DNA from: Zootoca vivipara
Taxonomy: Eukaryota
Assembly (NCBI RefSeq): GCF_963506605.1
Contig: NC_083294.1
Span: forward strand, 1,674,001 to 1,738,000
DNA length: 64,000 nucleotides
Direction of reading: 5' to 3'
The position numbers and the translations under genes are program-made. Below, one piece after another: positions 1 through 64,000 of this stretch. Position 1 is the stretch's first letter. Every line of letters starts with the position of its first letter. The notes under the pieces are model-generated. The model saw only the letters and a list, made by a program, of their open reading frames with translations, had not been told where the DNA came from and ran no database searches.

Positions 1-12180: not shown

Positions 12181-13118
12181 TCGGGGACCCTCAATGGGTT
12201 GGGACAGGGTGGCGGGATTTACCAGAACGCCCTTGGGGGACTGTGAAACAGGAGGCTAGGGGGGCCTTCTCTACTTTAACTACAACCCTCCTATCTGTGT
12301 CTAATCTACAAACGAAACGTACATCCATTCTTAGCCTCAGCCACAGCAACGCTAGTCAGAAAATAAAAATACTTTGGCCAACAAAGTTAGCAAGATTTCA
12401 GTAAAAGGGGAAATATTGCAATTCTGCCCCTTCATCCAGCCCATTCGAAGTGGAACAGCTTCTGCTTTGCCCAAAAGGAAGGTGGGCTCTAATAATGCAG
12501 AAAGTGAACACGGTCACATGAACGGAACCCCAGTACTTGGAGCTGTTCCATTGTTACAGCATACCGTAGTGTCTAGACTAAATGCCCCCAGTCTTATTCT
12601 TAGAGGGCTACAGTTTGGAGGATGTCATTTGAACAGGGCAACATACGATATACCAATTTACATGGTAGCCTGAACATGAAGAGCAAGTCAATAATCCTCT
12701 TAATAGAAGCCTGCTAATTTTGCTACAGCTGTTTTGTTTTGCTAACTTTGGAAAACTTGTCATCAGGCACCTTTCCTTGTTTTCTGCTGTCTTTTTTAAA
12801 TGCAGTTTTTTTTAAAAAAATCAGAATAGGTGGGGTGGGGAACCTGAGACCCTCCAGATGCCCATCTCATATCACTCCCAGCCAGCATGGCCAGTGGTCA
12901 AGGGTAATGGGATTGGAATCCAGCAACATAAGGAGTGCCAAAGGTTCCCTGTTTCCCCTTCAAACTCAGGTTTAAACAATGAAATTGACTGGCAGAAGGA
13001 TGGGGCGAAAATCTTCATGCAATTCACCCTAACACCACAAGATGTTTTAACAAGGGGGTCATTTTCTACAAAATTGTTGGAAGATGAAGAAATATCAACT
13101 CAACTCTGACTGCCTCAC

Positions 13119-13289
13119 CTCATTCTTCAAGGTGCCCACCACGTTCATTAAGCTCCCTATCTTCTTCTCGTACTTGTCCATTTTGCAGTGAATGGCGTCC
13201 TCCTCGTCTGTTGAAAGATCACTCAAGCGGAGCACTGACAGTAACTTATCTGAATCTGGAGGAGTTATTTCCAGGCGATGGGTTGGTCC
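13119..13289 (-). CDS. ODF2: ODF2 coding exon
   Basis: GPTHRLEITPPDSDKLLSVLRLSDLSTDEEDAIHCKMDKYEKKIGSLMNVVGTLKNE; 171 nt. Confidence 0.95.
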
Positions 13290-13727
13290 CTGATTGAGGA
13301 GGATAGGACAGAGGCTATTATTTTGCTTCTTACACCTTTCCTCTCGAGAGGATTTTTTTAAAACAACAACAAACTATTCTTTAAAACCTGTTTTTAAAAA
13401 ATCATTCTACAAACAGTTAAAAACATCATGATCTCGGGGATGCCCGGAAAACTGTCATTCAGCCATCAAACTCCCGGGGTAAAGAGGAATGATTGCTCTT
13501 TTAGGTCCTTGATCCCAATCCATTCAGGATTATATATGCTGGTACTAACACCATGAATTGAGCTCGGTCGCTCACCAGCAGCCAATGCAGTGCTTTCTGG
13601 ACCAGTGGCATATGGTTTCAAGGGGCTGCCCCACTTACTACCCAGCAGCTGTATTCTGCACCACCCTCCACGCTGTCCTCAAGGGCAGCCCCACAATTTA
13701 ACTAGCTATTAACAGACAGGTCCTCAG

Positions 13728-14061
13728 CCTTCCCTCGCCAGGCGCCAAGCAAGCTGGGGCACCAGCAGCTCTACAGGAGCCAGGGATCCCGGTTCTGCCA
13801 CGTGTGCTCCAAACGCCACAACCTCATCCGCAAGTACGGGCTCAACATGTGCCAACAGTGCTTCCGCCAGTACGCCAAGGACACCGGCTCCATCAAGCTG
13901 GATTAAACAACTGTCCACCCACAGAGATGGCCTGAAGAGGACGGCAAACATGGAAGCTGCTTCGGCCGGATGAGACCCTCTTGCCGCACATAAAATGCTT
14001 TTGTCTCCAGAAAAATAAAAAATAGGGACTTGTTGGCCCGGATTCTCAAAAACAAAAAACA
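13728..14061 (+). pseudogene. RPS29: RPS29 processed retrocopy in an ODF2 intron
   Basis: 13754-13906 reads (CTG)[49 protein letters not shown]; intronless; pyrimidine-rich 5' end, AATAAA ~14013, A-rich tail, 17-bp TSD aacagacaggtcctcag at 13711-13727 and 14062-14078. Confidence 0.96.
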
Positions 14062-14239
14062 AACAGACAGGTCCTCAGTTATTTTGTCTGATGACTTTTT
14101 AATTAGGTGTCATGCCACGTTGCTCACTCTTCCAGGACTGTACCGAAGAAGAGAATATGAGTCAGTCTCCCATCTCCATTGTTAAAGGGAAATGCTGAAC
14201 TGGAAGATTACTTCACTCAAGTAGATGTGTTCAACTCCG

Positions 14240-16320
14240 CACGCATCTGGCTGGGTTTCCCCAGACAGTCTGGGTGGCTTACAGCGTATATAAAAACATA
14301 AACATCAAGCGCTAAAAACCTCCCAATACAGGGCTGCCTTCAGGTGTCTTCTAAAAGTTGTGTAATTCTTTATCTCCTTGACATCTGAAGGGAGGGCGTT
14401 CCCCAAGGTGGGTGCCATTACTGAGAAGACCCTCTGCCTGGAACAAGCAGAAGACCCTTGGAGGAGGACCTCAGTGTCCGGGTTGAGCAGTGGAGGGGGG
14501 GGGGAGAGACACTCCTTCAGGTATACTGTGTCAAGGTGGTTTAGGGCTTTCAAGGTCAGCACCAACACTTTGAACTGCACTTAGAAACGCACTGGGAGCC
14601 AATGAAGATCCTTTAGGACTGGTGTTATATGGTCCCGGTGGCCGCTCCCATTCACCAGTCTAGAAGTCGCATTTTGGATTAGTTGCAGTTTCTGGCTCAC
14701 CTTCAAAGGTAGCCCCACGTAGAGCGCATTGCAGTAGTCCAAGTGGGAGATAACCAGAGCATGTACCACTCTGGCGAGACAGTCTGCAGGCAGGTAGGGT
14801 CTCAGCCTGCGTACCAGATGGAGCTGGTAGACAGCCGCCCAGGACACAGAATTGACCTGTGCCTCCATGGACAGCTGTGAGTCCAGCATGACTCCCAGGC
14901 TGCGCACCTGGTCCTTCAGGGGCATGATTACCCCATTTAGGACCAGGGAGTCCTCCACACCCACCCTCCTATTGTCCTCCAAAACAGTACTTCTGTCTTG
15001 TCAGGATTCATCCTCAATCTGTTAGCTGCCATCCATCCGCCAACCACCTCCAGACACTCACACGGACCTTAACTGTCCTCACTGGTTCTGATTTGAAGGA
15101 GAGGTAGAGCTGGGTATAATCCGCATACTGATGAACACCCAGCCCAAACCCCCTGATGATCTCTCCCAGCGGCTGCATGTAATTATAAAAAGCATGGGGG
15201 AGAGGACAGAGCCCTGAGGCACCCCACAAGTGAGAAGCCAGGAGTCTGAACACTCATCTCCCCACACCACTTTCTGGAAGGAACGGAACCACTGCATAAC
15301 ACTGCCCACAGCTCACAGCTCCTCTGGACGGTCCAGGAGGATGTCATGGTTGATATCAAAGGTCACTGAGAGACCCAGCAGGACCGGGAAACAGCTTTCA
15401 CCTCTGTCCTTAGCCCACTGGAGATCATTGACCAGTGAGACCAAGGCCGTTTCAGTCGCATATGAGGCCTGAATCCCAACTGGAAGGGGTCTAAATGGTC
15501 TGCATCCTCCAGGCATGCCTGGAGTTGTTCAGAGACCACCCATTGCTCAGCAACCACCTTGCCCAAGAATGAAAGATTTGAAACTCGGCAATAGTCATAT
15601 TGGCCAGATCCAAGGATGGTTTTTTTAAAGAAGCGTTTAATAACCACCTCTTTCCGTGGGTCTCAGAAGGCTCCCTCACAGAGGGAAGCATTCACCACCA
15701 CCAGAGCCCATCGCCCAGCCCTTCCTGGCTCACTTTTATTAGCCAGGATGGGCAAGGATCAAGGAGACAGGTGGTCGGTTTCACTCATCCAAGCAGCCTG
15801 CCCACATCCTCGGAGGTAACAGATTGGAACTGATCCCATGCAACTTTAGCACTCTCCTGGAGTCTACCTCTTTCCAAATGTGAGTGACTTTATCTGCAAA
15901 GAATTTAGCAAAATCATTGCAGGAGATCTTGGGTTCCTCACCAGGCCGCAATGGTGAAGGAGGTTGTTAGATTGGTAGGCTCAGCGTTGAGCTCTAACTT
16001 GTTTCTGGTCCAATTCAGAATAAGTTTTCCGCCACCAGCGCTCTAGCTGTCTCAGCAATTGTTTCATTGCCCTCAGCTCCGAGGAAAACCATGGGGCTGT
16101 CCAGGATCCATGCAATCAGAGAGGGCGCTTCAGAGCCAAACAGTTGACAGGCCTGCTTAACTCCGCATTCCAGCAGACCCACCAGGGAATCAGCTAAAAG
16201 GCCATAAACATGGGATAAAACATCCCCTACCACTCCCTGGAAACGCTCTGGATCCATTACGTGGCAGAGCTGGACCATTTGAATGAGTCCCATCTCCCTT
16301 CAGAGGGGAAGGGTCACAGA
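14240..16320 (-). mobile_element. L2 LINE, degenerate RT region and 3' end
   Basis: Frameshifted ORFs with GVPQGSVLSP, QYADYTQLY, LGVMLDSQL, LDYCNALYVGLP, HITPVLKDLHWLP. Confidence 0.9.
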
Positions 16321-17894
16321 GAAGTCTATCATTTTCATTTTACAATAAGAACACTGAATGATGATCTAAATATCAAATACACATTTAATTCTGACTTCCC
16401 CCTGCCCTTTCCACGGTTCATTTCATGATTTTCTTTTCCATTACATATTCTAATTAATCTCGTTTTCTATATCTCAATAGTTATTACTGCTGAATTTACT
16501 CGGTTACTGCTAACTTTTTAATCCCAAGCATGGTGCAAGAGGAGCAGATGGAACACAGAAGTTCCACGTCTGAACCAAAGTCTTCAAGATTATGGTGGCT
16601 GTCCCAAACCTTCATCTCCTTTACACTGCACAAGGGAAAGGGAATGCCCCATCACAATACAATAATTTTTTCATACCAAAGCATTTGCATTGAAGATTCA
16701 CCATCCTTTGTCCCAAAATATAGACCTAGACCCCCAAATTGCCACACAGTTCCATTGTCTTTTCACGATCCTCAAACCAAAAACCCATGGACCAAAATAA
16801 ATGGATCTTATTCTTAGCCATTAATGATCCCTGCGGTCGTATACCACAGGAAGTTACAACCCAAATGATTCATTTTACTTGGTTTTTTGTTCTATATATT
16901 AAAAACAAGAACAACACTTTCATAAAAGCAAACATCTTTTTTAAAAACCCAAGGCTCATTCCCAAGCTCTTTCTGGGGGAAATCCTGGGGGTGGGTACAT
17001 ATAGCTTATGAGCATGGGAAGCCAGAGAATCAACTAGATGCTGGGCAAAAACATTCCTCTATAACCAGGCGTTTGGCAGATTAAACCATTCACGGCCTTT
17101 TAAACAGGGCAATGGTGGGAAGTTATTGTTTTCGTTTCTTATGTATTTTTGTTTTTATACGGTAAACCGCCCTATGATCCTTGGATGGAGGGCAGTATAA
17201 TTTTTTTAAATAAATAATAACTGTTGGCAAGGTGGCCAACATGAAAAGCTGCCTTATACAGAGAAAGACAGTTGGTCCATCTAGCTCAGAACTTCCCAAC
17301 GTGCTCTATAACCAGTGTGTCATGGCACCCTGGAGTGCCTTGAATGATGGTCAGGGGTTTCGCAGGCAACACTGGCCTCTCTCCCTCTTTTCTTTCCTTC
17401 CCTACCTTTTCTGATGCCCAAAGACTTGCACAGACAAGTGGGAGGCCAGGCAGGCATTGCGCTGGCCTTTGTTGTGCTTGCTGTGTGCAGCGCCTGCCTG
17501 GGAGCTGAGTGCCCAACGCCAAAGGTGAGCCTTTTTGCCATGCAGGTCCAGCGGCACCTGCTACTGCCACTGCTGTCTTCCAAGGTAAGGCGCTGGCCTC
17601 ACATTCACTTTGGCCAGTCTCCAAGGGGCAAGGGGTGACGTAACTGGACTTCTGAGGCTCTGAGCATGTTTCCCCATAGGGGAGCCGCATAAAGAATGTG
17701 GTTGGTCAAGAGAGCCATGAACTCAAAAAGGTTGAAAACCTCTGCTCTACAGGATTTCAGCCAGGAATGCTTCAGCACACCTGGGACCTTCCGCACACGA
17801 AGAATGTGCTCTATGACTGAGCATCAGCTTCTTTCCAGTTCAGCTTCTGAAAAGGCCCATTATTAGGCTGCAAAAGAAACAGCAGCTGTCCTAC

Positions 17895-18020
17895 CTCCCA
17901 CTTGTATGATGAATCTCGGCAAGATGTTTTGCCTGGGGGCATCCAGGGGACTTTGGTTTTTACTCGGACACTGCGGCGCACATTCACGGTATCCCCTTTC
18001 ATTTTCTGCTTGTGCTTTTG
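17895..18020 (-). CDS. ODF2: ODF2 coding exon
   Basis: QKHKQKMKGDTVNVRRSVRVKTKVPWMPPGKTSCRDSSYKWE, the hallmark ODF2 N-terminal motif. Confidence 0.96.
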
Positions 18021-19363
18021 CTGTGAGGATGGGAGAGCAGAGAGGGGGAGAGGAAGAGAGAGAGAGAAGCAGCATACTGTTTTAGTTGCCCAAAACACTT
18101 GCTGAGATTACTTCCACCCCTAAAATTTGTGCAACGAAACTGGAAGCCCCCAACAAAATTATTCCAACAAACTGTACCACGGAAAAGGCTTCACATTCTA
18201 CATCACAGTGAAGTCTCAGTAACCATGCTCAGGAAAAAGAAATATAGGTACCGCATAGCTAGGAGTATGGCACCCCTGAAAGCAGCTTTAATCTTTGTCA
18301 GTCAGGATCATTATGACATCATCATGTCTCTTAGTCTCTTATGATGCAAGGTGGGCCTTAGTTACCCTGGGAAGATTAGATCTAGTGTATGGTAGGAAAG
18401 ATTTAGGTCACAGCTGCAGCAAAGGACTGATTGTGAATCTGATCCCAGGGCCACCTACTACAGGACTTACCAGGAACCTGAAGCTGCTCAATGGGTAGGC
18501 TGCAATACATCTTTGAAAGTGGCCTTTACTGCTGAAAGGCCTCGGGCCAAAACGCATGTATGGAGACAACAGAATCGCAGACAAGACACCAACTCTTGGA
18601 AAGATAATGAGAAGGTGTTTCACACGACTAGATGGAATTACAGTTCTCCTGTGGCCCACAATATTTGTTAAGAAAGATTCAACAAGATGCTTTGGGCATG
18701 GGAATGTGCTAAAATTGAAAGGGCATTAAACTCAACTCAACTTCACCCATTTTGGCAGCTCTGTTAATTAAAGCCCACAACATACACACATTTAACTTGT
18801 GCATGTTCAACTTTACACACACGGGGAGGGGGGGAATAAATTAAATTTAAAGGGGGCAGAACGTGGGTGGGGTTCCAGGGAAAATGACTTTGGTAATCCC
18901 ACCCATCATTGAACCTAATGGGTTTTGACTATACACAATTTTGACTTTAGGTGTGATCCACAGAACGTAACCCCGCACCTAAGTTCCGGGCTTACTGTTT
19001 TTGATTAATTAGCTGCTCTTCAGCTGCAGGGTGTAACGTTTTTAAGGAATTATACAATTTTCGTTCTCCATGGTAAGAATGCATGGATTCCACTGTTTCT
19101 GCTGGTTTGGAATACCCAAGTTGCCAAACAGTGGATGGTTTACTGGGCATGAGTTCATTGCACCCACTATTCCTCTCCCCACAAGCATTAGGGAGAAACA
19201 AATCAATAGCTCAGCATTAGTTGAACCAGCTTTCTTGATTTGTTTTGCTCTCCATAAATCTTGATGGATAAGGCCAAGGTTTCTTCTTAGCTTACTGTCA
19301 TTTGTTTGAGCAATGGAAACCACCATCCCTGGAAAGAAACAGTTTGCTTTTTTTCATGCACTT

Positions 19364-19495
19364 GGTAAAGGTAAGGACCCCTAGACGGTTAAGTTAAGTA
19401 GCGCTCGGCTCACTTTTCAGGCTGAGGGAGCCAGAGTTTGTCTGCAGACAGCTTTCTGGGTCAAGTGGCCAGCATGACTAAACCACTGCTGGTGC
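19364..19495 (-). mobile_element. Sauria SINE 3' fragment
   Basis: ggtaaaggtaaggacccct...gtggccagcatgactaa, similar to the 6704 copy. Confidence 0.65.
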
Positions 19496-19972
19496 AGAGG
19501 ACTGTGCTCTAGCAAAGAGGAGCAAAACAAACCAAATTCGGTTTACCATGAAATGTGAACTGGAGAAATATGTTAATTTCAGCAGAGTTTTGAAAAATCC
19601 CCTTCCTGTCATGACATTTGCCATCCTAACCCCCCCCCCGGCAATTATTTCCTTGATTAATGTATAAGACTTCAAATATAATTTGGTATTAATGGGAAGA
19701 AGTGGTATTGATTTTGAAGGAAGCACTAAACAAAAACAGTCTTTCAGCAGGAAGATATGGCACCCATGAACACAAGCCAGAGCAGTAAAAAAAAATATGC
19801 CAATTTTCTACATCTACACATTTGTGACAAGAGATGCAAAGTAAAGCAAACAAACCATTTGGGCCTGCTCTTCTTTTGCAAGGTAGGAAGAGGGATGGGT
19901 TTTCACTGGTGCTTCTGGGGGCTGGGGCTTTCATGATAGAGCCCCTACAAACACCCAGCTGCACACTCATAC

Positions 19973-20083
19973 CTGGGATTTTGCAGGTGGTGGTGTTTTC
20001 TGACCCTTTTTAATATGGACATGGACAGGGGTATTTTCATCCACATGGACGTGCAAAGGGGGAGTTGTGGAGCGGCTCTTCAT
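19973..20083 (-). CDS. ODF2: ODF2 cenexin-type start exon (exon begins at 20099, ATG at 20083)
   Basis: MKSRSTTPPLHVHVDENTPVHVHIKKGQKTPPPAKSQ, matching the cenexin N-terminus MKDRSSTPPLHVHVDENTPVHVHIKK. Confidence 0.95.
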
Positions 20084-20706
20084 GGTTCTTCTCCGATAAC
20101 TGGGAAAGGGCATTCAATACAATGGAAAAAGGACCTGTGAATAAGTAGACCGGAAATAACAACTGTTCCTTGGACCCAAGTTTTTTTATATTTAAAAAAA
20201 CCAGGACGTGTAGCTCTCTTGGGTAGGAACATGCAACTGCTTTGAAGCCCACTTGATCACGTAGCCATCTGGCCAATGTACAAAGGAATTTAAAACAAGT
20301 TTAAAGGGAGTCTGGAAACTGTGGCTTTAAAAAAAATGTTATATGTGTCACTTAACTGTGATTGTTTAAATATGGTTTGTTTTAACAAGTCACCTCCATG
20401 GTTTGAAGTTGACTAATTCTGAACAAGCCATAGTTGAAATTCTCCAGAGTTTGTTAGTTCAGATGACAAATCAAGCTGCAGAAGCTTCCAAATTCCTAGA
20501 CGAGAAGGCAGGGGAGCATGCAAGTCTCAGGCTCACTGCTGCTTATTCTCATGATGCAAAAGCAGCTGTGGGGAACCTCTATCCCTTCAGATGTAGCTGA
20601 ACTATAACTCCTATAATCCCTGGCCGTTTTTACTGGGGCCGTTGGGAGTTGTAATTCAGCAATGTCTGGAGGAATGAAAGCTCCCACCCCATGCTAAGGT
20701 TTAACA

Positions 20707-20842
20707 CAGGCATCCCCAAACTGCGGCCCTCCAGATGTTTTGGCCTACAACTCCCATGATCCCTAGCTAACAGGACCAGTGGTCAGGGATGATGGGAATT
20801 GTAGTCCAAAACATCTGGAGGGCCGAAGTTTGGGGATGCCTG
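20707..20842. mobile_element. Palindromic hAT (Buster-type) MITE
   Basis: TIR caggcatccccaaact; 8-bp TSD gtttaaca. Confidence 0.9.
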
Positions 20843-21374
20843 GTTTAACAGCTAAACTACATTGCCTCCAAACCAGATCAATGTATCCAAAGAGCATATT
20901 ATGATCTTGTGCAGTGTGTCTAAGAGATTTTAAGAATATGCTAATCAAGCAACTGTGCATGCTCCAGCTCATCTTCATTTCATTTTTTTAAAAAACTACT
21001 CAATAAAACACTCTGGAATACAGACAATAAACTAAATACCCCTTATTTTTCTAGGATTAACCTAAAACATTGTATTTCAACTATGAGTGCATGCCTGGAA
21101 TAGAAACTCTGTATATAAAAACTCTTTACATCTTAAACTATATAACTTACCTCAATACATACCTGGCATTTTGTCCAAGTTCACAAAGTGTAAATGCTGC
21201 TCTCTGCCTCCATTTAATGACTGCTAGAGTGTTTTGATAACTTCCCTAGTGACCATCCATGAATACATATAGCCTAGCATACATCCTGTTCTTGCTGCCC
21301 TCATCATGTGGAGACAACCCCCTCTTAAAAGTTTGCACTATGGCTAACTTATGCTATGTGGTACAGTTACATAC

Positions 21375-21453
21375 AGTTAGGAGAGTGTCAGATTCTGGTG
21401 ATCCGTTTTTTTGAGTCGTGACAATTACTCCACTCCTGAAAGAAGGGGAAAAC
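21375..21453 (-). CDS. ODF2: Probable alternative ODF2 N-terminal exon
   Basis: Strong acceptor ttcattttattttctag; reads FSPSFRSGVIVTTQKNGSPESDTLLT, resembling the mammalian alternative N-terminus RFPSCGKNGVTSLTQKK; gtatgt donor in phase 0, compatible with the exon starting at 18020. Confidence 0.55.
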
Positions 21454-21660
21454 CTAGAAAATAAAATGAAGCCCCCAGTTTAAAACAGCAAGCATTCTTG
21501 TTTCCAGTACACAGCTACAGCATTGAATCCAGAACCAACTGACTGAACATTCATACTGTTATAACTGTGCTTCTCGCAAGCTACCCATTTATTAGCCTCA
21601 AGCCCAGATAGTTATATTTAGGCTGTTAGCACAGTCTGCTTTAGGTACCGACGACTAGTA

Positions 21661-21796
21661 CAGGCATCCCCAAACTTCGGTCCTCCAGATGTTTTGGCCT
21701 ACAACTCCCATAATCCCTAGCTAAGAGGACCAGTGGTCAGGGACGATGGGAATTGTAGTCCAAAACATCTGGAGTGCCAAAGTCTGGGGATGTCTG
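21661..21796. mobile_element. Palindromic hAT MITE, same family
   Basis: Same TIRs; TSD gactagta. Confidence 0.9.
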
Positions 21797-22357
21797 GACT
21801 AGTATATGCTTACCCCCAAAAAGGGCCTCTAGATGTTGCTGGACTACAACTCCCACAGTCAATAACCATTGCCCATGCTGTCCAAAGCTGAAAAGCTGGG
21901 AGTCCACAGCCTCCCCATCTCTTGAGAACTAACTCATGTACCACTCTTTTTCAATCTGCTGGCCTCTAGATGTTTTGGACTACAATTCCCATCAGCCATG
22001 TGTGCCCTTCCTGATACTATTGGACTACAATTCCCATCAGAGACAATATACAAGGCCAATTGTTAGTGAAGATGGGACTTGGAAGTCCCACAGCAGCTGA
22101 AGCAGTGGCCCCCACACTCTTTGCCCTCCCCCCCCCAAAGGATGACTTAGTTAGAAGTTGCTGGTGGTGTTGGCAGACCACTTATATGATTTATCTGGTT
22201 GCTGCAGCAATTGAAACCCACTTTGGTAGGTGCTTGGTGGTTTTGCATTTGCACCGTTCCTTTTCCTCTTCCGCCAGGAGCTCCCGCCTTGCCCTCACTC
22301 CCCACCCCGAGCAACGCTCCCAGCCACCGTTTCCTCAGCATCCTAACCCCGGCTCAC

Positions 22358-22580
22358 CATGGGGTTCTCAAGCGGCTTCGCAACCGCCGCCTCACGACGT
22401 CCTCAAAGCCGTGGATGAGGCGGCGGTAGCTGCAGAGGCTGCGGTTGCTGCTGCCATAGCTGCTGCCATGGAGACCTTGGCACCGTTGCGGCGCCGCCGC
22501 CGCCGCCGCGCGAGTGCAGGAAGTCCCACCGCAGCGGCACGGCCCCACCGACGAACAGCTGCCGCTCCAGGACGCGCAGA
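22358..22580 (-). other. ODF2: ODF2 putative first exon (5' end approximate)
   Basis: Consensus donor atg|gtgagc at 22358/22357 inside the CpG island, downstream of ETS/GC/CCAAT boxes. Confidence 0.65.
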
Positions 22581-22773
22581 CCGACTTCCGGCTCCGCCCC
22601 CGGCACGCCGCACGCCGCTCCCCCATTGGACGGTTCAAACCCCCGCCGCCGCCGCCCTCGTGACCCCCCCGATCGCCCGGCCGCCACAGGCGCTCTCTTT
22701 GGCGCTCGCGCGCACTCCTGGGCACAAGCCGGGGGCGCGCGTGGCGTCACAAGAGCCCCGCCTCCTCCTGTCG

Positions 22774-22787
22774 GTTGCCATGGGAAC
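22774..22787. promoter_or_regulatory. RFX X-box
   Basis: GTTGCCATGGGAAC, 13/14 match to the palindromic X-box GTTGCCATGGCAAC typical of ciliary gene promoters. Confidence 0.8.
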
Positions 22788-23282
22788 TGAGCGGCTTGCG
22801 TCCTGGGTTGGGACGCGCGCGAGATGAGGCCTGGAGACGTTGCCAACGGTTGTTGAGTTGGACTCCAACTCCCGTCAGCCCGCAGCCGGCGTGGCCAATG
22901 GTTAGGGCTGACGGGAATTCGAGTCCGGCAAAGCCCGGAAGTCCGCTATGGGGGTGGGTGAGGCCAGCTGGGCATGTATTCTGTATTCTGTATCTGTATT
23001 TAGATCGCTCTGCCGCCGCCGCCAGGGCAGCACTTGTGGTATTTTTAATCCGCACAACATCTTTGTGAGGTACGCCTGGTTTGGGAGAAGTGGTCATGCG
23101 CAGACCCACAGTACTTCATGGCTGAGTAAAGATTCAAACAGAGGTCTCCAGAATCACATGTGAATGCTCTCGCCTCTATGGCAGGCAGGCTGCCTCATTT
23201 TCTGAGCCAGTTCTCCAAAGAGCATAGTAACTGAAGAAGAGGACATGTGCTTTGGAGCACGTGTAGATGAGTCATCATCCAT

Positions 23283-23510
23283 CATAGAATCATACAGTTG
23301 AAAGGGACCTTGAGGATCATCTAGTCCAGGGTCACCCAAACAGGTCCTGCTAGGGAGGGATGATGGGAGTTGTAGTCCGGAAACAGGTGGGGACCCTAGT
23401 TTGGGAAACGTTGATCTAGTCCAACCCGCTTTATTGCAGGAATCTTTTACCCAAAGTGGGGCTTGAACCCACAACCCTCTCATTAAGAGTCCCATGCTCT
23501 ACCGACAGAG
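23283..23510 (-). mobile_element. CR1 3'-end fragment with an embedded MITE relic
   Basis: atcatagaatcata...gggaccttgaggatcatctagtcca, a CR1-type tail. Confidence 0.55.
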
Positions 23511-24065
23511 CTGTCCCAATTGAACCCTGTACTTTAAACCCCTGCAAGTCCTGTCCTGATGGTGCCACTACAGGTAACTCACATCTTGTCATCTTATTCT
23601 TATTTTACCTATGGCAGGGCAGTGGGAAGTAAGTAAGTAAGTAAATGATAAATGGGAACAGAGGAAACCCACTCTCCATTTATTTACTGTATTCTGCCTC
23701 CGCTGTCCCACCTGCGCAAAGCTTGACTTTGACGCACAGTCTTTGAGAAATGAAACGAAGAATTGCAATGCAATAATGTTTTAGCCTCCATGTCTAAGGT
23801 CATCTTAAACTATATACCTAATATATGTGGCTTGAAATTGGTCGATGTAAATAGAATCTCTATTCCTTACATCTGCTACCTAACTGAATCTAGAGGGAGC
23901 CATAAGTTCATCAATTTACATATATACTATATAGTTCTATAACCTTAATTGCATTTTTTGTTGTTTTGTTATTGTTGTTTTCCTCTGCCTTTTGAAATGT
24001 TTTTCATGTATCCTTTTTATTTTTCCTATTAAATCTTATTTTGATTTACTTTAACTCACTGTAGT

Positions 24066-24068
<3 letters not shown>

Positions 24069-24111
<43 letters not shown>
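24069..24111. repeat. (CA)n microsatellite
   Basis: Directly visible. Confidence 0.95.
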
Positions 24112-24112
<1 letters not shown>

Positions 24113-24169
24113 CTGAGCAAGCACTTAGTAGGTTTCCAGCTTTGGACTGGTGGTGCCATAACTTATCAC

Positions 24170-25935
24170 CCCCAATTGGATTTTCTCACTTATGGATATT
24201 CTCAGTTATGGATCTTGTCAATTTTGCAGCACCTCAGCACTACTTCTGGCTTTGTCCCAAAGGTGGTGCCAGGGCTCTGGCAGCATCCCAGAGCCCTTGC
24301 ACCTTCCTTCCAAGGCCAAACAAAATGGACGGGACTTTGTAATCTTCCATAAAATGGCGCGTCCTTTAGAGGCCAATATTTGGCGCCCCCAACTGGAACG
24401 TCTCAATTTTGCACCACCTTGCATCAGCACCCTGTGCAGAAAAACTTCTAGTGCTCCAAATCCCGCACTGCGGTTAAGCAAGGTGCCTGGCTCTGGGAAG
24501 GAAACTGCAGGGCTTGGCCAGGTCCCAGAGCCCTCCGTCCCTACGAGACGCAATACACTTGCAGCAAAAAGTGTGCACCGCCTCCTGCTGCTTCTGTCCT
24601 TGTAGCTCTAGCTAGCAGGTGGCTGATATGTACAAATCCCATTATTTATGATGTTTTTGCTGCTGCATTTGCAGCACCAAAGTGAGCTCTCTGGGGCGCA
24701 GGTCTGGCAGTGTGTATGGAAGTCCTAGGCTGCCCAGATACTCTCCTCCGTGCCTTGCTGATATGGTCCAAAGGAAAGCAGAGCAATAGGTCTGGCACCA
24801 GCCTGGCTACAGCAGTTGAGGCTCCTATGGTAGGGTTTACTCCTTAGCAGATGTATTGTCGTTGAAGTGTGATAAGGGGATGGCTCTCCTGAGGTAACAA
24901 AACATAAGCCCTTAAAAGCCCACAGCCATAGCTGCCAACTTCTCCCTTTTTTAAAGGGAAATTCCCTTATGCTGAATAGGCTTCCTCGCGAGAAAAGGGA
25001 AAACTTGGCAGCTATGCCCACAGCTGAAGGGCAACATCGTTTCTCATAAACCATCTTTAGAAGAAACAAACTTAAGCATAGTAGTTCAACTCTGGAATGC
25101 TGCCTTCCCAAAGCCGGAAGTGGTGCTAAGGTGCTGCAAAATTGAGAAGATCCATAATTGTGAGGATCCACTTGGGGGCGCCTAATATTGGCCTCTAAAG
25201 GGCGCCATTTTATGGAAGATTACAAAGTCCCGTCCATTTTGTTTGGCATTGGGAAGACGGTGCAAGGGCTCTGGGATGCTGCCAGAGCCCTGGCACCACC
25301 TTTGGGACAAAGCCAGAAGTGGTGCTGAGGTGCTGCAAACTTGAGAAGATCCACATGGGGGCGCCAAATATTGGCTTCTAAAGGACGCGCCATTTTATGG
25401 AAGATTACAAAGTCCCATCCATTTTGTTTGGCATTGGGAGGAGTGCCCTGGCACCACCTCCCTCAAGCTGGAAGTGCTGAGGTTCACAAAAATGAGAAGA
25501 TCATAACTCTAAGGATACACTTGGGGGCGCCGAATAATGGTCTTGCACTGGGCTATGGGAATGACAGGAGGGCTTTAGGACCCTGCCTGGAGCCAGGCGC
25601 CTTGCTTGCCGCAGTGCAGGAGATCTGCAATTTTCCTGCACGGGGCTCCGAGAAGATCCATAACCGAGAAGATCCATTCAAGGGCATCAAATATTGGCCT
25701 TGCATAGGTCACAAATTTATTAAAGATTACCAAAGTCCCTCCATTTTGTATGGCATTGGAAGGGCAGTGCAAGGGCTCTGGGATGCCTAGAAGGGGCGAG
25801 GAGGACTCTTGGACCCTGAGCCAGGCGCTTTGTTTAGCGGAGAGGAGATTGACACAGGGTGTTGAGGCAAGCTGGCACAAAACAGACGGTTCAATTGGGG
25901 GTGGTTCCACTTAGGGGCAGCAAATATTGGCCCCC
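24170..25935. repeat. Complex tandem plus inverted ~185-bp repeat array
   Basis: 24207-24396 is the reverse complement (about 90% identical by eye) of 25168-25352; further direct copies start at 25351, 25517, ~25675 and 25907. Confidence 0.85.
24927..25016. mobile_element. 90-bp hAT MITE
   Basis: TIR catagctgccaa; TSD cccacagc. Confidence 0.85.
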
Positions 25936-26055
25936 CACTTTGGGAAGAAGGGAAAGGCTATAGGACCCCACCAGACCTCTGGAACCTCCTTTCCAGAGCC
26001 AGGTGCCTTGCTGAGGGGGCTTCAGATCACCCAATAAAATATTTCAGGTGACCGC

Positions 26056-26830
26056 TGTTAACGGAAAATATGAGGGCTCCCTTGGACAAACAAGACTCCA
26101 GCCAAGAATATCAGAGCAAAACAGCAGCCAGTAGGCTTGGTCTTTATTAAAAGAAAATAGAAGAATAGTTTGGATTTGATATCCCGTTTTATCACTACCC
26201 AAAGGAGTCTCAAAGCGGCTAACATTCTCCTTTCCCTTCCTCCCCCACAACAGACACCCTGTGAGGTGAGTGGGGCTGAGAGACTTCAGAGAAGTGTGAC
26301 TAGCCCAAGGTCACCCAGCAGCTGCATGTGGAGGAGCGGAGACCGAGTCTACCGCTCTTAACCACTACACCACACTGTCAGAAAATACTGACAGAAACAA
26401 GGTGAAGCAAGATTGAGACCCCGAACAAAGGGGGTCTTCCCTTTTTATTAGCATCCCACCACCAAGGTACACCCCTAAAGATACATCACTAGTATGTCAC
26501 TAATACATCACAAAAAAGAGAGGTTCAGAGGTAGAAATTTGAGTATCTGGCCAGCTGCTCCTGGCCTCTTCTCACCCCCTCCCTGTTAAATTCCACAGGA
26601 CAAAGAGAAGTTTCACAGTCATTAAGATGAAGGTGGTGGCTGTCCTTTGAGAAGATCCTGGGTTGAATCCACTTTGAGAGGAAAATCCATTGTATAGAAG
26701 ATGGTCGGCTGTCTGGCACAGTTGGAGGTGGAAATTCTGTCCTTGGGCAGGTTGCGTATGTGTGGTCATGCTTGCTGGATTATGGCCGTTGGCTGAGTCC
26801 TCCCAAAATCCCCCCTTTGAAAAAATTTAG
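26056..26830 (-). mobile_element. Probable ERV 3' LTR with polypurine tract
   Basis: On the minus strand: PPT aaagggggga ~26818-26809, TATA-like ~26445, AATAAA 26148-26143, terminal ...aaca at 26056; interrupted by a SINE. Confidence 0.45.
26168..26377 (-). mobile_element. CORE/MIR-like squamate SINE
   Basis: tRNA-like head cagtgtggtgtagtggttaagagc, core ctgggtgaccttgggctagtcac; second copy at 54295-54494. Confidence 0.75.
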
Positions 26831-28419
26831 ACACAGAGTACAATAAAAGTGAAATAAAAGAAATCTGACTCATGGCTGGGTTTTTTCCATGAATTTAAGT
26901 ATCAGCAATAGAATCCCATCATTAGTGGTTTTAACAAGTTCTGGTTGCAGTCAATTTGGCTCAGAAACATTGTATCAATTACCTGAGGTAAGTGAATGGG
27001 AAGACTTTGGAATACTGTTGTAGTAATCGGTACGCAACCACTAAGGACACTGTTTGCGAATGACAACTGATTGGAGCGCAGTGAGCTGTCAAAATAGATT
27101 CTTCTGGTCAACCCATAGAAGTACATGGGAGCAGGCGGAGGAGACGTAGGGAGCTGTCAAAATTTCCTCACCTCAGCACCTTGAGCAGGAAAGCTGCCAA
27201 TCTCACCCCTAGCAGAGCACTCCCAAAGTCAGACAGGATCCTAAAGCCCACCCCTCCTTTTCAAAGCTGGGCAAGCACTTCCTAGGCTTATGGCTTTCAG
27301 AAGTTGGTGCCAGGGCTCTTTGAATAGATTAATCAATTACTCTCCTGTGAAGAAACGTTGCAGCCCCTTTCGCATAACACTAGACATCCAATGAAGCTAA
27401 ATGTTGGAGGACTTCTGACAGATAAAAGAAAGCACGTCTTAATGCAGCAAATAGTCAAACTATTTACCGTAACTTGCTCCCCCAGGAGGCAGTGACGGCC
27501 ATCAAAGGTGGATTTGATCCTCCCACTTTGTTCCCGATCTTCACTCAATCCTTTTTCTCTAGAGGAGAGGGCTTCATTTTGTGGTTCACTCCAGGTGCCA
27601 ACATTTCCTCAGCTGGTCCTGCCCCAGAAGCAGAACATGAGTGCAATAGCACTCTGACCCCACCCAATTGTGATTTCCATTAACTAGTGTTTAGAAGCAT
27701 CTCTGATACTGATGGTAGCATAGAGCCATCATCGCTTGTAGCCATTGGACCTAACCTGTAGGCCTCAGCCACCTCACAGGGCTGTTTGGGGCTTAAACCT
27801 TCTATGTTATGTTCCTTGGTAGGAGATTGCTTCGTTAGTGAGAAAGTGAGCTATTAAGCTAGGAAATTCCTATTCAACTATATCTTCTAGATTGATTCAG
27901 CCTGAGCCCCTCTTCTGCAGCATGCCCTACTTCATGGGATTGTTTTTACGGATTATCAAAATAACATATGCAAATACTCAGGGCTTTTGTTCAGCCGGAA
28001 CTCACCGGAACTCAGTTCCACACCTCTCAGGTAGGCACCATTGCCATTATAAGAGAACAAGATGAGTTCTCATGAGTCATGGCGAGTTGTGGAGAACGTC
28101 AGCAATATGCTGAGGGCACATGTTATGTACTGAGCTTGGATCCTAGAATAATACCGGTAGGCAGGTAGGATACTAGAAGGCAGCAACTTGATTGGACTGC
28201 AGGAGCCACCCAATCTGGCTCCAGGAGGAAGTGAATCAGAAAGAGCATGAAATCAACACAACTCTACTTCTTCTTTACATCTGCTGGTGAGGCAGTGGAT
28301 GTGCTGGACCAGTGTCTTCCCTCGGTAACTGACTGGATGACAGCCAACTGATGCAAAATTCAGAAACACTGCCTCTGAAGAGCAGGCACACTGTTTGTGG
28401 GCACTTCTCAATCCATTTC

Positions 28420-29760
28420 TATCGCTCGAGGCTCAGGTGGCCTCAGTGGCCCAGAGTGCCTTCCATCTGCTTTGGCTGGTGGCCCAGCTGTGCCCCTATC
28501 TGGACAGGGATAGTCTTAACTTCTGTTGTCTATGCTCTGGTAACCTCTAGGTTGGATTGCTGCAACACATTCTACATAGGGCTGCCTTTGAAGATGGTAC
28601 GGAAGCTTCAGCTGGTGCAGAATTTGGCGGCCCGGTTGCTCACCAGGGAAAGACGATTTGAGCATATCACATCAATCCTGGTCCAACTGCACTAGCTGCC
28701 AATCAGCTTCTAGGCCCAATTCAAAGTGCTGGTTTTGACCTATAAAGCCTTTAACTGGGGGTTCAGGACCACAATACCTTAATGCAGTGGTTCCAAACAG
28801 GTGGTCCGGGGACCCCCAGGGGTCCGTGAGCTATGCCAGAGGGGTCCTCAAGATCCTATTAGAATAAAAAATATATTAAATATATTTCGTATGATAACAG
28901 ATTTTTTGTTTTGGCCGCTTCCTGCATGAGCAGAGTCTAGTGCAAAACTAGAATTAGATAGAGGCAGTAGTTCTGCTGTATGCCGCAAGGACTACAAGAA
29001 ACTTGGAGATAAGGCAATGAAAAAGATCCTTCCATTTGCAACCACATATCGGTGTGAGCAAGCATTTTCTTCCATGTGTTTCATGAAAAACAAATATAGG
29101 AATTGGCTTGACATGCGGTCGGATTTCAGAGTGAAAGTTTCAAGTTTGGAACCTAATATTTCAGAAATAATGGACTCAAAGGACAGATTTAACTCATCTC
29201 ATTAAGAACTGAAAATTAAAACTAACTGTATGCTGATGGAGTACTCTGTTGTAACTGTAAAAAAATGTATAAATATAAAATATAAAGACTCTTAATTTGG
29301 CTCTCACTTTTTAATTTTAGGATTAGGAATTAATGGGGGTCCTTGTCACAATAGCGGCTCGATGAGGGGTCCTTGAGAAAATTTTGTTGGGAACCCCTGC
29401 CTTAAGGACCGCCTCTCGCCATATAAGCCATCCTGGATTTTGTGTTCATAATTCATGTGTCTCCTCCACGTAAGGTCTGAAGGGTGGCAACACGAGAATG
29501 GACCTTTTCTATAGTGGCTCCCTGTTTGTGGAATGTTCTGTCCAGGAAGGTTTGCCTGGCACCTTCATTATGTATTTTTAGGCGCCAGGTGAACACGCTC
29601 CTCTTCAACCAGGCCTTTGGCCTACAGCCTTTTAAATGTATCTGTGGGAGGGCGGGTATTGTTTTGTTGCTTTGGTTTAATTATTTACTGTGTTTTATCT
29701 TGTATTTTATTCTGTGAACCGCCCTGAGATCTTCGGATAAAGGGTGATATATAAATTTAA
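28420..29760 (+). mobile_element. L2 3' fragment interrupted by a hAT element
   Basis: ALVTSRLDCCNTFYIGLPLKMVRKLQLVQNLAARLL...HIT; continues after 29407. Confidence 0.8.
28785..29399 (+). mobile_element. Internally deleted hAT (Buster/Charlie-like) transposon with transposase C-terminus
   Basis: TIRs cagtggttccaaac...gttgggaacccctg; TSD ccttaatg/ccttaagg; 29017-29205 reads LPFATTYRCEQAFSSMCFMKNKYRNWLD (hATC dimerisation domain). Confidence 0.88.
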
Positions 29761-31573
29761 CAAGCAAACAAACAAATAGAAAAAAAATGTCTGAACCGGG
29801 GGTCATAGTTTGTTTTGCCCTAACAAATCTTGATTGCAAAGCTAACAACAAACCATGGCTTCAAGCTGGCTAATGATGGTGGTTTGTTTCAGTATGAAAC
29901 ATACAATGATCCCCAATTGGGATATCACACTAAGCCAACCAGTTTGTGTTTTGTTTTGGCACTGGTGGCAAAGAGGAGCAAAGTGGGAGTTGCTCAGGCA
30001 GCATGTACTGTCAAACAAGCCACACTTTTTGGCATAGCGTTATGTGCAGATACAGCCTGTGTGTTTTGGACTGGAGTAAGAATGCTTTGAAGAGATGAGA
30101 AAGGATGCAAGACTAACTCCAGAAGATACCTGCATCGAACCAGATAAAAAAGGTTTGGAAGAATAAATGCAGGTTACATTTTAGGGGCAAGTTCTCTATC
30201 CACTTACAAAGGAACCAGCCCATTAACTTCAGCAGGAACATTTTGGTCTAGAAATGTAATCAGATGTGCTAGCTTCATGTTCTAGAAGCTGGTTAATAAG
30301 GACACTGAAACCTCTACCGCCAAAATAAGCCCTTTATTTCCAAGTAGCCCAACTGACACCAATACTTTTATCCAAGGCAGAGTTTGCATATCTGAATTTT
30401 GCAGCGAAGCTACACCAGAGTACGTATCCAGGGTTGCAATCCCAAAATGATTTGGGATCAGGCTGAAAAAGCAGAGCATGTGCCAACAGCAGCACAACCT
30501 TGTGTGTGCATTTGTTTGAAAGTAAGCCCTACTGCACACGGTGGTGCTTGCTCCCATATACTATAGGTTGTATCCAACTCAGTTCTAATCAGAGTAGACC
30601 CACTGAAATGAATGAACAGGACTGCATTGCAGAGGGTTGGACTCAATGACCCTCAGGGCCCTTCCAGTTCTATAATTCTATGACTAATGTAGGTTAATTT
30701 CAATGGGTCTTCTCTGAGTAGAACGTAACTGACCACAACCATAGGCATGCAAACGACTGCAGCCTAAACTCAATTATTCACATCAAATAATTTAGTCCCA
30801 CTGGAATCAGAGGTGTACCCAAGGGTTGATGAAACCAGCCCTGACCAGGGCTGCAGGTGCAAAAATCACCCATCAGACTATGGAGTGTATGGTGTACATG
30901 CGTGTGCTCTCACACCTTTTGCCCTTCCTCCTTGATTCACCCTTCTTCTAGATGTTTTGAGTACTTGGGTCTCATAAAAATATAGGAATTTGTCATGTGG
31001 CTATTGCAGTAAAGTGTTTTTTTTCCTGGGGGGAGGTGCCAAGACAGCTCCTTGCCAAGGGTGCAAGGGACCCTAAGGTATGCCTCCGACTCGAATAAAG
31101 GCCAAATTACATTGAAGAAACTCTAGTCTACAAACTTAATCCAGTTTTAAATTGAGCTGTTACTTGTACCCCCCTTTCTTCCCCCTCTCCCTCTAAAGAA
31201 CTACTGTAAGTAACTGAAACCCTTTGCCCAGGCTTTGCAAAGTGAGCCGTGTCTGTTGAACAGGTTTAAGAACAGAACTTGCATGTGCTCCTCCTAAGTG
31301 CGAGAGCTGCTTCACACTTTACAACCCTTCTCCAACATTAACATGCCACATGAGACAATCTTTTATGTGGCAGAACATCACAGATGTGTGCCATCGTCAC
31401 ATTTTACAAACCACACATTATTTAAAAAGGAACTGCCTTTCATTTGGAAATCCTGACAGATCCCTTTGATGGGTAGCAGGAGTGTAATGCTCTTCTGTTG
31501 TCATTCTTTCTTAGAATGTCATTATCCCTGCACCTGCTTCGGATAAATATTGCACACTATTTCATAATTGTTC

Positions 31574-31579
31574 TTTATT
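31574..31579 (-). terminator. Candidate PTGES2 polyadenylation signal
   Basis: AATAAA on the minus strand ~500 nt after the stop. Confidence 0.4.
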
Positions 31580-32079
31580 TGTTTGTGTTACCCGCTCTGG
31601 GTCAACTGTCTGGTCATGGAGAAGGTCCCACATGCTATGCAGGGCACAGAGAAAAGCAATTAGAGTGTGGCTATTCACTCTGAACAACAGAAGGACTTAG
31701 TGTCCTGCAAACGAGCACACTCTTTCCCACCAGCAGAATGAACCCCTAGCAAAACACTCACTTCTTCCACCTGCTCCAGGACCAAGCAAATATTTTGCAG
31801 GCAGACAAGGTTGTTTTAGACACTTGGAAAAACAAAGTCAAATCCCAAAGCAGAAGGGCCTAGTAAGGGCCTTACAATCAAAATTCACTCAGAAAGTAAG
31901 ATACCCTTAATTCTTCCTTAAAAAAAACTCCATGTGCCATGTTTCACTGCTTTCTCCAATACCGCTTTGGTGGTGGGCACTTATTCCACACACCCTTTTT
32001 GGCTGTAAAAAAATCCTGCTTTGCTTTATGAGCTGGACAATGTAAGGGTTGTCTTTAGCATCTGGAGTACTGTGTGACA

Positions 32080-32253
<174 letters not shown>

Positions 32254-33465
32254 CTACAAGTGAGAAAACACATGTGTTGCAGAAGCTTCCATTTTCAATT
32301 CCCAGCATCTCATAACTAAGAAGACCTTCAGAAGGAGGTACTGGACAAAGACTCAGGGCATAAAAGAGTAAGAAGAGCATTGCTGGATCAGACTGAGGAC
32401 CCCAGCAACCTATTCCCTATTTTGGACACCCCATAATTATTGGGGTACCCTCATACAAGGGTGCTTCAAAGCCCTAGAGACCTGTGGTGGAAATACTCAA
32501 GCTCCCTCTTTTGCCTCCTTCACAGCACATAGGTCAATTACTCACATTACTTCATAACATGCCTGCAACATGATTAATGGAACTCAAGTTAAGGAGAGCA
32601 ACTTCCCTGTTTTAACAGTGCTGAATATGTGGCGTGCTGAAGTGGCATGCAAAGTTACCACCCAATATTGAGGGGCCCAGCTCCCTCCTTACAAGCTTTA
32701 GGCCCCCCCCCCCAGTGCCTTGCCCTCCCCCCAGCTGGCAGGTGCAGAACACTGTATTAGTTTTCCGGATTACAATTACTTCCATCCTGTTTTCACACTG
32801 CAATACCTGTTGTATGATATGGAACCGTGACTTTTTGACTGATATACCGGCAGGTCTCACTAAATTTCTTTCACCACCGGGGGATGGGGTGACACAACAA
32901 TCAGTGTCACTGGACAATATCGCTACTCCCCCACTTTCCACTCCCCCACTGAAAACTTATTTGTTCCCAGTGTGATGAATGTCATCTTCTGAGCATGAGG
33001 GGTTAATCCCTGTCCCCACTTATCTCATAAGGGAGTTCTGGCAATCAAGATTTATGCCTTCCCCAAAGGAAGTCAGATTAGCCTCAACTAGAACCAGGGC
33101 CTTTTCAACACTGGCTCTGACCTGGTGGAACGCTCTGTCTCCTGAGACAGGGCCCTGTGGGACCTGATTTCTTTCCTCAGGGACTGTAAGACAGAGTTGT
33201 TCCTCCTGGCCTTTGGCCTGGAACTGACTTAATCCCCTCCCCAACTTTCCCTTTTCTGTTCCATATGAGGCTGCATTTTAATTTTAATGTTGTATTTAAT
33301 CTTGTTTTTAAGTTGTATCTTAATCAATTGTTTTGTTTTTGGTGTTAGCCACCCTGAGCCTGGTCTTGGCTGGGGAGGGTGGGGTATAAATAATTTTTTA
33401 TCATCATCATCATCATTATTTAATCACTGCATAATTATCTCTGCTAATGGGAGTGTCAGAAGTCA

Positions 33466-33687
<222 letters not shown>

Positions 33688-35145
33688 TTAGTTTAAAGCT
33701 TCCACAACTGATGAATTTCCTTCGTTCACATTTCTCCAACTTTAGACACTGCTTGCAAAACAGCAAACTTTTTTTTTGTTAAGATTCCAAGTCTGCCCTC
33801 TAGGGATAAAAAGCAACAACTCTAAAAACAGAGACATACTATCAGTTTAGTTAATTAATTAGATTTAGTCAAATCTTCCCGCAGGCAAAGGAAGTCCCAA
33901 AACGAATTGCGGGGGGAAAAAAACACCTTGGAATTCAATTCATAATAATGCGTTATGGGCAACTAAGTTCTACTCAGAGTAGACCCACTCTAATGAATGT
34001 TGCCAGTTGTGGGGAAGGGGAGTGCTCTTGTCCGGGTTTCCCGTGGACATGACGTTGGCCACTGTGAGAACAGGGTGCTGGACTTGATGGGCCATTGGCC
34101 TAATGCATCAGGCTATTCTTATGTTCTTTACCAGAGTTAGTAATGTCCATCACATTTAATAGAGCTACTACCCAAATGTTCCCATTATGACAATATCAGA
34201 GTGTCATTGTAAGGATTCTGAATCTTAAAGAGGGAAGCAGAAAAAGGGCTGTCAAAGTGGATTCACTGAAATAAATGGACTTTGGTTAGACCAGAGCATT
34301 GATTGCAATGGGTCTATACTCTAGAATATGATTCAATCTAGGATCCTTTTATGATGATCTAGGTGGGACAGCAACTGAACTTTCCTAAGCAAACTGAAGA
34401 GGGACTGCTGATCCTGAAGACAGATCAGCCATCAGGTCCTGCCAAGAACATAAATTCAAGCAGAGGCAATCGGGTGTAATTTTAAGACCACTAACATAAG
34501 AACCAAACAGACCGACGAGAGGACCCACTCCTTTTTTTTAGTGTTTCAAATTTGTAAAGCAGTTTGGGTGTCTTGGCAAAAAGGTGAGATACAAAATCTG
34601 TCAAGTAAATAAATAAGTTAGCATATAAATGTGTTCCCATATTACTCAGCAAAATAAAGCTGGAGGATTGCTATACATCATGCTGAATCATCATCTCAGT
34701 GACTTCAGGAAGACCCCCTAAGGCCCCTTGCTGTTTAAATATGTGCCGGACATAAAGGTTAATAACTTGGTCAAACACAAGCAGACATAAAAGGGAACCA
34801 TGTCATGGAACCCCAGTGGCAAAAGTACAAGAGGAAGAGCTCTGCCTGCCCCACTCCTTCCCCTGGCGGCGGCAAGAGGGGAGTGTTCTGGCATGTGACA
34901 CTCATTTCCGCCCCCACCCCCGGTTGGAGAAGCTGAGCGGTTATGCTTTACAGAACGCCTTGGCACCCATCTCCCCAAGTTCGGCAAGAGCCAGGGTGTT
35001 CCTGCATACTACATTGCTACTTGGCTTCTCCATGGGGCAACATGGGATGGTCCGCCCCTGGTGAACCCCAACAACCGACAGCAGCCTGGCTGTCCTTGAA
35101 GTCAAGAAGAGAAAGATAAAATGAAGGTGTTACCCTTGAGCTTTA

Positions 35146-35487
<342 letters not shown>

Positions 35488-35764
35488 CTATTACCCTGGA
35501 CCACTCTGAGATGGTTTTTTCTTACAATCAAGTAGTACACACGTTTTATGGAATAAAGAATAAGATCAGCACAAGACTTTGGGGGTGGGGTGGGGGGAGT
35601 CTGTTTCCAAAAGACAAAATAATTTGTTTAGAGAAAATTAGAGCATGTTTATTGTGCACTATGGCAACAAAGTACAAGAAAATACACATAATGTTTTACA
35701 TTACTGAGTTCACCAGAATATATATTTTATTCAAATTTTCACCCTCTTACTGTTTTACACAGTA

Positions 35765-35946
35765 CCGTATATTCCGGCGTATAGGACGACTGGGCATATA
35801 AGACAACCCCCAACTTTTCCAGTTAAAATATAGAGTTTGGGATATATTCGCCGTATAAGACATACGACCCGGCGTATCAGAAGACCCCCGACTTTTGAGA
35901 AGATTTCCCTGGGTTAAAAAGTAGTCTTATACGCAGGAATAGACAG
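35765..35946. mobile_element. Tc1/pogo-type MITE
   Basis: TA|ccgtatattccggcgtata...tatacgcaggaatagacag|TA. Confidence 0.7.
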
Positions 35947-36465
35947 TAAATGCTTCCAGTGCTCTTGGGTCTCTTTCAGAAGCTCCAGCTGGTGCAGAAT
36001 GCTGCAGCCAGATTGCTGATGGGAGCCTCTAGTTGAGAATGTGCAATACCAGTGTTAAAACAGCTAATCCAGCTGCCCATTTGCTACCAAGTCAGATTCA
36101 AGGTTCTTGTATTGATTTACAAAGTCCAGAACAACTTGGATCCAGGATACCTCAGGGGTCCTGGGAATCCTTACCTCCCAGCACAATTGCTCATCTGTGC
36201 CAAGAATTTCCCACATCAGTTGGAAGCCAGCTGAAAAGTCATTTTGAAGGATCCTAGTATAACCTTTTCCTCTAATAAGCTGATTTTTGGGACAGGGTAG
36301 CATGCAATCAAGCCATCCCCAGTCACATTCTGAAGTGATAATTTGGGCGGGAACTCCCATGCTTTTTCTGAACACACAGATGACTGTTTTTCCTTATACA
36401 ATAGCAGCCGGGGGGCAGCAGGGTCAAGACTGCTGTCCAAGGAAGGGTCTCTGTGTTAATACCTA

Positions 36466-36648
<183 letters not shown>

Positions 36649-37617
36649 TCACGCAGTTTATATTCCATCCTCCCCATCCCATGACCAGGCAGTGACAGAA
36701 GGAGAGGGGTTGAATAAGAACATCTCCTGAAGTAAGACAATGGCTAAGTTAGAGTAACTCTGACCAGACATTTCTGGGCACCAACAGAAAGTGCCTAGTT
36801 TGCTCAAAAACTTGAAGAAACAACAAGAGAATCAATCAATGCTGTTTTGAAAGGTTCCGTCTGCCATATTGGTTCAAAATGGTGTCTGTACAGTGAACAG
36901 ATTGCGAACCCTCCAAAATATATAGCAGACTAGCTGAAAGTACCCGGCATTGCTTAAGAATTCTAAGAAACAAACAAAAAACCATGAGCTTCATAAATGG
37001 ATAATGTAATCTGTTAGTTTCAAGCGCTGCACACACACAAAACCCCAACCTGGGGAACACCCAATCAGGATCCAGCCTCAAATCAATTCACTGGTGAAGC
37101 TAATAATTAATTGTGGCTTTTTAAAAAAAATAGCACACCTTTATTTTTCACTTTTCAAGCGCAACATACATAAAAGTACTCCCTCCTCTCCCCCGCCCCC
37201 TGAGTACAACAAGATTTATCTGAAGCTAGTGTTTATCATATCAGCAAAACCATTCCTCATTATTAGTTAAAGGTGTGTATCTGAGGGTTCTTCTGGGATG
37301 GCGGGGGGGGGGGGGTCCTAGCTCCACGATCGTTTTAGCAGTGTACAAAACGGAACCAAGTCAAGTAAAAAGTGCCTGGCCGTTTGCTATTCCTTTGTTC
37401 CCGGAGCTTATTTTACCCTAGAAGATTAGGTCCCATATTTGGGGTGGGGGTGGGGAAACACATTTCAGATAAGTTTGCGTTTGGGGCAAGTCCTAAATTT
37501 GTGGCAAGTCCTAAAACTGCATCATCATAAAGGGATTAAAAAATAATCTGTAGACACATAAGGATGTTTTTATTTGTAATAAGCTCAAAATCTTTTTTTT
37601 TTTTTTAAATCCCTTAC

Positions 37618-37673
37618 CTGGAAATGAGGTAGGTTTTAAATGCACTGATGATCACGGAAGAGTCATTCAATTG
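37618..37673 (-). CDS. PTGES2: PTGES2 coding exon 3
   Basis: QLNDSSVIISAFKTYLIS; 56 nt; gtaagg donor. Confidence 0.95.
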
Positions 37674-37768
37674 CTGGGGGGGGGGGGGCAGAGACAAAGC
37701 ACAGTGTTACACAAAAACTTGATCCATCCATGTAGATACCAAACCTACAAGAGGTTTTGTCTTCAGGG

Positions 37769-37968
37769 CAGAGCTTTCCAAACTGTGTGCCACAACATGT
37801 TAGTGTGTTGGCTGCAGTTTATAGATGTATCATGTGAACGCTCCCTGCGCTCCTCCCGGGGATGGAAAGAGGTTAATTGAATCTCCAGTTTGCTAGTGAA
37901 ATGGAATTACTGCGAAATGATGCATGTCTAAAAATGTGTCATCAACATGAAAAGTTTGGAAAGCTCTG
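37769..37968. mobile_element. hAT MITE
   Basis: TIR cagagctttccaaact; TSD cttcaggg/ctttaggg. Confidence 0.8.
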
Positions 37969-38061
37969 CTTTAGGGTTTTGATCCTGTATTTGAATGCAT
38001 TACATTGCTTTGGTAGACACCATGATAAAATCAGGTAGATGCAATAAAATTAATGAAAGCT

Positions 38062-38385
38062 TAAAGGTAAAGGGACCCCTGACCATTAGGTCCAGTCATG
38101 ACCGACTCTGGGGTTGTGGCGCTCTATAGGCCGAGGGGGCCGGCGTACAGCTTCCGGGTCATGTGGCCAGCATGACAAAGCCGCTTCTGGCAAACCAGAG
38201 CAGCGCACGGAAACGCCGTTTACCTTCCCCTATTTATCTACTTGCACTTTGACGTGCTTTCGAACCTCTAGGTGGGCAGGAGCTGGGACCGAGCAACGGG
38301 AGCTCACCCCGTCTCAGGGATTTGAACCGCTGACCTTCTGATCAGCAAGCCCTAGGCTCTGTGGTTTAACCCACAGCGCCACCTG
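38062..38385 (-). mobile_element. Sauria SINE
   Basis: Highly similar to 6704-7054. Confidence 0.88.
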
Positions 38386-38542
38386 GCGCTAACATGCTCC
38401 AAATAAAACAAGTCAGTTTTGTTCACTGGCACCTGACCAATTTATTGTTTTTAAAGGTGAATGAAGTTGTCACCAGACTTCCAAAGCGAAAGATCATGCG
38501 GGGGGAGGGGGGATATTGGTTAGCATGCTGGACTGGGACTTA

Positions 38543-38887
<345 letters not shown>

Positions 38888-40292
38888 TCACCCGTCAAGG
38901 GCATCACTAATCTGGCTAAAGAAATATCTCCCCCAAAAAGCAGTGTTTGTCACAGGCAGAAGAATAAGGCTACAAAAAGCTGCTTATTACAACAGCTGAA
39001 TGGAGCCCTCACGGCCAGTCTACCCTGAGTACCCTTGCTTTGGGTCTCTACTGAGGTGGGGGGTTTCCTGGCAGCACCTCCCAGGCCAACTGCTTATAAG
39101 GCAAGAGTGTTGCTGGATGGCAAGAGTTCTTTTTTTGAAATTTTTGAAATTGATTTTCATGACAACGCAGAAACAGGTAATAAGTTTTAAACTGCTGTTT
39201 TCAATGGCTCTGCTTTATTGGAATGGGGCATTCACTATTTCAAATGGTCCCCCCTCCTTTGTAAACAACCTTTAAATGGCAGCACAGAAATATTTTTTAA
39301 AATAATTTATTTATACATTTATTAGAATGGTATCAGTGATGCTGCTGTTGCTACCCACCTGAAATCAGTCTGCAAGGCTGCAGAAGTTCCAAACTCACCA
39401 GCTAAAGACCGTCAATAGGTTGGGTTAGCAATTAGCAACCTTTGCAGACCCTTATTTAGCCCAAACACCTTTCTCCACATATAACTGTATGGTGGTCGTT
39501 CTGCTCCTATGACCCACCTTAGACTGGGCTATATGACCCAGGCTCAATCCACAGTGGCAATTCCAGCCTGGGAATGTCTCCTGCTCTGAAACAGAGCCAT
39601 TGCTGCCGGCCACTGTGGACCAGGGATGTGGGACCTTTCACAGCCCAAGGACCACAATCCCATATGGGCAACTTTCTAAGGGCCATATGCCAGTTGCAGG
39701 CAGAGCTGTAGGCAAAAGTGGGTGGACCAATGAATGTAAATTTCACCCATATAAAGTAGAAGCTTCTACACACCCTCCCTTGCCTCTCTTTCTGTCCTCC
39801 GCCCAGAGAAGCAAGAGGCTTTTGGTACATATTATCAGTGCTTTTTTCCTTTAAAAATAATGTTTAGGGTTACTCTCTTTTTGACTCAAGAAAATCACCA
39901 TTTTATAGTTCAAATCGGGGGAAATAAATACAGTAGGTGGACAAAAATACAAAGATTCACAAAATGTTTAGGAGTCTGTGTACCCCCAGGAAAAAAGCAC
40001 TACATATTATACATTGCACTGCACTGCACTTTTTTGGCACCTGCGGCCAAGCTGGTGCCAAACGCATTGCCTGTCAGAGCAGACCACTCCAAGCCAGCTT
40101 CCTTTCTTCCTTTGTTACCAGCTGGAAGGGAGCTTCACAAAACTGCGGAGTCGTAAGGGGGTGGGTTCCCCAAGGGTCATCTAGTCCAACCCCCTGCCAT
40201 TCAGGAGCCGCAACTAAAGAGGCGCCGGCAGAAACGGGCATATGCAACCTTCCCTGGAGGAGAGCCCCGTTTTGCTTCCCTCCCCGCCTCAC

Positions 40293-40556
40293 CTTGGCTG
40301 CCTCTTGCTCGGCGAGATGCTGCTGGCCTTGGAAGCGGCTCTGGAGGGTCCGGTAAGCGCCAAAGGCGCCCCCAAGGGCAAAGGCTGCCCCCAGCAGAAG
40401 GGGTCTCCCTGTCCCGGGCCAGCCTCGCCCACAGCTGCCTGCACCGGAGGAGGCGATGCAACGGGCCCGGCCCCCGGCCCCCAGGGAGACCAGGAGACCC
40501 CTTCGCGCAAGCTGGCCCAAGCCCTTCAAGCTGCCGCTGCCGCAAGCTGCTGCCAT
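40293..40556 (-). CDS. PTGES2: PTGES2 coding exon 1
   Basis: MAAACGSG...LLLGAAFALGGAFGAYRTL...EQEAAK; basic presequence-like N-terminus plus hydrophobic anchor; gtgagg donor. Confidence 0.92.
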
Positions 40557-41398
40557 CTTCGCTCCCTGGGAAAGAAAAAGAGACGCGGGAGGGTCACGGA
40601 GTTTAAAAATAAAACAAAGGGGGATTTAAAGAGACAGGGCCCCCCCCTGCCAGATTTGCAAGATTTTTGAGGCTCCAGCCTGAATTGCACGTGGGCAACC
40701 CGACCCCCACACTGATTTTTTTTTAATCGCATTGCATCGCATCGCATGCGCTGCGCAGTAAGGTAACACATTTAGTTTATCGCTCACCTATTTCTCAACG
40801 TGGTTCTTCCCATCATTTGTTTATTTGTTTGTTTGTTTGTTATTTCTCTCCATTATTCATTCATATGCCCCCTAACGACAAAAGTCCTCTGCGTGGTTCA
40901 CAAGTTAACAAACTAAATTTTTTTAAAAAAAAATACAGAAAGGGATCTGCAAATATAATGCAGAAAAAGAAAATGACATTCGGCAGCAAGAGATATTTTT
41001 TAAAAGCGGTAAAAAAGGGGGAGAAGAAAACACGACTGAAAATGTCTTCAATCTTGAGGGAAATCAGGCTGTGAGAATCATTTTAAGGGGAATACTCCTC
41101 TCACTTGAGCCTGTCTAGGCTAGTTGCCCCTAATACAGGGGCACCAAGAAGGAAGTTGCACCGAATTCTATGGGGCATGCTCCCATGAAAGTGCGTGGGG
41201 AGGGGGGGATTGCAGCCCTGAGCCCTTCACTCCCAGATGCAGCGCCCACTGTGTGTGTGTTGGGGGGGGCGGGTGTCAGTTTCTCTCATTGCACTTAGTA
41301 GGGCTTAAGGTTATTTCACGCATGCTTTACTTGGAAAGAAAACTAAAGTGGGTATGAGTGGGTTGGTTATGATTATGATACTGGGAATAACTTATCCC

Positions 41399-41488
41399 CA
41401 TAGCTGTCAAGTTCTCCCTATTTTTAAGGGAAATTCCATTATGCTGAATAGGCTTCCTCGCGAGAAAAGGGGGAACTTGACAGATATG
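41399..41488. mobile_element. 90-bp hAT MITE, same family as 24927
   Basis: TIR catagctgtcaagtt; TSD cttatccc. Confidence 0.85.
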
Positions 41489-41739
41489 CTTATCCCGTGC
41501 ATTGCAAGAGCGTTTATGCAACCTGCAATAAAAATTGAAGCACAATCCAGCATGACAAAATACCCCCGCGCCCGCCGTCTTCTTTGCAAAAGGAGGAACT
41601 TCAGAAACACACAAAAAAGGCCTCCAGTTTGGGGATCTTTATGCATTTTGTGGGGCAGCTTTCAATTACGAAGACAGTTTCTCGCCCTTCCGATCTTCGC
41701 CAGGTGCCCACCCTCTCCATAACCATACAATTTAAGCAG

Positions 41740-41860
41740 CAGAAGGGGCGTGGTTTGTCTAAGTCACAGGCTTTGACCTTTCCTCCCCTCCGTCATCAAC
41801 CTCCACGCCGGGAGCGACCCACGTGGTGGCGTAGGACTACAACTCCCATCATGCACGCTG
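41740..41860. promoter_or_regulatory. Promoter-like cluster between PTGES2 and BBLN
   Basis: GC box ggggcgtgg ~41745, E-box CACGTG 41820-41825, ZNF143/Staf-type GGACTACAACTCCCATCATGC 41834-41854. Confidence 0.55.
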
Positions 41861-42049
41861 GCTGAGGCTGATGGGAGTTAAGAGTCCAACATCAGGAGGG
41901 CGCCTAATTGATTCCTCAATGTTTGCAGGGACCGTCTATTCGTTTGCATCTGTCAATTCAGATGCAATTAGGGTGATCAGATTTTTTTCAGTTGAAGGCG
42001 CAGGAAATGAGGCTGGCAGCTCCCCCTAGAAATTGCTTCCTGATTGGTT

Positions 42050-42545
42050 CAAAATTGGGAAAGGAGTACTGTATGACAAGGTTTTATATTGTCTCCCTGC
42101 TTATTTAACTTATATGCAGAATTCATCATGCGAAAGGCTGGACTAGATGAATCCCAAACCGGAATTAAGATTGCCGGAAGAAATATCAGGTATGCAGATG
42201 ACACAACTTTGATGGCAGAAAGCGAGGAGGAATTAAAGAACCTTTTAATGAGGGTGAAACAGGAGAGCGCAAAATATGGTCTGAAGCTCAACATCAAAAA
42301 AACCAAGATCATGGCCACTGGTCCCATCACCTCCTGGCAAACAGAAGGGGAAGAAATGGAGGCGGTGAGAGATTTGACTTTCTTGGGCTCCTTGATCACT
42401 GCAGATAGTGACAACAGTCAGAAATTAAAAGACGCCTGCTTCTTGGGAGAAAAGCAATGACAAACCTAGACAGCATCTTAGCCTGGCGTGCTATGGTCCA
42501 TGGGGTCACGAAGAGTCGGACACGACTAAACGACTAAACACACAC
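42050..42545 (+). mobile_element. BovB (RTE) LINE fragment, internally deleted
   Basis: SPCLFNLYAEFIMRKAGL...RYADDTTLMAESEEELK joined to the 3' end ccatggggtcacgaagagtcggacacgact. Confidence 0.9.
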
Positions 42546-42829
42546 AGTTTTAAATTTCTGCAAACTATTCTTTGGATTGCTGTTCCATCATTCAGTTGCT
42601 GTGAGCATATGCAAACAAACTTTGTATTTCTGTGCAGCAGCGTTTGTATTTTTGAAAATGAAAACCGATAAAAATTAAATTGTTGGTGGGGGACGCAAGG
42701 ACGTGAAACCAGTTTCAAATCCAATATAGATCTGAAAGTGGATGAAATACGTACCATCCGACACACACGCGCACACTATTTACTATTTACTTTTACACTT
42801 GGAGGGTTTACTTCCTTTTTGACAGCTCG

Positions 42830-43043
42830 GTTCTCCTTCTCCCGCGCTCCGTCAAGGCTGAAAAGCCGTGGGCTAGCGGGCTCAATTGAAGCAGTGAGCG
42901 TGGGAAAAAGGGGGCGTGACTCGCCCCTTTGCAACGGCGTCTCCGCGCGTTCCATCCGGGAAGTAAGGGGCGGGGCTTAACCCCTTACACACCCACCCGC
43001 TTTGCAAACCTGGGAGGCGATTTCCGAGCTCGCCTGGGCAGCA
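42830..43043 (+). promoter_or_regulatory. BBLN CpG-rich promoter
   Basis: CpG-rich; GC boxes ~42911 and 42967-42975; ETS-like CGGGAAGT ~42957-42964 just upstream of the ATG. Confidence 0.7.
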
Positions 43044-43140
43044 ATGTCAGGCCCCAATGGAGAGCCGCACCTGAGCCTGGGGAGGGGCGAGGAAGAGGAG
43101 CGGGAGGACGGCGAGGAGCACAATGGCTTCGGGGAGGCAG
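43044..43140 (+). CDS. BBLN: BBLN (C9orf16, bublin) coding exon 1
   Basis: MSGPNGEPHLSLGRGEEEEREDGEEHNGFGEA; MSGPNG and GFGEA are conserved with the human protein; gtaac donor at 43141. Confidence 0.93.
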
Positions 43141-43570
43141 GTAACACTGGCAAGCCTTCCAAAAGCAGCAGCGTCCACCCCCCACCCCCCTGCGATGTCC
43201 CTTTTTCAGCAGAGCCCTCCACCGCAGAGATCGCTGGCTGGGTTTGAAAGCGCAGTTTTTAAGCCTTCAGTCATATCGGTGCGGCATCCTACATGCACTT
43301 ACCTGGGATCAAACCCTCCTGGCCCTCGCAAACGTCAGTTCTACCCTAGTGCAGCAGCAGGCTGGTTTTCACGCACTCAGGCGAGCAAGGGTCGTCGTCA
43401 GAGTTCAAGGACACGTTCCAGCCAAGAAAAAAAATGCTCAAGGAGCTGGTGAAGCGGGGTTCTCGAGGGGTGCGACCCAGGGAGAAGGGGGTGCGGCTGG
43501 GGAGGGTCCTGATGGTCAGGTAGAGAGACTGCATTTGGCCCCTGGTACAGAGCACGTAGGGATTGCAGCA

Positions 43571-44183
43571 TCTATATACAGTATATAAAAATGTAAACTG
43601 GGTATGTGGGTTATTATCCACTTTTCTCCGAAACCGCTTCACCGATTGTGTTCAAATTTGAACACAACGTCCAAAGCGAATGTCCAAAGGCTTTCAATAA
43701 GGTTTTCAAAGACAGATGCCACACCTCCGCCAGGTGACCCCCCCAAAAAAACCTCTGTTCCAAAACACACCTCTCAGCCGAAAGTGCATGCTGGGAAAAG
43801 GACCAGGTTGCAAACCAGCACCCTCTAACGGCGGCTACACTGGTACTACACCTATAGAACCTTCCCTCTCAACAGCACTCGGCTGCTATTTACATACTAG
43901 GCCGAAGCCTTTACAGACTAGGCCAAAGGGAGGTACTGACTCGCCTGGGTGGGGGTTGGGGGGAGGAGGGGACGGGATAGGTCAGGACGCGGTGGGGCCA
44001 ATCACAGGAATGACCCGGGGTGGGGGGAAGAGGGGGCATGATACGTCATGGGACGGGTCAGTTTGGGGGGAATCACAGGGAAAAGCTGGCGTGGGGGGGA
44101 GGTGGCGGGATACATCATGGATCGACACAGGGTGGTGGCAGTCACAGGGATTAGCCACAGCAATGCGTGGCAGGGCCAGCTAG
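43571..44183 (+). mobile_element. Non-autonomous Helitron in the BBLN intron
   Basis: Inserted between A (43570) and T (44184); 5' TC; 3' hairpin gccacagcaatgcgtggc followed by CTAG; no TSD. Confidence 0.85.
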
Positions 44184-44369
44184 TTAGGATTTGAGCCTCG
44201 CTGAGTAACCTGTAGGAACTGTGCCTTTACCATGCAAGTACAGACTCCCCATAGTCTAGCTTTCTTCAATATTAAATAACAATAATCCCTGCCTGTAGAA
44301 AACTAGAATGTCCAGGAAACAAATCTGGAACCATTCTTCCCGATTTCTAGGCTTCGTTATTCGTTTTAG

Positions 44370-45050
44370 TTATTCCCAGAGTGCCTTCCATCAGCTTCAG
44401 CTGGTGACCCAGCTGCTCCCCTATCTGAACAAGGATAGCCTAACTTCTGTTGTCTGTGCTCTGGTAACTTCTAGGTCAGTGTTATACATGGGGCTGCCTC
44501 TGTGGGGCAACCTCTGAAGACAGTTCAGAAACTTCAGAAATCTGGTGCAGAATTTGACAGCTACATTGCTCAAGGGGCAAGGCGGTTGCACATATTACGT
44601 ACACTGATCCTGGCCCAGCTGAACTAGCTGTCAATTGGTTTCCAGGTCCAATTCAAAGTGCTGGTTTTGACCTATGAAGCCTTAAATGGCTCAGAACCAC
44701 AATACCTCCAGGACTGCCTCTCCTAATAGCAAGTCTCAGACCCTGCAACCATCCTCTGAGGCCCTTCTTTGTGTGCTTCCTCCACAAGAGGTCCAGAGGG
44801 TGGCAACATGAGAATTTTCTGCAGTGGCTTCCCATTTGTGGGATGCTCTACCCAGGGAGGCTCACCTGGAACCTTCATTGCATACCTTTAAGCACCAGGT
44901 GAAAACATACCTCCTCTACCAGGCCTATGGCTAAACAATCTATGGACTGGGGGGGGTATTGTTTTGTTTGCTACTAGGCTATGTATTTCTGTGTTTTTAT
45001 ATTGTAAACTGTCCTGTGATCCTCATATGAAGTTTAAAAAATAAATAATA
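44370..45050 (+). mobile_element. L2 3' fragment
   Basis: Parallels 28440-29760 (caattcaaagtgctggttttgacctat). Confidence 0.75.
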
Positions 45051-45127
45051 GTCTAGCCAAACTATGTCCGGGCAGGGGCTCTTCAGACTGACAGGGTGGG
45101 GGACTCCTATTGTTGAAGGGTTTACTT

Positions 45128-45233
45128 CAGGCACCCCGAAACTGCGGCCCTCCAGATGTTTTGGCCTTCAACTCCCATGATCCCTGGAATTGTCGTCCAA
45201 AACATCTGGAGGGCCAAAGTTTGGGGATGCCTG
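45128..45233. mobile_element. hAT MITE (20707 family, internally deleted)
   Basis: TSD gtttactt. Confidence 0.85.
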
Positions 45234-45933
45234 GTTTACTTCATGCAACTCTATCAAATCCCTGCAGATGGAAAGATATAGCATCAGGGGAAAGTCTTAG
45301 CTTGACTGTTCTCATTCTTAGAGCAGCAAATGTGTGCACGTTTGGAGGACAAGTCTAACTCTGGGTACAATCCTATACCTATTTACCATTGGCTGTGGCT
45401 CTTATAGCTGAAGTCCCCAGAGGCAGTTTGATTGATTTAAATTATTTAAATCATTTAAAGTCTCTGCCTGGTAACAGGGCAGATTTAAACTTTAGAATAA
45501 TGTCCCATACAAGTACAGGTGCAGTTTGCTGCAAGTAGTTTAAAACTGTCCCCCCCCCCCATGTGCACATTTTTGTCGATTTGATCTATTCAGTTAAATC
45601 CCATGGTTGAATCTTCTATGCCTGCCTGCCTGACAACCTGTTTCAACCTTGCACCGGCCCTGCACACTGTTTCTCCAGTGGATTCTGTGGCCTCCCAAGT
45701 GTTGGACTCCCATTGGGATGATGTTGAGGTCCAGCAGAATTAAGAGGGAAATGGCATCCCCACCCCTGAATTAGTGGCTCTGTGGTTGATATGGACCTTG
45801 AACCCAGGTCTTATTCTGTTTGTAGGTAACACTGGCTACTGACTTAAATTTTACACTGTCAATTCATGCTAGGACAAAAGGCCTGATTTTTGTACCCAGG
45901 TCATCTTATTCCCCCCCCCCTTTTCCCAACCAG

Positions 45934-46130
45934 AATATGCAGCTATAAATTCTATGCTGGACCAGATCAACTCTTGTTTGGATCACCTGGAGGAGAAGAA
46001 CGACCACCTGCACGCCCGCTTGAAGGAGCTTTTGGAATCCAACCGTCAGACACGCCTGGAGTTTCAGCAGCAGCTGAGCGAAGGCGAGGACGGGGAGAAT
46101 GACACGCAGAGACCCGAACCAGACACTTAA
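45934..46130 (+). CDS. BBLN: BBLN coding exon 2
   Basis: EYAAINSMLDQINSCLDHLEEKNDHLHARLKELLESNRQTRLEFQQQL...DT*; polypyrimidine tract + cag acceptor; total 97 aa. Confidence 0.96.
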
Positions 46131-49100
46131 TGCCCACCTACCTTCTGTGGGATAAAAGGAGGTGTGGGCACATAGTTGCTGCTACCAGTGGGACCTCCCC
46201 TTCACCATGGGGTTAGTGTTTGAGTAGAAAAGGTACTTTTGGTTCGTGTGTTTGTTTCAAATATCTCCTACCTGCTCTCCTCTCCTCCGGAGTTGTGGTT
46301 ATGGCTGTTTAGGTTGTTAAGCTCTCAAGGAAACGGGCCCTGCTTGTTTGTGAAGGGTAGAGGGCAGGAGCTGGATAGGTCTAAGCTGAATCACACGTCA
46401 GGATTTATGTTGAGCCGTGTCCTTTCTGGATGAGTTTACCATGGCAAGAATTGGAAGGCTCTTGAGAAAAATCTGATTCCCAAGGTTGCTAGCCCCTAGT
46501 TCTGTCTGCCTAGATGTAGTTCCATGATTAGACATGAAACAAGTCTCCTTAGTTTTGACAGAAATTGTTGGTTATTAGCAGGGGCGTCTTACGCATACCC
46601 GGTGCCGTGGTGCAAAGATCCCTCTGGCGCCCGCCCCCACCCCCCATTTCCAGCCCTTAGAACAAAATACAATGAAAAGGCAGAAGAAAATCTAATGAAG
46701 TCCTCAATTCCAAAGCAAGACTCATTCAAGACTCAGCAGTTCTTCTAATTCATCCTCATGATTCAAATAACCACATCAAAAAGTTAAAGCAATCGCCAGT
46801 TTGTTGTTTTTTAAATAAATTGATAAAGACACAAGAGAATGAATTCCCGGCCAATTTGTGTTTAAGTACAAAGCTCACATTTTCAAATATTGTGGAGTGG
46901 GGGTGGGTTTAAAGCAGTGACACCCTGAACCAGCCAGCATGGAGAGTGCCCAGGAAAAATGGGAATTACAAGAGTCCTGCAACATCTGCCACACTGCAGG
47001 TTCCCCATCACAAAGGTAGAGCAACTGATCCAATTTAGAATTTTAACTGCATGGCTCATGGTCCTTTATTTCCATTATTTAATATTAACCTGTGTACTCC
47101 TTGTACAACTTAACTGTCAATTAAACAAACAATTAAATGATCCTATTTATCTACCCCGTTACAAAATTTCTTATTACCTAGTAGTACTAACATGCTACTT
47201 CAACCAAGGTCCACCTAAGCCTTAGTGTCATGGCCTCAGACCTCTGCAGCTCTGAAGAGGACATGGATCCACATTCTGGTCCTTCTCTTGTGGATCTACA
47301 GCCTGCCTCTCCTAAATCCAAAGGAGAAACCTCTGCCACCAAGCTCAGGCTAGTCCTCAGACTACTTTGAGGTGATCAGGAAAGCCCAGAGAGATCCCCC
47401 AAGCTGGGAACCCCATTACCATGAAGAATCCAACACTTACAGGTAGTACTGGCCAGAAGGTGGTCAATAAGGCTGCAGTGAAGGACAACCCAGCCCTGCT
47501 ATGAAGTCCATCCAGTTGCTCCAGAAATTTGCTGAAGCAGTTTAGATGTTTTGTCTAGTCATCCAGAATGACTGTTTTCCCCTTGCTGGGCCTTCGCCCT
47601 TCCTTGGGGATGGGCACCGCTGTGGCCCAAAACACCCGGTGTTCTTTGCAATAATCCTAGAAGAATCTAAGCAGTCCTCCAGAACTTGGGCTATGGCCCA
47701 CAGCTAGATAGCCATGCACCTTCTGCAACGGGGTGAACTCTGCAGTAAGTGTGTTTAGGACCAGTCTTCCTCAGCTGAACAATGGTCTTGACATGTTTGT
47801 AATCTTCTGAAGCTGTACTAAATGAATCCACTGTTTACCAAAATGGTTAATTTTTTTAAAAAACAAAAAAAGATAAGTATGGAGTATATTGCATCTGGCC
47901 TCCATTTGTTGTTTGTCTTTTATTCTCCCCCCCCCCGGCAATCTTGGGTGGCACACTCCTGATTTAGTGATTTGTGTAAAAGCATTGCCTGCTTTTCTCT
48001 AGTAATTCCTGGTTGTGGCTCAAGAGGAGGAATATGAGGAACTTGAAGCCCCCTCTCCAGCTGCTCCCACTAGCGCCCCAGCCAGGAATGGTGGGGGTTA
48101 TAGTGTAGCAACAACTGGAGGGACACAGCTTCCTCATCCTTGCTTTACAAAGAAGCCAGTGCCTGTGGATGACCAGTGTTTTTCTAACTTGAATCTCCAG
48201 CTGTTGTTGGACCACAATTCCCATTATCCCCAGTGAGCAGGACCAGTGGTCAGGGATGATGGGAGCTGAGGTCCAACAACCGATGGGAGAGACATGGTAT
48301 TACCAGTGTTTCCCTATCCCAATGGGATTGGACTCTTCAGTCATTGCACTTGGGGATGATGTCAATTACCCTTTTAAGCCTGCGAAATTTCTAATTACCA
48401 TTGTAATCTCACAATAAGAGCTCAGAGACCAATTTTACTCTGAATAACCTCCAACGTTTCTAAAGATGCAACTTTTAATAAATCAAGAGTGATTATGGAA
48501 AAAGTCTCTGGGTGTTCTGTTTGGATCTTTTGCCCAATGTAGGGCTCGAACTTGCAATCCGAGATATCCTGAGTTGCTTCTATGAACATAGGTTTAAAAT
48601 GCAAGTGTCAGTTACATCTGAGATCAGAGAAAGGGAGCATGTGACACACCAGGTTCTATTGAGAGCTGGAGTCCCATCAGCCCGAACAGCCAATAATCTG
48701 GGGTGTTGGAATCCAATTAACAAATGGGAGGGCCACATATTCCTCAAACACCCAGCTTTTCCCCACACTGTACTTGCAAAAAATGCAAAGTATATTAGTG
48801 GCTCTATTAAAAAGCAGGAAGATGAGGTGGAAGATCATAGGCTGGATGCTTTAAATGACTTGAGGAGGAATTCTCTACACCAGCCTTTCTCAACCTTGGG
48901 TCTCCAGCTGTTGTTGGATCGCAACTCCCACCATCCCTAGCAAGCAGTCACAGTAGTCAAGGATGGAGGGAGTTGTAGTCCAAGTTTGAGAAAGGCTGTT
49001 CTGCAGAGTGCTTTTCCTGGTCCAGTGGGTTCAAGAATTGCCATGAAGAGCAAGGCTCACAGTAATCCTGCTAGCAAATGGACATGCAAAGCCATGGATT

Positions 49101-49575
49101 CACCCCACCCTTAAATTCTTCAGAACAAAAACAGCCAACAAAACTACAGCATACTTTTATTTCTCTAAAAGGAGATGACGAGGGGTGAAAAGATGGGGGG
49201 GGGACAGAAAAGGAATAAGGCTTTTCCAGGAAAAGAAAAAATTAAACGAAGGGAAAGCTCCCCCTCCCACCAAACAGGCAGCTTAATCTGGCCCTCTACT
49301 TAGCCAACCGGCTGTGATGAAAAGAGGGCTCCCCTTGGGGCTGGGAGGGGGGATCCGCTTCATTTCCCTGGCCTCAGCCTTTTGCAGATGCACCTGCTCC
49401 AACATCTGCCGAGACCCTCCCTACAACCGTGGAACTCTTCCACCTTCACAGGAAGTCCTGATCCTTCCCCTACAGCAGCAGCAGCGGCCTCTCCCCCCAA
49501 GGAGCTATTGCTAGCAGCCGGGAGGTGGCCCTTGCACCTCCTCCCTCCTACGTGATGGGCAGGGCTCCACACACC

Positions 49576-49833
49576 TCATCTATTACAACTGTGCCTCTGC
49601 GCTGCGGCGGAAGTCTCCTCTCTTGAAGACTGACATGCTTCCATTAACACCGTGATTTGCTTTCCTACACTAGGAGCCTCTGTTTTACCATCCATCTTGT
49701 CAATGGCGGCAGTGGTAGCAGCAGCAGCAGCAGCAGCAGGAGGAGGAGCCTGCAGGTCACTCAGCCCCTGCTGGGGATAGATGGATGTGTCCACAAATGC
49801 AGTAGCAGGCTGGAGTTTCATGGCTTTGTACCG
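49576..49833 (-). CDS. CIZ1: CIZ1 last coding exon
   Basis: RYKAMK... (human KYKAAK) with a poly-Ala tract, ending HSCNR*; AATAAA at 49161-49156. Confidence 0.8.
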   Translation of the reverse strand, partial: RYKAMKLQPATAFVDTSIYPQQGLSDLQAPPPAAAAAAATTAAIDKMDGKTEAPSVGKQITVLMEACQSSREETSAAAQRHSCNR

Positions 49834-50909
49834 CTGTAATTGAAAACAAAAGTAATCCAAGGTTACTGTTAATCTGGTCCCCAATGTGAGGATGCTCCCC
49901 CATGAACATGTGGTGGGCAAACTTGTGCAAAGGCAGCTGGGAGAGACTCTTCTCTCAAGAGGGTCTCTACCCTTGATAGCCAGTGGGCCTGATGCAGACC
50001 TAGGGGAACATAACCCAGCACTGTGCTTTATTTTATTTTTTTACCAAAGATGTATGCTAGTCCTCATGGCTTCAGATAAATCTGTGGGGAGTTTAGAAGA
50101 GAGATGGTGCTGAGTAAGATTTCCAGTGGTTGGGGAGTCAGGACTTCAGGGCCCTTTCACTTAGTGACAAGCAAGACCAAATTTATATAGTAGGTACTGC
50201 AGAACTGGCTGTGCATTTTTGCTGCATAATTTCTCAGGTTTTAGCATGAAATATGCACCGGTTCTCCACTGCACGATACTTGCTGCCTAATGGGTTAGCA
50301 TCGCACATAACAAGTTTGACAGTTACGGACATACCGGTAGTCCAGTGCAACGTAGAACCACTCAGGCTAGTCTGAACAGAGAATGGGAACTGCCTTAACC
50401 TGAAATCCAAGTCATTCTTCAGGGGCAACCCCGTGGTCTGTGCATTACAGCACTCAATCCCAGAAGCCAGTAAATGTGCAAATGCTGGATGCAAGGTTTT
50501 TGCTCTCCAGGAACGGCTGCAGCTGCCACATCATTGATTTCAGAGTAGCCTAAGTGACAACTAACTTGTCTCATAGAGAACTTAGTCTGGAATCAACCCC
50601 TTAGACACCATTTGGTCACATGCAATTGGCCAGGATCCTCAATGGAGAGAAGGACCATTCCTCTTGGGAAAGCAGGCGGAATGGACAATATGACACAGCA
50701 GGACTGCCAGCCAGTGGGACAGATACTGATCTAGAAGCACAGAGCAGTCATTGGAGGGAAGGTTTGCGGTGGCAAGACAGCAGGGGCGTAATAGGAAGGC
50801 GTTATGGAGCCGGGAGCCTAAAGGTTGAAGCATAAGAGGAGCCATGGGGGGCGGGGCGGAGAGCAGACGGACATGGGATGGGAGGAACCAAGGCAGAAGA
50901 GGGTCTCAC

Positions 50910-51031
50910 CTGGAGATTCTCAAAATGCATCAGGGACTTGCAGTGGGCAAGTTGGGCAGCAGTGTCGTTAGGGCAGAATTTGTGGCACAGCCGGCAGAGG
51001 TACCCTACCACAGGCACTACAAAATCCAGGC
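50910..51031 (-). CDS. CIZ1: CIZ1 coding exon (matrin-type zinc finger, MH3)
   Basis: GLDFVVPVVGYLCRLCHKFCPNDTAAQLAHCKSLMHFENLQ. Confidence 0.96.
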
Positions 51032-51347
51032 CTGTGAAATGAGGGAGGGGAAGGGAAGTCACACATCACACTGAACAGAACCAATATGAATTAATAAAAG
51101 CTTCCCCCCCCATAAAGCGTTATGTGATACATAAATACAGGAAGCCCACAACTTGCATGCATTTCACTTCTGCACATTCAGCTTTATGTGCTTAGCAAAA
51201 ACATAATAAATAAATAAAATTAAGGGGCAGAAAGGGGTTGGGTGGGACTTTGGCAATCCCACCTAGCATTGAACCTAATGTGTTTCGACTATGCACGATT
51301 TTGGCTTTAGGCGCAGTCCCCCAAATGTTTAAGTCGAGGGCTTACTG

Positions 51348-51483
51348 CAGACACCCCCAAACTTCGGCCCTCCAGATGTTTTGGACTACAATTCCCATCT
51401 TCCCCAACCACTGGTCCTGTTAGCTAGGGATCATGGGAGTTGTAGGCCAAAACATCTGGACGGCCGCAGTTTGGGGGTGCCTG
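51348..51483. mobile_element. hAT MITE (20707 family)
   Basis: TSD gcttactg. Confidence 0.88.
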
Positions 51484-51660
51484 GCTTACTGCATATGGGT
51501 AGGGGGATTTATTTATTTAATATTTTAAAAGGCAACATTGCTCGTTAAATAAGGAAAGCATTTTTTTAATAGAGCGCTTTCTGCTCACAGTAGTCCAGTT
51601 GCAAAACCGATAACCAGGCAGCTCTTTCTAGCAACTGGAACAAATGGAAAAAGTGCAAAG

Positions 51661-51669
51661 TGTGTGTGT

Positions 51670-51746
<77 letters not shown>
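51661..51746. repeat. Compound (TG)/(CA)/(GA)n microsatellite
   Basis: Directly visible. Confidence 0.95.
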
Positions 51747-51752
<6 letters not shown>

Positions 51753-52296
51753 TATACAGTAATTAAAATTAAAAAGAGTAGGGTGTTAATGTTGCAACCC
51801 TCCTGAGCACATCTGATCTGCATTGAAATGACAGACAAAACTAGCAGGAGGGAGGCAAATGAAAGACAGATAGGCAGGCACAAACAGATCCTATGTGGCA
51901 GGAGTCATTATTCCATCTGTCTTAGGAAAGGGAAAGTGAGAAGGGCACCAAACAAAGTGGGGGGGAGGAGAGAGGAGATTGAACGGCACCCACAGAAGCC
52001 AACGTGAAATCTGCCATGGTATTTTTGTTTTAAGTAATTATTCAAGCAAGGCTTTAGAACAGAGGCAAGGAATCTTTTTCAGCCCAAGGGTTGCAGTACC
52101 TTTCAGATGGTCGTCTGCCGGGGGGGGGGGGATGGGGGGGCAGGGGCAGCATGCTGCTGGTGGGCTGGGCCAGAAGCAACAAGCTGACTCATAAGCTTTG
52201 TTCTGCAGGCTCCATCCTAGCCATACAAATTCAGGGGTTTCCAGCCAGGAGGAGGAGACAAGCCAGGGCCTGAAAGGGTTATGAGAGTTCCTAGAA

Positions 52297-52533
52297 CATG
52301 GGGCCGGGGGTCAGATCCGGCCCAATCGCCTTCTAAATCCGGCCCGCAGATGGTCCGGGAATCAGCATGTTTTTACATGAGTAGAATGTGTGCTTTTATT
52401 TAAAATGCATCTCTGGGTTATTTGTGGGGCATAGGAATTCGTTCACGCCCCCCCAAAAATATAGTCTGCCCCCCCAAGGTCTGAGGGAGGGACAGTGGAC
52501 CGGCCCCCTGCTGAAAAAGTTTGCTGGCCCCTG
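52297..52533. mobile_element. hAT non-autonomous element
   Basis: Ends aaaagtttgctggcccctg; TSD tcctagaa/tcctagag. Confidence 0.7.
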
Positions 52534-52849
52534 TCCTAGAGCTCAGAGGGCCCCCCCTGCTTTAGGGAGAGGGAACAGCAGACAGAGAGGGGAATTGAGA
52601 AAAGGCACGTCCTGGAGAAATGGATGCAATGGAAGAGGCTGCCTTGCAAGTCCAGAAAGCCAACTATGCAGCCATTTTCTTTTTTAAATGTTGATGTCAA
52701 AATATGATCTTCGACATTAGCTACAAGATTGATCTAGAATAGGTATTTATTTATTTATTGCAATAGTATCATTCAAATGGATTTCCTGAAAGGTAGAAAC
52801 TTGCAACAAACTTCAGGAGGTTGATAAACACAGTACATTTCACAGATGT

Positions 52850-53750
52850 AAGTCAACAACTACATGCCTTCCTGTTTTTGGGTGCAGAGAAAATGCCTGA
52901 ATGGAGTTACTTCTCTGAAGTATTGGAATTTTTAAATGTGGGCTCAGAATTTGGATTCAGCTTTTGTATCAACACCCAGAAGCGCAAGTAATGGCAAATG
53001 GAGTGTTGTCAGAATTCTTCAATTAATCTAGAGGAACTAGACAGGGATATCATTTATGCCCTCTGATCTTTGCTATTTTTATTGAACCTTTGGCTATAGC
53101 AATGAGCAAAAATGTACATATTCATGGGATCTAATATAGCTCTTTAAAACACTAAGGTAATGTTTTATCCGGATGATGTGGTCCTCCTTTTGCCTCACCC
53201 TGAGAAATCTTATAAAGAAGGCATAAGGTTATTACCTTGTTACAGGGAAATAACAGGTTACAGTATAAAATAAATTACAACAAATCATAAGTGGCTTGGT
53301 ACAAACATTTCAAATGAAAATTTAAAAGATAATGAATGAATAACCAAATTACAGTGGAGAAATAAACACAGACTTAGATATCTGGTAATATGGGTTACAA
53401 ACAAATTAGAATATATAGTAAAGATTAATCACCAAAAGCTGTTTTGTGAGTTGGGAGAAATAACTGGAATTTTGGAATTCCTTATCTATCTCATGGTATG
53501 GGAGAGTATTTATTGTAAAAATGAATGTCCTACCCAGAATTTATTTATACTCCTAAACATTCCATTAGTATTCCATCTGAAATACTGTCAAAATGGCAGA
53601 GATTTATATAGCATTTCTTATGGAACAAAAAACCACTAAGGGTAGCTGCCCCAAACTCTGTACATTATTTAAAAAAACAAGCAGCAGCGGTATGGCAGTA
53701 CCCAGAATTAACAGTAAAATTGACTATGTTAAAATAATGGTTTAAAGAAT
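52850..53750 (+). mobile_element. Degenerate L1 ORF2 RT fragment
   Basis: GTRQGYHLCPLIFAIFIEPLA and YPDDVVL motifs, with stops and frameshifts. Confidence 0.75.
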
Positions 53751-53766
53751 ATCTAGTATTGGAGGA

Positions 53767-54029
53767 CAGATCGTGAAGCTGAGGCTCCAATACTTTGGCC
53801 ACCTCATGAGAAGAGAAGAACCCTTGGAAAAGACCTTGATGTTGGGAAAGATGGAGGGCACAGGGAGAAGGGGACGACAGAGGATGAGATGGTTGAACAG
53901 TGTTCTCAAAGCTATGAACATGAGTTTGACCAAACTGTGGGAGGCAGTGGAAGACAGGAGGAGTGCCTGGCGTGCTATGGTCCATGGGGTCACGAAGAGT
54001 CGGACACGACTAAACGACTAAACAACAAC
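53767..54029 (+). mobile_element. BovB 3' end inserted into L1
   Basis: LRLQYFGHLMRREEPLEKTLMLGK; (caa)n tail; TSD agtattggagga. Confidence 0.9.
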
Positions 54030-54120
54030 AGTATTGGAGGAGGAAAAGAAAAAAAATTAAGCTTAAATATCTGCTGTTTTAAAGAAAACTATTGGGAATT
54101 TTACTTTGAAATCCTTCCCT

Positions 54121-54294
54121 NNNNNNNNNNNNNNNNNNNNNNNNNNNNNNNNNNNNNNNNNNNNNNNNNNNNNNNNNNNNNNNNNNNNNNNNNNNNNNNN
54201 NNNNNNNNNNNNNNNNNNNNNNNNNNNNNNNNNNNNNNNNNNNNNNNNNNNNNNNNNNNNNNNNNNNNNNNNNNNNNNNNNNNNNNNNNNNNNN
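54121..54294. other. Assembly gap (174 N)
   Basis: Run of N. Confidence 1.
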
Positions 54295-54716
54295 CCGCTT
54301 TATCACTACCCGAAGGAGTCTCAAAGCGTCTAACAATCTCCTTTCCCTTCCTCCCCAACAAATACTTTGTGAGTATTTGTCAAAGAAGTGTGACTAGCCC
54401 AAGGTCACCCAGCAGCTGCATGTGGAGGAGCGGAGACGCGAACCCGGTTCCCCAGATTACGAGTCCAATGCTTTTAACCACTACACCACACTGGCCTGAC
54501 CTGAAATTAAAAACAGGTTACCTATGGGCCTATTGCCTTTAGTGTCCCCGTTTTATAATGATTTTCTAAATCTAGGGTAGTCAAAGATTTCAAGCAATGG
54601 CAAAATACTAGTTTAGAAAGCATATATATGATGTGGAGGGGTCGCAGGGGTGTAGTAGCAGGAAGTAACAAGACAAAAAAGCCCCAAGCCAGCAGCAATT
54701 GTGATTGTTTCCTTAC

Positions 54717-54786
54717 CATAGATGGTATCTGGAGAGTATTCCTCCCTCCCTCCAGAATCTTCCAGTGCTGCTTCCTTCAGCCCAAC
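54717..54786 (-). CDS. CIZ1: CIZ1 coding exon (acceptor anomalous; may start at 54774)
   Basis: VGLKEAALEDSGGREEYSPDTIY-G aligns with human ...SETYSPNTAYG; gtaagg donor; 70 nt gives the correct phase. Confidence 0.8.
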
Positions 54787-55031
54787 ATGCATGAAAAGAA
54801 GAAATGGGAGTCAGAGAATTGTGGGGTTGGGAGGGATCCAACACAGGGGTCATCGATTCCACGGTGAAGGGAATCATGCAAACTAAAGCTGAGGTCACAG
54901 GAGCATTTCACAAAACCACAGAACTAGAGTTGGAAGAAATCCCCCTCCCCAAGGGTCATCTAGCCCAACACCCTGTCCCAGTAGGGCACATCCAATGCAG
55001 CCGCTGCGGCACTCCTTCTTGGAAAACACAC

Positions 55032-55226
55032 CTGCTTGATGAGAGACTCTTCCTTATCCAGCTGTCCTACTTCAGAGGATCCCTCATCTCCAGCATTTCC
55101 CTGTTTCTCCTCTTCTTCTTCTTCCTCTTCTTCTTCCTCGTCATCTTCAAAGCAACCAACAGCATCGACTGTTATGAGCTCCTCAGAATCCTCCGGCCCA
55201 GCCTGCTCCTTCTCCCCCAACTTCAC
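55032..55226 (-). CDS. CIZ1: CIZ1 coding exon (acidic domain)
   Basis: ELITVDAVGCFEDDEEEEEEEEEEEKQ...KQ. Confidence 0.94.
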
Positions 55227-55439
55227 CTGGCCAGACACAACAAAGGGAGGGTGAGAGACAGGAAGGACAAATCTCTTAGGAGGCTAGGATCCAAGGGATG
55301 TACACTTCCCACCACCCACTTCTTGCACTCCCTAGTGTAATGGCATTCCACACTTGCAGGAAACACATAAGCGCACAGATCCCACCAAAGGGCAAGTAAA
55401 CAAAACGCCATAAAATATGCTTATAAAGTGTGAAACTAA

Positions 55440-55828
55440 CATAAAGAAGGCTGATCGCCAAAGAATTGTTGCTTTTGAAGAGGAGGAGGAGACTCTTGAG
55501 AGTCCCATGGACTGCAAGATCAAACCTATCCATTCTGAAGGAAATCAGCCCTGAGTTCTCACTGGAAGGACAGATCCTGAAGCTGAGGCTCCAATACTTT
55601 GGCCACCTCATGAGAAGAGAAGCCTCCCTGGAAAAGACCCTGATGTTGGGAAAGATGGAGGGCACAAGGAGAAGGGGACGACAGAGGAAGAGATGGTTGG
55701 ACAGTGTTCTCGAAGCTACGGACATGAGTTTGACCAAACTGTGGGAGGCAGTGCAAGACAGGAGTGCCTGGTGTGCTCTGGTCCATGGGGTCATGAAGAG
55801 TCGGACACGACTAAACGAATAAACAACA
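55440..55828 (+). mobile_element. BovB 3' end
   Basis: RRLLRVPWTARSNLSILKEISPEFSLEGQILKLRLQYFGHLMRR. Confidence 0.9.
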
Positions 55829-56024
55829 TGCAGAAGCCACTTGCTTCGTTTGACCGACAGAAGCTTGGTCTAGCCCAGGGATAGGCAGCCTGTAGCCTTT
55901 CACCAGCTCTTGAACTACATGCTGGAAGGGGTTGATGGGACATGGAGTCCAGCAACCCCTGGAACATCAAAGATTTCCCATTCCTGGAATAGCCAAGGAG
56001 GACTAATAGTAGACATTTTTTCTG

Positions 56025-56026
<2 letters not shown>

Positions 56027-56070
<44 letters not shown>
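56027..56070. repeat. (GT)n microsatellite
   Basis: Directly visible. Confidence 0.95.
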
Positions 56071-56072
<2 letters not shown>

Positions 56073-56134
56073 AGATTCCCCAGGGCAGGGGGGTACTCTC
56101 TCAGTAGTTGCACCACCCTAAGAAGCTGGCATAA

Positions 56135-56527
56135 TGTCATAGTCGCATTGCCCAGCAACTGCATGCAGAGTGTGAGGCCAAACAGACAGAAGAGTCTCAA
56201 ACATGGCAGAGTCAGAATATGAAGTCAAGTCTGTTCCAAGAGTTGGGCAAGCAGCAATCCACGTAGTCAGACCATTGAGAGGTCAGGAAATCCAATGAGT
56301 CCAGATGGAGAGCAGGAAGCAGCAAGGTAGGTCTGGGAACCACAGGCATTGCTTCCAGTGTCTGACTGCTGCTGAAAGTTCTGTTTAAGAAGGCTGAAGC
56401 CAGCTGGTTCTCATCAATGCCTTCTCCTCTGTGTCACTGGAGGTAAACCAGCTGCAGGTTAGGTCACTCTGCCTTCTCCCTTTTCAGATGCTGTTCAGTG
56501 GATTAAGCTGACTCTGGGCCCATGACA
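56135..56527. mobile_element. Probable solo LTR (Gypsy-like)
   Basis: Termini tgtcat...atgaca, 393 bp; TSD only partly conserved. Confidence 0.5.
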
Positions 56528-57141
56528 GGTAATGACAGCTTAAATGTAGTATAAACACCGACAATTGGGAAACACTGGCCTGCTAATGCTCCAGTTGGAG
56601 AACAGCCTTTACCAAAGGTGTCATGGACTTTGAAGACACTCAAACTCAGGTTGAAATGGAGAAACGAGCTAAGAGGAAGGCACATTTGGCAACCCTTCAC
56701 TGTGATCAACTCCCGCCCAGAAACCAACGTCCCCATTGTGGAAGGACATGTGGATCCAGAATTGGCCTCCATGGTCACTTACAGACACACTGTTAAGACA
56801 GTGTTCATCAATCTTACTCAGTCACAAGTGATCACCAAAGAAGATTATATTGCTGTTAACCCATCCTGGGACCCTTACCACAAAGGGACAGGTAAAAAAA
56901 TATCTAATCAAAGCAAGTAAACAGGCCCAGCAACAAAACCCACACGCCCTTGCAGTCTTGTGCACCTCTAGGCCATAAAGCCCACAGGTGGCATATTCTC
57001 CTGCGAGGGTCTATAGCTGAGGGGCAGGGCACTTGCTTTTCTTCCAAAAGGTCCCAGGTTCAATCCCCCAGGATCTCCAGTTACAAAAAAGGCCATGGAG
57101 AAAGTGACAGGAAAGACGTTCCCTTGCCAGAGACCCTAGAG

Positions 57142-57528
57142 CAGTAGTTCTCAAACTGTTTTCTCCGCGTCACACTTTAAGAATAAAAATTTGTTTGTGC
57201 CACTCCAAATTTTTAATTGGTAAGAAATACATTGGGGGGGGGAGAGAGATAGAGACAGACTATTTCTATTTACAACATAGAACATAACTACTTTATAAAA
57301 TGATCACGGGACACCCAGAAAGTATAAAACCAGGCAGCTACATAAGAACACAAATCATTCCTACACACTTGATGCCCTTGTTCTCATTTTGAAAATAAAT
57401 CTACCCAGATTCTGCAAATAAAAAATCTCATACTATACTATACGACACTGAAATGTTTTAATGTTTCTTTGATTGTCCTTGAATCTTCCTTGCCATCCTT
57501 CTCCTGCCACACCCTTTGAGAGCCACTG
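57142..57528. mobile_element. hAT non-autonomous element nested in a tRNA-derived SINE
   Basis: TIRs cagtagttctcaaa...tttgagagccactg; TSD ccctagag/tcctagga. Confidence 0.6.
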
Positions 57529-57917
57529 TCCTAGGAAGCTGCTGCCTGTCACAGTAGATTATATTAAAGTTGATGGACAATAAGTCTGGGGGCATAGGAA
57601 ACTGCTTTATATTGAGTCAGACAATATAACTGGTCAATCGAGTCCAGCAGTCAACACTGACTGGCAGCAGTTCTTTCAGTTTCAAGCCTTCGTAGCCCTC
57701 CCTGGAGATGCCAGGGATTGAACATGGAACCTTCTGCATGCAGAGCTGGTGTTTTATCCACTGAGCTAACATCCTCCCCCAAAGCCTGCCCAGGCTTCTG
57801 ATGTTTCTGAGGCACAGCTCTGTAGCAGACACATAGCCCTCTGCCCACCCGCCAAAGTCCTAACTAGCTCATCCCAACAGCCACCACATTCCCTGAAGTA
57901 TATATAGCTGCCATTAC

Positions 57918-58031
57918 CTCTTTGGCCTTCTGCTTATGCTCTGGAGACTTCATATGCTCCACAAACTTTCGTGGAGTCTTGAAGTGCCGGCTGCACAACA
58001 TGCAAAAGGGGCGGAGGGAGCGTTTGGCAAG
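57918..58031 (-). CDS. CIZ1: CIZ1 coding exon (zinc finger 3)
   Basis: LAKRSLRPFCMLCSRHFKTPRKFVEHMKSPEHKQKAKE. Confidence 0.96.
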
Positions 58032-59215
58032 CTAGGATAAGAAAAGAAAGGGGGACAGGTAGGAAATAATGTGGCATTTGCTCACAGGAAGCCTTCAAGC
58101 ACACCTGATCTGATGCCACCTTAAACACTAGGCTCCTTCAGGAGGAAGTGCAGGATATAAATAAAGGAGGTTTTTTTTAAAAAAAATAACAGCATCAGCT
58201 AGAACCCACCTCGTTAGATGCACAGATGGCACCTTTACGTGCACATGGATGTGAAGGGGGGGGGGCGGAAAGGCTGGGGTTACATGGCAATAGAATTCCA
58301 ACAGTACAGTCTGTGAAACTTGTAATTATTGCAGCTTAAATGTATGCAAAATGACCCTTCATAACAGTAGTAATTTGTGATAACACAAACACCTTAGCAG
58401 TGCTGAGTAAATTAACAATTGCAGTGGGACAGAATAGCACAGTCTCTATTCAAATCCAAATCAACAGAACTGAACTAGCAATTCAGGAGTTAGCCAACTG
58501 ACAAAGTTACTGAAGGTGAGTGATTCAAGTGTTGTTGTTTTTTAAATCACTGATAAAGAGGCTTTGGTGGCTGATGGATGAGAAATGGGAAGAAAGCAAG
58601 GAGCCAAACTCAAAATTCTTTCAACCAGTATTTTTTACCCCAATCTAGAGATTTATTTCGGGCACCATTTGCATTGCTGAATACATGAACTTATTCTGTA
58701 TGTTTTTCACTGGTGATATTATCGTCGATCACTCTGAGATGCTTCACAGGAAGCAATCTGTAAGTGGAATTAATAAAACAAATGGAGCTTTAAAAGCGAT
58801 TATTTTAAAAATACTGCAGACATGGAAATGGTTGAACTTGAATATTACTGCCCGAGTCTGCCAGGGGGGAGGGGGAGACTGCAAGAACAAACCTGCAAAT
58901 ATGTCTTTTTCAGAAGGAGTTACTATGTTTTTTGCTCCCTTTTTAACCCAAGAACCTGCTATATAATATCAGCAAAAATCCTCCACCAGCTGTTCTATAG
59001 TCAAGGACAGACTGAGGGCACTAAACTGTCACTACTGTTACTTGTTAAAACTGCCTATGCATGGGCCATATTCTGCTTTAGTGTCAGCACCTTAATTTGC
59101 CATTAAAACATCCTCTAATATAAAAAACATTAACCTATCACCTCCCTTGAGGTAATCAGCATTCAGCCCCTTCCTTGAACATTTACAGGAAAGAGAAATC
59201 TGGGAAAAGACTCAC

Positions 59216-59300
59216 CTTGTGTTCCTGAGTCCGACGATGCTTGATCAGGTCACCTGTAAAATGTACCTGGCAGGTGTTACACCACCGCTGCTGGCTCTCT
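59216..59300 (-). CDS. CIZ1: CIZ1 coding exon (zinc finger 2)
   Basis: ESQQRWCNTCQVHFTGDLIKHRRTQEHK. Confidence 0.95.
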
Positions 59301-60301
59301 CTGCAAGAACAAGAACATTCCACTAAAATGGCAATAGAGCATTATCTCTCTTTCTGTATTTTTTAAAAAAACCATTCTGCTAGTCAATCATTTGGGATCT
59401 CATACATTGTTTGGTGACACATCTGGCACTATTGAGAATCTCAGCTCTCCAGGCTGTGGGGCGTTTAGAGCACAGTTCTAACCCTCAAACAGGAAACATG
59501 CAGAAACACAAAAGACTCAGAAAACAAAGGGGAGGTTGTGAAAATATTACATTCCCAAACCAGACCCCCGTATCCTCAATTCTGCCACTACCAGTTGTCC
59601 CATGTGACAATTTTCTGAACACACGACTTTTACACCTGAAGTGCCTACAAAGGAATGGGGGAACCTGTGGTTCTCTACACGTTGCTGCACTCCCTAACTC
59701 CTGGCACCTGACTGCTGGCCATGCTGGCTGGGTCTGATGGGAGCTGTGGCCCATAATATCTGAGCAGCACCAAACTTGCAAAGTTCGTTGCAGGTTTCAG
59801 CTATCCAATAAGGCACGCAGGTAATTTGTGCCTAGTCCCTTGGCTAATCAAATGAATCCTGGAGGACATGAAAACAAATCGTTTCACCTTTGCACTGCCC
59901 CAAATGGTGCATTGTCTTGCAACAGGAGCCACTAAGGAGTAAAGCTGAAATAGGTGTTTTCATACCCGCTTAGAAGAAAAATGAACATGCACAAATCCCA
60001 ACATACAATTTTGTGCTCTAGAAACTATAGGGGTGAGGATTCTGCACATGTAAGGGAGAGAAGCAGCCCACACCAGGATAAGTTCCCCATTGCTTGCAGA
60101 GAACACCACAACCTACCATATTGAGTAACTGAGCCAGAAAATGCTCTCCAGCCCTAATTTATTCTTCCTGTGAAGGGTTTGGGTGGGTAAACAATCGGTT
60201 TGAGAGTTTCACATTCTCCAGTCACAGAATTTTACAGCCTGCACATAGAAGCAGAGCTGGAAGGAACCCCCCCCCCAAGGACTACCCAACATCCAACATA
60301 C

Positions 60302-60432
60302 CCATCTTCCTCAGCCAGTGGTTTCTGCTCCTTCACCACAGGCAACAACGAGACAAGGCAGATGTTGCTCATGTGCTGGATCTCTCGAAGGCGCTGCTGG
60401 TGCTGAGCTCCTGCCATGTGCGCCTGGAAATT
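60302..60432 (-). CDS. CIZ1: CIZ1 coding exon
   Basis: NFQAHMAGAQHQQRLREIQHMSNICLVSLLPVVKEQKPLAEED. Confidence 0.94.
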
Positions 60433-60434
60433 CT

Positions 60435-60437
<3 letters not shown>

Positions 60438-60474
<37 letters not shown>
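60438..60474. repeat. (GA)n microsatellite forming the polypyrimidine tract of a CIZ1 acceptor
   Basis: Lies immediately upstream, on the minus strand, of the AG at 60434-60433. Confidence 0.9.
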
Positions 60475-60477
<3 letters not shown>

Positions 60478-61840
60478 GGAGAGAACATGGAGAACATTTG
60501 AAACCTGGCAAGCCTATCTGGTTCAGATGGGCTACTTCAGAAGTGATGAAAGGGGTAACAGACACGCTCAGAAATACTGGCCAGGATCAGAAATGGCGCC
60601 ATAAGGCTGCCTTCCCCCAACTTGATGGCTCCCAGGTGCTGCTGGGCTCCCACCAGCCTGACAGCATTGGCCTGTGGTCAGGGACGCTGGGAGCTGCTGT
60701 TCAGCAACATATAAAAGGGCTCAGATTGGGAAAAGGGTCCTGAAGGCACACCCAGTGGGATGAGAATGTCAAGCCCCCCTGCAACACGTTATATGTAGAG
60801 TTGCCTCTTGAGACGGTTCAGAAACTTCAGCTGGTGTGGAATTCAACAGCCAGGTTGCTCACTGGACAAGACGGTTTGAGCATATTACACCAATCCTGGC
60901 CCAACTCATCATCATCATCATCAAACCTTTACTGGCATCACTTACAAACATTCAAAATAAATAGGCCAGTACGATCTCGTCGCCATTTCAACAGTACAGT
61001 CACTTGCCAAAGGGAAGAAGATGCAAGCAATCTATTTCACCTCTGTGGGTCTCCAGCGAGGGTGGGGTTATCTTTGTTTCTGTTTTTATTACACATTTTC
61101 CTCTTCTTTTTTGTGACTTTATGCTGTGAACCACCCTGAGATCTATGGGTATAGGGCAGTATACAAATTTAAAAAATAAAATAAAAAAATAAACTGACTT
61201 TGAAATAAATCCTGTTTCAGAAGCAAACTGGTGCTTGAGAAGGACCCCCTCCTTCCCGAGCACACAAAATAAGTGTTGTACCATAACACCACTGTGGTAT
61301 TATATGCTACTTCAGGTAGCAAGCTTTCTTCTCCAAGCTTAAACCAAGCCAAGCTATTCTTTGCCTAGTCCTATCCCTGAAGCAAATGCCCATTTTTCTT
61401 TGACAACACACAAATCCCAGCCTGCTTTTGACACAACCACATTTTACCACTAAGGTAACTGAATGACTGCAGTGGTTGTGGGAACGGATGGCAAGAGTGA
61501 GACTGGGTAAGCAGTTGTATGACTACAGAGTTTTATGCTCGCTAGGATTCTGCACTTTTGATTTTATTTATACTGATACCGTTATTGTGAATATGAATAG
61601 AGGTTAAAATGTGAAGTATTGGATATTGATTTTCTAGTACATTTTTTGTGTGCATACACATACGTACACACACACACACACACACCCTTATATTTTTACT
61701 TACTGTGTCACTTCTACAGACAGTAAGCTTTCTAGGAAAGGAATAAATACATGAATACTGATGCAGGTAAGGAGTGGGAGGGCGGCAGGGTTGCAAAAAT
61801 CCTGACTTTGCAACTCCTCAGATGAAGTGTTTCTTGTTAC

Positions 61841-62023
61841 CTGTTGATTGTAACAGTTAGTCTTGCATATGTAGCAGTAGAATTTCAGGGTAGCCTCGGG
61901 GCTGCCTTCGGCTGTCCCCATCTCAGAGGTCCAGAAGGCTGGCTTTAGGGCTGTGGTGCTGATGGCTCGGTTCTCGCTGCTCTGCTGAATTGTGACTTTC
62001 AGGGACCCTGCAGAGCTGACCAC
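61841..62023 (-). CDS. CIZ1: CIZ1 coding exon (start of zinc finger 1)
   Basis: SAGSLKVTIQQSSENRAIST...FYCYICKTNCYNQQ. Confidence 0.92.
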
Positions 62024-62884
62024 CTGGAGAAGATTCAAGGGTTCAATTCAGGTTGCCCACCAGCCAACTATTAAATCCCTCAGCTCCAGAGAGTGGAAGA
62101 AGCCTGTAATTCATGCCACATCCAGACAACGGCTTTACATACAGTTTGGGGATAGAAGGCAGTGTTTACAGGAAGAATACGGAGGCTGCTTCTGGAAGGA
62201 GATTTCTGCATTTGCACACAGAAGGAATTTGGACAGTCATATTTCAGCTTAAAAAGCCAAGGTAGGAAAAAGACTTTTGCCCACATACAAAGCCCCAGCA
62301 AGAATAGGAAGGCTTCCATTAACTAGATTTTCATCCAAGCATATATAATCTACTGGCACATAATGAGGCACTGATGTCTATGCAGTGGCGGTACAAGGGA
62401 AGCAGTTCCCTCTCAACGTTACTTGCCCCCCACCCTCAATCCCAGATTTCCTTTTAAATGAGTCAGTTTCTAGCATTCCGAGAACCTGAGATGTACAGGC
62501 ACTGTTTCCCTCCTCTTTTGTGAGAAAGTAGCTTTTACCCATGGTTTCCTGGTTTGGGCAGGATGAGAAACTATGGTTAATTTGGTTTGCTTGATGGCCC
62601 TCTTGAAGGGAGGAGCAAAGAGGAGAGCATGCTGGGTAAAAGGCTCCTTCGGATCTTTGGTTATTGGGCCAGTGTGTGTTTTTCCATGTCGCTATTTGTG
62701 TACACCCGCCTTCCCCACCACGGTGCCTCCAAATGTTTTGGACTGCATCTCCCATCAACGCCAGCTAATGAGGCCAGCTGGGGGGAACTAGGCTGGCAAA
62801 GGATGCCACCCACATTTCCCCAAGTTTTTAACAAAGCAGCAGAAGACCCTCCCCCTGCAGGGGCTAAAGAAGCTTTCTGCTCAC

Positions 62885-62964
62885 CTCCGAAATCTTCAGC
62901 TCTCCAGCAATGTTCTTTTCCTTGGAAGGATCTGCAGCCAGATTCTCTTTCCCATTGTCTGCCT
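62885..62964 (-). CDS. CIZ1: CIZ1 coding exon
   Basis: EADNGKENLAADPSKEKNIAGELKISE; tttcatag acceptor, gtgagc donor; phase consistent. Confidence 0.72.
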
Positions 62965-63868
62965 CTATGAAAGACAGGCAGACAGAAAGAGAATTTAATT
63001 TCCCCAGGAGCGGGAGGTGGGAGCTCTCAGGAGCACTGCCAATCCTTGAGGTCCCCAAGATGGTGCTCACAGGCAGCATGGCACTTCCGGAAACCCCTGC
63101 AGCACCCACCAGATTTTTATTCTGGAGAGCTCCCTCCCTTTGCCTATGAAAAGAACAACAGCTCTGCTCTCTTTCTCTCCATTCCACAGAATGCCTCTGG
63201 ACCCCATGTGGCCTCAGAAGGATGGGAAAGGACAAAAAAGAGGGGGAAGCAGCTGGAGGGCAGTGTCTGGCCTTGCAGATGCTTGCTAAACCCCTTCGGA
63301 AAAAGTATGCCTTTTAAGACTGAGGGCAATTTCCTAGACAACTGAAAGGAGGTATGTGTGGTGCAAGTCCCCAGCAGGGGCTGTTTGCTGGTGGTGGGTG
63401 TTCCTGTCCAGCCCTTCCCAGACTCAAATCTAGTCAGAGGAGTAGGAAACATGCAGCACACACAGACATACACTGGGCAGATTTCTGCACTGCCAATGAC
63501 CTTGAAGAGTCAGGCAGGGCCTAATTGTCCCTGTTCTAGGACTGGAGATTCCATGCACCAGTTGCCTGGGCCTTGCAAGCTGTGCTTCACAGTTATTATT
63601 TTATTATTTTGTGAATCGCTTCCCATAAAATATAGTACTGAAGCGGTTTCACAGTAAAAGCATGGGCAACAAAAACAATATGTAAAAATACTTAAAATCC
63701 ATTTTTCCTATAAATACAATTCTAAACTGAATACAGATATAGGCTGGGGTGAATATATTTGTATTGCTTTCAACCTATTGCAAGGCAACTGACTATTTTC
63801 CCACAGCTTTTTGCTTCTAGACCCTTGAGACTGGTTTGCATGATCCCAGGCAACTGTGAAGCTCTCAC

Positions 63869-63948
63869 CTTCCAGGTGGGATTCTGTGTTGGACTCCTCC
63901 ACTTGCTGAAGACATATTGCTTCTTCTGGGATTGTGTCCTCAGCTTCC
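63869..63948 (-). CDS. CIZ1: CIZ1 coding exon (gene enters from the right edge)
   Basis: EAEDTIPEEAICLQQVEESNTESHLE; canonical sites; phase fits the next exon; region poorly conserved. Confidence 0.7.
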
Positions 63949-64000
63949 CTGGTGGGATAAATGGTTTTTTTAAAAAAAAAAAGAAGAAGAAGAAGCTGTT

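What the first reader, a model, noticed from the sequence alone, without database searches (positions are those of the whole stretch)
24170..25935. Tandem and inverted repeat array pairing CTCF-like and YY1 motifs between ODF2 and PTGES2
Seen: a ~185-bp unit not matching any element class I recognise occurs once inverted (24207-24396) and as direct copies of decreasing integrity (25168, 25351, 25517, ~25675, 25907). Intact units start with CCAC(T/A)TGGGGGCGCC (25168, 25351; CCAGTTGGGGGCGCC on the minus strand at 24382-24396; variants at 25517 and 25907). CGCCATTTT follows about 20 bp later (25203, 25388, 24351 minus). The unit also contains a 10-bp hairpin (agggctctgg...ccagagccct). Established: CCASYAGRKGGCRS is the CTCF core (the best copies differ by one base) and CGCCATnTT is the YY1 consensus. 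Clustered, paired CTCF-YY1 sites are known from mammalian Tsix/Xist and imprinting control regions, and divergently oriented CTCF sites, as here, typify domain boundaries. Inference: a locally amplified, methylation-sensitive insulator or architectural switch, possibly an undescribed reptilian regulatory repeat. This is the best candidate for a novel system in the window.
Basis: partly seen in the sequence, partly recalled or inferred. Interest (0 to 1): 0.72.

Follow-up and report, generated by a model that had tools for sequence, protein, structure and literature searches.

The report
Lizard Z-chromosome YY1/CTCF repeat clusters
A transposon-derived repeat sits in about a dozen clusters on one chromosome of this lizard, likely its Z sex chromosome, and its short words predicted to bind the regulators YY1 and CTCF are three times better conserved than the DNA between them, so it likely marks docking sites for regulating the whole Z, which would be a first lead on sex-chromosome dosage control in these lizards.

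Summary
The array is real, but it is not local. It is one of 13 clusters (about 140 units) of a ~150-bp composite repeat almost confined to contig C19 (3.4% of the genome): 35 of 35, 38 of 46, 29 of 35 and 49 of 60 exact-pattern hits. C19 carries PGK, an LRRC8 gene and PTGES2 and is probably the lacertid Z. The unit is built from two old, genome-wide non-coding DNA transposons. Compared with them it has a better CTCF-like core, two YY1-like CCATTTT words and a retained CpG. Between clusters, motif columns diverge 0.10 against 0.31 for spacers (p=0.00025). Decayed sister units (0.33 vs 0.34) and autosomal parent copies (0.14 vs 0.18) show no such contrast, which points to purifying selection. 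No RNA covered the units in three runs. Best reading: selected Z-specific protein docking sites, probably for chromosome-wide dosage regulation, like Drosophila ISX or Poecilia picta YY1 transposons. Binding and function are untested, the CTCF assignment is imperfect, and I found no lacertid dosage-compensation data. The scan's earlier notes held no look-alike.

The parts
24150..24240 (-). Decayed 5' part-copy of the parent MITE (repeated 16-bp blocks, decayed core)
24260..24413 (-). Type A unit 1: TGCA 24413-24410 (17 bp before core), CTCF-like core 24396-24382, YY1-like a 24359-24351, YY1-like b 24328-24321, hairpin 24271-24297
24414..24570 (-). Upstream segment made of parent MITE 5' half and hairpin-MITE sequence; shared with clusters at C19 1.91 and 2.38 Mb (84-90%)
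24861..25062 (.). Linker shared with clusters at 1.91, 2.38 and 17.5 Mb, here split by a later 90-bp MITE (24927-25016, perfect 8-bp target duplication)
25109..25302 (+). Type A unit 2: core 25168, YY1-like a 25203, YY1-like b 25234, hairpin 25265-25291; keeps the parent's 16-bp duplication, so no TGCA at -17
25308..25460 (+). Type A unit 3: TGCA 25334, core 25351, YY1-like a 25388, YY1-like b 25419; hairpin deleted
25477..25553 (+). Truncated unit 4 (core at 25517 only)
25552..25790 (+). Hairpin-MITE lead-in plus decayed type B unit (core lost at 25674, no YY1-like a)
25853..26016 (+). Decayed unit 6 (core at 25907) and hairpin-MITE piece
27229..27319 (-). Outlying hairpin-MITE fragment shared with about 10 of the fetched C19 stretches
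22250..23250 (.). Context: CpG island/promoter about 1 kb from the array; a spliced transcript starts near 22561 on the minus strand (gene identity not verified)
35143..35328 (-). Context: PTGES2 exon (synteny marker)

Best explanation
The array is one of 13 clusters of a transposon-derived composite repeat confined to one chromosome, likely the lacertid Z, whose conserved words are predicted to bind YY1 (two sites) and CTCF or another zinc-finger protein (one site) and likely serve as entry sites for Z-wide dosage regulation. Steps: (1, shown) two related non-autonomous DNA transposons, dispersed over all large chromosomes, fused into a composite; (2, shown) the composite carries a C at core position 4, CCATTTT in place of the parent's CCATATT, a second CCATTTTG where the parent's 3' end was, and often TGCA 17 bp before the core; (3, shown) it spread to 13 places on C19 and was then homogenised within clusters; (4, strongly inferred) purifying selection keeps the three motif blocks while spacers and type B sister units decay; (5, inferred) proteins bind these blocks at the DNA level with no lncRNA; (6, inferred by analogy) the clustered sites nucleate looping or a chromatin mark that adjusts Z expression in one sex, most simply raising the single female Z.
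For: Chromosome restriction in exhaustive exact-pattern scans: 35 of 35, 38 of 46, 29 of 35, 49 of 60 on a contig that is 3.4% of the genome, 24-30-fold. The 11 off-C19 hits are unrelated flanks. Z identity: C19 (48.7 Mb) is listed out of size order after 18 size-sorted contigs. It carries the intron-containing PGK gene, a solitary LRRC8 gene and PTGES2. The lacertid Z is GGA4p+GGA17 and lrrc8a is a qPCR-tested Z marker (PMC8622242 and PMC6534595 passages). Selection: between-cluster divergence at non-CpG sites is 0.10 for motifs and 0.31 for spacers in 71 type A units (block permutation p=0.00025); 0.334 vs 0.336 in 12 type B units; 0.14 vs 0.18 in 28 parent copies (p=0.26). The contrast holds in 1000 of 1000 one-unit-per-locus draws (ratio 0.29, 0.15-0.49) and, weaker, in the 14 of 71 units not hit by the discovery patterns. 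Core CpG kept in 48 of 71 type A, 0 of 12 type B, 5 of 28 parents. Z units vs parents: CCAC 91 of 137 vs 1 of 28; YY1-like a 84 vs 0; YY1-like b 65 vs 0; TGCA at -17, 70 vs 0. The TGCA-to-core distance equals that in the IL3 insulator oligo (PMC12885311 passage). Precedents: P. picta YY1 transposons (PMC10760456) and D. miranda ISX (PMC4384637 abstract).
Against: No binding, methylation, Hi-C or sex-specific expression data. No lacertid dosage-compensation study surfaced, and other ZW amniotes lack dosage balance (bioRxiv 2020.06.03.132241 Discussion). No unit is a perfect CTCF consensus: the T at core position 6 is inherited from the parent and kept (118 of 137 have TT; 2 have the A that CTCF prefers). 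The TGCA columns are no more conserved than spacers. Conserved blocks extend beyond both named motifs, so the readers may differ. Each single diagnostic change also occurs in scattered autosomal parent copies, so the gains need not have arisen on the Z. Clusters are uneven: none between 30.1 and 46.6 Mb. Patterns were designed from C19 copies, so they define this subfamily and do not show a general YY1 excess on the Z. Type B was picked by eye as a clade, and the 26.9-Mb cluster was left out of the conservation test.
Confidence: 0.47

Rival explanations
1. The units are selected CTCF/YY1 insulators or loop anchors that act locally in both sexes. Their Z restriction is historical: a founder spread by intrachromosomal duplication and conversion.
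For: Same conservation data. Core plus upstream TGCA at the IL3-insulator spacing, and tandem sites favour insulation. Same-strand arrays in most clusters. Several clusters are near CpG islands.
Against: Does not explain why none of thousands of autosomal domain borders uses the composite although the parents are on every large chromosome. The core was never improved to the CTCF consensus and the upstream word is not constrained.
Confidence: 0.22
2. The clusters are germ-line chromosome-identity marks read by a zinc-finger protein, for ZW pairing, meiotic silencing, or as targets or suppressors of drive (compare nematode pairing centres; recalled).
For: Single-chromosome clustered short words; conserved blocks exceed the YY1 and CTCF consensus; site-specific CpG retention suggests protection or selection in the germ line.
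Against: Clusters are spread along the chromosome, not at one end. The two best blocks fit YY1 (48 and 61 of 71 fit the recalled VDCCATNWY), a ubiquitous factor.
Confidence: 0.14
3. A functionless chromosome-specific repeat. The apparent motif conservation comes from ascertainment, gene conversion, or words that aid the repeat's own copying.
For: Transposon origin; within-cluster homogenisation and 170-bp tandem runs; clusters lie among LINE and Gypsy remains; the contrast weakens in units not hit by the discovery patterns (core 0.21, YY1-a 0.23 vs 0.33).
Against: Type B units found by the same profile show no contrast, nor do parents. Conversion would homogenise spacers too. The second YY1-like block stays at 0.12 and its tail at 0.06 in non-hit units. 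The composite has lost the parent's 3' terminal repeat.
Confidence: 0.12

Closest known systems
YY1-bearing transposon expansion on the Poecilia picta X (PMC10760456; abstract, section 9 and first part of Discussion read)
   Same: DNA-transposon-derived YY1 motifs concentrated on one sex chromosome of a vertebrate; proposed role in dosage compensation
   Different: Here ZW, old and diverged (spacers 31% apart) not recent; discrete clusters; fixed CTCF-like + YY1 + YY1 grammar; purifying selection shown against internal controls; no expression or methylation data
ISX helitron on the Drosophila miranda neo-X (PMC4384637; abstract read)
   Same: A derived transposon variant supplies dozens of binding sites to one sex chromosome; conversion among copies
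CTCF sites with upstream motif, e.g. IL3 insulator (PMC12885311 passages; bioRxiv 10.64898/2026.01.05.696797 passages)
   Same: TGCA 17 bp before a CCAC..GGGGC core in 70 of 137 units
   Different: Core has T at position 6; the upstream word lacks the GTTCC tail and is not constrained
C. elegans rex/MEX sites and Drosophila X-linked 1.688 repeats (recalled, no call)
   Same: A dozen or so X-specific clusters of motifs that identify the chromosome
   Different: Different motifs and proteins; 1.688 repeats act through small RNA, and none was sought here
Xist/Tsix and imprinting-control-region CTCF-YY1 arrays
   Same: Paired, clustered CTCF-like and YY1-like words on a chromosome partly homologous to the mammalian X
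   Different: Many loci, not one centre; not CpG islands; no transcript seen; independent transposon origin

Membership tests
TE-derived sex-chromosome dosage-compensation sites (ISX, P. picta) | Restricted to the sex chromosome | tested here: met
   35/35, 38/46, 29/35, 49/60 on C19; C19 as Z inferred from gene content and contig order, not from sexed coverage
TE-derived sex-chromosome dosage-compensation sites (ISX, P. picta) | Derived from a transposon, with motif-creating differences from the parent | tested here: met
   single changes also occur in stray autosomal copies
TE-derived sex-chromosome dosage-compensation sites (ISX, P. picta) | Motif under selection | tested here: met
TE-derived sex-chromosome dosage-compensation sites (ISX, P. 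picta) | Bound by the compensation machinery, or sex-specific methylation | not testable with these tools
   no ChIP or methylation data
TE-derived sex-chromosome dosage-compensation sites (ISX, P. picta) | The chromosome is dosage compensated | not testable with these tools
   no lacertid study surfaced; sex of RNA runs unknown
CTCF site with upstream motif | Core consensus | tested here: inconclusive
   55 of 137 units at 1 mismatch, 0 at 0; parents 0 of 28 at 1 or fewer
CTCF site with upstream motif | Upstream TGCA word at the IL3 spacing | tested here: inconclusive
   present in 70 of 137, same spacing as IL3 oligo, but not more conserved than spacers
CTCF site with upstream motif | CTCF occupancy and insulation | not testable with these tools
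   needs CUT&RUN and Hi-C
YY1 site | CCATNTT core in permissive context (VDCCATNWY, recalled) | tested here: met
   48 of 71 (site a) and 61 of 71 (site b)
YY1 site | YY1 binding | not testable with these tools
   needs EMSA or ChIP
Non-autonomous DNA transposon (parent element) | Short, non-coding, terminal repeats, target-site duplication, dispersed | tested here: met
   165 bp, CAG...CTG ends; flank identity 0.54 at 7 bp and 0.46 at 8 bp vs 0.28 shuffled, 30 copies; 736 candidates, 40 scored, 39 off C19; superfamily (hAT or P) unresolved
Non-autonomous DNA transposon (Z composite unit) | Both termini intact | tested here: not met
   3' end replaced by the second CCATTTT block; no transposase among the 150 longest of 547 frames around clusters
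Repeat-rich dosage lncRNA locus (Xist/RSX/roX/MHM type) | Repeats are transcribed | tested here: inconclusive
   near-zero depth over units at 2 of 13 clusters in 3 raw RNA runs, about 6% of each read, tissue and sex unknown; no Rfam match at gathering score
Imprinting control region / CpG-island DMR | CpG-island composition | tested here: not met
   CpG o/e 0.17-0.40 in units, like flanks
Satellite DNA | Long head-to-tail arrays | tested here: not met
   at most about five tandem 170-bp copies; most units 0.5-9 kb apart; TRF finds no array here

The most novel reading that the evidence does not exclude
These clusters are the cis-acting entry sites of an undescribed Z-chromosome dosage-compensation system in lacertid lizards: a transposon-built CTCF+YY1+YY1 module, as old as the lacertid ZW pair, on a chromosome partly homologous to the mammalian X, so that lizards and mammals independently recruited CTCF and YY1 to regulate the same ancestral gene block.
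Probability: 0.35. Interest if true: 0.92.

Novelty: new variant of a known kind. Interest (0 to 1): 0.76.

Why it matters
ZW amniotes studied so far lack chromosome-wide dosage balance, and in the papers I could search no sequence element is known that marks a reptile Z. A selected, Z-only motif module gives 13 exact places to test by ChIP, methylation, Hi-C and deletion. It makes the open question of how lacertids handle Z dosage, and whether dosage sets their sex, directly testable. Even without a dosage role, a chromosome-exclusive regulatory repeat under purifying selection needs explaining.

Tried and rejected
Local-only amplification: rejected. LTR, coding element or gene-family promoter: five open frames over the array had no Pfam match, and the 150 longest of 547 frames around the clusters gave only LINE, Penelope-like and Gypsy domains and one laminin-EGF exon. 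Hairpin as a Z-specific functional part: rejected; 90 sites genome-wide, the 50 listed all autosomal, inside a related MITE family. Structured RNA: no Rfam hit at gathering score. Convergent gain of TGCA by a GATC-to-GATG change (11 of 19 duplication-bearing units): downgraded, since most are one tandem expansion and an autosomal parent copy has it too. One search used a mis-spaced pattern and is uninformative. A profile search of the genome with the DNA alignment was not available, so diverged clusters could be missed. Run search: no RNA holder listed; only one organism appeared, so conservation in other lizards is untested. No supplements were read; repeat annotations in genome-paper supplements or Dfam/Repbase may already name the parent MITEs.

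Full report
Observation. The repeat is present as described. An inverted arm at 24209-24411 matches 25153-25353 at 92.6%, and the cores, CGCCATTTT words and hairpins are at the stated places. PTGES2 is confirmed; ODF2 was not checked.

It is a one-chromosome family. A search of the own genome with one unit gave 56 matches, 52 on contig C19 (6 of them in this window); only 40 of 397 candidates were scored. Exhaustive exact-pattern scans avoid that limit: the double-CCATTTT pattern hit C19 in 35 of 35 cases, the core in 38 of 46, upstream word plus core in 29 of 35 and the extended second block in 49 of 60; reversed controls gave 0, 0, 0 and 3. C19 is 3.4% of the genome, so enrichment is 24-30-fold. 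The patterns were read off C19 copies, so they delimit this subfamily. Profile scans of the fetched C19 stretches gave 108 spanning units, or 140 by a looser rule, in 13 clusters at 1.70 (this window), 1.91, 2.38, 8.36 (a single unit), 12.23, 12.33, 17.5, 19.9, 21.7, 26.9, 30.05, 46.58 and 46.60 Mb. Searches found no new cluster. Most clusters are one-directional; the 26.9-Mb cluster has convergent pairs.

C19 is probably the Z. Contigs C1-C18 fall in size from 136 to 9 Mb and C19 (48.7 Mb) follows out of order; C20-C30, the further contigs checked, are about 1 Mb or less. C19 carries the intron-containing PGK gene (its chicken 4p/human X position is recalled), a solitary LRRC8 gene (taken as LRRC8A because the other paralogs are grouped on C7 and C2) and PTGES2. 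The lacertid Z is homologous to chicken 4p and 17, arose 85-150 million years ago, and lrrc8a is among its qPCR-tested markers (PMC8622242 passages; PMC6534595 passages). Lacertid Z scaffolds are 45-51 Mb in assemblies of 18 autosomes plus Z (PMC12860763 and PMC13700897 passages). Sexed coverage was not available.

Origin. The off-C19 matches cover only the first ~82 positions and belong to a 165-bp dispersed non-coding element with CAG...CTG ends and 7-8-bp target duplications (flank identity 0.54 and 0.46 vs 0.28 shuffled, 30 copies). The hairpin comes from a longer relative with the same ends. The Z unit is a mosaic of the two and has lost the 3' terminal repeat. Against 28 anchored parent copies (of 30), the 137 anchored Z units (of 140) differ as follows: CCAC 91 vs 1, first CCAT(T/C)TT 84 vs 0, second 65 vs 0, TGCA 17 bp before the core 70 vs 0, core CpG 70 vs 4. 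The 17-bp distance equals that in the IL3 insulator oligo, where the upstream word is needed for insulation (PMC12885311 passages); upstream motifs raise CTCF affinity (bioRxiv 10.64898/2026.01.05.696797 passages; PMC10484683 passages; PMC13470930 abstract). Against this, each single change also turns up in lone autosomal parent copies, so a founder may have carried them.

Selection. A tree of 83 full units (26.9-Mb cluster left out because its second half is rearranged) groups 71 type A units largely by cluster on a star-like base, and puts 12 long-branched type B units from 9 clusters in one clade. Between clusters and without CpG columns, type A diverges 0.10 at 26 motif columns and 0.31 at 75 others (block permutation p=0.00025). 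Type B gives 0.334 and 0.336, and parents 0.14 and 0.18 (p=0.26). A first parsimony count that kept CpG columns also showed a weak contrast in parents (ratio 0.69, p=0.04), which is why CpG sites were masked. The type A contrast holds in 1000 of 1000 one-per-locus draws and persists, weaker, in the 14 units not hit by the discovery patterns. The core CpG survives in 48 of 71 type A, 0 of 12 type B and 5 of 28 parents, though overall CpG o/e is ordinary. Spacer divergence near 0.3 implies an old spread, compatible with the age of the ZW pair if a rate near 2 per billion sites per year (recalled) is assumed. The sampled parents look younger, probably because they are best hits to one query; this is not resolved.

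Who reads it. Both CCATTTT blocks fit YY1 (48 and 61 of 71 fit the recalled VDCCATNWY). CTCF is less secure: 55 of 137 cores are one mismatch from the consensus and none is perfect, the inherited T at position 6 is kept, and the TGCA columns are not constrained. Conservation extends outside both motifs (AT before the core, AAA after it, and a GTnTRGC tail diverging only 0.04), so an unnamed zinc-finger protein may take part.

RNA and context. Three raw RNA runs (about 6% of each, tissue and sex unknown) gave near-zero depth over the units here and at 26.93 Mb; the depth at 24927-25016 comes from a separate multi-copy MITE. No Rfam family matched. Flanks hold LINE and Gypsy remains, with no transposase and no repeated host gene among the 150 longest of 547 frames.

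Mechanism and comparison. The most likely reading is selected protein docking clusters that identify the Z for chromosome-wide dosage regulation (0.47). Rivals are local insulators (0.22), germ-line chromosome marks (0.14) and neutral repeats (0.12). It works like the P. picta YY1 transposons (PMC10760456 abstract, section 9 and first part of the Discussion) and D. miranda ISX (PMC4384637 abstract). Three defining features are met (sex-chromosome restriction, transposon origin, selected motif); binding and compensation are untested, so membership is open. Other ZW amniotes lack dosage balance (bioRxiv 2023.01.20.524006 passages), which counts against.

Novelty. Searches for lizard + Z + YY1 + CTCF + dosage compensation (one fish paper), lacertid + repeat + 'enriched on the Z' (none) and lacertid dosage terms (listings, with passages of the papers named above and of PMC8160951 and PMC9942394) showed no description of this element. 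The library lacks most subscription papers and I read no supplements. The scan's own notes hold no look-alike. Verdict: new variant of a known kind, interest 0.76.

Noticed in passing
window 24927-25016: 90-bp roughly palindromic MITE with a perfect 8-bp target duplication; another copy at 41398-41489; heavily multi-mapped in RNA runs; one copy also sits inside an autosomal hairpin-MITE (L135).
   Followed up: partly
G000:C19:26926854-26967284 (L050-L054): Largest cluster (about 49 part-units in 40 kb), rearranged into head-to-head pairs, so that two CTCF-like cores converge across 2-3 CCATTTT words; a distinct grammar, not included in the conservation test.
   Followed up: partly
G000:C19:12230557-12239300 and 12333796-12340292: Two sister clusters 100 kb apart with young 170-bp tandem runs; a laminin-EGF exon lies just beyond the second and a 1272-aa Gypsy pol frame just before it.
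   Followed up: partly
G000:C10:50537288-50538245: Intronless PGK copy with stops (processed pseudogene) on an autosome, while the parent gene is on C19.
   Followed up: no
window 20706-20843, 21660-21797: Two copies of a 138-bp inverted-repeat MITE (93% alike) flanked by TCTAGA-type target words, plus fragments at 21826-22041, 22859 and 23340.
   Followed up: no
window 28783-29400: DNA-transposon remnant with a short transposase-like tail inserted in a LINE fragment (seen by eye).
   Followed up: no
G000:C2:8754881-8756394 (L132): Three hairpin-MITE pieces within 2.3 kb on an autosome, without the CTCF-like or YY1-like blocks in the window comparison.
   Followed up: partly
window 54121-54294: Run of 174 N.
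   Followed up: no
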